A stretch of DNA of 64,000 nt, taken from Polyangiales bacterium. Lineage in GTDB: Bacteria; Myxococcota_A; Polyangia; Polyangiales; Polyangiaceae. The stretch's first letter is position 1, and every line of letters begins with the position of its first letter. The stretch spans positions 32,001 through 96,000 of the forward strand of contig JBBRLQ010000025.1 in assembly GCA_038231275.1 (NCBI GenBank), given 5' to 3'. The notes beneath the pieces are model-generated. The model was not told where the DNA came from and made no database searches. It saw nothing but the letters and a program-made list of their open reading frames with translations. Both the position numbers and the translations under genes were made by a program. Positions 1 to 64,000 of the stretch are shown piece after piece.

Positions 1-2415
1 GATCTCGTCGTAGCCGAAGCGCGTCGCGCCCCAGCGGGCGTCCTCGATGCCGGTCACGCGGCCGATGGCGTCGTACGACCACGCGCGCTCGCTCAAGGCG
101 CCGTGCGCGACGCCGCCCTCGCGATGAGCGACCTTCGCGATGCGGCTCTCGAGGCGGCTCATCGCGTCGTAGGCCGAGAGCACCTCCACGGCGCGGCCGG
201 ACGTCGTCTTCGTCTCTCGTCCGAGCGTGTCGCGCGTGATCGTCACCGCGTGGCCGTCGTGCGTGAGGCCGATGAGCGCGCCGCCGCGGTCGTAGCGGTA
301 CGTCGTCGTCTCGCCGCCGGGCAGCTCGCGCTTGGCGAGGCGCCCATATGCGTCGTACGTCGACGACACCGCGAGGCCGTTCTGGATCTCCTTCACCGCG
401 CGGCCGAAAGCGTCGCGCTCGAACTGGACGACCGTCTTCCCGTTGTGCTCGATCACCGCGGCGGCGAGGAGGCGCCCCAGCTTGTCGCGCCCGTATTTCT
501 GCGGGCCGTGCGGGGTCTTCTCCTCGAGCACGTTCCCGAGCGGATCGTAGGTGAGCTCGCGGTAAGTCTCGTCGGGGAAGTCGACGCGGCGGAGGCGATC
601 GGCCTTGTCGTAAGCGTACCGCAGCACGCGGCGATCGAAGGTGCGCTCCTCCACGACCCGCCCGCCGCGGTCGTACGTGAACTCGTACTCTTCTTTCTTG
701 GGGTTCGTGACGGTGCGGAGGCGCTCCATCCCGTCGTACTCGAACGTCCACACCTGGCCGTTCGGCATCGTCTGGCGAACGAGGACGCCGGTGCCCGCGT
801 ACTCCATCCGCGTGACGCGCCCCATGGGATCGGTCTGACGGACCACGTTGCCCATCGCGTCGTACGCGAACTGGAGGCGCGCGCCGTCGCAGCGTCGGAC
901 GGCGACCGGCCGACCGAGCGCGTCGTACTCCGCGCGGCGCACGTGATCGAGCGCGTCCGTCTGCGAGACCGGACGACCCATGGCGTCGTACGTGTAGGTC
1001 GTGACCGCGCCGCGCGCGTCGGTCTCCTTCACGAGGTCGTGCTTCTCGTCGTACGACCACGAGCCGATCATCCCCTCGGACGCATAGAAGTAGACGACGT
1101 GGCCGGCGCCATCGTAGCCGAATTGGTACGTGAGCCCCGTCGCGTCGTGGACCTCGATCGGGAATCCTTGCGAGTTGTTCGTGAGCGACGTGACGAGGCC
1201 GTCGGCCGTGATGCGGCGCACCAGGAGATCGCCGCGGTACACCCAGGTGGTCTCGTTTCCCGCCGGATCCTTCAGCCTCACACGGTTGCCGCGCTCGTCG
1301 TAGGTCGTCTCCCACGTCTCCCCGGCGGCGTTCGTCTCGGTGAGGACGAGGCCGTCCTCGTCGTACGTGTACTCGGTGGCGAGATCGCCTTCGGGCGTCT
1401 CCTCGCGGAGGAGCGCGCCGTTCTTCCACGTGTAGACCTTGACCACCTCGCCGGCCGCGACGGTGGTGCCGGCGTCGAGATCGTAGGTCATCTGGACGTC
1501 GTGGATGCCGCCGTCGCCCCAGGTGTGCACGCAGCGGCCGGTCTCGTCGTCGTACGTGTAGTAAAAAGAGACGCCGTTCTCGAGCGTGCTCTTCACCAGG
1601 CGGTGGAGCGCGTCGTACGCGAAGTGCTGCGCGTGACCGAGCGCATCGGTCGCGCGGGCGAGCTCACCGTACTTCGTGTACGCGTACGCCATCGCCTGCT
1701 GCGCGGCCCCGTCCGCCCAAGCCTCGGCGCGCACGACGTGGCCCTTCGCGTCGTACGTGAGGCGGAGCTCGCGCGTGAAGGCGCGCACGGTGGAGAGACG
1801 GCCAGAGACGTAGACGAGCTCGACGGCGTTGCCCCACGTGTCCTTGATCTCGCGAAGCATCGACTTTCCGCCGCGATCGAGCGACTGGAAAACCTTGGTC
1901 GTGCGCGCCTCGAGGTCGAGCAGCTCGTAGCGCTCGTCGTGCGTGCGCGTGACCGAGAGGTGCTCGCCGCGGAGGAGCGCGGTGGCGCCGACCTCGACGT
2001 CGGGGAGGCCGAGGTTTCGCCCCTCGGGCAGGCGCAGGGTGAGCTCGCCTTCCAGGACCGCGATCCATTGATCCAGGGCGTGCGTCCAGCCACCGCGACC
2101 AAGCGGCGACGTCTCGTCGAAGAACGACGACCAGTAGCTGCGGCTCCAAATGACGGGAATCGGGCCCGGGAGAACGAGCTCCTCCGCCTCGTCGGTGACT
2201 TGTCCGGTGATGACCTCGACGGGGTGAGCGACCTTCCTCTCGTTCTTCCCCTTCTTCTTCCCTTTGCCCTTCTTGCCTTTCGCGCCAGAGCCGCCGCCGC
2301 CGGCTCCGACCGCCTTGTTGTTGGTCGCACCCGGCCCCTTCCCCGAGGCCGTGTTCGCGCCGCCCGTCGACGCGAGCGTGGCGGTCATGTTGCCTTTGCC
2401 GGTCTTCGGCGGCAT
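1..2415 (-). CDS. Rhs/YD-repeat protein (DUF6531-type N-terminal domain plus YD repeats); partial, C-terminus and toxin lie beyond the left edge
   Basis: Not in the ORF track because it runs off the edge. Manual translation from ATG 2415: MPPKTGKG...KGKKGKGKKKGKNERKVAHPVEVITGQVTDEAEELVLPGPIPVIWSRSY...PLGRGGWTH, then YD-type repeats; the same frame reads ...RWGATRFGYDEI at position 1. Confidence 0.9.
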   Translation of the reverse strand, partial: MPPKTGKGNMTATLASTGGANTASGKGPGATNNKAVGAGGGGSGAKGKKGKGKKKGKNERKVAHPVEVITGQVTDEAEELVLPGPIPVIWSRSYWSSFFDETSPLGRGGWTHALDQWIAVLEGELTLRLPEGRNLGLPDVEVGATALLRGEHLSVTRTHDERYELLDLEARTTKVFQSLDRGGKSMLREIKDTWGNAVELVYVSGRLSTVRAFTRELRLTYDAKGHVVRAEAWADGAAQQAMAYAYTKYGELARATDALGHAQHFAYDALHRLVKSTLENGVSFYYTYDDETGRCVHTWGDGGIHDVQMTYDLDAGTTVAAGEVVKVYTWKNGALLREETPEGDLATEYTYDEDGLVLTETNAAGETWETTYDERGNRVRLKDPAGNETTWVYRGDLLVRRITADGLVTSLTNNSQGFPIEVHDATGLTYQFGYDGAGHVVYFYASEGMIGSWSYDEKHDLVKETDARGAVTTYTYDAMGRPVSQTDALDHVRRAEYDALGRPVAVRRCDGARLQFAYDAMGNVVRQTDPMGRVTRMEYAGTGVLVRQTMPNGQVWTFEYDGMERLRTVTNPKKEEYEFTYDRGGRVVEERTFDRRVLRYAYDKADRLRRVDFPDETYRELTYDPLGNVLEEKTPHGPQKYGRDKLGRLLAAAVIEHNGKTVVQFERDAFGRAVKEIQNGLAVSSTYDAYGRLAKRELPGGETTTYRYDRGGALIGLTHDGHAVTITRDTLGRETKTTSGRAVEVLSAYDAMSRLESRIAKVAHREGGVAHGALSERAWSYDAIGRVTGIEDARWGATRFGYDEI

Positions 2416-2733
2416 CTACATCATCCCGATCTTCTGGTTGACGACCAAGGTGACGAGATCGTGCATGGGCGCCGGGTTCGACGGCGCGTTGCCGGGCGAC
2501 GGCATCACGTCCACGACGCTCTGATCGGTGACCGCCTCACCTCCGCCGACGATGACCTTGGACGCCGTCGAGGAGCCCGACGACGACTGCGCCATGTACG
2601 GAAAGGGCGCCGGGACGCCGATCGGCGTGGCCGGCGTCATCGGCGGGATGTTGCTGACCGCGGGGGGGCCAACGTACTGGTGGCTCGACGTCGTCGAAAT
2701 CGCGGTCTTGTTCTTGATGACGGTCATCCCCAT
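2416..2733 (-). CDS. PAAR-like (DUF4150/PIPY-type) spike-tip protein, 105 aa, possibly C-terminally short
   Basis: MGMTVIKNKTAIST...GPPAVSNIPP...GVPAPFPYMAQSS...SKVIVGG resembles the DUF4150 PxPxPY pattern; ATG overlaps the upstream stop (TGATG); in frame with the Rhs gene. Confidence 0.7.
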   Translation of the reverse strand: MGMTVIKNKTAISTTSSHQYVGPPAVSNIPPMTPATPIGVPAPFPYMAQSSSGSSTASKVIVGGGEAVTDQSVVDVMPSPGNAPSNPAPMHDLVTLVVNQKIGMM

Positions 2734-3215
2734 CACGGAAGCTCCACGCGCGCCGAAAGAATTCGGAGCAGCGCCGCGACGTCCATCACCATCCGCCGAC
2801 CTTCGAGGCGCACCGCGCCGTGCTTGTCGAGCTTGAGCATGCTCTTGCCGACTTGGATCTGCACCTCTTCGCTCGCGCGAATGCGGATCGTCTTGCCCTT
2901 GAGATCGAGCGAATCCTCTTCGCCGCCGGGAAGCTCGCGCGGGGCATGCAAGGCGCCCATGATCTCCGGGCCGCGCGGCGTGTCCATCAGCAGCATTTTC
3001 TGTCCGGTGCGCATGCACTTCTCGACGAAGCGCGGCGAGAGACCCTTCTCGACGCGCGCCCGCACGTGGCCGCCGGCGGCGAGGGCGACGCGGTACGTCC
3101 CGTCTGCGACGAGCTCCACCGTGCCCGCATGCATGCCAGGGCCTAGCGATTTTTTGACCGCGACCCGCCTGCTCTCCGGTGCCTCTGCGCGCTTGCCCAT
3201 GGACTTCTCCTTCAT
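2733..3215 (-). CDS. T6SS-associated hypothetical protein (DUF6484-like), 160 aa
   Basis: C-terminal part of ORF 2733..4256 from MKEKSMGK; ATGA overlap with the vgrG stop; beta-rich tail IRIRASEEVQIQVGKSMLKLDKHGAVRLEG as in vgrG-adjacent DUF6484-type proteins. Confidence 0.6.
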   Translation of the reverse strand: MKEKSMGKRAEAPESRRVAVKKSLGPGMHAGTVELVADGTYRVALAAGGHVRARVEKGLSPRFVEKCMRTGQKMLLMDTPRGPEIMGALHAPRELPGGEEDSLDLKGKTIRIRASEEVQIQVGKSMLKLDKHGAVRLEGRRMVMDVAALLRILSARVELP

Positions 3216-5395
3216 GCGTACGTCTCGTCGCCGTCGTCGACGGCGCCTACCGATCCGTCGTATTTCCCGTCGATTTTCACGCTGCTGCTGGTGATGGTGA
3301 TGGTGAGGCCGTCCGCCTTCACCGTGATCTTGTCGGACGCGACGACGATGACGTCCGCTCCCTTGATCTTCGCCGCGCCGCTGATCTCGATCGTGGACGA
3401 CGCTTCGCAGACGTCGACGATCTTGCTGCCGCCGGTCGCCTTGCGCGAGGCGAGCGTCTGGCGGAGGTTGCCCTTCACCGTGAGCGCGTAGTCCTTCTTC
3501 GTCTTGACCGACTTGGGGCCGCCGATGGTCTCGTTGTTGACGCCGCCGACGGAGACCCCCGCGTGCTTGCCGGCGATGCACGCCCACGTGCCGCCGACGA
3601 CGATGGTCGACGCGCCGGTGACCGCGCGCGTCTGGTGCTCGATCGCCGACTCGATCTTGGCGCCGCCGATCGTGCGCGACAACGTGGCGCACTGGATGCT
3701 GGAGTCGCCGCCAACCTTGAAGATGCGGGCCGCTCCGATCGTGATCGACTCCGCGGCAGCGCTCACGTTCATGTTCGCGCTGACGGTGAGGTCGCGGCTC
3801 GCGCCGACGGTGTGCGTCTGGCTTCCAACGACCGTGAGCACGTGCGCCTTGCCGACGATGTGCGTGCGGTTCACGCCGACCTGATCGACCTCGTTGCCCT
3901 TGATCTGGACGAGCTTGTCGTTCTCGGTCTTCTCGTTGAGATCGTACGACGCGACGACGTCGAACGCCTCGGAGCCGGCGGCGTCGTCCATGCGGATCAT
4001 GTTCTTGGTGCCGCCGCCGGGAGTCGTCAGCGAACCGAAGCCGCTCATCGTCTTGCTCTTCGGCAAGCCTTCGGGCGGCACGGCGACGCCGTTGGGGAGG
4101 CGGCCGAGGACGACGGGCGCGTCGGCGGAAGTTCCGACAAAGCCGAGCAGCACCTCCCACCCGACGCGCGGGAGCATGAAGCCGCCGGAGGTCGGAGGCT
4201 GGAGCGTGCGGACCCAAGTGGAGCTCTTGTCGTCCTTCTTTCCGAGGCGATCCCATCGGAGCTGCGCTTTGACGCGCGCGTACTGATCGGTGTGGAGATC
4301 TTGCGACGGCGGTCCGGTGGTGATCGCGTTCTCGACGCCTTCCATGCGCGGCGGCGCGATGCGGTCGGGGCGGTACGGCGTCGCCTTGGGGATCGCGACG
4401 AAGCGCGCGGTGTACGGGCGCCGGGCGTGCTCGGCGTCGTCCTCGTCGCGGGCGTCGAGCGTGTCGTGCCCTTCATGCGCGACCTGGAGGACGAGCCAAT
4501 CGCCCTCCACCGCGCCCGAGAGCGAGACGATCGAGCCGGCGGAGACATCCCGCGCAGTGGTCTCGCCGGTAAGGACGCGCTCCCTGGCGCGAAGCTCCTC
4601 GAGGCGCAGCTTGGCGCGGGTGCGACCCTCGGTGGGCGTGGCGAAGCGGCCGGGGTAGTCGTACGCCTCGAGATCGCCCGAGCCGGACGACGCGCGCAGC
4701 TCGACGAGCGGCGTCTCGAAGTTGTAGTCGCCGAGCGTGACCTTGTCGGGGACGACGCGGTTCGCGACGGTTGCACCATGCACGGATCTCTCGCCGACGA
4801 GGCCACCCGATTCGGCGACGTCCATGCCGGTGGCGACGACCGTGTAACCGTTGGCGTCGTCGGTGGCGACGACCACGTCCTCTTCGTCGGGCGACACGAA
4901 CCATGCGACGCCCTCGTCGGCGAGGATGCGCGAGACGAAGGAGAGATCGCTCTCGAACGCCTGCACGCACTGCGCGAGCTTGGGCAGCGTGCGCGTGACC
5001 TTCGCGTCGAGGCGGATCTGGTGCTCTTGGAGGACCTCGGTCGCGATCGCCACCGCGTCCTTCTCGAGGAAGACCTTGTGATCCACGCAATCGGCGAGCA
5101 GCGCCACGCGCGGGACGACGACGATCTCGTAGTCGACGGCGTCGCGCGAGACCTCCTCCACGACGCCGTCGATCGTGCGCGAGTCCATGCCCGATGACCA
5201 CGTGAGGTGCGCCTTCTTCGTGATGAGGTCCTCGAGCTTGAGGTCGGCCGGCTCGCCGCCCGTGAACGCGCGCGCGATGACGACGTGACGCGACGGCGCG
5301 TGCACGCGCTCCATCCCCTGGAGTCGCGAGATTTTCCAAGAGACCGCCTCGGTCCCTTCGATCTCGAGCGTGAAGAGGACGACGGGGCCGCTCAT
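3212..5395 (-). CDS. vgrG: VgrG/TssI spike protein without toxin extension, 727 aa
   Basis: Start MSGPVVLF (ATGA overlap with the upstream vgrG); motifs CVQAFESDLSFVSRILADEG, HTDQYARVKAQLRWDR, MLPRVGWEVLLGF; gp5-like beta-helix repeats. Confidence 0.92.
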   Translation of the reverse strand: MSGPVVLFTLEIEGTEAVSWKISRLQGMERVHAPSRHVVIARAFTGGEPADLKLEDLITKKAHLTWSSGMDSRTIDGVVEEVSRDAVDYEIVVVPRVALLADCVDHKVFLEKDAVAIATEVLQEHQIRLDAKVTRTLPKLAQCVQAFESDLSFVSRILADEGVAWFVSPDEEDVVVATDDANGYTVVATGMDVAESGGLVGERSVHGATVANRVVPDKVTLGDYNFETPLVELRASSGSGDLEAYDYPGRFATPTEGRTRAKLRLEELRARERVLTGETTARDVSAGSIVSLSGAVEGDWLVLQVAHEGHDTLDARDEDDAEHARRPYTARFVAIPKATPYRPDRIAPPRMEGVENAITTGPPSQDLHTDQYARVKAQLRWDRLGKKDDKSSTWVRTLQPPTSGGFMLPRVGWEVLLGFVGTSADAPVVLGRLPNGVAVPPEGLPKSKTMSGFGSLTTPGGGTKNMIRMDDAAGSEAFDVVASYDLNEKTENDKLVQIKGNEVDQVGVNRTHIVGKAHVLTVVGSQTHTVGASRDLTVSANMNVSAAAESITIGAARIFKVGGDSSIQCATLSRTIGGAKIESAIEHQTRAVTGASTIVVGGTWACIAGKHAGVSVGGVNNETIGGPKSVKTKKDYALTVKGNLRQTLASRKATGGSKIVDVCEASSTIEISGAAKIKGADVIVVASDKITVKADGLTITITSSSVKIDGKYDGSVGAVDDGDETYA

Positions 5396-7557
5396 TCGAT
5401 CTTCGTCTCCCCCTGGCGCTTGATGGTGCCCTTGACCTTCGTGGTCCCCTTCGTCGCCTTGAACGTGGAGCCGGCGAGGGACAGCGCTCCGGCGGTGAGC
5501 GAGCCGGAGACCTCGAAGGTCACCTCGGTTGCCTTGAAGACCACCGGACCGCTCGCCGACATGTCCAAGCTCGCCGCCGTGAGGGACGACGCGCCAGTGG
5601 ATTTCGTCACGAGGTCCTGCGCCGCCTTGTCGCTCGTCGCGCCGGCGGTGATCGTCTTGGCGCCGGTCACGTTCTCCACGTAGCCGGTCGTCGCGATGAC
5701 GCGGGCGCCGCCGACCTGCTCGGTGCGCATCGCCGCGACGTTCTCGCCGACGCTCATTCCGCCCGCGATGCTCATCGAGCCGCCAACCGCCTGGGAAAAT
5801 GCGCCTTTCACGGTGGTGTTGGCCTGATTGCACTCGAGGCCGTGCAGCGCGCCGACCGTCTCGGTGTACGACGACTTCGACACGACGCTGAGGTTGCCGG
5901 TGACGTCGATGCGCTCCATCGCGCCGATCGACTCGGTGCGCGAGCCTTGCACGGTGAGGACGTGCTCGGTGCCGACGGCGATCTTCTGCTTGGCGCCGAC
6001 CAGGTGCTTGTGTGAGCCCTTTACGCCGACCGAGTGCGACAGGCCGACGTCGTAGATCTCGTCGTTGCCGATCTTGGTCGTCGAGTTGCCGCCGACCTGG
6101 ACCGTCTGATCCTTGCTCGCGTGGACGAAGACCTCCTGCTTGCCGCCGGAGTCGTCCATGCGGATCTCGTTCGTGCTGCCGCCGCCAGGCGACGTCGCGG
6201 ATTGGAGCGTCGTCTTCATCGCGGCGGCGGGGAGGCCGTAGGGGACGACCGCCTTCGCGTTGTACGAGCGGCCGAGGACGATCGGGACGTCGGGGTTGCC
6301 GTACGCGAAGGCGACGGGGACCTCCCAGCCGACGCGCGGGAGGAGCATCGATCCGCCCATGCCGATTTGCAGGCAGCGCACCCACGCCGAGGAGTGATCG
6401 TCGGCGACGCCCGAGCGATCCCAGGGCATTCGAATTTTCACGCGGCCGAGATCGTCGACGTGGATCTCTTCGCCGGCCGGGCCGGTGGTGACGGCGGGCT
6501 CGAGCTCGGAGAAGCGAGGCGAGCGCGGCGCCGCGGGGCGATACGTCTGCGTGTCGAGCGGTACCATGACGACGCGCGACTCGTAGGGGTGCGGGCGCGG
6601 GTCGCCGGGGATCGGCTTTTGGTAGTCGTGATCGACCGACACGACGAGGAGCTTTCCGTCGGCGTCGGAGTCGGAGCAGCCCTCGATCTCGATCCAGAAC
6701 CCCGCGCGTGGGCGCAGCGTGTCGCCCTGGCCGATGAGGCGGTGCTCGTCACGACGGAGCTGCTCGAGGCGAACCTTCGCGCGCTTCTTCGCCGCGCCTT
6801 CGTCGAGCACGTTGGCCGGGAACTCGAAGACCTCGAGGTCTCCGGTCCCCGATTTCCCTTCGATGAGCACAGTGGGCTGGCGAACGTCGAACTCGCGCAG
6901 GTGCGTCGCGGTGCTGGTCACTTCGCGCGTCGATTCGAGATCGAAGAACGTCGCCGCGCCGCTCATGCCCGTCGCGCCGCGGTAGCGGATGGGGCCGCCC
7001 TCGATGCCGTCGTGCGAGCCGGGAGCGTCGGCGAGGACCAAGACCGGGCCGTCGTCGGTCGTGTCCCAGTAGTAGGCGATGCCCTCGTCGGCGAGAAGGC
7101 GCTCGATGAACGTCCACTCGAGCTCGTTCATCTGCACGCACTGGAGGCGCTTCATGTATGCGCCCGTGAGGCGCCACTTGAGCGGTACGTGCGCACCGGC
7201 CGCGAGCTCGTCGACGATTTCGCGGGTCGTCTTTTCGACCCAGACTCGGCTCGCGCTGCGCTTCGAGAAGAGCCAGCCCGGGGGCATCAGCGTGAGGGTG
7301 TAGCGATGGCCACGAGGCTGCGACCCTTGCGCCTCGATGTCGGCGATGACGAGCGCAAGGCTCCGGCCGCTCCCCTCCTCGTCATCGGCGAGGCGAAGCG
7401 TCGCACCCTTGCGGACCAAATCGGCCTCGGTGGCCGGCTCTGGCAGCATGATCTCCGCAAAAAGCGGCGTCAGCGCGTTCATCGCCTCCCGACCGCGGAG
7501 GGCGACGACGTCGACGACACCGATCCCGGCGGTTTCGACGCTCACGACATGGGTCAC
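5392..7557 (-). CDS. vgrG: VgrG/TssI spike protein without toxin extension, 721 aa
   Basis: CVQMNELEWTFIERLLADEGI, IHVDDLGRVKIRMPWDR, LLPRVGWEV, NEIRMDD; gp5-like C-terminal repeats. Confidence 0.93.
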   Translation of the reverse strand: MTHVVSVETAGIGVVDVVALRGREAMNALTPLFAEIMLPEPATEADLVRKGATLRLADDEEGSGRSLALVIADIEAQGSQPRGHRYTLTLMPPGWLFSKRSASRVWVEKTTREIVDELAAGAHVPLKWRLTGAYMKRLQCVQMNELEWTFIERLLADEGIAYYWDTTDDGPVLVLADAPGSHDGIEGGPIRYRGATGMSGAATFFDLESTREVTSTATHLREFDVRQPTVLIEGKSGTGDLEVFEFPANVLDEGAAKKRAKVRLEQLRRDEHRLIGQGDTLRPRAGFWIEIEGCSDSDADGKLLVVSVDHDYQKPIPGDPRPHPYESRVVMVPLDTQTYRPAAPRSPRFSELEPAVTTGPAGEEIHVDDLGRVKIRMPWDRSGVADDHSSAWVRCLQIGMGGSMLLPRVGWEVPVAFAYGNPDVPIVLGRSYNAKAVVPYGLPAAAMKTTLQSATSPGGGSTNEIRMDDSGGKQEVFVHASKDQTVQVGGNSTTKIGNDEIYDVGLSHSVGVKGSHKHLVGAKQKIAVGTEHVLTVQGSRTESIGAMERIDVTGNLSVVSKSSYTETVGALHGLECNQANTTVKGAFSQAVGGSMSIAGGMSVGENVAAMRTEQVGGARVIATTGYVENVTGAKTITAGATSDKAAQDLVTKSTGASSLTAASLDMSASGPVVFKATEVTFEVSGSLTAGALSLAGSTFKATKGTTKVKGTIKRQGETKIE

Positions 7558-7737
7558 GGCACCTCCACGAGACTCTTCAACCTAACCCGACCTGGAAAGA
7601 CCCCAAGTCGTCCATTTGGACGACAAGCGCGCCCCCCATCGCAGGCCTACGACGAAGGGGATGATATGGCATCATGACGCCGGGAGCACACGCAGCAGAA
7701 GAATGAGACGCCAGACACACGAGAAGTCGGCGGCCTG

Positions 7738-10281
7738 ATGCCGGTCTCGCTCGTTTTCGAGAACGACGCAGCGACGGTGCGGTGCCTGGAGGTGTCCGGG
7801 CGCGAGCGCCTCGGCGAGGCCGACGCCTTCGAGATCCTGGCGGCCGCGAGCGAGCCGATCGACACCAAGGCCATCCTCGGAAAGGCCTGCGCGCTCGGGA
7901 TCGACACGCCGCAAGGGCATCGGTGGATCCCTGGCATCGTCTGGTCGGCGACGACGCGCCTCCAGTCGGGCGCCGACGCCGCGCGCGAATACCGAATCTC
8001 GATGCGCTCGCGTTTCGCGCGGCTCGAGCTCGCGCGGCGGTCGGATGTCTTCCAGCACTTGAGCGTGCCGGACATCGTCAAGAAGGTGCTCGAGGGCGGC
8101 GGCTATCTGTCGAGCGACGTCGAGACGCACCTGACGGGAACCCACCCCAAGCGCGAGTACGTCACGCAGTACGACGAGACCGACGCGGCGTTCGTGCGGC
8201 GCATCTGCGAAGAAGAGGGGCTCTACTTCCGCTTCGCGCTCGTCGACGACCACGAGCATTTCATCCTCGAGGACAGCTCCCCCAAGGCCAAGGCTGCGCA
8301 GAAAGATCCGCTCGTCGTCGAGGAGCGCGAGGGTGTCGAGACCGAGCACGGGCATGTGTACGACGTGCGCGAGGCGCGGCGGCGGCGGCCCGGGAAGATC
8401 ACGCTGCGCGCGTACGATCCGATGAAGCCGGCGCTCGCGCTCGAAGGGGTCGCGACAGGGGGGACGTCGATCGAGAAAGGCGTCGAGATTTACCGCGGGG
8501 CGGCGAGCTTCCTCACTTCGGACGCCGGCAAGAAAGACGCCGCGACGCGGCTCGAGGCCGAGCGCGCGACCGCATCCGTGGTGACGTTCCGCACGAACGT
8601 CCCCGTGCTGCACCCCGGCGCGCGCTGCACTCTCGAAGCAGCGCCGAGCTACAAAGGCATCGCGCCGCCGACGGGCGATCTGTTCCTCGTGCAGGTCGAG
8701 CACGCGTGGAACGCCGAGGACAACGCGCACCGCCTGCGCATCGAAGCGATCCCGCTCGCCACGCCGTACCGGCTGCCACTCCTTACGAAGCGCCCTCGCG
8801 CGCTCGGCGTGCACTCGGCCGTCGTGACCGGCCCGCCTGACGAGGAGATTCACACCGACGCGCAGGGACGCGTGAAGGTTCGCTTCTACTGGGATCGGCG
8901 CGGTCCCACCGACGACAAGAGCAGCCTCTTCGTGCGCGTGATGCAGTCGAGCATGCCTGGCTCGATGGTGATCCCGCGCGTTGGGTGGGAGGTCCTCGTG
9001 ATGTTCGAGGACGGCGATCCCGATCGCCCGTACGTGCTCGGGCGAACGTACAACGCGCGTCAACCGCCGCCGGTGTCGCTGCCCGCGAACAAGACGATGA
9101 CGGCGATTCAAACCGCCAGCTCCCCCGGCGCCAAAGCAAAGAACGCGATCACGTTCGACGACGCCTCGGGCCGGCAGCACATGGTGACGGTCGCGGCGAA
9201 GAACCAGACGGTGACCGTCGCGCACGACGCGCACATCCAGACGGCGAAGGTGGAGAACCACAGCGTCGGCGGCAACCTCTCGCGCTCGGTCGGCGCCGAG
9301 GAGTCGCTGTCGGTGACGCAGGCGTACTTCACGCAGATGGCGTCGCAGACGGCGACGGTCGGCGCCGAGCAGCACATCTTCGTGAAGGGGAACTTTGCGA
9401 CAGCCGTGGCGAGCGACACGATCACGATCGGCGCGGCGCTGCTCGAGCAAGTCGGCAATCCGGTGACCGGCATCCAGAACCTCGCGACGGCGGCAGCGCT
9501 GTCCGGGCTGGGCGGCATCAAAGGCGTCGGGCCGTATTTGTCGGCGGCGGGAGGCCTCGCGCTCGGCGCGTACCAGGGATACAAAGCCGGCGGCGTAAAA
9601 GGCGCGGCGCAAGCCCTCGGAATGGGCGCCGTCGGAATGGCGGCGGGGATGGTGCCGGGCGGCGAAGCGTTGCTGGGGAGCGTACAAGACGCCGCGGCGC
9701 CCGCGCCGTGGAAGGACAAGCCGGGTCCTGCGGGCAGCGCAGAAGCAGGCGGCGGCGCCGGCGCGGCGGTCACCGACACGAGCGCCGCGCAAGGTCCGGG
9801 ACCGGGGCACAGGAATCAGATGGTCAAGGGAACGATGACCGAGATGATCGGCGCGGCCTACGGCGTCGTCACCCCGGGCAACGTTGGTTGGAAGACCACC
9901 GGCGCGTCTTCGTTCGTGATCGGCGGCAGTCACCTCACCAAGACGAAGGCGTACGTCCAGAACATCAAAGGCGCGTCGGCGGAGACCCTCGGCGCGCTCC
10001 ACGTGAAGAGCGACGGCAAGATCCAGCGCGTCGTCACCGGCACGCTCACCACCTCGATCGCGGGCGCGTTGAAATCGAGCTCGGACGGACCGCATCACGT
10101 GGTCGTTGCCGACAAGCTCACGCTCAAGGTCGGCGGCGCGCTCACGATGGAAGGGTCGACCGTGACCTTCATCGTCGGGAGCTCCAAGGTCGCGGCCTCG
10201 CCGGGTGGCGTGCTCGTCGAGGCGAGCGACATCACGATCACCGGCGACTCGAAGCAGTCGTCGAAGACCGTCCACTCATGA
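7738..10281 (+). CDS. vgrG: VgrG/TssI with an internal Gly/Ala-rich insert in the spike region, 847 aa
   Basis: VTQYDETDAAFVRRICEEEGLY, IHTDAQGRVKVRFYWDR, IPRVGWEVLVMFEDGDPDRP. Confidence 0.93.
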   Translation: MPVSLVFENDAATVRCLEVSGRERLGEADAFEILAAASEPIDTKAILGKACALGIDTPQGHRWIPGIVWSATTRLQSGADAAREYRISMRSRFARLELARRSDVFQHLSVPDIVKKVLEGGGYLSSDVETHLTGTHPKREYVTQYDETDAAFVRRICEEEGLYFRFALVDDHEHFILEDSSPKAKAAQKDPLVVEEREGVETEHGHVYDVREARRRRPGKITLRAYDPMKPALALEGVATGGTSIEKGVEIYRGAASFLTSDAGKKDAATRLEAERATASVVTFRTNVPVLHPGARCTLEAAPSYKGIAPPTGDLFLVQVEHAWNAEDNAHRLRIEAIPLATPYRLPLLTKRPRALGVHSAVVTGPPDEEIHTDAQGRVKVRFYWDRRGPTDDKSSLFVRVMQSSMPGSMVIPRVGWEVLVMFEDGDPDRPYVLGRTYNARQPPPVSLPANKTMTAIQTASSPGAKAKNAITFDDASGRQHMVTVAAKNQTVTVAHDAHIQTAKVENHSVGGNLSRSVGAEESLSVTQAYFTQMASQTATVGAEQHIFVKGNFATAVASDTITIGAALLEQVGNPVTGIQNLATAAALSGLGGIKGVGPYLSAAGGLALGAYQGYKAGGVKGAAQALGMGAVGMAAGMVPGGEALLGSVQDAAAPAPWKDKPGPAGSAEAGGGAGAAVTDTSAAQGPGPGHRNQMVKGTMTEMIGAAYGVVTPGNVGWKTTGASSFVIGGSHLTKTKAYVQNIKGASAETLGALHVKSDGKIQRVVTGTLTTSIAGALKSSSDGPHHVVVADKLTLKVGGALTMEGSTVTFIVGSSKVAASPGGVLVEASDITITGDSKQSSKTVHS

Positions 10282-11285
10282 GCGTCGCCATCGTCGGCAT
10301 GGGCTTGGTGACGCCGTTCGGCGCGACGCCGGCCGAGCACGCGTTTTTCTTGCGCGCGAGCGTTCCGTCGCCGCCTGCGTCGCCGTTCGAGACACACGAC
10401 GGCGTGCGCGTGGACGTGAATTTTTGCAGGTGGCTGGGCGCCGCGGCGCCGCTCGAAGACCGACTCGCCGCGCTGGGAGAGCGTGCGATCGCGTCGGCGC
10501 TCGCGAGCATCGCCGCGTGGGCGACGCCGCGCGAGACCGCGGTGCTTCTGTGCACGAGCAAGCCGCGGCCGGGCCTCGATGCGCTGGCGGCGGCGCGGCT
10601 CGAGAAGCACGCGTCGGTGCACGGCGACGTGAAGAAGTACTTCGGCGACGCAGGAGCCTTCGGGGCCTTGCGCGAGGCGAGGGAGCTGATCGCCGGAGGA
10701 ACGCGCGCGGTCCTCGTCGTCGCGGTCGACTCGTACGTCGCGCCGGCGGCGCTCGAGGAGCGCGTGCGTTTTCCGCCGAGCTATTGGGACTTCGATCCGC
10801 CGCCGCTCTCGGAGGGCGCGGCCGCGATGGTCCTCATGGATCCGACCGAGGCGCGTCGACGTAGCGCACCACTGCTCGGCACGATCGACGGCGCGGCCAT
10901 CGCGGCAGGGACGTCGCACGACGACAACGACGAGGCCGTGGACGGCGCGGCCATGGTCGTCGCGCTGCGACAGCTCCCCGAGAAACCGCGCCCGCGCGCC
11001 GCGTATGGGCCGTGGCGTGTGGATCTCCTTCGGCGCGACGAGTTTCAGCTCGCATCGGCGCGCGCGTCGGATCGGTTCGTGCTCGACGCCGATTTTCGGT
11101 GCCTCGAGCTTCACGTCGGGCGGCTCGGCGCCGCGTCGGGGCTCGCCAACGCGGTGTACGGCGTTGCGGTGCACGCCCACGCGGCGACCGATCGCAGCGA
11201 GGTGGCGACGGCGCCCTTCCTGGCGTGGGCGATCTCGCCCGACGGTGTGCGCGGCGCCGCGCTCCTCACAGGAGGCCGCCCGTGA
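10278..11285 (+). CDS. Beta-ketoacyl-synthase/thiolase-like T6SS accessory protein (PRK06147-like), probably non-catalytic, 335 aa
   Basis: Start MSVAIVGMGLVTPFG (ATGA overlap); VLVVAVDS, SEGAAAMVL, HVGRLGAASG ketosynthase-fold motifs; vgrG-linked context. Confidence 0.8.
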   Translation: MSVAIVGMGLVTPFGATPAEHAFFLRASVPSPPASPFETHDGVRVDVNFCRWLGAAAPLEDRLAALGERAIASALASIAAWATPRETAVLLCTSKPRPGLDALAAARLEKHASVHGDVKKYFGDAGAFGALREARELIAGGTRAVLVVAVDSYVAPAALEERVRFPPSYWDFDPPPLSEGAAAMVLMDPTEARRRSAPLLGTIDGAAIAAGTSHDDNDEAVDGAAMVVALRQLPEKPRPRAAYGPWRVDLLRRDEFQLASARASDRFVLDADFRCLELHVGRLGAASGLANAVYGVAVHAHAATDRSEVATAPFLAWAISPDGVRGAALLTGGRP

Positions 11286-12766
11286 CCGACCACCGCGCGC
11301 ACGCGCTCGCGACCCTGGCGAGACGGACCGCGCGCGCTGCGCCGTTCCATGCGACCCGCGAGCGCGCGCAGCTCCTCACGCCCGCGCGGGACGCGTTCGA
11401 CGGCACGTTTCCGGATCCGACCGCGCTCCTCTCCGCGAAGGCCGACGACGGCGACGCCGTGCCGGACGTCGCACCGCTCGTTTTTCCCGGCGTGAAGGCG
11501 AAGCGCCCTGCCGACGGTCCGTTCATCGTCCGAAAGGGCGCAGGCGCCGCCGAGCCGGAGGGCGTCGTGCGCGGCGAGATTGTGCTCCAGTGCGCCGACA
11601 CGATCGGAATGCTCACGCGCCACCGCGTCGAACGTCCGATGCACGAGCTCGCCGACAACGAGGCGCAGCTCTTCACGCAGCTCGACGCGCTCGCGATTTC
11701 CGGCGGCGACGTCGTGCGATCGCTCGTCTCGTTCTGGCGCGAGAACGCCGAGCATCCGTGGAAGGCGCAAGGCGTGGCCCTCGCGCTTGCGTGCCTCGAC
11801 GGGATCGACGTTCTCGAGGCAATTTTTCGAGAAATCGAGGCGCTCCCGCCGGACCAAGACGGACTCGTGATTCCGCTCGCCGAGGCGCTCCTCGTCGCGC
11901 CGCACTCCAACGTGCCCGATCTCGCGCGCGACCTGCTCGCGTCGCCGAGCCCAATTTCGCGCGCCGTCGCCCTTGAGGCCCTCGCGCGCCGTGCGCCCTT
12001 GTCCGTCGAAGAGATTCGCCCGCACTTGGCCGACGCGCACCCCGCCGTCGTGGGGGCCGCGGTTCGCGCGTGCGCGGCGATCCCGCCTCCCGTGGGCTTG
12101 CCGCTCCTGATGCCGCTCGTCGGCCGTCCGCAGATGGGCGTCGCGTGGCCGGCCGCGCGGCAGCTCCTCGTGTGGGGGCGGCCCGAGCCGTACTTCGAAG
12201 TGCGTAGCGGTCGCGCGGCCGGGCTGGGGCCGTTCGCGCTCGAGGTGCTCGTCCTCGCAGGAGGCATGGAGGATCTCGAGCTCTTCGATCAGCTGGCGGC
12301 GAAAGAGCCCGCGTCGCCCGCGCTCGTCTCGGCGATCGCGCGGTTCGGCGCGCCGACGGCGTGGGCGCTCCTCTGCCACCACCTCGGCGACGACGAGCTC
12401 TCGGACGCGGCCGCCCGTGCCCTCGCGACGGTGTTCGGCGATCGGGTGCCGCTCAAAGAGGTCAAGAAGCCCGCTGCGTGGCGCGCGGCGATCGCGAAGG
12501 GCCGCTTCGATGGGAAGGTGCGGACGCGTCGCGGCGAGCCGTGGCGCCCGCGCACCGTCGTCGCCGAGATGCGCCGCGGCGACTTCCCGCGTGTCGAGAT
12601 GCGCGCCCGCATCGACGAGCTGATGGCGCGCACGGGCGCCCGCGTCGACGCCGAGCTCGGTCGCTGGGCGCCGGACACCTGGTCCGCGATCCACCTCTCC
12701 ATCGAGGCGTTCGACAAGGCCGACGCCCACTACCCGCCCGGCACGTGGACCACGCGCGCGCGCTGA
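11282..12766 (+). CDS. TIGR02270-like HEAT-repeat T6SS-associated protein, 494 aa
   Basis: GTGA overlap; ELADNEAQLFTQLDAL, HEAT-like helices (HLADAHPAVVGAAVRA), C-terminal RTRRGEPW; context after the ketosynthase-like gene. Confidence 0.6.
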   Translation: MTDHRAHALATLARRTARAAPFHATRERAQLLTPARDAFDGTFPDPTALLSAKADDGDAVPDVAPLVFPGVKAKRPADGPFIVRKGAGAAEPEGVVRGEIVLQCADTIGMLTRHRVERPMHELADNEAQLFTQLDALAISGGDVVRSLVSFWRENAEHPWKAQGVALALACLDGIDVLEAIFREIEALPPDQDGLVIPLAEALLVAPHSNVPDLARDLLASPSPISRAVALEALARRAPLSVEEIRPHLADAHPAVVGAAVRACAAIPPPVGLPLLMPLVGRPQMGVAWPAARQLLVWGRPEPYFEVRSGRAAGLGPFALEVLVLAGGMEDLELFDQLAAKEPASPALVSAIARFGAPTAWALLCHHLGDDELSDAAARALATVFGDRVPLKEVKKPAAWRAAIAKGRFDGKVRTRRGEPWRPRTVVAEMRRGDFPRVEMRARIDELMARTGARVDAELGRWAPDTWSAIHLSIEAFDKADAHYPPGTWTTRAR

Positions 12767-12784
12767 TTCGCCTATTTTTAAAGC

Positions 12785-13726
12785 CTATTTCTTGCCGCGC
12801 TCGTCGCTTTCGAGCGTGCGCGTCGTCGGATCCCAGAGCACGGTGAGCGCCGCACGGAACGCAATCGCGTTCGCCGACGACGGGTAGAGCGGGTCGGCGA
12901 TCGTCGACACGAACGAGAAGCACGGCTGCACCACCGGCGTCATGAGGCGGAGGCTCGGCGACACGGCGAAGAAGGCGCGCGCGTCGTCGAGCGCCTGCCC
13001 CTCGATGAAGTAGAGCTCGAAGGCTTCGAGGCCGACGCCGAGCACGTCACCGAATTTGTAGCCGACGTAGAGCGCCGTGATCGCCGAGAGCGAGCTGCGC
13101 GTCGCGCTCCCGCGAAGGAATGACCAGTCGAGGCCTTCGCGAAATTGGACGACGAAGCGACCGTCGAGGAGGCGAAGGTCGATGAACGGGCGCGCGGTGA
13201 GGGCGTCCTTCTCGAAGAACTGGAAGTCCCATGGCCGCACCGCCGCGGCGCCGCCGGTGACGCGCGACGCCGGGCTGTTCTCGTCGAACGCGGTGACGGG
13301 GAACATGAAGCCGAGGCCGCCGCCGAACGACAGGCCCGTGCGCGTCGCCCACACGGTGCGCCCATACGCCTCGAGGTTGCCGCCGACCAGCTTGGCGGGG
13401 CCACCGCGCGACGGGTCGGAGCCGAGCGCCGTCTCGTACGTAGAGCCGACGAACCACCGGCGAAGGCCGAGCGGGACCTCGACGTTGAGGCGCTGCACGT
13501 ACTCGGTCGCCGGCTTCGTCCAGCCCGGGCCCGCCGCCGGCTTGGGGTAGAGCACCCCGACGGTCGCCTCGATCGTCGCCTCGACGTCCCGGTGCGTGAG
13601 CTCCGGCAACGTCGGCGGACGCGGCGCCTCCGGCAGATCGTACGGGTCCTCGAACGGCGTGGCGGCAAAACCGGCCTTTGGGGCCCCGAGGAGGACCGCC
13701 ATCGCGAGCACCACGCGAAGGCGCAT
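12785..13726 (-). CDS. Exported hypothetical protein, possibly an outer-membrane beta-barrel, 313 aa
   Basis: Signal peptide MRLRVVLAMAVLLGAPKAGFAA; alternating amphipathic strands (LSFGGGLGFMFP, LYVGYKFGDVLGVGLEAF). Confidence 0.65.
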   Translation of the reverse strand: MRLRVVLAMAVLLGAPKAGFAATPFEDPYDLPEAPRPPTLPELTHRDVEATIEATVGVLYPKPAAGPGWTKPATEYVQRLNVEVPLGLRRWFVGSTYETALGSDPSRGGPAKLVGGNLEAYGRTVWATRTGLSFGGGLGFMFPVTAFDENSPASRVTGGAAAVRPWDFQFFEKDALTARPFIDLRLLDGRFVVQFREGLDWSFLRGSATRSSLSAITALYVGYKFGDVLGVGLEAFELYFIEGQALDDARAFFAVSPSLRLMTPVVQPCFSFVSTIADPLYPSSANAIAFRAALTVLWDPTTRTLESDERGKK

Positions 13727-13786
13727 GGGCAGGGAATACCCGAAACTGGCCCACATTTGTTGACCCGTGTTAACCGCTGGAAGGTG

Positions 13787-16672
13787 ATGGGTAGCGACGA
13801 ACGATTCCTCGCCGAAGGCGACCCTGGGCTCGAGGCCTCCCTCGCCGAGCGCATCCTCGTCTTGCGCGCGGCCGTCCAGGCCCTGCGTGAGGCCCCCGAC
13901 TCGCCATCTACGCGCTCGCGGGTGCAGCGGCGCCTGCACGCGCTCGGGGCGGCGGCGCGGACGGTGGGCTTCTTCACGATGGCCGTGCGCATCTGCGACG
14001 CGCAGAGCGTGCTCGAGGCGGCCGACGAGCTCACGACGTTCGATCTCCAGACGCTCGACGAGCTCCTCGACGAGCTGCCTACGCTCACGCAGAAAGACGC
14101 GCTTCCGCTCGCGGGGATGCCGCGCCTCGACGGGACCGAGCCGATCACGGCGATCGTCCTCGGGGACGCGACGATCGAGGATCTCTTGCGGCCCGAGCGC
14201 GTCGCGACGACGTCGTTCGCCTCGGCGCGCTTCGAGGATCCGAGCCACGTCTGGGCGACGCTTCACCCGATGATTCCCGATGTTTTCGTGATCGATGCCG
14301 ATCTTCCCGGCGCGTACGCGTTCGTCGCGGCGCTCGTCGAGGACGCGCGAACCGAGCTCGTCCCGATCCTCGCGATCGGGCGCTTCGAGACGCGCGACGA
14401 CGTGGCGAGATATCTGGCGCTCGGGGTCACACGCACCTTCACCAAGCCGGCGACCGGCTCGGCCGTGCGCGGCGCGGCGCAAGACGCGGTCGAGCAACGC
14501 CGCGGGCACACGGTGCCGAACGAGCTGCGCATCGGGACGCTCCCGCCGCCGCCGGTGCGCCGCGCAGCCCCCAAGGCGGCACCGGTCGTCACGACCGCAG
14601 CCTCCGGACCGCCGATCCCCACGCCGATGCTCTTCATCGCGCGGCGCCTCGTCGCAGGAGACGACGATCCGGTCGTCGCCTGGTTCGTCGCGGACCACTT
14701 TCGCAAGATGGGCGCCCACGTCGACGAGGCGCTGAGCGGCCAAGCGACGCTCGCGCGCGCGCTCGACGTCGATCGGAGCGTGCCGGATCTCGTGTTCGCC
14801 GACCTGGGAATGCGCGATCTGGACGGCGGCGCGCTCGTCCGTGCCTTGCGCTCCGATCCGGCCGCGCGCGATGTTCCGGTGCTCCTGCAATCATGGAAAG
14901 AGGAGCGGCTCGAAGAGGCTCGTGAGGCGGGGATTACCGCCGCGCTGCTCTCCAAGTCGGCGACGCCCGAGGAGCTCACGACGAAGGCCGCGGAGCTGCT
15001 GGCACCGCACGCCCGACTTCGCGCCCGCCTCCGCGCCGGCGGCACGCTTACGGGCTCGCTCGAGTCCGTCACCGTTCTCCGTCTCCTCGGCATGGCGCAA
15101 GAGACCGCGCGCAGCGTGCGCATCGCCATCCGTGACGGCGCGTTCACCCACGAGCTCTTCGTGATGGGCGGCGCCCTGCGGCGCGTGATCCGGCGCTCGC
15201 CCGACGGACGCATCGAGCACGGCGCGCGCGCGATCGCGACGGCCCTCGGCGTCTCGAGCGGCACCTTCACGATCGAGGACGCGCGCGCCGAAGCGGTGAG
15301 CCCTTGCGGCGTCGCGTTCGTGGTCGACGCGGTTCGTGCCTCGCGCGCGCTCGCAGCGGCGGCGCGCGGCGCCCATTTGCCGAACGTCGCCGAGGTCCGC
15401 TTCGATCAAGACGTCGCCCACGCGGTCGCACGATTGACGGGAAAATCCAAGGAGATCGCGCAGCGTCTCACCGGCGGCTCGTCCCCGCGCGCGATGATTC
15501 ATCGCGCCGACTGCGACGCCGCCGCGCTCGAAGAGGTCCTCGTCGTCCTCTGCCGCCAAGGCTTCGTCACCGCGGTGCGCGAAGAGAGCCCGCACCTCCA
15601 CGAGCCACGTCCGGCGATGCTCCTCGAGGCCGCGCCGACGCTGCCGACGCACGCGACGCTCCCGACGCCGCCTGCGACGCCGGAGCCGCCCGCGACCGTC
15701 GCCGTGCAGGAGACGACGCTCCCTCTTCTGCTCCGTCGCCAGCGCGCGATCCTCGCCGCGCCCGCGCCGATCGTCGTCGAGAAGGCCGCACCGCCTGCAC
15801 CGGTGCCTTCGCCGGGACTCGTGACCCTCACACCTCTCTTGCCGCTCCCGATCTCCGCGCCCCCGACCGCGATCGCGACCCTGACCGCGACCGCGACCAT
15901 GACCGCGTCCGCGATCCGGCACGACATGCCCGACATGTTCGCCGTGCCAGAGCCTTCGATCTCCGTCCCGATCACCTTCGAAGACCCGCAGCACTCGCGC
16001 CCTCTCGTCGTGGCGCCGCCGCCACCTCCCCCGGCGCTTCTCCTGCCGCCGCCTGCGCCACCGCCGCCGCCGCCGACCTTCGCGAGCCCTCTCCCTTCCC
16101 TCCCCCCTCCTCCGGCGACGCCCTTCACCCTCTCGCCTCCTCCGGGTCTGCCCAGCTTCGGCAGCCTTTCGATGCCCGTGGCGCCTTCATCGGCGTTCGA
16201 CGTGCCGATGCCGGCGATGCATCTCCGCGAGGGTCGCGACGGCGACGCTGCGCCGCCCGCGACCAGCGTGACCAACAGGCCGCCGAGCCCCGAAACGCGC
16301 CGCAAAGTGAAGCGCATCGGCGTCGCGGTCGCCGTCGCCACGGTCGCCGTCGTCGCAGGTGCGGGCGTGCGCTGGACCGTCGCAGCACCTCCGCCGCGCG
16401 CCGCCGCCGCTCGCCCCGCGACGACCCTCTCGCAAGCCTCCGTGCCGGCCCAGGGCCTCCTCGACGTTTCCGCCGCCGACGGCCTCGAGATCCAAGTCGA
16501 TGGCGCACCGCGCGGACACGGCCCGAAGCTCAGCGTGAGCCTCCCCGAAGGCACCCACGAAGTGAAGACCGACGGCCCCAACGCGAAGACGCGCCTCGTC
16601 GAGATCGCCCGCGGCAAGGTGACCCATGTCGACCTCGCGTGGCGTCCGGCGCCGATCCCACCAACTCGTTGA
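13787..16672 (+). CDS. Membrane-anchored multidomain response regulator (degenerate REC, REC, DUF4388-like, Pro-rich linker, TM, PEGA-like), 961 aa
   Basis: REC motifs AGDDDP...PDLVFADLGMRDLDG...DVPVLLQS; GSLESVTVLRLL; TM IGVAVAVATVAVVAGAGV; EIQVDG...LPEGTHEV. Confidence 0.75.
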   Translation: MGSDERFLAEGDPGLEASLAERILVLRAAVQALREAPDSPSTRSRVQRRLHALGAAARTVGFFTMAVRICDAQSVLEAADELTTFDLQTLDELLDELPTLTQKDALPLAGMPRLDGTEPITAIVLGDATIEDLLRPERVATTSFASARFEDPSHVWATLHPMIPDVFVIDADLPGAYAFVAALVEDARTELVPILAIGRFETRDDVARYLALGVTRTFTKPATGSAVRGAAQDAVEQRRGHTVPNELRIGTLPPPPVRRAAPKAAPVVTTAASGPPIPTPMLFIARRLVAGDDDPVVAWFVADHFRKMGAHVDEALSGQATLARALDVDRSVPDLVFADLGMRDLDGGALVRALRSDPAARDVPVLLQSWKEERLEEAREAGITAALLSKSATPEELTTKAAELLAPHARLRARLRAGGTLTGSLESVTVLRLLGMAQETARSVRIAIRDGAFTHELFVMGGALRRVIRRSPDGRIEHGARAIATALGVSSGTFTIEDARAEAVSPCGVAFVVDAVRASRALAAAARGAHLPNVAEVRFDQDVAHAVARLTGKSKEIAQRLTGGSSPRAMIHRADCDAAALEEVLVVLCRQGFVTAVREESPHLHEPRPAMLLEAAPTLPTHATLPTPPATPEPPATVAVQETTLPLLLRRQRAILAAPAPIVVEKAAPPAPVPSPGLVTLTPLLPLPISAPPTAIATLTATATMTASAIRHDMPDMFAVPEPSISVPITFEDPQHSRPLVVAPPPPPPALLLPPPAPPPPPPTFASPLPSLPPPPATPFTLSPPPGLPSFGSLSMPVAPSSAFDVPMPAMHLREGRDGDAAPPATSVTNRPPSPETRRKVKRIGVAVAVATVAVVAGAGVRWTVAAPPPRAAAARPATTLSQASVPAQGLLDVSAADGLEIQVDGAPRGHGPKLSVSLPEGTHEVKTDGPNAKTRLVEIARGKVTHVDLAWRPAPIPPTR

Positions 16673-16703
16673 GCACGCGTTGAGCCGTGATACCTTCGGT
16701 CCC

Positions 16704-18161
16704 ATGAGCGAGGGCGAGGGTTGGCTGCTGGTCGGTCTCGAAGAGAAGGTTGCGCGACGTCAGGGGGTCCCCGCGAAGATCCCGGTCCCGAGCAAAGCCG
16801 AGTTCGAGGCGATGGCCGAAAAAGGCCTCCAGCCCGACCAACTCAAGAAGTGGGTCACCTCGTTCCTTCAGGTCGCCCCCGCCTCGTGGCGCACCGAGAA
16901 TCCGGACCTCGCCAAGTCGTACGATCGGTACCTGAGCAAGGTGGATTTGTGGACGAAAGCCCACAACGCGTTCGCAAAGGAAGACTTCAAGACCGCGATC
17001 TCGACGCTCAAGCTGATCATCAACCTCGATCCCGACGACCACGCCGCGAAGATGAACCTCGGCTCGACGCTCGCGTCGACGGGCGACCACGCCGGCGGGG
17101 TGAAGCTCCTCGAGGGCATTCGCCCGACGTTCGAGGGTGAGGCCGATTACCACTCGACGCTCGGGCAGCTCCACGCCGCGATGGGCAAGCGGGACGACGC
17201 CGTCGATGAGCTGGTCCTCGCGCTCGAGGCCAAGCCCGATCATCAAGCGTCGCTCGACATGCTGAAGCAGCTCGGCGTGCTCGTGGCCGTCTACGAGAAC
17301 CCGAAGGACGCGGCGTCACTGACGTACGTGCGCGCCGACTCGCTCGTCGACTACTTGCAGACCGTGTGGGACGCCGCGCCGCGCGACACCGCGTATTACC
17401 TCGAGCAAGCCGGCTATCACTCCACCGAGGGTCGCCACGCCGTCGCCCTCGCTGCCGCGGAGCGCGCCGCAGTCGCCAGCCAAAAACCGCACGAGCGCGC
17501 CGAGGCCGCGCGCGTCCAAGCGCTCCGCGCGCTCGGCAAGATCGACGAGGCGATCGCCGCCGCCAAGGCGTTCGCCGAGCACGATCCGCAGTCCTCGATC
17601 GCGCGCGTCGAGCTCGCGCAGGCGCATTCGGCGAAGGGGCAATTCGACGAGGCGAAAGCGGAGGTGCAAAAGGCCCTCGAGCTCGATCCCGGCAACCTCG
17701 TCGCCCTCGACCTTGCGTTCTGGCCGGTTGGCAAAGATCGCGACGACATCTCCAAGGTGCAAGAGTGCATCCCCGCCCTCTTCGCGTTCGCCGACAAGCA
17801 CGGCAGCTCCGCCGGCGCATGGCGCTCGCTCGCCCGCGCCAAGCTGCAGGTGAACTCGTACGACGAGGCGTTCGAGCTCTACAGGATGGCGATCACCCTC
17901 GCGCCCGAGGACGACGAGCTCCGCGCGGAGTACTGGACCGAACTCGGTCGACAGACCAAGTACGAAGAGATCATCAAGGACTCGCAGGCCATGAAGGACA
18001 TGGGCGCGCGTGACTGGAAGCTGCGCTGGAACGAAGCCGAGGCGTACGCGCGCACCGGCAAGAAGGTGGAGGCCCGCGCCTCGTTCACGCAAATCCAGGG
18101 CGACCCGTCGCTCCACGTCGACGTTCGCAAGCGCGCGAAGCGGGCCGCCGGCGCGGTGTAG
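16704..18161 (+). CDS. Tetratricopeptide-repeat protein, 485 aa
   Basis: TPR patterns (LDPDDHAAKMNLG, ALELDPGN, AITLAPED); start chosen at MSEGEG. Confidence 0.8.
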   Translation: MSEGEGWLLVGLEEKVARRQGVPAKIPVPSKAEFEAMAEKGLQPDQLKKWVTSFLQVAPASWRTENPDLAKSYDRYLSKVDLWTKAHNAFAKEDFKTAISTLKLIINLDPDDHAAKMNLGSTLASTGDHAGGVKLLEGIRPTFEGEADYHSTLGQLHAAMGKRDDAVDELVLALEAKPDHQASLDMLKQLGVLVAVYENPKDAASLTYVRADSLVDYLQTVWDAAPRDTAYYLEQAGYHSTEGRHAVALAAAERAAVASQKPHERAEAARVQALRALGKIDEAIAAAKAFAEHDPQSSIARVELAQAHSAKGQFDEAKAEVQKALELDPGNLVALDLAFWPVGKDRDDISKVQECIPALFAFADKHGSSAGAWRSLARAKLQVNSYDEAFELYRMAITLAPEDDELRAEYWTELGRQTKYEEIIKDSQAMKDMGARDWKLRWNEAEAYARTGKKVEARASFTQIQGDPSLHVDVRKRAKRAAGAV

Positions 18162-18250
18162 TAGCGGCTCGGAGTCAGCATCAAGACGGACCGTCGCGCT
18201 CGAGGCTCGCGGCAACGGTCAGAGGCCGGCTGCGCCTCTTGGAAAGCCGA

Positions 18251-18514
18251 TCATGACGAACCGTATTCTCGCGCCTCGTACAGGCGTTGGAGACCGAAGC
18301 GGTCGAATGCCTCCCGCGCCGAGATGTCGCTGGCCGAGCTCGCCGGATCCGCCCAGAGGCGCTTGCCGTCCGTGAAGTAACGCAGCGTCGATCGCCCCGC
18401 GATCGACTGGATCTCCGGCGCAGGCACCTCGACCTGCATGTCCGCGTTCGACAACGCTTCGGGCAGCGCGGCCGAGCCGAACGCATGGATGATCATCCAG
18501 AGGGGAGAACTCAT
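18251..18514 (-). CDS. Putative immunity protein of the upstream PAAR effector, 87 aa
   Basis: Small ORF starting 10 nt after the effector stop on the same strand; no family recognised. Confidence 0.5.
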   Translation of the reverse strand: MSSPLWMIIHAFGSAALPEALSNADMQVEVPAPEIQSIAGRSTLRYFTDGKRLWADPASSASDISAREAFDRFGLQRLYEAREYGSS

Positions 18515-18523
18515 GACGTGGGG

Positions 18524-20962
18524 TCACCTGCCATTGTAGGGCATGACGGGCCGTACTTTGATCCCCGCGGCCTCGAAGACTTCGATCGTTGCAGCCCACT
18601 CTTCGGGGCTTCGAGGCCCATAGCGACCAGAACCTCCGTTGATGATCGCTTCGGGTTGTGCGCCAGGTTCGTGGACAAATCGCATTTCCCCGGCGGAAAA
18701 CGCGCCCTGGTCCGGGGGACTCAGGTTGCTGTGGACGACGTTCCCGCGCGGGGTGGTAAACGGAATCCCTTCGCGAGCGATGTTCAGGCCGCCTTGGTCC
18801 ACCGTGTAGAGGTAGACGCCGTTGGGGTCTGCCCGGTTTGTGACCGTGAGATCGCCCTCCGGAACCGGGGACCTCACCACGTCGTCGGGGACGGGGCTGT
18901 CAGGACTGACGCGGAACGCTTGCGACAGCTCCTTGTTCGTGCCCTGTTCGACGAGCGCATCGAGCTCGCCGGGCGGCATGTCGGGATTCGCCTTCGTGAG
19001 GTTCGCCCGCAGCCGCGCGGCCACCGCAGCGCGCCCCTCGGCGGAGAAGAGGGCGACGTCTTCGTTCGGAAGGATCTCGCGGTTCGGCGCGCGCGGCGCG
19101 CCGCCAACGGCCTCTTGCAGCGCGTTCATGCGCGCGGCCAGCTTCGTCGGGGCGGGCGGCGTTGCCTCGGCGGCCGTAATCTCGCTGGCCTTCGGCGCCG
19201 TGGCGGCGCCCTCGCACGTCGCGCAGGCGTTTTCTTTCGCGCCTCCGCCACCGCCAAGAGCGTCCTCTAGCCCCTTCGGCACTTCGGGGAGCTTCGGTCC
19301 GATCTCGCCCTTCCAACCCGGCGGCCGATAAATCTCGTGAACGTACCCCTTGCCGTACACCTCACCGATCGCAAATTCGTCGATCGGAATCCCCTCGGGA
19401 GCCGCATCGTGAGGGAAGCGGATGACGCCCTTCTGCCCGTTGAGGCCGACTCCAGGCTCGCCCCCCAGCTCGATGAGTCGCGCCTTGGGGATCGCGAGGA
19501 CGATGCCGTCACGGTAGAACGGCGTTCCCTCGGCGAACCAGATGTTGTCCGCGTTGACACCTTGCTTGCCGAACGCGCGGCCGGACTTGAGACCCCCCTC
19601 GAGCACACCCGGCAGCGCTTCGTCCGGAATGACCGAATAGGCCATCTCCGGGTTGACCGCCGTCGGATGCCCGTCGGCGTACAGCTGCTCGAACACTGCG
19701 TCCTGATCCGAAGCGCGTCGCACGTTGTTGGCGTTCGCGAGCATCTCTTCGGCGCTTGGCCGCGGAGTAGGCGCCACTTCTCCGGCGACGGGCTCGGGTG
19801 AACCGCCCTCGAGAAGCTTGGGGCCGGTTCCGCCCTCCAGAAGCTTGGGGCCGGTTCCGCCTTCGAGAAGCTTGGGTCCCGTTCCGCCCTCGAGAAGCTT
19901 GGGGCCGGTTCCGCCCTCGAGAAGCCGGGGTCCGCCTGTGCCGACCGGCTCGGTCCCCTTCATGACCCAGACGCCTTCCGAGTTCTGGACCATCTCGATC
20001 GGCTCGTTCACCCGCGCCGCGGGTCCTTCGAGCATCGGCCGTGCTTCGGGCGAGAGCACTTCGACGCCGGGCTTGCCGCCGCCGGTGAACCCTTCGAGAA
20101 GCTTGCCGCCCCCCTCCATGAGCTTGCCGCCTGCCGCACCCGCGACGAGACCGCCGCTCGTATGGAAGAACTGCTCGAAGCGATGGTCGCTGTAGCCCGC
20201 GGCGCTGTCGATCGCGGCGCCGCCTACCCCGCCGAGGTACGAGCCGCCCTTGAAAATTCCGAACCCCGCGCCGAGCTGGAGTGCCCCCTTGAAGAACGCG
20301 CCGAGACCCGTGCCGATGCTGCCCGCCGTCATCCCCGCGGCGACGCCGCCCACGACCACGGTGAGCGCCGCGGCGCCGAGGCCGATCATTCCGAAGATCA
20401 TTCCGACGTCGTGCAGCGCGGTGCCGATGTTGTGGAGCTTGGACGCGAACGTCTCCTCGTAAGGAACGTCGCTCGCGACCTTGGGGCCGTTCAAATACGT
20501 GTACTGCGTCTGCGGCAGGCACTGGCCGGTGCACGTGACCGTGTCCGTGTGACGCGCCGCCGGGAGCTGCCCGATGCCGATGAACTTCGCGCCCTCTTTG
20601 ATCTGGCTGCTGGAGCTGCATCCGGCCGGATCGGTCATTCGCGCGGCCATCTTGTTTTCGATGAAGACGGTCTCCAAACCCTTCTTGATCGCGCCGCAGA
20701 CCGAGCCGCTGACGTGATCTTCGTCGAAGTGCTCGCCGAGTCGCTCGCCGGCCCAGCCGCCCAAATAGAATGCGGACACCGCTCCAGCGCCTACGGCGAC
20801 GGCCGCGAGAATGGTGAGGCTCACCGGCGCGGTGATGATGATGACCGCCGCGATGATGGCCCCGAGGATGAGCCCGCCGACGAGACCCCAGAACGCGCCC
20901 CAGCCGGACGAGTGGCTCCCGACGTTGTCCCCCATGCGCGCGGCGAAGAGGACGTCGCTCAC
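18524..20962 (-). CDS. prePAAR-TMD1-PAAR-TMD2 T6SS effector (Tse6/Tre1-like architecture) with putative C-terminal toxin domain(s), 812 aa
   Basis: GTG start with AGAGGAG RBS; prePAAR AARMGDNVGSH; two hydrophobic regions flanking a PAAR domain (VFIENKMAARMTD...QLPAARHTDTVTC); Eag gene upstream. Confidence 0.88.
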   Translation of the reverse strand: MSDVLFAARMGDNVGSHSSGWGAFWGLVGGLILGAIIAAVIIITAPVSLTILAAVAVGAGAVSAFYLGGWAGERLGEHFDEDHVSGSVCGAIKKGLETVFIENKMAARMTDPAGCSSSSQIKEGAKFIGIGQLPAARHTDTVTCTGQCLPQTQYTYLNGPKVASDVPYEETFASKLHNIGTALHDVGMIFGMIGLGAAALTVVVGGVAAGMTAGSIGTGLGAFFKGALQLGAGFGIFKGGSYLGGVGGAAIDSAAGYSDHRFEQFFHTSGGLVAGAAGGKLMEGGGKLLEGFTGGGKPGVEVLSPEARPMLEGPAARVNEPIEMVQNSEGVWVMKGTEPVGTGGPRLLEGGTGPKLLEGGTGPKLLEGGTGPKLLEGGTGPKLLEGGSPEPVAGEVAPTPRPSAEEMLANANNVRRASDQDAVFEQLYADGHPTAVNPEMAYSVIPDEALPGVLEGGLKSGRAFGKQGVNADNIWFAEGTPFYRDGIVLAIPKARLIELGGEPGVGLNGQKGVIRFPHDAAPEGIPIDEFAIGEVYGKGYVHEIYRPPGWKGEIGPKLPEVPKGLEDALGGGGGAKENACATCEGAATAPKASEITAAEATPPAPTKLAARMNALQEAVGGAPRAPNREILPNEDVALFSAEGRAAVAARLRANLTKANPDMPPGELDALVEQGTNKELSQAFRVSPDSPVPDDVVRSPVPEGDLTVTNRADPNGVYLYTVDQGGLNIAREGIPFTTPRGNVVHSNLSPPDQGAFSAGEMRFVHEPGAQPEAIINGGSGRYGPRSPEEWAATIEVFEAAGIKVRPVMPYNGR
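19803..19937. repeat. 27-bp coding tandem repeat (4 near-perfect units plus 1 degenerate) encoding GTGPKLLEG
   Basis: Unit CCGCCCTCGAGAAGCTTGGGGCCGGTT begins at 19803, 19830, 19857, 19884 and 19911. Confidence 0.95.
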
Positions 20963-21031
20963 GTGGAGCTCCTCTCGCCGAGGACGACGACGCACGCATG
21001 GAGGTGGGAGGGGGCTTGGGTCATTCGTTCT

Positions 21032-21589
21032 TCAGCGGCGACCGCCGCGGTAGCCGGGCATGGGGACGAGGGGCGGCGCGGACGGGTCTTGTGGGGTCTG
21101 ACTGGGTCGCGCGACGCTGGGCGGCGGACCGCCCGACGGCACGGGCGGCGGCGTGTCGAAGCGGACCGTCTTCAGGATCTCGTCGAAGAGCGGCCGCGAC
21201 GAGGCACCGTCCTTCGCGGGCGCCGTGGTCGTGAACGACGTCGCGACGCGGCCGGTCTCGATCGTGCGCTCCACGAACGTCACGGTTTGCTCGAGCTGCC
21301 CCGTGTGACCAATCCAAGTGTACCGGAGAAAAATTGCCGGCTGCCCGCCGAGCTGGGTCTCTTTGCTCTCGAGGAGATCGAAATCCTTCAGGTGCCGTCC
21401 GAGCTGGAGGAGCTGGCGGTCGGCGTGGCTCCGCAACGAATCGGCTTCCCGAATCGCCTCGCGCGTCATCACGAAGTTCGGCGCCGCGTCGCTAGAGGGT
21501 CCGACAGGAGCGGTGTAGGCCACGATGGTTCGGTCGACCCAGTTCGCAGGTGTTTCGAAGAAGGCATCTCGATCTTGGTGACGCGGCAT
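21032..21589 (-). CDS. Eag-family (DUF1795/DcrB) effector chaperone, 185 aa
   Basis: PANWVDRT, PNFVMTRE, DRQLLQL, LGGQPA...YTW...LEQ; immediately upstream of a prePAAR-TMD effector. Confidence 0.88.
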   Translation of the reverse strand: MPRHQDRDAFFETPANWVDRTIVAYTAPVGPSSDAAPNFVMTREAIREADSLRSHADRQLLQLGRHLKDFDLLESKETQLGGQPAIFLRYTWIGHTGQLEQTVTFVERTIETGRVATSFTTTAPAKDGASSRPLFDEILKTVRFDTPPPVPSGGPPPSVARPSQTPQDPSAPPLVPMPGYRGGRR

Positions 21590-21789
21590 GAAGTGGTCGT
21601 CCTCCTCGGGTTTCCTTGATCCCCCATGGTAGCGAGGGAGGGCAGATCTAGGGACGACGAAAAATCTGCCCGACCTCTAATGGATACGCCGGCCGAGGTG
21701 CGCCGCTCCCCTCCCCGTTCGAGGCGGGCGCGGGTCGACGCGGGCGCGTTCCGTTAAGAGAAGTAATTTTGAGTAGATAGCCGACGATT

Positions 21790-23010
21790 TCAGCGGCCGT
21801 GGATCGTAAAATACGAGAGCGGGCGCGTGTCGTTCGCGGCGTAGGTCACGAAGAGCTCACGCTTGTCGAACGGATAGACGGCGGTGGCGAGCGGTGCGTC
21901 GAAGAGGTCGACGTAGTGCGGCACACCGAGCCCGTACCAACGCGATAGGTCGTAGTGGCTCAGTTGGAACCTCGGAACGAGGATGACGCGCGGCATCAGG
22001 TGGTTCGCGCCGAGCACGGGTTCCCGGAGCTCCACCCACGAGAAGGGCCCCTCGTCGAGGAGCGCCGCGCGCACCGAGAGGAACGGATTTTCGACGACAA
22101 GCGGGCGCGGCGCGAGCTCCACCTCGAACGTCCGGCCGATGCTCTCGACGTCGATTACCGGGAGCCCGCGAATGCGCTCCAGCACGTCGAGAATGTCGGG
22201 GGTCAGCGTCCCCGGAACGAGCGTCTGCGGAGGGACGAACGCCTTCGCGAGGTTGTCGGCGAGGAGCGGCCCCTCCGCGTCGCGAAAATTGCGCGCGAGC
22301 GGGCCGTCGGGCGAGAGGCCGATGGCGTCGATCGCGAGCGGGAGCGGTTCGCCGTTGCGCCGGAAGATGTCGAACGCCTCGACCTGCATCCCACGAAGCC
22401 CGGGGCCGCCGATGTCAGGGCCGCCCGCGAAGAGGATCTCGTCACGGACGATGGCCTGCTCGAGCGCGGCGTGTCCCCAGCGGCGCATCAGGAATACTGC
22501 GTTGTCGTGCAAGAAGGCGGGCGAAGCCGGATCGAGCGCAGGCAGCGGGTCGGCGACCACGTTCGCGTACGCGATGGAGTGGACGAGGCGCCCCGTGAAG
22601 GCTCCGCGCGATCGCGCATCCAGTGAGATCGTGTGCGGCCCTTTGCGGCACCCGGCGCCGAAGCCGGACGCGGCGAGCTCCACGACCCAACCGGCGCGCA
22701 GGGCCTGATCGAGCAGCCGAACGAACGTCCCCGATCGCCGCGCGAGGCCGAGCGCGAGACCGACGTCCGGCGGTCCCGACGGCGCGGCGACGGGCGGGTC
22801 GGCGAGATCCCAGCGGATCGGCCTATAATTTTCGGCAGATCGTGCCTCGGCCGGCCTTCCCTGGGAGTCGATACGGCCGCCCGTGGCGCTGAAGTACTCG
22901 GCGCTGGGGCCGCGTGGGTTGCTGGGCTCGCCTTGTCCGCGTTTCAGCTTCAGCCGGGGGCGGCCTTCGGAATCCGCGATGAGGCGCGGCGGCGTGCGGG
23001 GCGACCCCAT
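21790..23010 (-). CDS. Hypothetical protein, possibly a degenerate zincin fold, 406 aa
   Basis: Protein-like composition; ISLD...RLVHSIAYA and RDEILFAGGPDIG segments; start uncertain. Confidence 0.55.
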   Translation of the reverse strand: MGSPRTPPRLIADSEGRPRLKLKRGQGEPSNPRGPSAEYFSATGGRIDSQGRPAEARSAENYRPIRWDLADPPVAAPSGPPDVGLALGLARRSGTFVRLLDQALRAGWVVELAASGFGAGCRKGPHTISLDARSRGAFTGRLVHSIAYANVVADPLPALDPASPAFLHDNAVFLMRRWGHAALEQAIVRDEILFAGGPDIGGPGLRGMQVEAFDIFRRNGEPLPLAIDAIGLSPDGPLARNFRDAEGPLLADNLAKAFVPPQTLVPGTLTPDILDVLERIRGLPVIDVESIGRTFEVELAPRPLVVENPFLSVRAALLDEGPFSWVELREPVLGANHLMPRVILVPRFQLSHYDLSRWYGLGVPHYVDLFDAPLATAVYPFDKRELFVTYAANDTRPLSYFTIHGR

Positions 23011-23062
23011 GCGCCGGAGGATAACAGCTGCAGACTCCGAGGGGGGAGGTTACCCTGGCCGC

Positions 23063-23656
23063 GTGAGCGCCGCCGATGACGAGGTCGACACGTCGCAGCA
23101 AGCCGGCGTCGGGCCGCTCAACTACGACGAGCTCCCCGGCCTGGAAGACATCCTGCTCGAGGACAGCCTCGTCCGCGAGATCGTCGAGTCGCCGAGCTCG
23201 CTCCGCTTCGTCCTCGCCGCCGCGCTGAAGCGGGCCCATCCCTTCTACCAGCGCCCGCGCGCCGGCGATCGTCACTGCTACCGCCCCGCGACGCTGACGT
23301 TCCACGGCGCACAAATCGTGTGGTCGAAGAAGACGACGCTCCGCTTCACCGACGCGGCCGCAGCCGTCGATCTCGGCAACATCGACACATTCGTCGCCCC
23401 ACCCGAAGGCGGCTACCACCTCGAAGGGGATTTTGGCGTCGTCGACGTGCGCCGCTCGCGCGCGCCGGTCTTCACGGTCCTCGGCGCGGCACCGGAGGAG
23501 CGCGCATACTTGCGCGAGGCGATCTCGGCGTGGGTCGCCCACCGTCCCCCGACGCTCGAGCGCCCCGCCGGGATGGCCGGTGCCGACGAGGGGCGCGACG
23601 GAGTGGAGCACGGCCACCTCCACCCCCACGGCCACCATCACCACCATCGGCACTGA
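23063..23656 (+). CDS. Hypothetical protein with a His-rich C-terminus (orphan immunity-like), 197 aa
   Basis: GTG start after GGAGG; core LPGLEDILLEDS...HPFY...CY...DLGNID...YHLEGDFG; tail HGHLHPHGHHHHHRH. Confidence 0.65.
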   Translation: MSAADDEVDTSQQAGVGPLNYDELPGLEDILLEDSLVREIVESPSSLRFVLAAALKRAHPFYQRPRAGDRHCYRPATLTFHGAQIVWSKKTTLRFTDAAAAVDLGNIDTFVAPPEGGYHLEGDFGVVDVRRSRAPVFTVLGAAPEERAYLREAISAWVAHRPPTLERPAGMAGADEGRDGVEHGHLHPHGHHHHHRH

Positions 23657-23665
23657 GCCCGAGCG

Positions 23666-24094
23666 ATGACGCGGCACGTCTTCGACGACACGACGCTGGA
23701 GTGCGGCGACGACTTCGTCCTCACGACGATCGTCGCGCAACGCGCGAAAAAGGGCGATTTCGCCCCAAATTTGGTGCTGACACGAGGCCCCCTTCGCGAC
23801 GAGGAGACCCTCGAGACCTACGTCGCCCGCCAGCTCGTGGAGCTGGCCAAGAGCCTGAAGAGCTTCAAGCTGCACGGGCGCACCGAAGTAGAGCTCGCGG
23901 GCCGACCGGCCCGTCGCATCGCGTGCGGATGGCAAGGCACGCAGGGTCACGTCGAGCAACGCATGACGATGGTCGCGATCGACGGGCGCGTCCTCACGTT
24001 CACCGTCACCGTGCCAAAGGCCAAGGCCGACGAGCTCTTTCCGCTGTTCGACGGCATCCTCGCGACCGTCGCCATCGGCGCGATCGCCGGCTGA
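23666..24094 (+). CDS. Second DUF1795/DcrB (Eag-like) protein, 142 aa
   Basis: PNLVLTRGPL...LETYVARQLVEL...LAGRPA...W...VEQ aligns by eye with the 21032..21589 product. Confidence 0.82.
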   Translation: MTRHVFDDTTLECGDDFVLTTIVAQRAKKGDFAPNLVLTRGPLRDEETLETYVARQLVELAKSLKSFKLHGRTEVELAGRPARRIACGWQGTQGHVEQRMTMVAIDGRVLTFTVTVPKAKADELFPLFDGILATVAIGAIAG

Positions 24095-24186
24095 CGCCCA
24101 AGCAAGGGGCATTCCGGAGCACATCGCTCACCATGGGTGCTTCCGAGGGGGGCGTCGCGCCTGGTTGGGAGTATCATTAAGGAAGA

Positions 24187-26022
24187 ATGGCGCGCTCGCT
24201 CTCCATCGCTCCCTGCGAGTCGTTCAGCCCTGCCCTATTGCGCTCCGAGCCGGCCGCGCTCGCGTCGTGGATCCGCTACCGCCTCGCGAAGTGGCTGCTG
24301 AACGCCCCCGTGCGCAAGTCCGGGTGGACCTACCCGAGCACGTCGCACTACGCGTCCGGCAACATCCTGGTCGGCCGCGATCAGGCGACGTTCGCGCTCG
24401 AGCGCGAGGACCAGAAGGTCGAGATCGTCTACCACTTCGCCGGCGCCGGCTTCATGATCGGCTCGCGAATTCCGTTCACGATGATGCAGACGATGCCGAG
24501 CCCCAAGGGCTCGAACGATCTCTTCATCCTGGGCGAAGTGACCGGTGACGGCGATCAGGAGAACCTCGATCGGCTCGGCATCACGAACAAGAACTGCATG
24601 CTGATCGATCTGCGCACGCTCCTCGACGCCGAGGTGACGCATCGCGGTCACGGCATCGCGGGCTCGGCGCTCCTCCTCGGCGTGTCGCCGTCGCTCCAGG
24701 CGGATTTCTCACGCCTCGCCGCGTACTCGCGCCGCCTCTCGAACCTCGCGAACCAGCCCATTTCGCGCCAGACCGTCTACACCCCGGGCCTGCGCTCGGA
24801 GTGGAATCCGACGAACGTGATGGGCATGGGCGGCGTCGACCCGCGCGCCATCTACGAGGACGTCGAGATCATCTTCAGCCACCACGACTTCCGCGCGGTC
24901 CTCTTCTTCGGCGGCCTCCAGGGCACGGCGAACACCGGCTCCGTCGCGTTCATGGGCCAGATCACCAACGCCGCGAACGACGACAAGGGCGCGCTCCCGA
25001 AGGCCGTCAGCACCATCGGCAAGGCGCTGCTCGCCAACCTCAACCAGGGCAGCAAGGGCCTCCAAGCCGGCCTCATCGATCAGGCGAAGGGCATGGTCGC
25101 CAAAGCCATCCCCGACGCGAACGTGCGAAAGGCCGTCAGCTTCGGCCTCGGCGAGATCGGCAAGAGCAAAAAGGAGATCGAAGCGGACCTCATCGGGAAG
25201 GGTAAGGGGTTCATCGACTCCAAGCTCCCCGACGGCTTCGGCAAGAAGGCGTTCGACTTCGCCGTCGATCACATCGGCAAGAGCAAAAAGGAGATCGAGA
25301 AAGATCTCTTCCACGACGTCGTCGGCGGCTTCAAAGGCAAGATCGACGGCAAGCTCCCCGATGGGTTCATGAAGAAGGTGGTCGATTTCGGTATCGACCA
25401 CGCCGGCGAGAACCTGAAAGAGCTGAAGGCCTCGGCCGTCGGCGTTCTCAAGGACAAGGCGTCGGAGCTCGGCAAGGCGTACTGGGACGCCCACCAAGAC
25501 CAGCTCCTGCAGTACAAATTCCCGGCCCTCGCGACTGCCGCGATCGCGATCGCGTCGAACAAGAACGCGCGAACGTTGGCCGGTCAGTTCCCGTCCGTCG
25601 AGCGCGCGATCTTCAGCGAGCTCGGCGACAAGCTCAACCTGCCGCCGGTCGCCAGCACGTTCCTCAAGGACAACGCGGCCGCGATCGTCTCGGGCGACTG
25701 GAAGGGCGTCGCGCAGGTCGCGATCAGCAACGAGCTCGGCGGGGGCGGCTTCGGCAACCAGGCGGCGGCCGTCGCCCTCGAAAAATTGACCGGCCAGCCA
25801 GTGACGTCGACGGCGCTGAAGTTGCTCGGCGGGCAAGGGCTCAAGACACTCTTCGACGGCGGCGCGCCCGTGGTCGCGTCGGGCAAGGCGGGCGACGCCG
25901 CGGTAACCGGAGTGTCCGCGACCCACGTCAACGTGAAAGGGCCGACCGGTCTCGCCAAAGTGCTGTCCCACGGGGACTTCTTCGGGGCGTACGATATGGT
26001 TGCATCGCCTGGCGTCCAGTGA
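24187..26022 (+). CDS. Hypothetical protein with internal 39-43 aa repeats; candidate T6SS cargo, 611 aa
   Basis: AAGGA RBS and strong GC3 codon bias; repeated IGKSKKEIE...KLPDGF.KK..DF..DH. Confidence 0.75.
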   Translation: MARSLSIAPCESFSPALLRSEPAALASWIRYRLAKWLLNAPVRKSGWTYPSTSHYASGNILVGRDQATFALEREDQKVEIVYHFAGAGFMIGSRIPFTMMQTMPSPKGSNDLFILGEVTGDGDQENLDRLGITNKNCMLIDLRTLLDAEVTHRGHGIAGSALLLGVSPSLQADFSRLAAYSRRLSNLANQPISRQTVYTPGLRSEWNPTNVMGMGGVDPRAIYEDVEIIFSHHDFRAVLFFGGLQGTANTGSVAFMGQITNAANDDKGALPKAVSTIGKALLANLNQGSKGLQAGLIDQAKGMVAKAIPDANVRKAVSFGLGEIGKSKKEIEADLIGKGKGFIDSKLPDGFGKKAFDFAVDHIGKSKKEIEKDLFHDVVGGFKGKIDGKLPDGFMKKVVDFGIDHAGENLKELKASAVGVLKDKASELGKAYWDAHQDQLLQYKFPALATAAIAIASNKNARTLAGQFPSVERAIFSELGDKLNLPPVASTFLKDNAAAIVSGDWKGVAQVAISNELGGGGFGNQAAAVALEKLTGQPVTSTALKLLGGQGLKTLFDGGAPVVASGKAGDAAVTGVSATHVNVKGPTGLAKVLSHGDFFGAYDMVASPGVQ

Positions 26023-26051
26023 GGCCCGGCATGCCCGGCCTGCAATCCACG

Positions 26052-26978
26052 ATGACCTCGACCGACCTCGTCGCAAAGATCGCGAGCGCCAAAGAAGGCG
26101 CGACGGTGGTTCTGCCGCCGGGCCGGCATGACGTCTTCTCGCCGATCGTCCTCACCAAATCGGTGCGCGTGCGCGGCGCCGACGATGGGTCGACGGTCCT
26201 CGACGGTGGCAACGAGGGTGCGATCTTCATGCTCCTCGGCAACCGCAACCGCTACGGCTTCGAGACGCTCACGTTCCAGTCGGCGGGCGGGAGGCAAGGC
26301 GGCGCGATCGTGGCCCCCAACCGCAACGAGGTGGAGTTCGAGGGCTGCCGCTTCGCCGACAACCACACGACGGTCGGCGGCGGAGCCGGCGTCCTCTATC
26401 ACGCGCGCGGCGTCTTCCGTCGCTGCGTCTTCGAGCGCAACGTGTCGATGTGCGGCGGCGCGCTCGGCATCGGCAAGGACTGCGACCTCGCGCTCGACCG
26501 CTGCGTCTTCATCGACAACCGCGCGGACGCTGGCGGCGCGCTCTTCGTCGACGACACCGCGGCGCTCGAAATCAAGAGCTGCACCTTCGTCCGCAACGTC
26601 GCCATCCAAGAGGCGTGCGGCGCGGCGCTCTACGTCTTCGGCACCGCGCAGGAAGGGCCCAGCGCCTTCATCGCGAACACCATCTTCACCGAAGAGGGCG
26701 CGCTGTCGGGCGACACCGGCGGGGGCATGGTCTTCGTGACGCACTCGGTCGTCCCGAAAGACGCGTTCCCCCGAAAAGGGTTCAAGGACGTCGGGGGCAA
26801 CCACGCCGGCGCCGTGGAGCTCGTCGACCTCGGCGGCGGCGCCTTCGCCCTCTCGCGCTCGAGCCCCGCCGCAGGTATCGCCGATCTCAAACGCCTCGAC
26901 CCCCGCGCGATCGACATCCGTGGGGAACCGCTGATCCAGGGCAGCCGCGCGAGCCCTGGCGCCCTCGCACCCGCGTAA
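26052..26978 (+). CDS. Right-handed parallel beta-helix protein (Pmp/pectin-lyase-like repeats)
   Basis: Repeated GGA[ILG] and CxFxxN motifs; start uncertain (26019, 26031 or 26052). Confidence 0.8.
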   Translation: MTSTDLVAKIASAKEGATVVLPPGRHDVFSPIVLTKSVRVRGADDGSTVLDGGNEGAIFMLLGNRNRYGFETLTFQSAGGRQGGAIVAPNRNEVEFEGCRFADNHTTVGGGAGVLYHARGVFRRCVFERNVSMCGGALGIGKDCDLALDRCVFIDNRADAGGALFVDDTAALEIKSCTFVRNVAIQEACGAALYVFGTAQEGPSAFIANTIFTEEGALSGDTGGGMVFVTHSVVPKDAFPRKGFKDVGGNHAGAVELVDLGGGAFALSRSSPAAGIADLKRLDPRAIDIRGEPLIQGSRASPGALAPA

Positions 26979-27126
26979 CTCGGCGGAGAGAGGTAGGACC
27001 TCCTGCGCCCCAGTACGGCGATGGCACGTCTGCGGGGGAAAGCCGGCACCGGCGACGTATATCCTTAGTAGACCCCTTCTATTTCACGTTCGGGAGACCG
27101 CCGCCGCGTACCAATGAGGGAGCCGA

Positions 27127-29823
27127 GTGTCCGTCACGTCCAATAACCTCAAGCTGGCGTTCGCCAATGGGAACGAGTCGCTCGACGTGCGGCAGTTCTC
27201 CGTGCACGAGGGGATGAACGAGCTCTTCGAGGTGACGCTCCTCGCGATCTCGGACGACGCGGACGTCGACATCAACGGCATCGTCGGCAAGGGCGCCGCG
27301 TTCAAGCTCGAGACGCCAAACCACCTCGCCGCGCACAGCGTCCGCGTCTGGGCCGGCGTCGTCGCGCAGATGTCGCAGGTCCACTCGGAGCGCGCGCCGG
27401 GCCAGTCGATGTACCAGCTCACGATCGTCCCCGACGTGTGGCGGACGACGCTTCGCAAGAACAACCGCATCTACCAGCACAAAGACACGCCGACGATCGT
27501 GAAGGAGCTGCTCACGGAGTGGCAGATCACACCCGTCGACAAGCTGAAGAACAAATACGCGTGGCACGAGTACGTCGTGCAGTACGGCGAGACCGACTTC
27601 GCGTTCATCTCGCGCCTCCTCGAGGACGCGGGCATCTCGTATTATTTCAGCCACGACAAGACGAGCGGCAAGGGCGCCGACATCACGAAGCTCGTCTTGT
27701 CCGACGAGCCGACGAACAAAGAGAACCTGCGGAGCGGCCCGCTCTCCTACGCCGGGCATCAAACGCCGCGCTTTGGCGCGGACATGGACTTCTGCGCGAC
27801 GGTCACGCTCACGCAGCGCATGAAGCCCGGCAAGCAGACGATCCGCGACTACAACTTCCGCACGCCCCTCCTCAAGTCGTACAAGACGTCGAAGTCCGGC
27901 AAGAAGGACGAGGACAACTACGAGGAGTACCGGTACCAACCCGGCGGCTTCTGGTGGGACACGAAGAAGCCCGAGAAGGACGTCGCGGATCGCGATCACG
28001 CGCCGAACAACGACGAGCCCGGCGAGGGTCAGGCGCTCGCGAAGCGCACGATGGAAGCAGAGCGCCGCCGGCGGCTCCTCGTCGCCTTCCACACGAACGC
28101 GCTCGATCTCGCGCCTGGCAAGATCGTCGGCATCAACCAGGAGTCGGAGCACAAGAACCATCCGCGCAAGGATCTGGCGCCCGACAAGAAGATCCTCCTG
28201 CTCGAGACGAACCTCGAGGGCGAGCACAACGGCGACTGGTCGATGACGTCGACCGGCGTCTTCGCCGACGTCCCGTACCGCCCCGAGCGTAAGACCCCGC
28301 GGCCGAAGGTCTACGGCCTGCAGAGCGCGTTCGTGGTCGGACCCCAGGGGCAAGAGGTCTTCACCGACGAGTACGGCCGCGTCCGCGTGCAGTTCCACTG
28401 GGACCGCGAGGGCAAGTACGACGAGAACAGCTCGTGCTGGGTACGCGTGAGCCACGGCTGGGCGGGCGGCAAATTCGGCATGATGGCGATCCCGCGCGTC
28501 GGCCACGAGGTGCTCGTCGAGTTCTTCGAAGGCGATCCCGATCACCCGGTCATCGCGGGGCGTGTCTACAACGAGACGTCGCCCGTTCCGTGGACACTGC
28601 CCGCCGAAGCGACCAAGAGCGGCTGGCGCACCAACTCGCTGCCGTCGTCGCAGCCCGGCTACAACGAGCTCGTCTTCGAGGACGCGGCGGGCAAGGAAGA
28701 GATCCACTTCCAGGCGCAGAAGACGCTCTCGTCGATCATCAAGAACAACCAGTCGTCGAACATCGGCGGCATGCGCACCGCGGCGATCAAGACCGCCGAC
28801 TCTCTCGACGTCGGCGAGACGATGACGGTGCACGTCGGCGAGAACTACACCGAGGGCATCGGCCAGCACTACACGCTGTCGATCGGCAAGACGACGGGGA
28901 TCGAGATCTCCGATCAGAAGATCGTTCTCTCGACCGGCGACGCCAGCCTTCAGCTCGAGAAGGACAAGATCACCATCCAGGCGAAGGGCAACCTCCACTT
29001 CCACGCCGGGACCGGGATGGAGATCGGCTCCAAGAAGCCGGGCATGGTCATCCTTCAGGGGGGCAAGAACATTCGCGTGAATGACGGCACGGCAGGCCCG
29101 AAGCCGACCGTCGCCACGGTCCCGCAACGCGATCCGCCGAAGCCCGCGACCGGCGGTCCGGACGGCACGCCGCCGGTCATCCCGAGCGGCGGTGGCAAGA
29201 TCGACCCGCCCGGCAAAGTCGACGACGTCAAGGTCGACATGCCCGAGGAGAAGACCAGCGCGGCAAAGCAAGACGAGGCCGCGAAGAAGGGTCCGAAGCC
29301 GCCGCCCGCGGCGCCGGACACATGGGTCAAGGACCACCCCGACGACATCAATGCGGCGCTCAAGGCGCAGCGCGACCTCTTGACCGCGAAACAGACCGAG
29401 CTGAAGACCTGGGACGACCCCGCAAAGGCGAATTTCAAGAAGTACTTCGGCACGACCTCCGACGAGGCGAAAACGAAGATCTCCGACCGCATCGACAAGG
29501 AGCTGGATCTCAACTCCAAAATGACGAAGGACAACTTCCTCCAGGCGGAGAAGCACGAGGACGGGACGTTCGCGTACGTCTACCCCGACGACGCGACGCA
29601 CAAGGTCTACCTCGACAGCGCGTTCGAGAGCGCGCCGCTCACCGGCAAGGACTCGAAGGCCGGCACGCTGGGCCACGAGATGAGCCACTTCAACGACATC
29701 GGCGGCACCAAGGACGTGATCTACGGCATCGGCCCCGCCATCAAGCTCGCGAAGAAGGACCCGACCAAGGCGCTCAATAACGCGGACAGCTTCGAGTACT
29801 ACCTCGAGGGAGCGAAGTGGTGA
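27127..29823 (+). CDS. vgrG: Evolved VgrG with C-terminal M35 (aspzincin) metalloendopeptidase domain, 898 aa
   Basis: VQYGETDFAFISRLLEDAGI, TDEYGRVRVQFHWDR, IPRVGHEVLV; C-terminal FAYVYPDD...HEMSHF..IGGTKDVIYG...ALNNADSFEYYLE. Confidence 0.93.
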   Translation: MSVTSNNLKLAFANGNESLDVRQFSVHEGMNELFEVTLLAISDDADVDINGIVGKGAAFKLETPNHLAAHSVRVWAGVVAQMSQVHSERAPGQSMYQLTIVPDVWRTTLRKNNRIYQHKDTPTIVKELLTEWQITPVDKLKNKYAWHEYVVQYGETDFAFISRLLEDAGISYYFSHDKTSGKGADITKLVLSDEPTNKENLRSGPLSYAGHQTPRFGADMDFCATVTLTQRMKPGKQTIRDYNFRTPLLKSYKTSKSGKKDEDNYEEYRYQPGGFWWDTKKPEKDVADRDHAPNNDEPGEGQALAKRTMEAERRRRLLVAFHTNALDLAPGKIVGINQESEHKNHPRKDLAPDKKILLLETNLEGEHNGDWSMTSTGVFADVPYRPERKTPRPKVYGLQSAFVVGPQGQEVFTDEYGRVRVQFHWDREGKYDENSSCWVRVSHGWAGGKFGMMAIPRVGHEVLVEFFEGDPDHPVIAGRVYNETSPVPWTLPAEATKSGWRTNSLPSSQPGYNELVFEDAAGKEEIHFQAQKTLSSIIKNNQSSNIGGMRTAAIKTADSLDVGETMTVHVGENYTEGIGQHYTLSIGKTTGIEISDQKIVLSTGDASLQLEKDKITIQAKGNLHFHAGTGMEIGSKKPGMVILQGGKNIRVNDGTAGPKPTVATVPQRDPPKPATGGPDGTPPVIPSGGGKIDPPGKVDDVKVDMPEEKTSAAKQDEAAKKGPKPPPAAPDTWVKDHPDDINAALKAQRDLLTAKQTELKTWDDPAKANFKKYFGTTSDEAKTKISDRIDKELDLNSKMTKDNFLQAEKHEDGTFAYVYPDDATHKVYLDSAFESAPLTGKDSKAGTLGHEMSHFNDIGGTKDVIYGIGPAIKLAKKDPTKALNNADSFEYYLEGAKW

Positions 29824-30251
29824 GCGACACGCAGCCCAACGTCCACGTCACGCTCTCGCTGCACTCCTCGGAGCAGCAGCTGGTGGCCACGCTCGTCTAC
29901 AAGAACGCCGGGACGAACGTGGCGTTCATCGATCTCATCAACGGGTGCATCAAGGGCGAGCTGAAGAACGACGTGTTCGAGATCGTCGCGCAAGTGGCGG
30001 GCGCACCGGCGAAGGAGCCGATTCGTTACAAGGGGCCGCGCCTGAAGCGTCGCCAGCCGACCCTCCCGGATTTTTTGCGCCTCGAGGCGGGCGCGGCCGC
30101 CGAAGCCAACGTCCGCCTCGACACGGGCTACGCGTTCCCGGCCGGCCGCGGCACGTACAAGATCGTCTACTCGTCTGTCCACCAATTCCCGCACAACGAC
30201 GACTATTGGGAGCTCACGTCGAACGAGCTCACCGTCACGTTTCCGAAGTGA
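29820..30251 (+). CDS. Putative immunity protein resembling a free-standing M35 protease propeptide, 143 aa
   Basis: GTGA overlap with the vgrG stop; IRYKGPRLKRRQPTLPDFLRLEAG...VRLDTGYAF...GTYKIVY; no signal peptide. Confidence 0.72.
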   Translation: MSDTQPNVHVTLSLHSSEQQLVATLVYKNAGTNVAFIDLINGCIKGELKNDVFEIVAQVAGAPAKEPIRYKGPRLKRRQPTLPDFLRLEAGAAAEANVRLDTGYAFPAGRGTYKIVYSSVHQFPHNDDYWELTSNELTVTFPK

Positions 30252-30277
30252 GAGTCCCCGGAGCGAGCACCTAGAAG

Positions 30278-33067
30278 ATGACCGCCACGTCCAACAACCT
30301 GAAGCTCGCGTTCGCCCACGGCGAAGACGCGCTGGACGTGCGTCATTTCTCCATCCACGAAGGGATGAGCGAGCTCTTCGAGGTGAGCGTCCTCGCCATT
30401 TCGGACGACGCGAACATCGACATCGACGATCTCGTCGGCCAAGGCGCCGCGCTGACCATGGTGATGCCGAACTACCAGGCGCTCCACAAGAAGCGCGTCT
30501 GGACCGGCGTAGTGGCGCACGCGTCGCAGGTGCACGCCGAGGAGCACCCCGGCCAGTCGATGTACCACGTGATGATCGTCCCCGACTTCTGGCGGACGAC
30601 GCTCCGGCGCAACAGCCGCATCTACCAGCACAAGGACGTGCCGACGATCGTGAAGGAGATGCTCCTCGAGTGGGGGATCACGCCCGACACGAGCAACCTC
30701 AAGGCGAAGTACCCGCAGCTCGAGTACTGCGTGCAGTACGGCGAGACCGACTTCGCGTTCATCTCGCGCCTGCTCGAAGAGGCGGGCATCACCTACTTCT
30801 TCAAGCACGACGGGACGAGCGGCACCGGCACGAGCATCACGATCCTGATGCTGAGCGACACGCCGACCGACAAGGCGAACGAGCGCGGCGGCGTCCTCGC
30901 CTACGCGGGGCACCAGACGCCGGCGTTCGGGCGCGACAAGGACTTCTGCTCGACGGTGCTGGTCACGCAGCGCATGAAGCCGGGCAAATTCACGGTCCGC
31001 GACTTCAACTTCCGGACGCCGCTCCTCAAGTCGTACCAGACGGTCCCCTCGGGCAAAGCCGACGAGGACAAGTACGAGCAGTACGACTACGTCCCCGGCG
31101 CGTACTGGATCGATACCAAGCGCATCGAGAAGCCGGTGGCCGACGGCGGCACCGGACCGAACAACGACGAGCCGGGCGCAGGCAAAGACTTCGTGCAGCA
31201 CGGCATGGAGGGCGAGCGCCGCCGCCGCCTCCAGGTCGCCTTCAACACGAACGCGACGGATCTGGCGCCCGGCAAGATCATCGGCATCAACCAGGAGTCG
31301 GACTCCAAGGACCATCCGCGCAAGGATCTCGCGCCCGCGAAGAAGATCCTCCTCATCGAGACGACCCTCGAGGGCGAGGCGACCGGCGAGTGGACGATGA
31401 CGTGCAGCGGCGTGTTCGCGGAGTTCCCGTACCGCCCCGAGCGCCGGACACCGAAGCCGCGCATCTACGGCGTGCAGAGCGCGTTCGTCGTCGGCCCCGC
31501 CGGGCAAGAGGTCTACACCGACGAGTACGGCCGCGTCCGCGTTCAGTTCCACTGGGACCGCGAAGGCAAGTACGACGAGAAGAGCTCGTGCTGGATGCGC
31601 GTCAGCCAGGGCTGGGCGGGCGGCAGCTTCGGCATGGTCAACCTGCCGCGCGTCGGTCACGAGGTGATGGTCGAGTTCTTCGAGGGCGATCCCGATCGTC
31701 CGATCGTGACCGGCCGCGCGCACAACGAGACCTCGCCGGTCACGTGGACGCTGCCTGAGCAGCAGACCAAGAGCGGCTGGCGCACCAACACGCTGCCGTC
31801 GTCGGCCAAGCTCGGTTACAACGAGATGGTCTTCGAGGACGCGGCGGCGAACGAGCTCATCCACTTCCAAGCGGAGAGCCTGCTGTCGTACGTCGTGAAG
31901 GACAGCGAGTCGGCGAGCATCGGCAAGGGCCGCTCAGTGACCATCGGCGGTCCCGACAAGAACGGTCAGCCGGTCGGCCTCGATACGCTCGACGTCGGCA
32001 AGACCGTGAGCCTCAACGTCGGCAAGACGTACGTGATCGGCGTCGGCAAGCAGTACTTGCTCTCGCTCGGGCAGACGACCGGCATCCTCATCACCGACAA
32101 GCGCATCGCGATGACGACGGGTCAGGCGAGCGTCACGCTCAACGGCACGAGCATCAACATCATGGCGCTCGGATCCATCATCTGCAACGCCGGGGGTGCC
32201 GTCGAAATCACGTCGCAGAGCAACCCGATCCTGATTCAGGGCGGGGAGACCGTGCACTTCAACCCCGTGGGGAGCGGCCCGGCGCCGACCCCTGTGCCGG
32301 TACCGCCCGCGCATCCGCCCGCGCCGCCCGACGGCGGACCCGTGGGCACGCCGCCCGTGATCCCGAGCGGTCGCACGCCGGTGGATCCGCCGGGCCCGAT
32401 CGAGGACGCGACGCTGGGAGGTCCGCCGCCGCCCAAGCCCTCCGCGGGCGGTGGCTCGGCCGATTCCCGCGACAGCAAAGCGGGCACGCCGCCCGCCGCG
32501 CCGCCCCCGGCCGCGAAAGACGCCGTCACCGACTTGGGCGGTGGCATGAAGGCCAAGGGCACGCCGGGGTTCGTGTCGGCGGTGAAGGATCGCCTGACGA
32601 CGATCGGAAAGACCACGACCGGCAAGGCGCTCCTCGGCGACATCGCGGCGAGCGGGCACACGGTCACGTTCGAGGAAACGGGCGACGACAACTCCTACTG
32701 CAGCCCGGTCGACCCCGTCGCGGCCGGCGGCAAGGGCAAGCCGACCAGCGTGGACGGGGTGGTCGGGACCGGGAAGGGCTCCGACTCCACCCTCGAGCTC
32801 AACCCCAATTTCACGATGCCGAACCCCGCAGGGAAACCCGAGCCGAACGACGGCGTCTTGTTCCACGAGCTCGTTCACGCCGACGACAATGCTCGCGGTC
32901 AGCGCGACCGGACGCTTGATCCGGTATGGGGCAATCTGGCCGAGAAGCACGCCCTGACGGCGGAAAACGGCTACCTGAAAGAAATCGGCTACGGCTTTCA
33001 CAACATCAATCACGAGGGGGGCTGGGCGCCGGACGCTCCCCCGCCCGCCCCGGTGAAAAAACCATGA
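30278..33067 (+). CDS. vgrG: Evolved VgrG with C-terminal HExxH zincin (M91/NleD-like) domain, 929 aa
   Basis: Core visibly paralogous to 27127..29823; tail TTTGKALLGDI...GKGSDSTLELNP...VLFHELVHA...E...TAENGYLKEIG. Confidence 0.9.
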   Translation: MTATSNNLKLAFAHGEDALDVRHFSIHEGMSELFEVSVLAISDDANIDIDDLVGQGAALTMVMPNYQALHKKRVWTGVVAHASQVHAEEHPGQSMYHVMIVPDFWRTTLRRNSRIYQHKDVPTIVKEMLLEWGITPDTSNLKAKYPQLEYCVQYGETDFAFISRLLEEAGITYFFKHDGTSGTGTSITILMLSDTPTDKANERGGVLAYAGHQTPAFGRDKDFCSTVLVTQRMKPGKFTVRDFNFRTPLLKSYQTVPSGKADEDKYEQYDYVPGAYWIDTKRIEKPVADGGTGPNNDEPGAGKDFVQHGMEGERRRRLQVAFNTNATDLAPGKIIGINQESDSKDHPRKDLAPAKKILLIETTLEGEATGEWTMTCSGVFAEFPYRPERRTPKPRIYGVQSAFVVGPAGQEVYTDEYGRVRVQFHWDREGKYDEKSSCWMRVSQGWAGGSFGMVNLPRVGHEVMVEFFEGDPDRPIVTGRAHNETSPVTWTLPEQQTKSGWRTNTLPSSAKLGYNEMVFEDAAANELIHFQAESLLSYVVKDSESASIGKGRSVTIGGPDKNGQPVGLDTLDVGKTVSLNVGKTYVIGVGKQYLLSLGQTTGILITDKRIAMTTGQASVTLNGTSINIMALGSIICNAGGAVEITSQSNPILIQGGETVHFNPVGSGPAPTPVPVPPAHPPAPPDGGPVGTPPVIPSGRTPVDPPGPIEDATLGGPPPPKPSAGGGSADSRDSKAGTPPAAPPPAAKDAVTDLGGGMKAKGTPGFVSAVKDRLTTIGKTTTGKALLGDIAASGHTVTFEETGDDNSYCSPVDPVAAGGKGKPTSVDGVVGTGKGSDSTLELNPNFTMPNPAGKPEPNDGVLFHELVHADDNARGQRDRTLDPVWGNLAEKHALTAENGYLKEIGYGFHNINHEGGWAPDAPPPAPVKKP

Positions 33068-33714
33068 GCGGCACTACGTCCGCGCGACCGCTGAGGATGA
33101 CGGCGCTCCCAGGCTCAGCCAGCGGAGTGCAGCTCGCGGCCGATGTCTCGCTCGGCGACAGTGAGCTCAATCTCCACGCGCGGGTCGAGAACAAGGGGCG
33201 TGCTGCCATCTACGTCCTCCACGAGCTGTGGAGGATCGGGCCCGACAGGAACCCCGTGCGCGATCCCGAGCGCGCGTATCGCTCGCTCGCGCGCGACACT
33301 CTGCGCGTGCTGCTCGGAGTTCCGACGCTGCCCATCGACCGAACCGTACGTCTTCATATGAAGCCCTTCGCGGCGCGCGTCGAGCCGGGCGGTGCCCTCG
33401 ATCTGCGCCTCGGGCTTCCGCTACCGACGCGCGAGTACAACCCCTACTACACCGACAAGCCCGAGACCGAGTACCACGACGTAACCGCGAACGCGGTGGA
33501 GCTCTACGTCCAGCTCGTCACTCAGGGCGACGGCATCCACGCGCAGCCTGCCGGTTGGCCGTGGGCCGCGGGGCTCTACGACGTCGGTCCCGCGTTCGAG
33601 CTCGGCGGCCAGCATCGAGGGGAGTTCGTCGCCGCAGCCACGCAGCTTCCGGGATTCCGCGCGCTGCGGCGCGTCGGGGATTTCGCCCGCATGTCGAGAG
33701 AGGCAACGCCATGA
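33064..33714 (+). CDS. Putative immunity protein for the M91-like VgrG, 216 aa
   Basis: ATGA overlap with the vgrG stop; beta-rich (ARVENKGRAAIYVL, RVEPGGALDLRL); no signal peptide. Confidence 0.65.
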   Translation: MSGTTSARPLRMTALPGSASGVQLAADVSLGDSELNLHARVENKGRAAIYVLHELWRIGPDRNPVRDPERAYRSLARDTLRVLLGVPTLPIDRTVRLHMKPFAARVEPGGALDLRLGLPLPTREYNPYYTDKPETEYHDVTANAVELYVQLVTQGDGIHAQPAGWPWAAGLYDVGPAFELGGQHRGEFVAAATQLPGFRALRRVGDFARMSREATP

Positions 33715-33742
33715 AGACCTCCATCGGTCGCGGAGGGCTGCG

Positions 33743-36505
33743 ATGAGCGCCACGACGAACAACCTCAAGCTCACGTTCGCGAACGGCAACGACTCGCTCG
33801 ACGTCCGCCATTTCTCCGCCCACGAGTCGATAAACGATCTCTTCGAGCTGAGCATCCTCGCGATCTCGGACGATCCGGACATCGACATCACCGGCCTCGT
33901 CGGCAAGGGCGCCATCTTCAAGCTCGAGACGCCGAACCACCGTGCGCTCTATCCGACGCGCGTGTGGGGCGGCGTCGTCGCGCACATGTCCCAGGTGCAC
34001 GCGCAGCCCCCGCCGGGCCAGTCGATGTACCACCTCATGATCGTCCCCGATCTTTGGCGGACGACGCTGCGCGTGAACAATCGCATCTACGAGCACAAGG
34101 ACACGCCGACGATCGTCCGCGAAGTCCTTTTTGAGTGGAAGATCGACGTCGTCAACAAGCTCAAGGACAAGTACGCGCTGCACGAGTACGTCGTGCAGTA
34201 CGGCGAGACTGACTACGACTTCGTTAGCCGGCTCCTCGAGGACGCCGGCATCACCTACTTCTTCCATCAGGACGCCGACAGCGGCAAGGGCCAGGCGATC
34301 ACGAAGCTCGTCCTCACCGACAAGCCGACCGACAAGGAGTTCGAGCGCCCCGGCATCCTCGCCTACGCGCACCACACGACCCCGCGCTTCGGCGCCGACC
34401 CCGACTACTGCACGACGGTCACGCTCACGCAGCGGAACAAGCCCGGCAAGTTCATCCAAAGGGACTTCAACTTCCGCACGCCGCTTCTGAAGTCGAAGAT
34501 CGAGTTCGGTTCGGGCGATCCGATCGAGGACAAATACGAGCAGTACGACTACCTGCCGGGCGCCTTCTGGTGGGACACGAAGAAGCCCGAGAAGGACGTC
34601 GCCGACGTCGACAACGCGCCCAACAACGACGAGCAGGGTGAGGGCCCCAAGCTCAGTAGGCGCATCCTCGAGGCCGAGCGTCGCCGGCGCATCCTCGTCT
34701 CGTTCCACACGAACGCCACCGATCTCGCACCCGGAAAGATTGTCGGCGTCAATCAGGACTCGCCGCACAAGAACCACCCGCGCGCGGATCTGGCGCCCGA
34801 CAAGAAGATCCTCCTCATCGAGACCCACATCGAGGGGCAGCACAACGGCGAGTGGACGATGACCGCCAACGGGGTCTTCGCCGCCGAGCCGTACCGCCCC
34901 GAGCGAAAGACGCCGAAGCCGCGCATCTACGGCATGCAGAGCGCGTTCGTCGTCGGCCCGCCCGGGCAGGAGATCTACACCGACGAATACGGCCGCGTGC
35001 GCGTGCAGTTCCACTGGGACCGCGAGCACAAGTACGACAAGGCGTCGTCGTGTTGGGTCCGCGTCAGCCAGAATTGGGCGGGCGGCAGCTTCGGCATGAT
35101 GAACATCCCCCGCGTCGGGCACGAGGTGCTCATCGGCTTCTACGAGGGAGATCCCGATCGCCCGGTCATCATGGGCCGCGTCTACAACGAGACCTCGCCG
35201 GTGCCGTGGACGCTGCCGGACAACGCCACCAAGAGCGGCTGGCGCAGCAACTCGCTGCCGACCAAGACCAAGCTCGGCTACAACGAGCTCTCGTTCGAGG
35301 ACGCCGCCGGCAAAGAAGAGATCCACCTCCAGGCCGAAAACGACCTGTCGTACGTCGTCAAGAGCACCGAGACGATCAACATCGGCAACTCACGCTCCGC
35401 CAAGGTCGGCAAGACGGAGAAGCTCGACGTCTTCAAGTTCAAGGCGTCGCACATCGGCGAGTCGGAGACCATCGGCGTCGGTGAGCACTTCGTGCTGTCG
35501 GTCGTCACGGACACTGGGTACGAGATCAAGGACAAGTCGATCGCGTCATCGACCGGCAAGGAGCAGGCGAGCCTCACCCTCGTCGGGGGAGACATCTCGT
35601 TCAACGCCGCGGCGCAGCTCGTCATGCGCGCGGGCAAGGGCATCCAGATCACGTCGTCGGGCGGCGACATCAAGGTGCAAGGCGGCTCGCAGGTCCGCGT
35701 GAACGATCACGAGGAGGGCGGCGACCCGAAGCTAGACCACGTGCCGCCGTACGATCCGCCGGCCGCTCCGAAGGGCGGACCCAACGGCACCAAGCCGGTC
35801 ATCCCGAGCGGGCAAGGCTCGTTCGACAAGCCGGGGCAGCTCGAGGACGTCAACACGGATCCCAAGCCGCCGCCGGAGACCACTGCGAAACCAGGGGCGC
35901 CCGGGGACGCGGCGGCGGCCGGCGCGGCGGCGCCCGCAGCAGCCGCGGACGGGAAGAAGACCATTTCGTTTCCGGACAACGTCTGCAAGCAGTTCGGACA
36001 GCAGATGAAGGACAGCTTCCCCGGCGGGAAGAGCCAGGAGCACGGCGGAATTCTCGTCACAGACGCCGATGGGAACATGCAGCTACGAAACGCCGGGGCG
36101 GGTCTGGACCCGAAAGGCGGATCGTGGTCGCCGAACCGCACCGTGGAGAAGGGCGACACGACCCTCGGCCTCTTCCACACCCACCCGTACGACAAGAGCG
36201 AGGGCGGCTACTCCAACGTCTCGTTCAGCGGTCAGGACGCGGCGCTCGTGGCCAACTCGTCTCCCGAGACCATGACCGTCGTAAGGAGCGGGGATGGCCT
36301 CTTCGTCCTCAAGCCTACGGCGAAGACTCCGCACGACATCGACTACGAAAAGACGAACAACGATACGAACCGGCGGATTCAAGAGCTCGTCACCGGCGGG
36401 ATGGCCTTCGATGCCGCGAGCCGCAAGGCGACCTTGGAGAACGCGAACAAGCTGAACATGGAATACTATGAGGGGCAGAACTGTACCGCGACGCAGGTCA
36501 ATTAG
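33743..36505 (+). CDS. vgrG: Evolved VgrG with C-terminal JAB/MPN-like (DUF4329/Tox-JAB-like) domain, 920 aa
   Basis: GGAGGG RBS; paralogous VgrG core; tail QEHGGIL...LFHTHP...SFSGQD (JAMM-type E..HxH..SxxD). Confidence 0.9.
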   Translation: MSATTNNLKLTFANGNDSLDVRHFSAHESINDLFELSILAISDDPDIDITGLVGKGAIFKLETPNHRALYPTRVWGGVVAHMSQVHAQPPPGQSMYHLMIVPDLWRTTLRVNNRIYEHKDTPTIVREVLFEWKIDVVNKLKDKYALHEYVVQYGETDYDFVSRLLEDAGITYFFHQDADSGKGQAITKLVLTDKPTDKEFERPGILAYAHHTTPRFGADPDYCTTVTLTQRNKPGKFIQRDFNFRTPLLKSKIEFGSGDPIEDKYEQYDYLPGAFWWDTKKPEKDVADVDNAPNNDEQGEGPKLSRRILEAERRRRILVSFHTNATDLAPGKIVGVNQDSPHKNHPRADLAPDKKILLIETHIEGQHNGEWTMTANGVFAAEPYRPERKTPKPRIYGMQSAFVVGPPGQEIYTDEYGRVRVQFHWDREHKYDKASSCWVRVSQNWAGGSFGMMNIPRVGHEVLIGFYEGDPDRPVIMGRVYNETSPVPWTLPDNATKSGWRSNSLPTKTKLGYNELSFEDAAGKEEIHLQAENDLSYVVKSTETINIGNSRSAKVGKTEKLDVFKFKASHIGESETIGVGEHFVLSVVTDTGYEIKDKSIASSTGKEQASLTLVGGDISFNAAAQLVMRAGKGIQITSSGGDIKVQGGSQVRVNDHEEGGDPKLDHVPPYDPPAAPKGGPNGTKPVIPSGQGSFDKPGQLEDVNTDPKPPPETTAKPGAPGDAAAAGAAAPAAAADGKKTISFPDNVCKQFGQQMKDSFPGGKSQEHGGILVTDADGNMQLRNAGAGLDPKGGSWSPNRTVEKGDTTLGLFHTHPYDKSEGGYSNVSFSGQDAALVANSSPETMTVVRSGDGLFVLKPTAKTPHDIDYEKTNNDTNRRIQELVTGGMAFDAASRKATLENANKLNMEYYEGQNCTATQVN

Positions 36506-37196
36506 CCTCCTCGCCGCTGTGATTGCGTCGGCCGCATGTGCCGCCGGCGCGCCGAGCCCCCCCACCGCGGGCGAAGGACCGAAGATGCTCCCCAACGACA
36601 TCACGAAACTGGAGCTTGTCACACGGCGGGGCAACTTCCGCGAGGTGACGGAGATCTCACCGAAGGAGCTCGTCCTTGTCGCGGAGGACGTCGACGACGG
36701 CGCCCTTCCCGTCGTACGGACTACCTGGAAGGGGGACTACCTCCACGGCCTTCCCGCAACGCTAAAGGACCTGAAGAGCGCCCGCGAGGAGACCGACCCG
36801 GAGTACTGGCACGAGCTGAAGTTGACGTTCTCCGCCGAACATCCCGTGGGCTTGCTATGGGGGAGCGGCTCCGAGGACGCGGGGCACCGCGCGTTCCGAG
36901 AGGCGATCGCAACCGTGGCCGGCCTCCGGTACAAGGAGGCCGAACGCCTTCTCGAGTCGGGGCGCAAGGCTAGCGCGGCCGGTAAGTTCGAGGATGCCTC
37001 CCTGGAGTTCAAGCGGGGCATTCGGGTCCTTGGCAACCTCTATTGGGAGCCGAAATCGCTGGACCACACCGGCCAAAAGCTCGTCGCGGCCTACGCCCTC
37101 GCCCGCGACGGCCACAAGGACGTCGCCGCCTCGACGCAAGAGCGAGTGCTCGAGACGCGCCTGAAGGGATACCTGGCACGTCAGCTCCCGCACTGA
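36468..37196 (+). CDS. Putative immunity protein for the JAB-type VgrG; possible lipoprotein signal and helical/TPR-like C-terminus
   Basis: Directly downstream of and overlapping vgrG; N-terminus ISLLAAVIASAAC; alternative ATG at 36585. Confidence 0.6.
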   Translation: MRGRTVPRRRSISLLAAVIASAACAAGAPSPPTAGEGPKMLPNDITKLELVTRRGNFREVTEISPKELVLVAEDVDDGALPVVRTTWKGDYLHGLPATLKDLKSAREETDPEYWHELKLTFSAEHPVGLLWGSGSEDAGHRAFREAIATVAGLRYKEAERLLESGRKASAAGKFEDASLEFKRGIRVLGNLYWEPKSLDHTGQKLVAAYALARDGHKDVAASTQERVLETRLKGYLARQLPH

Positions 37197-37224
37197 CGCG
37201 CGGAGAGCTATAAGAGGGCCGTCG

Positions 37225-38223
37225 ATGCCCTTCGCTAACGCCACCCCCTTCGCGGCCCTCGACGTCCCGATGCTCGATCGCACCGGGCGCGAGATGGTCG
37301 TCGTCATCGTCAAGGCGACGTTCACGCTGGGCAAGGGGGCCAAAGAGGGCAAGCTCGTCCCCGCCGACGAGCCCGCGCCGGTTCGCGTCACCGACGTGCT
37401 GCGCGATCCCAAGAACGCCGAGCGATCGAGCGCGCTTTACCCGAGCGATCTGTGCCTCGAGAAGCGCGGTACCGATCTCGTCATCGTCGGCAAGGCGGTG
37501 TCGAAGAAGAAGGTCACCTACGTCGACGTTGGCATCTCGGCGAAGGCCAAGACCGTCACCTTGCGCGTGCACGGCATGCGCGAGTATTTCCGCGGGCTGA
37601 TGGAGGTCGCGATCAGCGCACCGGTGCCGTTCGAGGAGATGCCCATCGAATGGGAGCGCGCGTACGGCGGGGCGAGCGAGGACTTCGGCGTCGTCGAGCA
37701 GCGCAATCCCGCCGGCGTGGGCGTGGCGAAGAGCGACAAGACGCTCGTAGGCAAGCTCGCACCGCAGATCGAGCACCCCGGCGCGCCGCACAAGACGTCG
37801 AAGGACAAGCACCCGCCCGCCGGCATCGGCTCGATCCTTCCGCATTGGTCGCCGCGCCTCGAGCGCGCGGGGACGTTCGACGCGGAGTGGAAGAAGACGA
37901 AGATGCCGCTCATGCCGCCGGACTTCGACGTGCGGCACTACAACGTCGCGGCGGCGCCTCTGGTGTTCGAGCAAGGGCTCGCGCCGGGAGATCCCATTTC
38001 GATCTTGGGGATGAGCCCCGATTTGTTCGCCTTCGCCCTCCCTGCCCTGCCGATCTTCATCGAGGCGCGGTACGACGAGAAGACCGAGACCGCGCGGCCG
38101 CAGGTGGACACCATCTTGATCGAGCCATCAAAAGGGCAAATCGAGCTCGTCGTTCGCAAGGCGTTCCCGGTCGGGCGCGGACGGTCGGCGCTGCGCGAGC
38201 TTCGGGCCGACGTCGATGCCTGA
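37225..38223 (+). CDS. DUF2169-family T6SS adaptor, 332 aa
   Basis: NATPF...VVIVKATF...DLCLEKRGTDL...MPIEWERAYGG...RNPAGVG...WSPR...AGTFDAEW...PPDFDVRHYN...DTILIEP. Confidence 0.92.
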   Translation: MPFANATPFAALDVPMLDRTGREMVVVIVKATFTLGKGAKEGKLVPADEPAPVRVTDVLRDPKNAERSSALYPSDLCLEKRGTDLVIVGKAVSKKKVTYVDVGISAKAKTVTLRVHGMREYFRGLMEVAISAPVPFEEMPIEWERAYGGASEDFGVVEQRNPAGVGVAKSDKTLVGKLAPQIEHPGAPHKTSKDKHPPAGIGSILPHWSPRLERAGTFDAEWKKTKMPLMPPDFDVRHYNVAAAPLVFEQGLAPGDPISILGMSPDLFAFALPALPIFIEARYDEKTETARPQVDTILIEPSKGQIELVVRKAFPVGRGRSALRELRADVDA

Positions 38224-39301
38224 GCGTGCGATCCACGGGCTGACGGTGCAGGCCTACGCCGCAGTGTACGGCGCGACCGGCGAGGGGTTCCCGCTCGAGC
38301 TCGTGCTCGATCACCTCGGCATCCGGCAAGGGGACTGGCCGGCGATCGACGAGGCGTGGGCCGATGCGCTCGCCGAGGACGTGGAGGTCGTCGGGCCGCT
38401 CACCGGGGAGCTCGAGGCGGCGCTCATGATGGAGCAGGACGCGTACCGCCGCCCGATCCCGCCGCTCGACGACGACCTCTCGGCGTGGATTCGCTTCTTT
38501 CGTGCGTGGACCGCCGCGGAAGATGGCTCGGTGTTCCTCAAGGCGCGGGGCCTCGAACCGAACGACATGATCCGCCTCCAGCGCGCCTGGTCGCGCCGCA
38601 TCGAGGACGAGCCGGCGCTCCAAAAAGATTTGCCGACGCTGATGGAAGAGAAGCTCGGCGCGCCTCCTCATTTCAAAAAACCCGCGCCCCTCGAGCTCCG
38701 CCTCGCGCCACGACGCGCGACGGGCACCATCCGCATGGAGATGCCGAAGCCTCCGCCCCCCGGCGCTCCGTCGATGCTCGCCGCGATGCCCCCGTCGGCG
38801 GAAGGTCCGCTCTTCATTCCGGCTGTGCGCGTCGCGCCGTCGATCGGCATCGACGACGGGCTCGCGACGGCGGTCGAGACGCGCGCGCTCGTCATCGAAG
38901 AGGATCCGACGGAGTCGACGAACGCCTTCGCGCCGGATGCAGTCGACTCGACCGTGACGTTGCCGGGAGAGTCGAGCCCCTTCGACGCGGTGCGGCTCGG
39001 CGACGACTTCGAGCTGCCGCCGCCCGAGAGCGTCATGATGCCGATCCCCGACTCGGTCTCCGAGGAGCTGACGCTGACACAGTACTCGTCGCTGCGCGCG
39101 GAGCTCGAGGTGTTTCCCGAGAACGAGGAGGCGATCTTCGCCAAATACGGCCTCGCCTCGATGGATCGCCGCGCGCGCGTCGAGGAGGCGTGGCAGGACC
39201 GCCTGGGCAACCAGACGGACACCTACGCCGAGTGGCGTCAGCTTTACCGCCATTTTTCCGAGCATTGGGCCGCCGTCGCGCGCGCGCAGAGTCCGTCTTA
39301 A
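38216..39301 (+). CDS. Hypothetical protein with three related helical modules, 361 aa
   Basis: Overlaps the DUF2169 stop; recurring pattern L..Y/W...GL/I...AW..RL. Confidence 0.7.
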   Translation: MPERAIHGLTVQAYAAVYGATGEGFPLELVLDHLGIRQGDWPAIDEAWADALAEDVEVVGPLTGELEAALMMEQDAYRRPIPPLDDDLSAWIRFFRAWTAAEDGSVFLKARGLEPNDMIRLQRAWSRRIEDEPALQKDLPTLMEEKLGAPPHFKKPAPLELRLAPRRATGTIRMEMPKPPPPGAPSMLAAMPPSAEGPLFIPAVRVAPSIGIDDGLATAVETRALVIEEDPTESTNAFAPDAVDSTVTLPGESSPFDAVRLGDDFELPPPESVMMPIPDSVSEELTLTQYSSLRAELEVFPENEEAIFAKYGLASMDRRARVEEAWQDRLGNQTDTYAEWRQLYRHFSEHWAAVARAQSPS

Positions 39302-39331
39302 CTGGGCATTGTTCCGGGGGCTTCGGCTATC

Positions 39332-42300
39332 ATGGGGGCGATGGCTGATCCGCAGCTCGCGCGGACAATCGACCTTCTGACGACCCAGCTTTTGATCCAC
39401 CCGAACGATCCGCACAAGCGGTTCCAGCTCGGGATGGCCTATCGAAACAGCGGGAACCTTCAGGAGGCGATCAAGGCGTACAAACGCGCGATCACCGCGA
39501 AGCCGGATCACGCCGAGGCGCACTACAACCTCGGCGTCACCTACAAGATGGCCGGCGATTGGGCGAACGCCACCGACGCGTGGAAGGAGTCGGTGCGTCA
39601 CAAGCCCGAGCACGCCGAGGGGCACGCGCAGCTCGCGCTCGGGTTGACGCACCTCGGCAAGGGCGACGAGGCGATCGACGAGTACGCGCGGACGTTGGAG
39701 CTGAACCCCGAGCACGTCGCGGCGCGGCGCGAGATCGGCCTCCTCCAGTACCGTCAGGGAAAGTACGCGGAGGCGGCGGAGCGCTTATACAAGGCCGCGG
39801 AAGCGGAGCCGGAGAACGCGGAGCTCTTCTTGCGCCTCGGGCAGTCGTACAACCGGCTCAAGCGCTACGCGCCCGCGAAGGCGGCGCTCAAAGAAGCGCT
39901 CATCTTGAACGAGGCGTCGCCCGAGACGTACAAGGCGCTCGTCGAGGCCTACGCGCGAACCGGCGAGCACAACGACGCCGTGATCGCGGCGCGGAAGGCG
40001 GTCCAGCACGATCCCAACGACGCCGAATCGCACGCCGAGCTCGCGAAGAACCTCGCGGCGCTGGAGCGCGACAAGGAGGCGATCGTCGCCATCAAGCGCG
40101 CGCTGGAGCTGACGCCGGAGGATCCGCAGCTTCACGTGGCGCTCGGCGCGTGCTTGATGCGCCTCAAGGATCCGACCGCGGCGGAGGCGGCGTACCATGA
40201 GGCCGTTCGTCTCGCGCCCGACTCGGCGCCGCCGCACGCGGGCCTCGGCACCGCGATGAACGCGCTCGAGAGGTGGACCGACGCGCTCGACGAGCTGGAG
40301 CTGGCGACCAAGATCGACGCGACCTCGGCCCTCGCGTTCACGAGCCTCGGCCTGACGTACAAGAAGCTGGGGCGCGTGCCGGAGGCGGTCGCCGCGCTCC
40401 ATCGCGCGGGAGAGCTCGATCCGGCGGACGTCGATCTGCGGTACTCGATCGCGCTGCACCACATCGAGCTCGGGCAGAACACCGAGGCGATGGACGCCCT
40501 CGCGAAGGTCCTCGAGCTGAAGAAGGACCACGCCGACGCGCTGATGAAGCTCGGCGAGATGCGCGTAGCCGCCGAGCAATGGGCGGAGGCGATCGATCCG
40601 CTCAAGATGGCGGTGAAAATCCGCGCGGAGTTCGGGCACGCGTACCAGCTCTTGGCTACGGCGCTGCGCAAGCTCGGCCGGCACGCGGAGGCGATCGAAG
40701 CGTACAAGCACGCGGCGACGAGCGCGCCCAACGACTTCGACGCGGTGCTCGAGATGGGGCGCAGCCAGGCCGCCGCCGGGAACGACAAAGAGGCGGCGGC
40801 GACCTTCGAGCGCGCGCTCGTGATGAAGGCCGATCAGCCGGACGCGCTCTTCGAGCTCGGAATGGCCTGCGCGCGCATGCGCGATCACGCCGACGCAATC
40901 GACGCCCTCGAGCGGGTCGTCAAGATTCGGCCGACGGACCAGCCCGCCGTGTACCAACTCGGCATCGAGTACCACGCCCTCCACCGCCACGAAGACGCGG
41001 CCAACGCGATTGAGCGGTCGCTCAAGCTGAAGCCCGGAGACTTCGACGCGCAGCGCCTCCTCGGAATGATCCAATCCGACGCAGGCAAGGATCAGCTCGC
41101 GGTCGACGCGTTCGAGAAGGCCCACTGGCTGAAGCAGAACGACGCCGAGATAAGGCGGCGCACGGGCCGCAGCCTCCTCAAGCTGGGGCGCACGCGCGAG
41201 GCGGTGCAGGCGCTCGAGGACGCGGCGCGCATCGATCCGAACGACGCCGAGACGCACTTCACCCTGGGCCTGGCGATGAAGGAGCTGAACCGCCCGGCCG
41301 ACGCGAAGGCGCGCTTCGAGAAGACCGTCGCGCTGGCGCCGACGCGCGCGGAGGCGCACATCGAGCTGGGGAAATTGCTCGACCACTTCGGCGAGACCGC
41401 GCGCGCGACCGAGGCGTTCCGCGAGGCGACGCGCCTGAGTCCCGAAGACGCCGACGCCTACGAGCTCGCCGGACACGCGTTCATGAAGATCTCGTCATAC
41501 GTGGAGGCGGCGGCTGCGTTCAAGCACCTCACGCGCCTGCGCCCCGCCGACGCGGTCTCGCTCTTCGATCTCGGCAACGCGCTCACGCACACCGAGCAGG
41601 ATCACGAGGCGGTCGACGCGTTCGAATACGCGGCGCGGCAGCGGCCGAACCACACCGCGACGCACGGCGAGCTCGCGCGGGCGTACGCGCGGGTCGGGCG
41701 CGTCGAGAACGCCATCGATTCGTACCGAAGGGTCCTCGCGCTAGAGCCCGGGACGACGTACGCGAGCCTCGAGCTCGCGGCGCTCCTCGAGAGCGTGGGC
41801 CTCCACCAGGACCGCGTCTCGGCGCTCCTCGCGAGCGTGAAGGCGTCGCCGCACGACGTCCAGGCGCGGCTCAAGCTGGGCATCGCCTACGACGAGCTCG
41901 GCCAGGTGCCCGAGGCGATCGCCGCGCTCGAGGCGGTCGTCTCACGCGATCCGTCGGTCGTCGACGCGCAACGCCGCCTGGCGCGCCTGCACAAGAACTC
42001 CGGCCAGTACGAAAAAGCGATCCTGGCGTGCGAAGCGCTCTTGCGCCTCGGCGCAGAGGACGCCGAGATGCTCGTGGATCTCGCGGAGAGCCGCCGCCAG
42101 CTCAAAGACAATAACCGCGCCCTCGACGCCCTCCATCAGGCGGTGAAGCTCTCGCCCGATCACGTGCCGGCGTACCGCCTCCTCGCGGACATCTACGTCG
42201 AGCTGGGGATGCACGCGGAGGCCGCGCAGGCGTTCGAGAACGTCCTGCGCCGCGAAAAGACCGACATCCCGGCGTTGTATGGCGCCGCGCTCGCGTATGG

Positions 42301-44539
42301 GCTTCTGAGGCGACGAGGCGAGGCGATCACTGCGCTGCGCACGATCACCGAGCTCGATCCCGATCACGCCGAGGCCTACATGCAGCTCGGACGCACGTAC
42401 CACGCGATGCGCGAGCTCCGCGACGCGAGCACCGCGTACACACAGGCGGCGAGAATCGACGCGGATCCCGAGGCGTACTACCAGCTCGCGGTCTGCCAGC
42501 ACGAGCTGGGGCGCCTCGAGGACGCGATCACCTCGCTCCGCCACGTCTTGCGGCTCAAGGCCGACGACGCGCGCGCACACCTCGACCTCGGATCGATCCT
42601 CGCGGAGCTTGGGCGCGATCCGGAGGCCGTTTCTAGCCTCGAGCGCGCGCTCGAGCACAACCCCAAGCTGGTGGAGGCGCACCGGCGGCTCGCGGTCCTC
42701 TACGGCAAGCTCGGGGACAAGCGCAGGGCCGCCGCGTCGCTCATGGCGCTCGAGAAGGCGAACGCCCACGGCTACGAGACGCTCCTCGAGCTCGCGCGCA
42801 ACGAGCAGTCGCTCGGGCGCACGAAAGAGGCGCTCGAGGCGGTGCGACGCGCGGTGCAGATGGCGCCCGACGATCTCGCGGTGCACGCGCTGCGGGCAGA
42901 GCTGGCGGCGAAGCTGGACCTCCACCAGGAGGCGGCGACGGCATTCGAGGAGGTGCTCGAGCAAGAGCCGGAGAACCCGAGCGCGCTGTACGGCCTCGGC
43001 GTCGCCCGCCTGGCGCTCGATCGGCCGCGTGATGCGCTTTCGCCGCTCCGCACGCTCGTGCGCGTCGATCCGGAGAATTCGGACGGACATCGCAGGCTCG
43101 CGTCGGTCCTCGTCGCGCTCGAGCGGCACGACGAGGCGATCCCCGCGCTCGAATCGCTCGCGCGCCTCGAGCACAACGACGCGAAGGTGCTGCTCGGCCT
43201 GGCCATTTCGTACCGAGCGGTGAAACGGCTCGACGACGCGGTCGGCATCCTGGAGCGCTGCGTCCTCCTCACGCCCCACGCGGCGGCGCCGTGGCGCGAG
43301 CTCGGTCTGTCCTACGTGGAGCTCGGTCGCGACGCCGAGGCGGTCGATGCCCTCGAGAGCGCGGTGGAGCGCGATCCGAAGATGCTCGACGTGCGCGCCG
43401 AGCTGGGAAAGCTGTACACGCGCCAGGGTCGCCACGCCGACGCGGTCTCGACGCTTGGACCCGTCGCGCGCACCGGTGTCCCCGATGCGGCGATCCTAGT
43501 TCACCTCGCGACCTCGCAGCGCTCCCTCGGCCTCCTCCGCGAAGCCGTGCAGAGCGTCCAGCACGCGATCGAGGCGGATCCACGGCGGCGCAAGGCGCGT
43601 CGGCTCCTCGCGGATCTCTACGCCGATCTCGGCGAGCACGAGACGGCAGTGCAGATCTACCAGGAGATCGTGCAGCGCGATCCGATCGACACGATCTCCC
43701 TGCACGGCCTCGCGAGCGCGCTCATGGCGCTGCGCCGCCACGACGACGCGCTGCCGATCATCCGCCAAGCCGTCGATACGGACGCGTCGAATCCCGACCA
43801 TCACCTCCTCCTCGGCAATGTCTTGAGCGCGCTCGATCAACCGCAAGCCGCGGCCGGCGCGTACCTCGAGGCCGCGCAGCTTCGGCCGACCGACCCCGAG
43901 GCGGCGTTCAAGCTCGGCGTCGCCCTCGAGCGCATCGGCCGCCTCGCCCAAAGCCATCATGCCCTCGAGCGCGCCGTCGCCCTGCGCCCCTCGGACGCGC
44001 GCGTCCGGTTCGCCTTCGGCGTAACGCTGATGAAGCTCGGTCGGGCGCAGGAGGCCGTCGATCAATTCGAGCACGCCGTCGCGCAGTCCCCCGAGGAGGG
44101 CCGCTTCCGCGGAGCCCTCGCCGTCGCCTACGCGCAGATCGAGCGCGTGCAAGACGCCGTGGAGCAGTACGAGGAGGCTATCCGCCTCGGCACCAGCGAC
44201 GCCGATCTCCGCTACAACTATGCCGTCATGCTCGAGAAGATGGGACGCTCCCACGACGCCATCGACGCCTTCGCGCACGCGGCGCAAGAGCGCCCGAACC
44301 ACGTCGAGAGCCACCGCCGCCTCGGCAAGCTCCTCGCCGAGCAAGCGCGCGACCGCGAGGCCGCAGAGGCCTACAAGAACGCCGTCCGCTACGATCTCAA
44401 CGATCCGGAGCTCCGCTACGAGCTCGGCGCCTGCTTCGCGCGCATGGGCGAGCGCGCCGCGGCGATGGAGCAGCTGCGCATCCTCCAGGCGATGGACCGC
44501 GCCGCCGCGACGCGCCTCCAGCGCATCATCCCGCGCTGA
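39332..44539 (+). CDS. Giant all-TPR protein (about 50 repeats judged from length), 1735 aa
   Basis: Continuous 34-aa TPR pattern (e.g. AITAKPDHAEAHYNLG) along the whole length; no signal peptide or catalytic domain seen. Confidence 0.92.
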   Translation: MGAMADPQLARTIDLLTTQLLIHPNDPHKRFQLGMAYRNSGNLQEAIKAYKRAITAKPDHAEAHYNLGVTYKMAGDWANATDAWKESVRHKPEHAEGHAQLALGLTHLGKGDEAIDEYARTLELNPEHVAARREIGLLQYRQGKYAEAAERLYKAAEAEPENAELFLRLGQSYNRLKRYAPAKAALKEALILNEASPETYKALVEAYARTGEHNDAVIAARKAVQHDPNDAESHAELAKNLAALERDKEAIVAIKRALELTPEDPQLHVALGACLMRLKDPTAAEAAYHEAVRLAPDSAPPHAGLGTAMNALERWTDALDELELATKIDATSALAFTSLGLTYKKLGRVPEAVAALHRAGELDPADVDLRYSIALHHIELGQNTEAMDALAKVLELKKDHADALMKLGEMRVAAEQWAEAIDPLKMAVKIRAEFGHAYQLLATALRKLGRHAEAIEAYKHAATSAPNDFDAVLEMGRSQAAAGNDKEAAATFERALVMKADQPDALFELGMACARMRDHADAIDALERVVKIRPTDQPAVYQLGIEYHALHRHEDAANAIERSLKLKPGDFDAQRLLGMIQSDAGKDQLAVDAFEKAHWLKQNDAEIRRRTGRSLLKLGRTREAVQALEDAARIDPNDAETHFTLGLAMKELNRPADAKARFEKTVALAPTRAEAHIELGKLLDHFGETARATEAFREATRLSPEDADAYELAGHAFMKISSYVEAAAAFKHLTRLRPADAVSLFDLGNALTHTEQDHEAVDAFEYAARQRPNHTATHGELARAYARVGRVENAIDSYRRVLALEPGTTYASLELAALLESVGLHQDRVSALLASVKASPHDVQARLKLGIAYDELGQVPEAIAALEAVVSRDPSVVDAQRRLARLHKNSGQYEKAILACEALLRLGAEDAEMLVDLAESRRQLKDNNRALDALHQAVKLSPDHVPAYRLLADIYVELGMHAEAAQAFENVLRREKTDIPALYGAALAYGLLRRRGEAITALRTITELDPDHAEAYMQLGRTYHAMRELRDASTAYTQAARIDADPEAYYQLAVCQHELGRLEDAITSLRHVLRLKADDARAHLDLGSILAELGRDPEAVSSLERALEHNPKLVEAHRRLAVLYGKLGDKRRAAASLMALEKANAHGYETLLELARNEQSLGRTKEALEAVRRAVQMAPDDLAVHALRAELAAKLDLHQEAATAFEEVLEQEPENPSALYGLGVARLALDRPRDALSPLRTLVRVDPENSDGHRRLASVLVALERHDEAIPALESLARLEHNDAKVLLGLAISYRAVKRLDDAVGILERCVLLTPHAAAPWRELGLSYVELGRDAEAVDALESAVERDPKMLDVRAELGKLYTRQGRHADAVSTLGPVARTGVPDAAILVHLATSQRSLGLLREAVQSVQHAIEADPRRRKARRLLADLYADLGEHETAVQIYQEIVQRDPIDTISLHGLASALMALRRHDDALPIIRQAVDTDASNPDHHLLLGNVLSALDQPQAAAGAYLEAAQLRPTDPEAAFKLGVALERIGRLAQSHHALERAVALRPSDARVRFAFGVTLMKLGRAQEAVDQFEHAVAQSPEEGRFRGALAVAYAQIERVQDAVEQYEEAIRLGTSDADLRYNYAVMLEKMGRSHDAIDAFAHAAQERPNHVESHRRLGKLLAEQARDREAAEAYKNAVRYDLNDPELRYELGACFARMGERAAAMEQLRILQAMDRAAATRLQRIIPR

Positions 44540-44579
44540 GCTTCTTCAGAGAGATGCGGCGGTTCGAGGCGCCGTCGCG

Positions 44580-45680
44580 TCAGTTCGCAGGACGGGGGCA
44601 CGCCTGCTTGCATGTCGTGCGCTTCTGCGACGGCGGGCTCGGCAGGTTCTCGTCGCAGCACCCGTAGCTCGGCTTCAAGTTGTCGCCGCCCGCGGCGCCG
44701 CCGGTCCCAGGCTTCTTCGGATCTTCCGCGGGCGCGTCGGGATCGCCCTTCGCGCCCTTGGGGTAGATATGCGGCCACAGCGAGTCCTCGTTCGGAACGA
44801 GCTCGATGTCGCGGAGGGTGAAGATGCGCTCGATCTCGGCGTGGCGCAGCTCGCGGCCACCGTCGTCCTTCGCGCTCATCTGCTCGTACACGCGCACGCC
44901 TTCTTTGATGTAGCGAGCGGAGCTGGTGAGACGGTACTCGATGCGGCCGTAGGAGCCGGGCTCGCCGACGTCCATGTAGTCGCGGCGATCGGCGGTGAAC
45001 GCGGTGAGGCGAACGAGCTCGCCGCGGCGCGGCATGAAGATGCTGGTGACGCTGCGGCACGGCTCGAGCTTCGTGTTGCCGGAGCACCCTTCGTCCTGGA
45101 CGGTGACGACGACCTCCGGGCCGATGCGCTCCAGCGCGAAATACGGGCGCTTCGTGATGCCGCGGTAGATGCCGACCGCGTACACCTCGGCGGCGTCCTC
45201 TTTCGGACGAACGAGCGCGAGCGGCCCGGCCTCGGTGCCGTCGGGGAAGCGGTGTGTGCGCATCCAGAGCGCCTTCAGGCGATCGCCGCCGGTGCCGAGC
45301 GTGATCTCCCCTTCTTCGACCGCGACCGGATAGCGACGAATCCACTCGCCGCCCTTGAGCGCCGGGTCGGCGAGCACGTTGCGGCCCGTGCACGGCACCG
45401 CGTCCTCGGGGAGCGCGAGCTTCTCGGTGTCGAACGTCGGAAACACGAGGCGCCAGTAGCCGGCCTCCGACATGTTGCGCGCCAGGCCTGTCTTCACACG
45501 CCTCACGGGGAGCCGCATCACGCATGCGGGGACCGGCGCGAGGAGGCGCGTCGGATCCTCGAAGTGCGGCTCCTTCGCAGCAGCGGCGCCGCACCCGCTC
45601 GATCCGAAGGCGGAGCCCAGGACCACGATCGCCAAAAAAAACAGCCTCTTAGAAGCGGTGAGCACACTCATCGGCCACAT
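44580..45680 (-). CDS. Putative lipoprotein, hypothetical
   Basis: KRLFFLAIVVLGSAFGSSGC lipobox-like signal; start 45680 or 45671. Confidence 0.72.
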   Translation of the reverse strand: MWPMSVLTASKRLFFLAIVVLGSAFGSSGCGAAAAKEPHFEDPTRLLAPVPACVMRLPVRRVKTGLARNMSEAGYWRLVFPTFDTEKLALPEDAVPCTGRNVLADPALKGGEWIRRYPVAVEEGEITLGTGGDRLKALWMRTHRFPDGTEAGPLALVRPKEDAAEVYAVGIYRGITKRPYFALERIGPEVVVTVQDEGCSGNTKLEPCRSVTSIFMPRRGELVRLTAFTADRRDYMDVGEPGSYGRIEYRLTSSARYIKEGVRVYEQMSAKDDGGRELRHAEIERIFTLRDIELVPNEDSLWPHIYPKGAKGDPDAPAEDPKKPGTGGAAGGDNLKPSYGCCDENLPSPPSQKRTTCKQACPRPAN

Positions 45681-45746
45681 CCTGGAGCGATCGTACAGGC
45701 CGCCCCCGCGGCGGGCCCAATCTTGCGCGGATTCAGAGGCAGAAGA

Positions 45747-46322
45747 TCAGAGCTCGAAGTAACCGCCCGGCACGACGAACGTGTCATCGAGCCCGGCCAT
45801 CGTGAGGACGCCCCAGCACGCAAGCTTCGTCTTGACGGCGAACGTCACCACCTCGTTCGGATCGCCAATCGGCGCCAGGACGGCGAGGTTCGAGCGGTGC
45901 ACGCCCCACGATCCGGGGCCGTGCTGGAGGATCGCCTCGTGCAGCTCCAGCCCCGCCGCCGGCGGATCGTTCAGGATGGCGACGCGGAGGCGCACCGGGT
46001 GATCGCCGGCGTTCATCACGTCGACGTAGACGAGGTCGCTGCGCGCGCGAACCGTGCGCGACTCGTAGCCGTGCGCGGTCAAGAAGCGGACGAGCGCCCC
46101 TTCGTTGAGCGGCGTGTAGTCGGGCTTCAGCGGCTCTCCCTGGCACGCCGCGGGCTTCAGCCGCATGTACCCTGGCGAGAGCGAGCCCTCGACGTTCGCT
46201 TCTGCGTTGCCGCCACCGGTGTTCAAGTTCACCGCCCCCGTCGCCTGCAGCTGAGAGCCGCCACAGCTCGGGAGCACGGTCGCGCCGCTCGCCAACGCGA
46301 GGGCCGCAAGGAGTCGGGTCAT
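45747..46322 (-). CDS. Putative lipoprotein, hypothetical, 191 aa
   Basis: MTRLLAALALASGATVLPSCGG signal/lipobox. Confidence 0.72.
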   Translation of the reverse strand: MTRLLAALALASGATVLPSCGGSQLQATGAVNLNTGGGNAEANVEGSLSPGYMRLKPAACQGEPLKPDYTPLNEGALVRFLTAHGYESRTVRARSDLVYVDVMNAGDHPVRLRVAILNDPPAAGLELHEAILQHGPGSWGVHRSNLAVLAPIGDPNEVVTFAVKTKLACWGVLTMAGLDDTFVVPGGYFEL

Positions 46323-46408
46323 GCAGGAACTTTAGAGCACGCGCGCCGTCTGGACGAGTTTTCGCTCCTTCTTTGCGTTTCCTTCGGGCCGCCTAGTACG
46401 CTTTCACC

Positions 46409-47071
46409 ATGATGCGCACGGTCTCGTTCGCCCTCGCGGCGGGCGCTGCAATCGCCGGCCTAGGCGGGATCTTGAGCGGGCTCGGGTGCGGCGGGCAAAT
46501 GCCCGACCCGATCGCCTTCCAGAACCGCGTCTTTTACAACTACGACGATCCGAACGCCGATCTGTCCGCCTTCGAGCAGCGCTACCCGCCGCTGGACCTC
46601 GCCGAGGCCCTGCCGAACCCCGAGTACCTCGGCGTCAGCGTCATCGGCTCGAACATCCACCTGTCGCGCCCCAAGAACTGGGTCGTCCGCACCGCGAGCA
46701 ACAAAGAGACGGAGCGCTACATCGAGTACGTCTCGCCCAACGAGTACGTCTTCTCGATCTACGAGCGCGTCGACTCGCCCGAGGACGTGTGGCGCGAGGT
46801 GATGGCGCGCTACGAAGAAGGCGTGAAGGCCGACGGCGCCGAGCTGCTCGGTCAGCGCGTGCCGGTGTCGACGTGGAACGCGCAAGGTCGCGCCTACGTC
46901 GTCCGCCGACAGGTCAAGGCCGCCAAGTCCCCGTTCATCAGCGTGAGCCGCGAGTATTTGGCGCGCAGCGATCACCGCATCGTCCTCGTCCAGATCCTCC
47001 ACCAGACTGCGACCCTCAAGCCGGTGTCCGACGAGCTCCTCCGCGTCATCGCGACGCTCGAGCTCAATTGA
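46409..47071 (+). CDS. Putative lipoprotein, possibly PsbP/DcrB-like fold, 220 aa
   Basis: Hydrophobic N-terminus ending LSGLGC; IHLSRPKNWVV segment. Confidence 0.7.
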   Translation: MMRTVSFALAAGAAIAGLGGILSGLGCGGQMPDPIAFQNRVFYNYDDPNADLSAFEQRYPPLDLAEALPNPEYLGVSVIGSNIHLSRPKNWVVRTASNKETERYIEYVSPNEYVFSIYERVDSPEDVWREVMARYEEGVKADGAELLGQRVPVSTWNAQGRAYVVRRQVKAAKSPFISVSREYLARSDHRIVLVQILHQTATLKPVSDELLRVIATLELN

Positions 47072-47087
47072 CGCTGAGCTAGAGGCG

Positions 47088-48167
47088 TTACGGCATCCTC
47101 GAGTCGGCGGGGCGGTCCTCGTCGAGGATCGTCGGGCGCGCGTTGGTCATGTCGTCGCTCATTACGAAGCGGGCGGTCATGGGCTTGCCGCTGGTGGGGC
47201 GCAGGGTGGTCGTGACGCCGAGGCGGGCGCCGCGCTCGACTCCGAGCTCGAAGCGCGGCGCGTCGTGCTCTGCAAGCGTCACCTCGCACTCGATCTCGAG
47301 GACGCCGCGCGAGAACTGATCGATGACCTTGCGCAGCGTCGGGTGCAGCCGTCCGCCCGGCATGAGCCCCTCGAAGGTTTCGTAGTCCACGGGGCCGATC
47401 CCGACGCGGAAGCGGCCCGACCGATCGATGACGGAGCGCCCGATCGTCAGATCCATCCCGAGCATGCTGTTCTGCGTGCCGAGCTTCGCGATCTGATCGT
47501 CGTTCAACATCACGCGACGCGCGATGAAGCTCTTCGTGGTGATCCCGGCGCCCGGAAACAGGCGCTCCAAAATGATCTGGAGCGAGCGCGCCGGCCTCGT
47601 CTTGATGGCCAGCAGCGGCGCGAGCGCGAGCAAGCTGAGCGGCGGCAGACCGTCCTTGGGCGGCGCGACGGCATCGACGCCCACGAACGACAGCGCGCGT
47701 CGCGTGAAGGGATCGCTCCCGTCGAGCCGAAATCCCGCGGCAAAACGGTACTTTTTCCACGCTCGAAAAAAGAGCGACAGGAGCCGATGGTGGAAGACGT
47801 CGTAGAACGCCTTGAGCGACTTCTCGTCCGAGCGCTCGGCGTCGATGACCTCTTCGCTGATGAACGACGCGAGCGGCGACACGGCGCCGATGAGGCCCAT
47901 GAAGTTCGAGCGGATCTCGGAGAAGGGCACGCCGTCGCGGATCACGCGCGGTGTGATCGACGTGATGTCGGCCGAGTGGAAGATGAGGTCCGGATCGTGC
48001 ACGAAGCGGATCGACTCGCGGCGCACCGGCCCGAGGTTCCCCACTGGGATCGCGTGCGGCGCGGTCCGCTGCAAGAGCTGCACGGCCCGGAAGAAGCTGA
48101 ACTTCCAGGGCTCCGTCGCCAGCTCTTGGATCAGAGCAGCGTCAGATTTCCCGTGCGTGGCGGCCAT
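47088..48167 (-). CDS. tssG: T6SS baseplate subunit TssG
   Basis: FSFFRAVQLL, NFMGLIGAVSPL, FYDVFHHRLLSLFFRAWKKYR; follows tssF. Confidence 0.95.
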   Translation of the reverse strand: MAATHGKSDAALIQELATEPWKFSFFRAVQLLQRTAPHAIPVGNLGPVRRESIRFVHDPDLIFHSADITSITPRVIRDGVPFSEIRSNFMGLIGAVSPLASFISEEVIDAERSDEKSLKAFYDVFHHRLLSLFFRAWKKYRFAAGFRLDGSDPFTRRALSFVGVDAVAPPKDGLPPLSLLALAPLLAIKTRPARSLQIILERLFPGAGITTKSFIARRVMLNDDQIAKLGTQNSMLGMDLTIGRSVIDRSGRFRVGIGPVDYETFEGLMPGGRLHPTLRKVIDQFSRGVLEIECEVTLAEHDAPRFELGVERGARLGVTTTLRPTSGKPMTARFVMSDDMTNARPTILDEDRPADSRMP

Positions 48168-49897
48168 GCGAACCGGACCTTCGAGTTGACGCCGTGGATC
48201 GTGGTCTTGGAGAACGAGTTGAGGGACACGTAGCTCGAGTAGAGCTGCTCGAGGACCGCCGAGAACAGGTACAGATCGCCGTCGCCGATGAACGCGCTCT
48301 CTTCGATGTCGATATCGAGAGAGACGCCGCGCACGAGCGAGCCGCGGAAGAGGCGCTCGCTGGGCGTCACGCGGATGTCCTGCACGGCGGCGATGCGCAG
48401 CTCATTCGCGCGCGCCGCTTGGCGATCGACGAGCGCGTGGAGGTTGTACACGTCGAGGACGGCCTTCAGGACCTGCAGCTCGGCGAGCGAACGCAGACCC
48501 ATCGCCGCGTGGGCCACGACACGCCACTGAAGCTCGCGCCCGAGCGGCGCCGACACGTGCTGCGTCACCGCCAAGATGTTCTTGAACGTCGCCGACGATG
48601 GCGAGCTCGGCGTCGGTACGCAGATCTCTCCCGCGCGGAGCACGTTCGCCAGCTTCCCGTTCGTCGCGAGGAGATCGACCGACACGACGTCGGCGTCGGG
48701 GAGCACGCCTGCGTCTTCCGGCGTACCGAACGAGAGCATCGTGTCGACCCCGTCGGCCACGACGCTCGGGTGCAAGTGCATCGTGTAAAACGTGCGCGTA
48801 CTGTCGGTGGAGTTCTCCGCGTGGGAGAAATCGTAGAAGGCCGGAATCACCACGCGATCGGTCGTCCCCAGCGGGATCGTCATCACGCGCTCGATCGCGT
48901 ACACCTCCGCGTGCCCCGGCGGCAGCCCGGCGGGCCTCACCAAGAACTCTTCGCGCGCGACGTTGAGCCGGATCGGCTCCGCGCTCGTCTCGAAGATGTT
49001 CACGACCGGCACGCAGTGGAGCTTCACCGCCTCGTGCATCGACTGCGGCGCGTCCTTGTACGGCGCGTCGAAGCGAAGGCCGAGCACGAACGTCTGCAGG
49101 TCCTTGCCGATCTCCTGCGCGCGGAGGAGGCCCGCCACGTCGACGAACGCGAACTTCTGCGGGATGACGTAGTACTCCTCGAGGAGCCGGTAGCCGGGGA
49201 AGGCCATGCGCCCGAACGGAAGGAGCGCCTCGTCGTCGTGGAAGCCCGCGTGCGAGAGCGCGCGCTTTCCGAGCGAGATCTCCTTCGTCTTTCCGGGAGC
49301 ACTTTCGGTGAACAGCACGACGTCGTCGAGGTGCTCGTGGATCCACATGAGCAGCCCGAGCTGCGAGCGCTGATCGCCGGCGAGGTAGAGCCGCGTCTTC
49401 TCGCCCGCGACCGCCGAGAGCTGTGCGCCGCCGAGGAGGCGAAACGTGATGCGGAGCATCTGCTTGCCGCGCGGCAAGAGCTCGAGCCGGATGTCGTCGA
49501 TCGCCCACGGTGCGAGCTCGCACGGCCACACCGACTGGAAACGGCATGACGTCCCGTCTACCTCGACGCTCGCGAACTCCGCCCCCTTCGGCACTACCGT
49601 GCGCTCGCGGAGGACACCTGGAAGCGGCGTGATCTCGAGCATCGTCGCCGCAGGCAGCGGACGCAGGAGGTGCGGGAAGAGGAGCGACGCCATCCCGTGG
49701 ATGACTTCGGGGATCTCGTCGTCGAGCTTCTCCCGGATGCGCCCGGTCAGGAACGCGACGCCCTCGAGCAGCCGCTCCACGTCGGGATCGCCGCCGCGGT
49801 CCGCCAGCATCGGCGCCAGCGCCGGATACGCCCCCGCAAACTCCTTGCCGAGCTCGCGCAGATAGACGATCTCGTCTTGGAAATATTTGTTGAACAC
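48131..49897 (-). CDS. tssF: T6SS baseplate subunit TssF
   Basis: YFQDEIVYLRELGKEFA...DPDVERLLEGVAFL, GYRLLEEYY, LHCVPVVNIF, YVSLNSF. Confidence 0.96.
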   Translation of the reverse strand: MFNKYFQDEIVYLRELGKEFAGAYPALAPMLADRGGDPDVERLLEGVAFLTGRIREKLDDEIPEVIHGMASLLFPHLLRPLPAATMLEITPLPGVLRERTVVPKGAEFASVEVDGTSCRFQSVWPCELAPWAIDDIRLELLPRGKQMLRITFRLLGGAQLSAVAGEKTRLYLAGDQRSQLGLLMWIHEHLDDVVLFTESAPGKTKEISLGKRALSHAGFHDDEALLPFGRMAFPGYRLLEEYYVIPQKFAFVDVAGLLRAQEIGKDLQTFVLGLRFDAPYKDAPQSMHEAVKLHCVPVVNIFETSAEPIRLNVAREEFLVRPAGLPPGHAEVYAIERVMTIPLGTTDRVVIPAFYDFSHAENSTDSTRTFYTMHLHPSVVADGVDTMLSFGTPEDAGVLPDADVVSVDLLATNGKLANVLRAGEICVPTPSSPSSATFKNILAVTQHVSAPLGRELQWRVVAHAAMGLRSLAELQVLKAVLDVYNLHALVDRQAARANELRIAAVQDIRVTPSERLFRGSLVRGVSLDIDIEESAFIGDGDLYLFSAVLEQLYSSYVSLNSFSKTTIHGVNSKVRFAWPPRTGNLTLL

Positions 49898-49926
49898 TGG
49901 CGCGAACGGGGGCGATCGGCGTGAAT

Positions 49927-50328
49927 TTACTTCACCGAGATCTTACGCGACATCTCCATGGTGGTCTCGAATTTCATGGGCGTTTTTCCGTTCTCGGTCA
50001 CCAGCGACGCGGCGATCTCGAAGCGGATGATGAGGTCGTCGTTGGGGATGAAGTTCACCCGCACGCCCGTGAGGCGGGGCTCGTAGGCCTCGATCGTGTG
50101 CTTCAGCGCCCGCTGCATCGTCGCGATGGCGTCGGGGAAGTTGTGCAGCATCTCGGTGACGTCGGGAATCCCGTAATCCGGCAGCGTCGCCATCGAGCCT
50201 TGCCGCGTGGACAGCATGCCCTGCAGGTGCTCGAGCAGGTTCTCGCGAAGCTCGCTCGCCGGGATGTTCCTACGAGCCGTCGCCAGCTCGGGGTGCCTCA
50301 CGCGGGAAAGGAGGGATGCGCGCTTCAT
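49927..50328 (-). CDS. tssE: T6SS baseplate subunit TssE (gp25-like)
   Basis: MLSTRQG...PDYGIPD...IEAYEPRL. Confidence 0.94.
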   Translation of the reverse strand: MKRASLLSRVRHPELATARRNIPASELRENLLEHLQGMLSTRQGSMATLPDYGIPDVTEMLHNFPDAIATMQRALKHTIEAYEPRLTGVRVNFIPNDDLIIRFEIAASLVTENGKTPMKFETTMEMSRKISVK

Positions 50329-50370
50329 GCTGTTTCCGACGATGCTACAACAGCCAACCGTGCTCCAAAG

Positions 50371-50404
50371 AAAAAGGCCCCGCTACGGTCATCGCAGCGG
50401 GGCC
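50371..50404 (-). terminator. Intrinsic terminator after hcp
   Basis: Minus strand GGCCCCGCT-GCGATGACCGT-AGCGGGGCC followed by TTTTT, about 23 nt after the hcp stop. Confidence 0.8.
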
Positions 50405-50426
50405 AAATCCTTCGAACGGGTCGGAC

Positions 50427-50945
50427 CTAGACGGTCGCTTCCGCGTTCCAGTCGTCGACCGCGGTCTTGCTGGCGAGGATGTGCTCCATCTGGATCTTGT
50501 TGAAGGCGATCGAGATGTCCTCGAGCTCCATCGTGTCGTAGATTCCAGGAGACTTGGCGTTCGAGCCCGTTGCCTCGTCCTCGTTGGTGCCCGTGTACTG
50601 GCGGACCTTGACGATGTGCGAGTCGGTCAGCGTGATGCGGTAGTAGTCCTCGTCCTTACCGGTCTTGTCCTTCTGTTGGAAGGTGATGGTGAAGGTCGAG
50701 ATCTTTTCGTTGCTCGTGCAGGCCGACCAGAACTGAACCGAAGTGGCGTCCCACTCCTTGGTCAGGATGATGTTCTTGTGCTGCCGCTTCCCCTTGGCCT
50801 TGTTCGTCGAGACGTCGAACGCAGCAAGAACTTCGTACTGGAATCGGATGCAGGGGAACTCGTCCTTGTGCTTGTCGCGCGGGCTGGTTCCAGCCGATGC
50901 ACCCTGCTTGTCGAACTTGCACTTCGCATTAAATTCGTATGCCAT
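50427..50945 (-). CDS. hcp: T6SS tube protein Hcp/TssD
   Basis: GKRQHKNIILTKEWDATS, YYRITLTD, EDISIAFNKI; GGAGG RBS. Confidence 0.95.
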   Translation of the reverse strand: MAYEFNAKCKFDKQGASAGTSPRDKHKDEFPCIRFQYEVLAAFDVSTNKAKGKRQHKNIILTKEWDATSVQFWSACTSNEKISTFTITFQQKDKTGKDEDYYRITLTDSHIVKVRQYTGTNEDEATGSNAKSPGIYDTMELEDISIAFNKIQMEHILASKTAVDDWNAEATV

Positions 50946-51074
50946 TTGTCTGCCTCCAGGTCTTGGCGAGCGCTTCCGGCGACTAGCGCCTTTCCCGTTT
51001 CAAATTAAGTCTACCCGACTGGGTGGCTTTTTCTCCCCTCATCGTTGTCCCCCGAACGGGCGACGAGGGAAGCA

Positions 51075-51100
51075 GATCCCGCGGCTAACTCCGCGGGATC
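51075..51100. other. Perfect 10-bp stem-loop between tssC and hcp (possible mRNA stability or processing element)
   Basis: GATCCCGCGG-CTAACT-CCGCGGGATC; no U-tract. Confidence 0.5.
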
Positions 51101-51143
51101 CGGTCGAACGACGCCACCAGGCGCATCGGGGAGCCAGGAAACG

Positions 51144-52628
51144 TCAGGCCTTATCGAGCTTGCCGACGAGGGAGAGGGTGAAGAACGCGCCCATGTACTT
51201 GAAGTGCGGGCGCACCTTCATGTCGACTTTGTACCAGCCGGCGTTCCCCTCGACGTCCTCGACGGTGATCGACGCGGCGCGGAGCGGGCGCTTACCCCTG
51301 ACCTCCGCCGATGCGTTGTCCATGTCGACGACGTACTGCATGATCCACTTGTTCAGATCGTGCTCGAGATCGCCGCGCTCCTTCGTGGAGCCGAGGGCCT
51401 CGCGCTGGAGCACTTTGATGTAGTGCGCGAGACGGCTGATGATGAACATGTACGGCATCTGGGTGCCGAGGCGGTAGTTGAGCTCCGCTTCGCGTCCCTC
51501 CGCCGATTGGCCGAAATACTTCGGCTTTTGGCAGCTGTTCGCGGAGAAGAACGCGGCGTTGTCGGAGTCCTTGCGGAAGGTGAGGGCGATGAACCCCTCC
51601 TCCGAGAGCTCGAACTCGCGACGCTCGCTGATCATGACCTCGGTCGGGATCTTCGTCTGGATCTCGCCCATCGCCTCGTACTGGTGGAGCGGCAAGTCCT
51701 CGACCGCGCCGCCCGCCTGGGGTCCGATGATGTTCGGGCACCAGCGGTACTTGGCGAAGCTGTCGGCGATGCGCGTCGCGAACGCGTACGTGCAGTTTCC
51801 CCAGAGGTAGGTCTCGTGCTGGCCGACCGTCTCCTCTTGGTAGTTGAACGAGCGGACGGGCACCGTGGCCGGGCCGAACGGGATGCGCAGCAGGAACCGC
51901 GGCATCAGGAGGCCGACGTAGCGTGAGTCCTCGGACTCGCGGAAGGATTGCCACTTGGCGTACTGAGGGCCCTCGAAGATGGCCTTCAGGTCCTTCAAGT
52001 TCGGCAGCTTCATGAAGTCTTTGTCGCCGAAAAACTGCGGTGCCGCGGCGGCGAAGAACGGCGCGTGCGACATGGCAGAGACGGCGGCGCACTTCTGGAG
52101 GAGCAGGATGTCCTGCGGGCCGGGGCCGAACTCGTAGTTCGCGAAGATGGCGCCATACGGCTTGCCGCCGAACTGCCCGTATTCCGCGGTGTAGACGGTC
52201 TTGTAGAGACCGCTCTTCATGATCTCGGGCGCGTCCTCGAAGTCGTTCAGCAAGTCTTCCTTGCTGCAGTTGAGGAGCTCGCAGTGGATGTTCTCGCGGA
52301 AATCAGTGCGGTCGACCGTGAACTTCAGGCCGCGCCACGCGCTCTCGAGACGCTGGAAGTCCGGGTGGTGGAGGATGGCGTCGAGCTGCTTCGAGATCTT
52401 CCCGTCGATCTCCGCGATGAGCGCGTCGGCGAAGGCGCGATCGACCTTCTCGCGGCGACCCGGTGCGAGGAGCTCCGAGATGAACGCCTGAACTCCCTTG
52501 CGGGTGACGTCGTATCCTTCATCGGTCGGCTTCAGCTGGGTTTCGCTGAGGATGTCGTCGAGCAGCGAGGTCTCGGTGGTGGTCTCTGCGGCGGCGGCTG
52601 CACCAGGCGCGGCTTTCGTGTCGGCCAT
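51144..52628 (-). CDS. tssC: T6SS contractile sheath large subunit TssC/VipB
   Basis: ILHHPDFQRLESAWRGL, EYGQFGGKPYG, SRLAHYIKV, VRPHFKYMG. Confidence 0.98.
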   Translation of the reverse strand: MADTKAAPGAAAAAETTTETSLLDDILSETQLKPTDEGYDVTRKGVQAFISELLAPGRREKVDRAFADALIAEIDGKISKQLDAILHHPDFQRLESAWRGLKFTVDRTDFRENIHCELLNCSKEDLLNDFEDAPEIMKSGLYKTVYTAEYGQFGGKPYGAIFANYEFGPGPQDILLLQKCAAVSAMSHAPFFAAAAPQFFGDKDFMKLPNLKDLKAIFEGPQYAKWQSFRESEDSRYVGLLMPRFLLRIPFGPATVPVRSFNYQEETVGQHETYLWGNCTYAFATRIADSFAKYRWCPNIIGPQAGGAVEDLPLHQYEAMGEIQTKIPTEVMISERREFELSEEGFIALTFRKDSDNAAFFSANSCQKPKYFGQSAEGREAELNYRLGTQMPYMFIISRLAHYIKVLQREALGSTKERGDLEHDLNKWIMQYVVDMDNASAEVRGKRPLRAASITVEDVEGNAGWYKVDMKVRPHFKYMGAFFTLSLVGKLDKA

Positions 52629-52629
52629 C

Positions 52630-53133
52630 TCAGCTACCCTCTCCTTCGTCGCCCTTGATGCCGAGCTCCTTCACGAGCTTCTCGCGTTGGCCGCTGTCGT
52701 TCAGGAGCGCCTGGATCTTGCGCTTGAACGCCGGCACGTTGCCGAGCGGGCCCTTCAGGGCGGTCAGTGCCTTGCGTAGCTCGAGGAGCCTCTTCAGCTC
52801 GGGGACCTGCTCGGCGACCGACTCGGGACCGAAGTCCCCGAGGTTCTTGAACTTCAGGTTGACGGAGAGGAACGCGTCCTTTTCGCCCGAGAGTTGGTCG
52901 GGCACCGACATGTCGAGCGAGAGGTTCTGCTCGGCGAGGACCTGCTGGAAGTTGTCCTTGTCGATGTTGATCGGCTTGCGATCTTCCAGCGGGCGCGGAT
53001 CGGGCTTGCCGGTGTAATCGCCGATGAAGAGCATCTGGAGGGGGAGCTCGACCTCTTCACGCGCGTCGCCGATCGCCGGCTTGTACACGACGTTGATGCG
53101 CTCTTTCGGAGCGACTGATCCTTGTTTCGCCAT
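52630..53133 (-). CDS. tssB: T6SS contractile sheath small subunit TssB/VipA
   Basis: VAPKERINVVY, EVELPL, DFGPESVAEQVPELKRLLELR. Confidence 0.97.
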   Translation of the reverse strand: MAKQGSVAPKERINVVYKPAIGDAREEVELPLQMLFIGDYTGKPDPRPLEDRKPINIDKDNFQQVLAEQNLSLDMSVPDQLSGEKDAFLSVNLKFKNLGDFGPESVAEQVPELKRLLELRKALTALKGPLGNVPAFKRKIQALLNDSGQREKLVKELGIKGDEGEGS

Positions 53134-53207
53134 TCGAGTTCCTCTTTTGACTACGCGTGCCTAAGCCGCGTTCTCCCTGATTGCCCTGGCCGCTGCATTA
53201 GTGGCGC

Positions 53208-54827
53208 CTAGAGACCCATGCGAACCGCCAAGGCAGGATCCAGGCGACATATCTTCTCAATTATGACCGCCTCCCGGTGCTCCGCGTCAACAAATGGGGG
53301 ATTTGTTGCACGCAGAGAAGACAGGAGCGCAGCATACACGGACACACACAACTCGGGATCCCACGTCTCGAGCGAGCGGACGTCGATCTGCCGGAGGAGC
53401 CCTTCGAGGATGGGGCGTGACACGCCCGGCTTCTGCGCTTCGAGGGCCAGCTTCGCCGCGTCGAGCTCGAGTCGGAAGGCCGTTCGCGCGTCGGGGGAGC
53501 GGCGCGCGAGCTGCACCATGAGGCCCACGCCGTCGCCGATGCGGCCCGCCGCGATCGCCTCGCGCGCGACCGCGAGCTTTGCTTCGCGATCGGCCTTGTC
53601 GGCCTCGAGGGCCGCGTCCGACGCGCCGCCGCCGCCGCCCTTGCTGCGCAGCGCGTTGAGCCACTCGGAGGTGTCGGGCCCCGCGAAGGGCATGCCGCCG
53701 GAGAACTGGAGGTTCACGAGGTTCGGAAAGCGATCGACGAAGCCGAGGGTCATGTGGGCGACGACCGCCGCCGCGGGCTTCGAGCTGCCCCCGATCGTGT
53801 CGAGGGCGCGGGCGACCCAGAAGTGGAGATCGAGCCAGAACGGGTACTCGCCGACAGCGCCCTCCGCCTGACGCAGGAGGTCGGCCCAGCGCGCGTTGCC
53901 GGCGTGGGCTTGGAGGTCCGCGACGACGCCGGGATCGGGCGGCGGCACGAACGTCGTGCTGCCTTGCGCCTCGGGCAGCTCGCCGATCGTGAGCCACGCG
54001 CCCGTGCGCGAGAGGAAGTACGCCCATGCGCGCGCGGGGTCCTGCTGGAAGAGGGCCCGCGCGGCGCTCAGGATGGCCTTCTCGCACTTGCTGAGCGCGG
54101 CGTCGACGTCGGCGACGCTCGAGACGGTGCCGACCTGAGGCGGCGCGACGCGGATGACCTGCCCAGAGCCCCCGCCCTGCGACGCACCGGACGTGCCCGC
54201 CATCGTGCGGTCGGGCGACTCGGTCGCAGGGCCTCCCGCTTCGTCGGCAGGCGTGGGCTCGGGCGGCTTGGGGACGCTCGCGAGGCGCGTCGCGATGAGG
54301 CGCCGAACGACGCCGAGGCCAGGATGCATCTCGCCGAGCTGCTTGCCGAGGATGTCGTCCAGATCCTTGAAAAGGATCTCGCACGCAGCGAGCGAATCGC
54401 CGTCGGAGATCGTGACGTCCTTGTTTTCTTGGGCGTTCGCGACTTGCTCGATGAGCCAGCCGAACAGATTTGCGCGCGCGCGCGGGCGGCGCTCGGGGAA
54501 CATCGTGTCCCAGTATTTGTCGCAGTGCGCGCGCAGGACGACGAGCCCGTCGGCGAGGCCCGTCCAGCTCTGACGGTGCATGCGCGCGACGCAGTTCCAC
54601 GTCGCGAGGCGCATGTCTTTCGTGCGCGTCGAGAGGAGCTTGGAGCTGATCGTGGCGACGACCTCCCAGTTGGGCTGCCCCGTCACTGCGCCGAGCTTCT
54701 CGACCTCCGCCTTGACCTTCTCGAACTCGGTGTCGAAGGAGAGATCGTCGCCGCCCGGCTTCGCGCCGGGTATCGGCGCCGTCAGCGCGCTGTTGCGCGC
54801 TTCGATCGGTTCGACGACGTCGGCCAT
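53208..54827 (-). CDS. tssA: T6SS TssA (ImpA N-terminal domain)
   Basis: PIPGAKPGGDDL...PNWEVV...TKDMRL...YWDTMFP; PFWLDLH; LETWDPEL. Confidence 0.92.
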   Translation of the reverse strand: MADVVEPIEARNSALTAPIPGAKPGGDDLSFDTEFEKVKAEVEKLGAVTGQPNWEVVATISSKLLSTRTKDMRLATWNCVARMHRQSWTGLADGLVVLRAHCDKYWDTMFPERRPRARANLFGWLIEQVANAQENKDVTISDGDSLAACEILFKDLDDILGKQLGEMHPGLGVVRRLIATRLASVPKPPEPTPADEAGGPATESPDRTMAGTSGASQGGGSGQVIRVAPPQVGTVSSVADVDAALSKCEKAILSAARALFQQDPARAWAYFLSRTGAWLTIGELPEAQGSTTFVPPPDPGVVADLQAHAGNARWADLLRQAEGAVGEYPFWLDLHFWVARALDTIGGSSKPAAAVVAHMTLGFVDRFPNLVNLQFSGGMPFAGPDTSEWLNALRSKGGGGGASDAALEADKADREAKLAVAREAIAAGRIGDGVGLMVQLARRSPDARTAFRLELDAAKLALEAQKPGVSRPILEGLLRQIDVRSLETWDPELCVSVYAALLSSLRATNPPFVDAEHREAVIIEKICRLDPALAVRMGL

Positions 54828-54828
54828 C

Positions 54829-55836
54829 TCACGCTTCGAGGAGCCCGAGCAGCTCGGCGACCGGCGCGTCTCCCCCCTCGAGCAGCATTCCGAGCGGCCT
54901 CGGAAAGCTCGAGATGAGCTGCGGCCGGTGCTCGTTCGCGGTGACGCCCAGGAGGTTCACGACGTGATCACTGTCGGGATCGGGGGACCACAGCTCGGCG
55001 AGCGCGCTCGGCGTGACTTGGCCCAGCTGAATCAAGATGGAGCCGTCGTCGCCGTCGAACGACCAGAAGCACGTCGGCGTCGTCGCCCGCCACCTGGCGA
55101 CGCGGCGCACGATGTCGAGCCAGAACACCGCCGCAGCGATCCCCGCTGAACCGAGGCGCAGCCGCACCGCGAGCGGCGTCGTGAGGTTCTCGCGCTCGCC
55201 GAACGGACCGAGCGCCTCGCGGATCGCTTTCAGCGCGCCCAGCGGCGCGTCCGATTCGGCGCTCCCGTAGATGGCCGCCCAGGCGACGCTCACCGGCGTG
55301 CTCCGCGTCCACGCGTCGTATTCCGTGGCCACCGCGTCGGTGTAGACAGACGGCAGCGCGACCCGCGCGATGCGCTCCTGGTACTCCGACGCGCTCGTCA
55401 CCGCGTTTGCGTCAACGGACGCCGCGGTGGCCGACTCGAGGAAATCACCGAGTAGCAGCGGCAAGAGGTGGGGGTACGGCGAGACGTCGCGCTCGCCGAT
55501 CTGCGCGAACACGACGAGCGGGAACTTACGACCGACCGAGTCGTGGCTCGGCTTCAGGACTCCGACGAGCAGCCCGCCGTCGCGCACCGGCGGCTTGAAC
55601 ACGAACGCGTGGATGGGGCCTTTGCCATAGACGCCGGGCCACGCCGCCGCGTGCTTCTTCTCGCCGGCGGCCATGCCCGCCTCGAGCCACTGCTCGAAGG
55701 CCGGGTGCGGCTTGGCCCCCGCGCGGACGAAGTCGCCCATCTTGGGGACCTTGCCGTACGCGCCGACGGCCACTGGCACCGGCGGCAGCGTCGACGCGGC
55801 GTCCTTCTTGTCTTTCTTGAAGAACGGGAACGGCAA
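54829..55836 (-). CDS. tagF: T6SS regulator TagF
   Basis: GAYGKVPKMGDFV and PSHDSVGRKFPL motifs; TTG start. Confidence 0.9.
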   Translation of the reverse strand: MPFPFFKKDKKDAASTLPPVPVAVGAYGKVPKMGDFVRAGAKPHPAFEQWLEAGMAAGEKKHAAAWPGVYGKGPIHAFVFKPPVRDGGLLVGVLKPSHDSVGRKFPLVVFAQIGERDVSPYPHLLPLLLGDFLESATAASVDANAVTSASEYQERIARVALPSVYTDAVATEYDAWTRSTPVSVAWAAIYGSAESDAPLGALKAIREALGPFGERENLTTPLAVRLRLGSAGIAAAVFWLDIVRRVARWRATTPTCFWSFDGDDGSILIQLGQVTPSALAELWSPDPDSDHVVNLLGVTANEHRPQLISSFPRPLGMLLEGGDAPVAELLGLLEA

Positions 55837-55839
55837 GCG

Positions 55840-58800
55840 TCACCTGACGCCGACGGCGATGACGCGCGGACAGGTGTACGGCTTGAACACGCGCGATTTG
55901 CGCGTGATGTACGACGGGAACACGCTCTCGTCCTTCGTCGGCCGAATGTCCACCTTGACCACCCCCTGCTGCGAGCGCAGCACCCACGTCACCACGATCG
56001 TCTGAGGCGCGCCGCGCTTGCCGCCTTCGGTGCCGGGCTCGATCTTGCTCGCGGCGTCGAAGAGGCGGAAGAGGCCCCACTCGCCGGGCCGCAAGATCTC
56101 CTCGTCGAGGCTGTTGTAGCCGTGGATCTTCACGCGGCTCTGCTCGCTCTTCGGATCCTTGGCGGGCCACTGGACGGTGATCCACTCCTCGGGCTCGTTC
56201 TTGTACGTGTGGCTCACGCCGTTGATGTCGAAGGTGACGTCGGCGATGTTGTCCGAGATGCTGTGGAGGTTCAGATCGAACTCCACGAGCGGCTTGTCGC
56301 TCTTCTCGGGGAACGTCGCCTTCGAGATCTCGAGCCCGCGGTCGTAGCACTTGAGGAAGCCGCCGGTGTAGCCGGGCGTATGGCCGAAGCGCGTGCCCGG
56401 CACGAAGTGATCGCCGACCTTGTCGATCGAGCCCTTGAGGCTCGTATCGTAGAAGCCGAAGAGGACACCGCCGGGTCGGAAGAACTCGGTGTAGTCCTGG
56501 ACCTTGACGTCCTTCCAGGTGTCGGCGAACGGGTAGCCGTCCTCGAGCTTGCTGTGCCATTTGGCCCAGACGTCGGACTCCCAGTTGCCGCCCTCGGTGC
56601 CGATGGCGCTGGTTTTGTACCCGGCCCACGCCATCTCCAGCGGGTTCAAGAGGAGCGGCGAGATGATGGGGCGCGTGAAGCCGCTCTGCGACGGCGACAG
56701 GAGCTCGTTGGTCGTCCGGATCGCGTTCTCGAACGCGGCGGTCACGGCCTTTGGATCGACGCCCTTGCCCTTGCTGTCGCGGAGATCGGTGAGGATGGCG
56801 ACGACGTTGGCGACGATGCGATCCTGGTAGTGCGCGAGCTGCGTGTCCGACGGCTTGTTCGGATCGACGGGGCCGGGCTTCACGCCGAAGCGAACCATCG
56901 GCTGGAACGCGATCTCGGGCGGCATCGGCTGGCGGGCGGCCGGCAAAGGATCGATCAGACCCGCGTCGACCAGGATTTGCGTCGACGGGTTGTTCTGCAG
57001 GATCTTTCGCTTCGCTTCGTTCTCGAGAACCTGCTCGGCGAACTCGCTCGCGGGCGGGTCGAGGCGCGTATTTTCCTCGAGCGTCCGCTCTAGACGCAGG
57101 TACGGCCACGGCACCTCGCTCAGCGCCTGAAGCTCCTCGAGCGCCTCGTCGTTGCTCGTCGGCTTGCGAACGTCGAGGTCCTTGAGGAAGTCCGCCCACG
57201 CGCGGATGTAGGCGTTGAAGTAGCGCTCGCGAAGCTCTTTGAGCTGCTTCTCCATCTGCGCGAGGCCGAGCTGATCGGTCTCGCCGAGGACCCAGCGCTC
57301 GAGCGCGAGCTGCTTCGCGCGGTCTTTCCCGAGCCGATCGCGCACGTACGTCTCCCAGCCGATCTTCGTGAACGCGCCGGTGACGACGATCTCGGGGCTG
57401 CTCTTGGAGGTGACGTACGAGCCGAACGCTGTGTTGAGGAAAATAGACTCACGCGTGATCGGCGGGACGTTCTCGTTCGCGTCGCGGATGAGGCCGCTGT
57501 ACTCGCGATCGGCCGCCGAGACGCGCTTGAGGAAGGACCTCACGCGGTTCTTCAGGTTCTCGTCGCACGTCCACGGAGGGATCTCCTTCCGCTTCATGAG
57601 CTCGAGGTAGTAGTTCACGTGCGGGCGGAGGACTTCCTTCTCGCCCTTGCCGCTCGCGCCGAGCGCGCGGCCCCAGCCGTCGGTGAGCGCGCCGGTCTCC
57701 CACTCGACGTCGAGACGATCGACGTCGCACGCCTGGAGGTAGGCCTTCAGGCGGTTGAAGTAGGTGTTGTACTCGTCGGTGGTGAGCGAAGTCTTGTCGA
57801 CGATCGCGCGGAGCTCGTCCTCGATCCGGCCCTTGGTGGGCCGAGCGAATCCCTCTTGGAGGTTCGAGATGTAGACGGCGCGCGTGGGCTCGTAGAGATC
57901 GTCGCCGACGTACATGCCCCAGCGGTACGCGATGGGCGCGCCATCTTGCTTCCACGCGTCGAGTTGCTTCAGCTGCGCGCGCAGATCGTCGAAGCGGCGG
58001 ACCTTGTCGACGATCGTCATCGTGCGATCGTTCCATGGCACCTTGGTCGCCTCTGCCGCGACCTGCTCGGTCTGCGCGAGGAGCTGGCGGTTCTTGAGGA
58101 ACGTGCACGACGACGGCAGGACGAGGATGCTCGCGAGGAGGAGGCACGCGATCGCGAAGGCGATGCGGTTGATCAGCTGGCGGCGCAGCTCACCCTTGGT
58201 GCGACCGGCGTAGTTCTGATCGGGGAAGACGATGCGGCGGAAGACGTCGGTGACGAAGTAGCTCTTCGACTCGGTGGTCTGCTGCGGCGGCTGGATGGGC
58301 TGGGCGCTTCCGATGTTGAAGACGCGAAGCATTCCGCCGATGACGCGATCGATCGGGCTGCCCTCTTGCGTGCCGCTCGTGAAGTACACGCCGCGGAGGA
58401 TCGGGGTCTCCTGGAACGCGTTCGGCGCGAAGAGCGACGTGACGAAGTCGGAGAGGTTCTCCCGGAGGGACTGGAACTCGAGCGGGAAGTGGAAGACGGC
58501 GCGGCGCGCGTCGGGCGAGCGCTCGTTGCCGATGCGGCGGACGGCGCGCGCGTGGAGCGTCAGCGCGAGCTGATCGAACTCGTCCTCGAACTGGGCGGCC
58601 GCCGCCTGCTGCATCGGTCCCATGAGCGGGAACGTCACGCCCCACGTCTGCGAGCGCTCGCTCTTGCGGAGATCGTTCCAGAACTCCACGAAGCCGGCGA
58701 CGAGATCCATCTTGGTGAAGACGACGTAAATCGGCACCACCATGCGCAGGCGCGTCATCACCTCGTCGATGCGGCCGCGGATTCGCTTCGCCTGCGCGTC

Positions 58801-59454
58801 GATCTCCTCCTCGGTCGCCTGCATCAGATCGGTGACGCTGATGGCGACGAGGATGCCGTTCACGGGCTTACGTGAGCGGTATTTCAGCAGCATTCCGAGG
58901 AAGGCGAGCCACTCTTCGTGGTCGTCGGCCTCGGTGGTGTAGCGGCCGGCGGTGTCGAGGAGGATGCCCTCGTTCGTGAACCACCAGTCGCAGTTGCGCG
59001 TGCCGCCGATGCCGCGCACGCCTCCGCCCTTGGGATCCAAGAACGGGAACGCGAGGCCCGAGTGCTTGAGGGCCGTCGTCTTGCCGGCGCCCGGCGGGCC
59101 GATCATGAGGTACCAGGGCAGCGAATAGAGCGCCGTCGCGCCGGTCTGCCCGAGCTTGCTCGCCTTCAGCGACGCGATGCCGCGCTGGAGCTGGACCTGC
59201 AGCTCCATGATCTCGGCGCGGCGATCGGGGCGGGCGTTGGCGGCTTGCTCCTCGGCCTGCTTGAGCATGTCGCGCTCGAGCTTCTTCGCCTGCATCACCA
59301 TGCGGATGCGTCGGAAGAGGATGGCCGCGACGACCATCAGGACGATGAGGACGGTGAGGAGGATCTTCAGCCACAGCGCCCAGCCGAGGAAGAAGCCGCC
59401 CAGCCACGTCCCGACGAGGAGGAAGAGCGCGAGGATGATTGACCAGAGGACCAT
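55840..59454 (-). CDS. tssM: T6SS membrane complex subunit TssM/IcmF
   Basis: N-terminal TMs; LPWYLMIGPPGAGKTT, CDWWFT...LDTAGRY, RGVYFTSGTQEG; C-terminal WGLFRL. Confidence 0.97.
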   Translation of the reverse strand: MVLWSIILALFLLVGTWLGGFFLGWALWLKILLTVLIVLMVVAAILFRRIRMVMQAKKLERDMLKQAEEQAANARPDRRAEIMELQVQLQRGIASLKASKLGQTGATALYSLPWYLMIGPPGAGKTTALKHSGLAFPFLDPKGGGVRGIGGTRNCDWWFTNEGILLDTAGRYTTEADDHEEWLAFLGMLLKYRSRKPVNGILVAISVTDLMQATEEEIDAQAKRIRGRIDEVMTRLRMVVPIYVVFTKMDLVAGFVEFWNDLRKSERSQTWGVTFPLMGPMQQAAAAQFEDEFDQLALTLHARAVRRIGNERSPDARRAVFHFPLEFQSLRENLSDFVTSLFAPNAFQETPILRGVYFTSGTQEGSPIDRVIGGMLRVFNIGSAQPIQPPQQTTESKSYFVTDVFRRIVFPDQNYAGRTKGELRRQLINRIAFAIACLLLASILVLPSSCTFLKNRQLLAQTEQVAAEATKVPWNDRTMTIVDKVRRFDDLRAQLKQLDAWKQDGAPIAYRWGMYVGDDLYEPTRAVYISNLQEGFARPTKGRIEDELRAIVDKTSLTTDEYNTYFNRLKAYLQACDVDRLDVEWETGALTDGWGRALGASGKGEKEVLRPHVNYYLELMKRKEIPPWTCDENLKNRVRSFLKRVSAADREYSGLIRDANENVPPITRESIFLNTAFGSYVTSKSSPEIVVTGAFTKIGWETYVRDRLGKDRAKQLALERWVLGETDQLGLAQMEKQLKELRERYFNAYIRAWADFLKDLDVRKPTSNDEALEELQALSEVPWPYLRLERTLEENTRLDPPASEFAEQVLENEAKRKILQNNPSTQILVDAGLIDPLPAARQPMPPEIAFQPMVRFGVKPGPVDPNKPSDTQLAHYQDRIVANVVAILTDLRDSKGKGVDPKAVTAAFENAIRTTNELLSPSQSGFTRPIISPLLLNPLEMAWAGYKTSAIGTEGGNWESDVWAKWHSKLEDGYPFADTWKDVKVQDYTEFFRPGGVLFGFYDTSLKGSIDKVGDHFVPGTRFGHTPGYTGGFLKCYDRGLEISKATFPEKSDKPLVEFDLNLHSISDNIADVTFDINGVSHTYKNEPEEWITVQWPAKDPKSEQSRVKIHGYNSLDEEILRPGEWGLFRLFDAASKIEPGTEGGKRGAPQTIVVTWVLRSQQGVVKVDIRPTKDESVFPSYITRKSRVFKPYTCPRVIAVGVR

Positions 59455-59461
59455 GGCGCTC

Positions 59462-60154
59462 TTAGGGTTTCGCCGGGGACTGAGCCGCGGTGATCGTGGA
59501 CGACTTGGTCATTCTGCTCGATGTGGCCGATGTGCCGATGAGCAGGGTCACCTTGAGGGCGACAAACAAGGCGAGTGCCAGGCCGAAGAAGATGAGCGAG
59601 AGCATCACGATCGGGCGCTCTTGCTGGACGAGCGAGCGCACTCCGTCACGCGGCTCGCCGTGGGGGCTGATGACGTCGCTTGGGGGCAGCGCGCGAGAGA
59701 CTTCGGCGCCGACCTGGTCCATGAGCGGGCCCATGCCCTCCCCTTGCCGGACCGCGTACTTTCCGAGGAATCCGAGCTCGAGGCACCAGTAAAAAATCTC
59801 GAGGACGTGCGCCTTGTGCGTCTGGCCTTGGAGCGCCTGCATGCGCTGGAAGAAGCCTTCGCCGGCGGTGTTCTCGTTGAAGTAGAGAAACTGCAGCGGG
59901 CGCGAGAGCCACTGGTTGCGGCCCGGCCAGTCGTTGCGCAGGACCTGCTCGTCCATGAACGCGGCGATGGCGTAGCGCGCCTCGTTGAAGTCCTCCTCCG
60001 GGATCCCGACGTCGCGGCAGCGGCGCGACATCTGATCGAACATCGAGGAGATGCGGCGCTGAAGCTCGTCGGCCGGCGGGAGCGCGTGGGAGAGCCCGAT
60101 CTGCGTTGCGAGCGAGAGAGCGCCGGCACATGCCCAGTACATCTTGTCGATCAT
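59462..60154 (-). CDS. tssL: T6SS TssL/DotU (no OmpA domain)
   Basis: ARYAIAAFMDE, AGEGFF, CLELGFLGKY; C-terminal TM. Confidence 0.95.
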   Translation of the reverse strand: MIDKMYWACAGALSLATQIGLSHALPPADELQRRISSMFDQMSRRCRDVGIPEEDFNEARYAIAAFMDEQVLRNDWPGRNQWLSRPLQFLYFNENTAGEGFFQRMQALQGQTHKAHVLEIFYWCLELGFLGKYAVRQGEGMGPLMDQVGAEVSRALPPSDVISPHGEPRDGVRSLVQQERPIVMLSLIFFGLALALFVALKVTLLIGTSATSSRMTKSSTITAAQSPAKP

Positions 60155-60209
60155 GCCCGCCTCCTTTCGCTCATTCCGAATCCATCAAATGCGTATAGGA
60201 ACAAGGTGA

Positions 60210-61574
60210 TCATCGCAAATTCGCGGGGTCTACCGCAAAAAGCTGGAGCGTGATCGCGTCGGGCTCGATCGGCTGGTAGATGGCGACCGTTCCCGTTCCG
60301 GCGATGTCGTTCCAGAAATCCGGGGTCTTCGTCAGCTTGAAATAAATGATGCCGCTGCGCACGGGCAGCGCCCCCGGGGGCCGGTACTCGAGCTCGAGCT
60401 TGGCTCCGTTGACGGCGCTGTTGAGGATCGAGTTGATGTGGTTCCAGGAGGCCACCTTGGTCAGCTTGGGCAACCGCTCGCGGACTTGCCCTTCGGGGAC
60501 GGCGTTGGTGGCGCGGACCGCCACGAAGAACTCGCACTTGAGGAGGGCGCGATCCTCGATCTGGCCGAGGTACATGCCGTCCTCGCGCTTGGTGAGCGGA
60601 ATTTCGATGTATTTCTCCGCCACGACGGCGTCGAGGAGCGTGTACGCGCGCTGGAACATCGGCGCGAAGGTCTCGCCGAGGTCCTGGAAGTTAAAACGCG
60701 GGATCGTGGTCGGATCTCCCTCGACGGCGAACGTACAGAGGAGACCGATGAGCTGCGCGAGCGCGATGTAGGCGTCCTCTGGGTGGCTGGTGCCTTGATC
60801 GGCGAGGTGCGCGAACGGCGGGATCGTCAGGTTGAGGGCATTGAGGAGCCAGAATTTGGCGGCGTCGCTCGCCTGGAACTCGACCGCGGCCGCGGTGCGC
60901 TGGCGGCGCGTATCGGCGAGGCTCCGCTGCTTGGCGGTCATCGCCTCGAGGAGACGCGTGAAGCCGGTCATCAAGAACTGCGACGCCGAGATGCGGAGCG
61001 CCGGCGGGACGAACCCCTCCTTCACGATGATCGTGCCGGTCGCCGAGCGCGTGAGCTGCGCGACGCGGATGAGATCGAGCGCGTCCTTGCGCTCCTCGCC
61101 GATGATGATGCGGTAGTTGCGGCGGGCGAACTGCATCGGCTGCTCGCCCTGCCCGAGGTTGAAATCGAGCTGCGAGCCGTGCTCGCGGATGAAGCGGGTG
61201 AGCGCGCCGGGACGCGCGTCGAGGTCCACGTTCGCGCCGGTGTCGCTCTCGGTCTGGAGGCCGACGAAGATGTCGAGCGTGCGCGTCTGCGCGGTGAGCG
61301 CGTTCTCGATCGGCCGCGCGGGGAGCGTGTCGTCGGTGTTCTCGCCCACGAAGATCGGCGTCCCGTCCGGCAAAATGGCGCTCAAGCGCTGGAGGCGAAA
61401 CTGCCCGGTCGCGAGCGCGCGCTCGTCGATTTCGATGTCGGTGACGCCCCAGCCGTAGGGCTGCGCGGCGGCGATGCGGTCGTGGAGGAGCTGTTCGTGG
61501 TAGCGATCGAGCTGCTGAAGGTGGTGCTGCGTGATGAACAGCCCTTCGGTCCAGATCAGCTTCTTCGCCCTCAT
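60210..61574 (-). CDS. tssK: T6SS baseplate subunit TssK, 454 aa
   Basis: MRAKKLIWTEGLFITQHHLQQLDRY...YGWGV...LPDGT; ATGA overlap with tssJ. Confidence 0.95.
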   Translation of the reverse strand: MRAKKLIWTEGLFITQHHLQQLDRYHEQLLHDRIAAAQPYGWGVTDIEIDERALATGQFRLQRLSAILPDGTPIFVGENTDDTLPARPIENALTAQTRTLDIFVGLQTESDTGANVDLDARPGALTRFIREHGSQLDFNLGQGEQPMQFARRNYRIIIGEERKDALDLIRVAQLTRSATGTIIVKEGFVPPALRISASQFLMTGFTRLLEAMTAKQRSLADTRRQRTAAAVEFQASDAAKFWLLNALNLTIPPFAHLADQGTSHPEDAYIALAQLIGLLCTFAVEGDPTTIPRFNFQDLGETFAPMFQRAYTLLDAVVAEKYIEIPLTKREDGMYLGQIEDRALLKCEFFVAVRATNAVPEGQVRERLPKLTKVASWNHINSILNSAVNGAKLELEYRPPGALPVRSGIIYFKLTKTPDFWNDIAGTGTVAIYQPIEPDAITLQLFAVDPANLR

Positions 61575-62251
61575 TTCTCGGTCTTTCCGGGCACGTCGTC
61601 CGGTGACGAGTAGGGCATCGTGGCGCCGTTGTGGCGGCCCGGCGCGGGGAAGTCCTCGATGTGGTCCGAGCCTTCGTCGACCTTGGAGCCGTCGATCCAC
61701 ACGTAGAAATGCGGGTTCAGCGGAATCCCCGCCTCGGCGCCGCCTTCGCCGCAGTCGCCGCTCGGGCAGCCGGCGAAACACTCGCCCTTGCCGGGCGGCG
61801 GCGGGAGTTCGAAGATCGTGAACCAGCTGCGCCCTTTGGGCGTGCGGAAGAGCGCGACGACCCCGACGTAGTTCGCCGCCGCGTCGCGCTCGAATTTGAT
61901 GTCGGTGCGCGAGTCCGGGTAGATCGTCATCTGCTCGGTCTTGATGACGCTGTCCTTGAGGGTGTCCTTGGGATCCTTCCAGACGTCGTAGAACTTCGCG
62001 TTCTGGAGGCGGATGTCGGTCGCGAGCTGGTAGACGAAGAGCTGCACCGGCCGCGGCTCACCGTTGTCGCTCGGGTTGATGCGGTTGGACGCGATGATCA
62101 TCATGTCGATCATCTGGAGCGTGCACTTCTGGGGTTCCTTCGGCGCGACGATCGTGGGTCCGCAGGCGACGAACGCTCCGAACGCGAGCGCGACGGGCAG
62201 CGCGAGCACGAGGACCGCGAGGAGAGACCGAAAGAACCCGAGTCTTGCCAT
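61571..62251 (-). CDS. tssJ: T6SS lipoprotein TssJ, 226 aa
   Basis: Start MARLGFF..., lipobox FVAC; INPSDNGEPRPVQLFVYQL, YVGVVALFR. Confidence 0.88.
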   Translation of the reverse strand: MARLGFFRSLLAVLVLALPVALAFGAFVACGPTIVAPKEPQKCTLQMIDMMIIASNRINPSDNGEPRPVQLFVYQLATDIRLQNAKFYDVWKDPKDTLKDSVIKTEQMTIYPDSRTDIKFERDAAANYVGVVALFRTPKGRSWFTIFELPPPPGKGECFAGCPSGDCGEGGAEAGIPLNPHFYVWIDGSKVDEGSDHIEDFPAPGRHNGATMPYSSPDDVPGKTEK

Positions 62252-64000
62252 CAGCCCGATCCCTCCGTGATCACGATGTCGCCGTTGCCGTCGATCGTGA
62301 GGCGCATGCCTTCCAGCGATTTTTCGGCGGCCATTCGCTGCAGGATCTCGCTCGAGACGAGCGGGAGAACGGTGCCGCGCAGGATGTGATCGACGTTGCG
62401 CGCGCCGCTCTCGACCTCGCGGCAGCGCGCCGCGACCGCGTCGACGACCGAGTCGTCGATCAAGAGCTTGATGCCGTGCGACTCCATCGCGCGGCGCGCG
62501 ACGCCGTTCAGCTTCATGCGCGCGATGCCTGCGAGCGCCTCGGGGCCGATCGGGATGTACGGCACCACGGTCATGCGGGCGAGGAGCGCCGGCTTGAAGT
62601 GCGCCGTCAGGGTCGGCTTGATGAGCGAGGTGAGGTCCTCGAGGGACGGGATCTCGCCGCCGGGCGGCGCGGCGCTCGTGAGGAGATCGGTCCCGAGGTT
62701 GCTCGTGAGGATGATGACGGTGTTCTTGAAGTCGATGACGCGACCTTCGCCGTCGGCGAGCATTCCCTTGTCGAACACCTGGTAAAAGATGTTCAGGACT
62801 TCCTTGTCCGCCTTCTCGCACTCGTCCAAGAGGACGACCGAGTACGGGCGCTGGCGAACGGCCTCGGTGAGGACGCCGCCTTCGCCGAAGCCCACGTAGC
62901 CGGGCGGCGAACCGATGAGGCGCGACACGGTGTGGCGCTCCTGGAACTCGCTCATGTTGATGGTGACGACGAAGCGCTCGCCGCCAAAGAGCAGATCGGC
63001 GAGGCCGAGCGCGGTCTCCGTCTTTCCGACGCCGGACGGGCCGACGAGGAGGAAGACGCCCATCGGCTGCGCGGTGGGCTTGAGGCCGGCGCGCGCCGCG
63101 CGAAGCTCGCGCGCGATGACGCCGAGCGCGGGATCCTGGCCGCGAACGCGCTGGCGGAGGCGCTCCTCGGTGTTGAGGATGCCCTGGATGTCGTCCTTGA
63201 CCATCTTGCCGACGGGGATGCCGGTCCAGTCGGCGACGATGCTCGCGACGAGACCTTCGTCGACGTCGGCGTGGACGAGGAGATCCTCGTGCTTGATGGC
63301 CTTGAGCTTGTCGATCTCCGCGCGAAGCTCGGGGCGCTTCGCTTCGGCGCCGCCAGCCAGCTCTTTGCGGAGCTCGTCGATCTTGGTGATGATCTCGCGC
63401 TGCGAGGCGGCCTTGGCCTCGAGCTCGGCCGCGCGGATCTTGATCTCACCCTGCTTCGTTTCGGCGATTTTCTTCGCCTCTTCGTCGATCGAGAGGCCGG
63501 CCTTGTAGTCGCGGGCGTACGCCTCGAGCTCGCGCTCGACGGCGGCCAAGGCGGCGCGCGTGTCCTCGAGGACCGCGGGGGGTGCGCCGCGGACGACCTT
63601 CACGCGCGCGGCGCTGGTGTCGAGGAGATCGACGGCCTTGTCGGGGAGAAGTCGGCCGCTGATGTAGCGGCTCGAGAGCGTGACCGCCGCGCGCACCGCC
63701 TCGTCTTGGATGACGATGCCGTGCGCCTCTTCGAAGCGACCGGCGAGGCCGCGCATCATGACGATGGCGTTCTCGACCGACGGCTCGTCGACCTTGACCG
63801 GCTGAAACCGGCGCTCGAGCGCCGCGTCCTTCTCGAAGTAGCGCTTGAACTCGGCCCACGTCGTCGCCGCGATCGTACGGAGCTCGCCGCGCGCGAGGGC
63901 GGGCTTCAGCAGGTTGGCCGCGTCGCCGCCGCCTTGTTGTCCGCCGGCGCCGATGATCGTGTGCGCCTCGTCGATGAAGAGGACGATCGGCTTCGGCGAG
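62251..64000 (-). CDS. clpV: T6SS ATPase ClpV/TssH; partial, N-terminus beyond the right edge
   Basis: Frame continues to the edge ([12 protein letters not shown] Walker B, ALERRFQ); [41 protein letters not shown]. Confidence 0.96.

Follow-up and report, generated by a model that had tools for sequence, protein, structure and literature searches.

The question raised by this locus is where the immunity protein of a protease toxin comes from and how it might act. Relatives can seldom be detected for the immunity proteins of contact-dependent toxins, whose origins are therefore mostly unknown. The window, by which we mean the whole 64,000-nucleotide stretch of DNA analysed here, encodes a full type VI secretion system (T6SS) core (TssA, C, E, F, G, K, L, M, Hcp and ClpV) together with five VgrGs. 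One of these VgrGs ends in an M35 metalloprotease domain and is directly followed by a small gene. The earlier note on this DNA proposed that an M35 zymogen had been split here, its propeptide being encoded separately to act in trans as antitoxin or folding chaperone. We argue that the small protein is a trans-encoded homolog of the M35 prodomain which probably serves as the cytoplasmic inhibitor and immunity protein of the VgrG-M35 effector, and which probably helps it to fold as well.

The VgrG gene lies at 27127..29823 on the forward strand, as do all features given below, and encodes a specialised effector of 898 aa in which the Pfam models Phage_GPD, Phage_base_V, Gp5_trimer_C and Aspzincin_M35 are found; its product also matches the VgrG model TIGR03361 (E 8e-138). 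By the Pfam domain limits the spike core covers aa 27-598 (27205..28920). It is followed in the translation by a Pro/Lys-rich linker (aa 599-731, 28921..29319), a stretch without Pfam domain, in which the motif GGPDGTPPVIPSG is common to the next two VgrGs. The remainder, aa 732-898 (29320..29820), is a protease domain of the mature M35 (aspzincin) type. Aspzincin_M35 (PF14521) matches aa 765-893 with E 7.5e-29 and 101 bits against a cut-off of 30, our own M35 profile gives E 2.6e-66, and the tail aligns to mature AsaP1 (2x3a residues 209-338, E 3.5e-25) and to the Grifola peptidyl-Lys metalloendopeptidase 1g12 (E 3.6e-22). It carries HEMSH, GTKDVIYG and NADSFE, and thus both the HExxH and the GTxDxxYG signatures of aspzincins. 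The zinc-binding and catalytic HEMSH (29674..29688; tail H119, E120 and H123) is invariant in alignment A3, and so is the Asp of GTKD (tail D132, 29713..29715), the third zinc ligand of aspzincins; the role of this type of motif is described in PMC12924839. NADSFE aligns to NNADNHEY of AsaP1, and within its D-S-F-E (29785..29796) D156 and E159 align with the acids of the Lys-specific S1' pocket and fall within the interface predicted below. In the Grifola enzyme E157 determines P1' specificity (PMC11985622). Judged from its sequence, the tail would thus have S1' pocket acids of the Lys-specific type. When the profile of the prodomain family was run against the VgrG protein it gave zero matches at E<=10; the tail is therefore a mature-type domain without a prodomain in cis, as the earlier note had read it.

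The small gene (29817..30251) encodes 144 aa from a GTG at 29817 which overlaps the VgrG stop (GTGGTGA); an alternative GTG at 29820 would give a product of 143 aa and a GTGA overlap. A Shine-Dalgarno-like GAGGGAG (29806..29812) lies within the 3' end of the VgrG gene, 4 nt from the GTG at 29817 and 7 nt from that at 29820, and the GC3 of the small gene is 0.87. The claimed coupling of the two genes indeed takes the form of overlapping stop and start codons, and the translation is the one quoted earlier (LVYKNAG...). The protein begins with the non-hydrophobic MVSDTQPNVHV, and residue 9 opens strand 1 of the predicted fold. A signal peptide or lipobox, as in periplasmic immunity proteins of the PA0261 type, was looked for at this N-terminus and not found. 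No Pfam or NCBIfam model matches the 144-aa protein.

Its relationship to M35 prodomains emerged from profile searches. With the small protein as a single query the AsaP1 prodomain was reached in the PDB only at E 0.16, and AsaP1 was absent from the PDB matches of a 3-sequence profile; the link to AsaP1 thus requires a deep profile or structure. The top single-sequence PDB match, BurrH (E 2e-6), was rejected as spurious, because weak matches to a repeat protein add up to its score. An exhaustive search with the 3-sequence profile collected 213 representatives at E<=1e-3, and a profile of 136 sequences (A2) matched residues 25-148 of AsaP1 (2x3a/2x3b) with E 9.5e-20 and 73.8 bits. In all six frames of the window the prodomain-family profile has a sole match, the ORF at 29781-30248 (E 3.3e-47). 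Natural proenzymes of the family exist too: in P0074 and P0114 the domain stands N-terminal to Aspzincin_M35 in one polypeptide, L012 is also a fused proenzyme, and the fetched loci and proteins hold 50 cis instances. These fused forms were counted from searches other than the A2 protein-level homolog searches, one of which, for proteins of near length, returned 58 proteins and no fused form, while the other, for longer fused proteins, returned none at E<=1e-5 among 7999 candidates, a result of little weight. Among the 136 family members, six match DUF4232 weakly (best E 8.7e-5) and none matches the BsuPI model PF12690 at E<=0.01. The 144-aa protein and the M35 prodomain of AsaP1 type are thus homologous; the absence of such homology had been set beforehand as the finding that would refute the idea, and profile, structure (Z 14.4-14.8, below) and proenzymes all speak for the homology. 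The propeptide pattern given in the earlier note also fits the family consensus, N.VF.I...Y.G...KR..P...DF..L.PG...V.L...Y.F..G...Y. Since it is encoded in a separate ORF 3' of the protease, and the VgrG itself has no prodomain, we call it a prodomain homolog and not a propeptide, a term that strictly denotes a segment which precedes its protease in the same chain and is removed by processing.

Structure prediction leads to the same family. The AlphaFold2 model of the small protein (pLDDT 95.1, pTM 0.88) has the predicted beta-sandwich fold of the AsaP1 prodomain: the best four Foldseek matches are all AsaP1 chains (E 1e-6 to 2e-5, the fifth match falling to 3e-3), and VIA-align superposes it on AsaP1 residues 23-153 with Z 14.4-14.8 and an rmsd of 1.6-1.9 A over 114-120 residues, at 23-25% identity. 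A conserved feature of the family is a lysine, Lys77 (codon 30045..30047), in the loop R70-P81 (RYKGPRLKRRQP, 30024..30059). Its column holds K in 322/338 domain instances (13/13 trans and 50/50 cis), and the next column holds R in 315/338. In the alignment with AsaP1, Lys77 stands at the K of LIKRAAP, and the loop pattern Y-x-G-x3-K-R is common to both. When the tail and the small protein were modelled together, the predicted complex reached an ipSAE of 0.90 in 3/3 runs against 0.00 for the best of three controls; the mark applied to this score is reached by 116/157 solved complexes and by 2/215 mismatched pairs. Contact agreement between the runs is 93% or better, with a partner pLDDT of at least 91. 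In the model, residues 70-81 belong to the interface, lie in the active-site cleft and pair antiparallel with tail T83-Y88, and Lys77, predicted to enter the S1' pocket, contacts tail residues 83-86, 102, 116, 119, 120, 155 and 156. Complex modelling had been suggested as a check on whether the KR loop lies in the cleft, and the prediction places it there, with Lys77 at H119/E120 and A155/D156 and an expected error of 0.4-0.7 A for these contacts. In AsaP1 itself a prodomain lysine reportedly sits in the S1' pocket, according to the AsaP1 structure paper in FEBS Letters of 2016. The solved AsaP1 zymogen (2x3a-c) resembles the predicted complex, so the high ipSAE may reflect memory of that structure; it speaks for likeness to the zymogen, not for binding.

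The gene pair recurs, and in more than one delivery context. An M35-fused VgrG in a T6SS-bearing genome, with a co-oriented small gene directly 3', has two features of an effector-immunity pair, and two neighbouring cassettes in the window are also of the VgrG-toxin-small-ORF type. A second M35 gene of the same genome, on contig C3, is coupled through ATGA to a paralog of the small gene (35% identity), and a Myxococcales MAG carries a VgrG-M35 and small gene pair too. Alignment A1, when used to search for related loci, returned one locus, and M35 genes with the small gene downstream are present at L017, L007, L011, L013, L014 and L015. Among 400 other genomes of the phylum there were seven matches, of which four follow an M35 gene, two of these M35 genes bearing eCIS_core, and one is a fused proenzyme. 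A search for other pairs of M35 toxin and propeptide-only gene, as had been proposed, was therefore rewarded in the same genome, in the Myxococcales MAG and after eCIS_core-M35. In five family representatives the start was called too far upstream, and the ORF runs in a different frame across the NADNFEYY motif of the gene before it. An M35 neighbour does not accompany the fold in every case, since 23/80 loci of an Oxalobacteraceae-type subfamily have no M35 inside the fetched flanks and the prodomain-like domain also occurs in large M35-free proteins, where it follows fn3 domains. Some family members have lipoprotein-like or signal-like leaders.

We therefore envisage an inhibitor acting in trans. 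The overlapping stop and start codons would let the small protein be produced together with the VgrG-M35 effector, and it would bind the protease tail in the cytoplasm of the producer. The loop R70-P81 would then occupy the cleft in a substrate-like manner, with Lys77 in the lysine-specific S1' pocket beside the HExxH zinc site, and the bound protein would hold the toxin latent, to be removed before or after firing. It would thus take over in trans the part played in cis by the prodomain of secreted M35 zymogens, and this would make it the cognate immunity protein, or antitoxin, of this T6SS effector and protect sister cells; a contribution to folding of the effector is probable as well.

Other explanations have to be weighed against this. 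One is that the two genes are neighbours by chance and that the 144-aa product is a generic ApaG-like or BsuPI-like beta-sandwich with a function unrelated to the protease; this is already disfavoured and we give it practically no credence. Many beta-sandwiches do reach Z 7-9 against the model (3isy, the runner-up to AsaP1, 9.3; ApaG 8.2), and the nearest named Atlas cluster is BsuPI at 0.89. However, the AsaP1 Z of 14.8 is far higher and comes with the sequence identity and the profile match described above, and the pairing with M35 is repeated across unrelated delivery contexts.

A more serious alternative, to which we nevertheless assign a rather low probability, is that the small protein chiefly serves the M35 tail in trans, as a folding chaperone or a loading factor, and gives no protection from the toxin of sister cells. 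Myxobacteria are predators, and in a predatory host the toxin could target prey, for which immunity would be unnecessary. Homology to a prodomain fits a chaperone as well, and efforts to produce mature peptidyl-Lys metalloendopeptidases without their prodomain yielded inclusion bodies (PMC11985622). But the chaperone and inhibitor roles are compatible, inhibition is favoured by the conserved lysine and by the predicted blocking of the active site, and gene order, coupling and the two adjoining VgrG-toxin-small-ORF cassettes match effector-immunity pairs. It is more improbable still that the small protein keeps the toxin latent while riding along on the spike, is stripped off or degraded only once inside the target cell, and is not an immunity protein that stays at home. 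Prodomains of M35 zymogens are removed following export (PMC11985622). The small protein offers eight lysines to a Lys-specific protease, and the leaders of some family members would suit such a journey. Against this, no leader precedes the protein of the window, and as a rule the immunity proteins of T6SS toxins stay behind in the producer. We thus prefer the cytoplasmic inhibitor and immunity protein.

How the small gene arose is a separate matter, and the proposed splitting of a zymogen is one possible route. A tree of 117 rows, in which only 7/114 inner branches are starred, is too poorly resolved to order the cis and trans forms. At some loci free-standing prodomain-like genes adjoin complete M35 zymogens, which makes duplication of a prodomain at least as likely a source of the small gene as fission of a zymogen. 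We tentatively suggest, giving it slightly less than an even chance, that one prodomain family moved repeatedly between cis and trans and supplied the antidote wherever M35 proteases became weapons, in four roles: as cis prodomain of secreted zymogens, as a separate guard gene beside complete zymogens, as cytoplasmic immunity protein of VgrG- or eCIS-borne M35 toxins, and as surface-protein-fused orphans defending against foreign M35 toxins. If true, this would give a toxin-immunity pair a traceable origin in the zymogen inhibitor of the toxin's own family. In any case, both sequence and structure connect the immunity candidate with the prodomain of the protease family to which its toxin belongs, and this ancestry suggests a mechanism, the conserved lysine plugging a lysine-specific pocket. 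The analysis also defines an unannotated family, for which Pfam and NCBIfam hold no model, whose members are labelled 'hypothetical protein' in the sources and which may be used as a marker for M35 toxins on T6SS, eCIS and other vehicles. Lys-N type proteases are reportedly difficult to produce (PMC11985622), and the family points to specific inhibitors of natural origin for these enzymes and to proteins that may help them fold.

Our literature search found no paper tying an M35 prodomain homolog to an immunity gene, and several known systems come close in different respects. BsuPI/Ipi of Bacillus subtilis (3isy, PF12690), the second-best structural match, is likewise a small beta-sandwich, a protease inhibitor of the cytoplasm directed at a serine protease. 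Its kinship with the small protein is only a lead. In Streptococcus pyogenes the protease gene speB adjoins a separate inhibitor gene, spi, whose product is called 'a propeptide analogue' (Kagawa et al. 2005, cited in PMC2873492); this resembles our pair as a prodomain-like inhibitor in trans, whereas SpeB is a cysteine protease (family C10) of unrelated fold that keeps its own prodomain, and the two do not form a contact-dependent toxin-immunity pair. VgrG2b and PA0261 of Pseudomonas aeruginosa are, as here, a VgrG with a C-terminal zinc metallopeptidase toxin and a small gene for a toxin-binding immunity protein, but PA0261 is active in the periplasm, for which it depends on a signal peptide and on disulfide bonds, while the protein of the window has no leader; no prodomain homology of PA0261 is described in the text available of these sources (PMC6899460, PMC10673891). 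The VgrG2b tail was also absent from the PDB matches of the VgrG-M35 tail at E<=0.01. T6EC12/T6IC12 of Methylocaldum szegediense comprises a PF14521 T6SS cargo effector, toxic in the cytoplasm of Escherichia coli, and a downstream predicted immunity protein, whose model covers the active-site cleft and whose gene was cloned to assay rescue (10.64898/2026.09.28.754971). The abstract of that preprint reports two of three immunity proteins validated, without giving names, and the word 'propeptide' does not occur in the preprint. T6EC12 is a cargo effector and not a VgrG fusion, and we liken T6IC12 to the small protein by description only. The AsaP1 zymogen of Aeromonas salmonicida (2x3a, 2x3b, 2x3c) shares with the VgrG-M35 pair the prodomain family and fold, the catalytic family and the Y-x-G-x3-K-R loop. 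In AsaP1, however, prodomain and catalytic domain form a single chain secreted by the general pathway, whereas here a VgrG spike of the T6SS carries the protease and the prodomain homolog is a separate gene after that of the protease, without a signal peptide and with no need of a processing site.

The VgrG gene at 27127..29823 (+ strand) encodes a protein of 898 aa in which a Pro-rich linker joins the VgrG core to an Aspzincin_M35 domain spanning aa 765-893 (Pfam E 7.5e-29). Its last 167 residues align with the mature part of AsaP1, the M35 zymogen of Aeromonas salmonicida (2x3a residues 209-338, E 3.5e-25), and also with the Grifola peptidyl-Lys metalloendopeptidase (E 3.6e-22), and the motifs HEMSH, GTKD and NADSFE are all intact. 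Searching with the prodomain-family profile detected no cis prodomain in this protein at E<=10, which confirmed the tail as a mature-type M35 domain devoid of prodomain, and the coupled next gene was confirmed as well, both as claimed in the earlier note. This small gene (29817..30251, + strand) overlaps the VgrG stop codon (GTGGTGA) and is preceded by GAGGGAG; an alternative start at the second GTG (29820) gives a product of 143 aa. No Pfam or NCBIfam model matched the small protein.

While a word-based search with the small protein returned only two close relatives, an exhaustive HMMER search with the resulting 3-sequence profile retrieved 213 representatives at E<=1e-3 (73 at E<=1e-10), mostly free-standing proteins of 130-190 aa. 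In P0074 (346 aa) and P0114 (370 aa) the same domain (residues 38-144 and 51-166, respectively) follows a leader with a lipobox-like Cys and precedes a C-terminal Aspzincin_M35, so natural M35 pre-pro-enzymes have the small-protein domain as their pro-region. The homology to M35 prodomains that had been proposed was borne out by both profile and fold. Against the PDB, a 136-member profile of the family matched AsaP1 residues 25-148, its prodomain, with E 9.5e-20 (73.8 bits), the runner-up being at E 0.82; the single small-protein sequence reached only E 0.16 for this prodomain, and with the 3-sequence profile the match was lost. The AlphaFold2 model built with the 136-member alignment is an all-beta sandwich (pLDDT 95.1, pTM 0.88). 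AsaP1 chains take its first four Foldseek ranks (E 1e-6 to 2e-5; rank 5, E 3e-3), and VIA-align superposes it on AsaP1 residues 23-153 (Z 14.4-14.8; 114-120 residues aligned, rmsd 1.6-1.9 A). Second in VIA-align, at Z 9.3, comes 3isy, an intracellular proteinase inhibitor from Bacillus subtilis, and BsuPI was also the nearest named Atlas cluster (0.89), which hints at a remote link between these two beta-sandwich protease inhibitor families.

Almost invariant columns of the family alignment are N30, F54, Y71, G73, K77, Y105, Y118 and S135. Lys77 was conserved in 322 of the 338 domain instances counted over all collected proteins and loci, many of which are near-copies and not independent: 13/13 where the gene follows an M35 gene, 50/50 in cis prodomains, 52/54 where it is convergent with an M35 gene, 25/25 with no M35 gene in the flank and 182/196 in unknown context. 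The column after it is R in 315 of 338. By profile alignment, the AsaP1 counterpart of Lys77 is the K of LIKRAAP. In the AsaP1 structure, too, a prodomain lysine reportedly occupies the S1' pocket.

Complex prediction with the tail (9-row alignment) and the small protein (136-member alignment) gave an ipSAE of 0.90 in all three runs, as against 0.00 for the best of three controls; the runs shared at least 93% of contacts, with partner pLDDT of at least 91. Of 157 solved complexes 116 attain this ipSAE mark, as do 2 of 215 mismatched pairs; the calibration is rough, since custom alignments were used. On the small protein the predicted interface comprises residues 51-52, 70-81, 84, 121, 123 and 128-130, of which 73-77 pair antiparallel, substrate-like, with the tail edge strand T83-Y88. 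As the earlier note had suspected of its KR loop, the model places Lys77 in the M35 cleft against H119 and E120, with further predicted contacts to T83-Y86, F102, T116, A155 and D156; tail E159 likewise lies within the predicted interface. The high score may be a memory of the AsaP1 zymogen, because this similar complex is already solved, and as such it shows likeness, not that the pair binds.

While homology, fold, motif and gene linkage are established for the VgrG-M35/small protein pair, its binding, inhibition, immunity and release are what we infer. In the most likely mechanism, the inhibitor would be co-translated with VgrG-M35 and bind its tail in the cytoplasm, where Lys77 would fill the lysine-specific pocket around D156 and E159; with the catalytic site so covered the effector would stay latent until loaded and fired, and the small gene would shield sister cells that carry it against an incoming tail. 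A folding role is also plausible: expression of mature M35 enzymes in the absence of the prodomain yielded inclusion bodies (PMC11985622).

The search for other pairs of toxin M35 and propeptide-only genes, which the earlier note had suggested, found them at six loci. In the same genome, an M35 ORF (contig C3, locus L007, 1043-2301, - strand; Pfam E 1.5e-24) has neither VgrG nor cis prodomain, and the gene after it, coupled through ATGA, is a paralog of the small protein (35% identity); a Pfam search of the N-terminal 130 aa of the M35 ORF and of the upstream 237-aa ORF returned no family. A Myxococcales MAG (L017) carries an 891-aa VgrG-M35, a small gene of 67% identity and then the next VgrG. 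Matches at E<=1e-5 occurred in 7 of 400 other genomes of the phylum, and four of them (L011, L013, L014, L015) directly follow an ORF ending in Aspzincin_M35; one is a fused proenzyme (L012), and for two (L009, L010) no M35 gene was seen in the short flanks. Two of the four upstream ORFs (L011, 118-1944, G349; L014, 67-1935, G222) also contain the eCIS_core domain PF13699; extracellular contractile injection systems, too, appear to carry the module of M35 toxin and prodomain-like antidote as cargo. Moreover, the MQT(I/A)LN-like N-terminal extensions of five representatives (P0016, P0021, P0043, P0044, P0116) are, in a reading worked out by hand, the NADNFEYY motif of the upstream M35 gene in another frame, and therefore these genes also overlap the M35 gene end. 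The pairing is conserved and carried on several delivery vehicles.

The domain also occurs in other arrangements. Using as query a subfamily with a signal-like N-terminus, named in sources from Massilia, Duganella and Pseudoduganella (Oxalobacteraceae-type), we obtained 80 metagenome loci, many from few sample series and not independent. In 41 of them (within L018-L094) one or two M35 proenzyme genes, each retaining a cis prodomain that the same profile recognises, run convergently to the free-standing gene; 15 have an M35 gene without detectable cis prodomain in the fetched, often cut, piece, 23 lack M35 in the flanks and one has the fused form only. This arrangement suggests a free-standing periplasmic guard that prevents premature activation. 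Since free-standing homologs also adjoin complete zymogens, prodomain duplication is a likely source, and the literal split claimed in the earlier note is weakened. A tree of 117 domain rows, identity-filtered beforehand, had little resolution (of 114 inner branches 7 are starred); its starred branches force at least 2 cis and at least 3 trans label changes, against 6 and 10 in the best tree. With the KR loop retained, the domain also forms the C-terminal end of large proteins that have an fn3 domain before it and no M35, and it is found as tandem duplicates within one protein (P0097, P0099, P0075, P0134; P0037, P0121, P0140). Possibly these copies are orphan inhibitors or decoys.

The window (G+C 67.6%) encodes a complete type VI secretion core (TssG, TssF, gp25-like TssE, Hcp, TssC, TssA, TagF, TssM, TssL, TssK, ClpV), five VgrG genes, one PAAR protein and one DUF2169 protein. 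Three VgrG genes lie in tandem on the + strand (27127, 30278, 33743); their C-terminal tails differ, and a small ORF comes after each of them. The second (30278-33714 with its ORF) encodes a 929-aa VgrG with a C-terminal effector-like Peptidase_M91 domain (PF14891, E 1.8e-12) and is overlapped by a 216-aa ORF (33064-33714) without Pfam or NCBIfam match, likely forming a second effector-immunity cassette. The third (33743-37196 with its ORF) encodes a 920-aa VgrG whose tail has an HTHPY...S..D stretch and a weak DUF4329 match under the cut-off (E 0.015); a 242-aa ORF, for which no family was found, and the DUF2169 gene (37225-38223) follow. All three share the linker motif GGP(D/V/N)GT(P/K)PVIPSG just ahead of the differing tails (approx. 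29140-29200, 32290-32350 and 35760-35820, + strand), which in sequence looks like a conserved tail-swapping junction. Two DcrB-family (PF08786) genes (21035-21676, - strand; 23657-24091, + strand) flank the region beside an 835-aa PAAR protein (18527-21031, - strand), possibly as additional accessory or immunity genes of effectors.

VgrGs that carry a metallopeptidase toxin and have an immunity gene are already known; in one such pair, VgrG2b-PA0261, the immunity protein is periplasmic (PMC6899460, PMC10673891). A 2026 preprint (10.64898/2026.09.28.754971) describes a PF14521 T6SS effector; the immunity protein predicted downstream of it was placed over the cleft in a model and was cloned for rescue assays. 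The word 'propeptide' does not occur in the preprint's text. Within the literature searched, in partial texts and mostly outside subscription journals, no description was found of an immunity protein homologous to an M35 prodomain. The prodomain-like family is a sizeable, so far unannotated protein family. The small protein and VgrG-M35 would form a toxin-immunity pair in which the candidate for immunity is a prodomain of the protease's own family, acting in trans; SpeB-Spi offers a precedent of a prodomain-like inhibitor gene beside its protease gene (PMC2873492).
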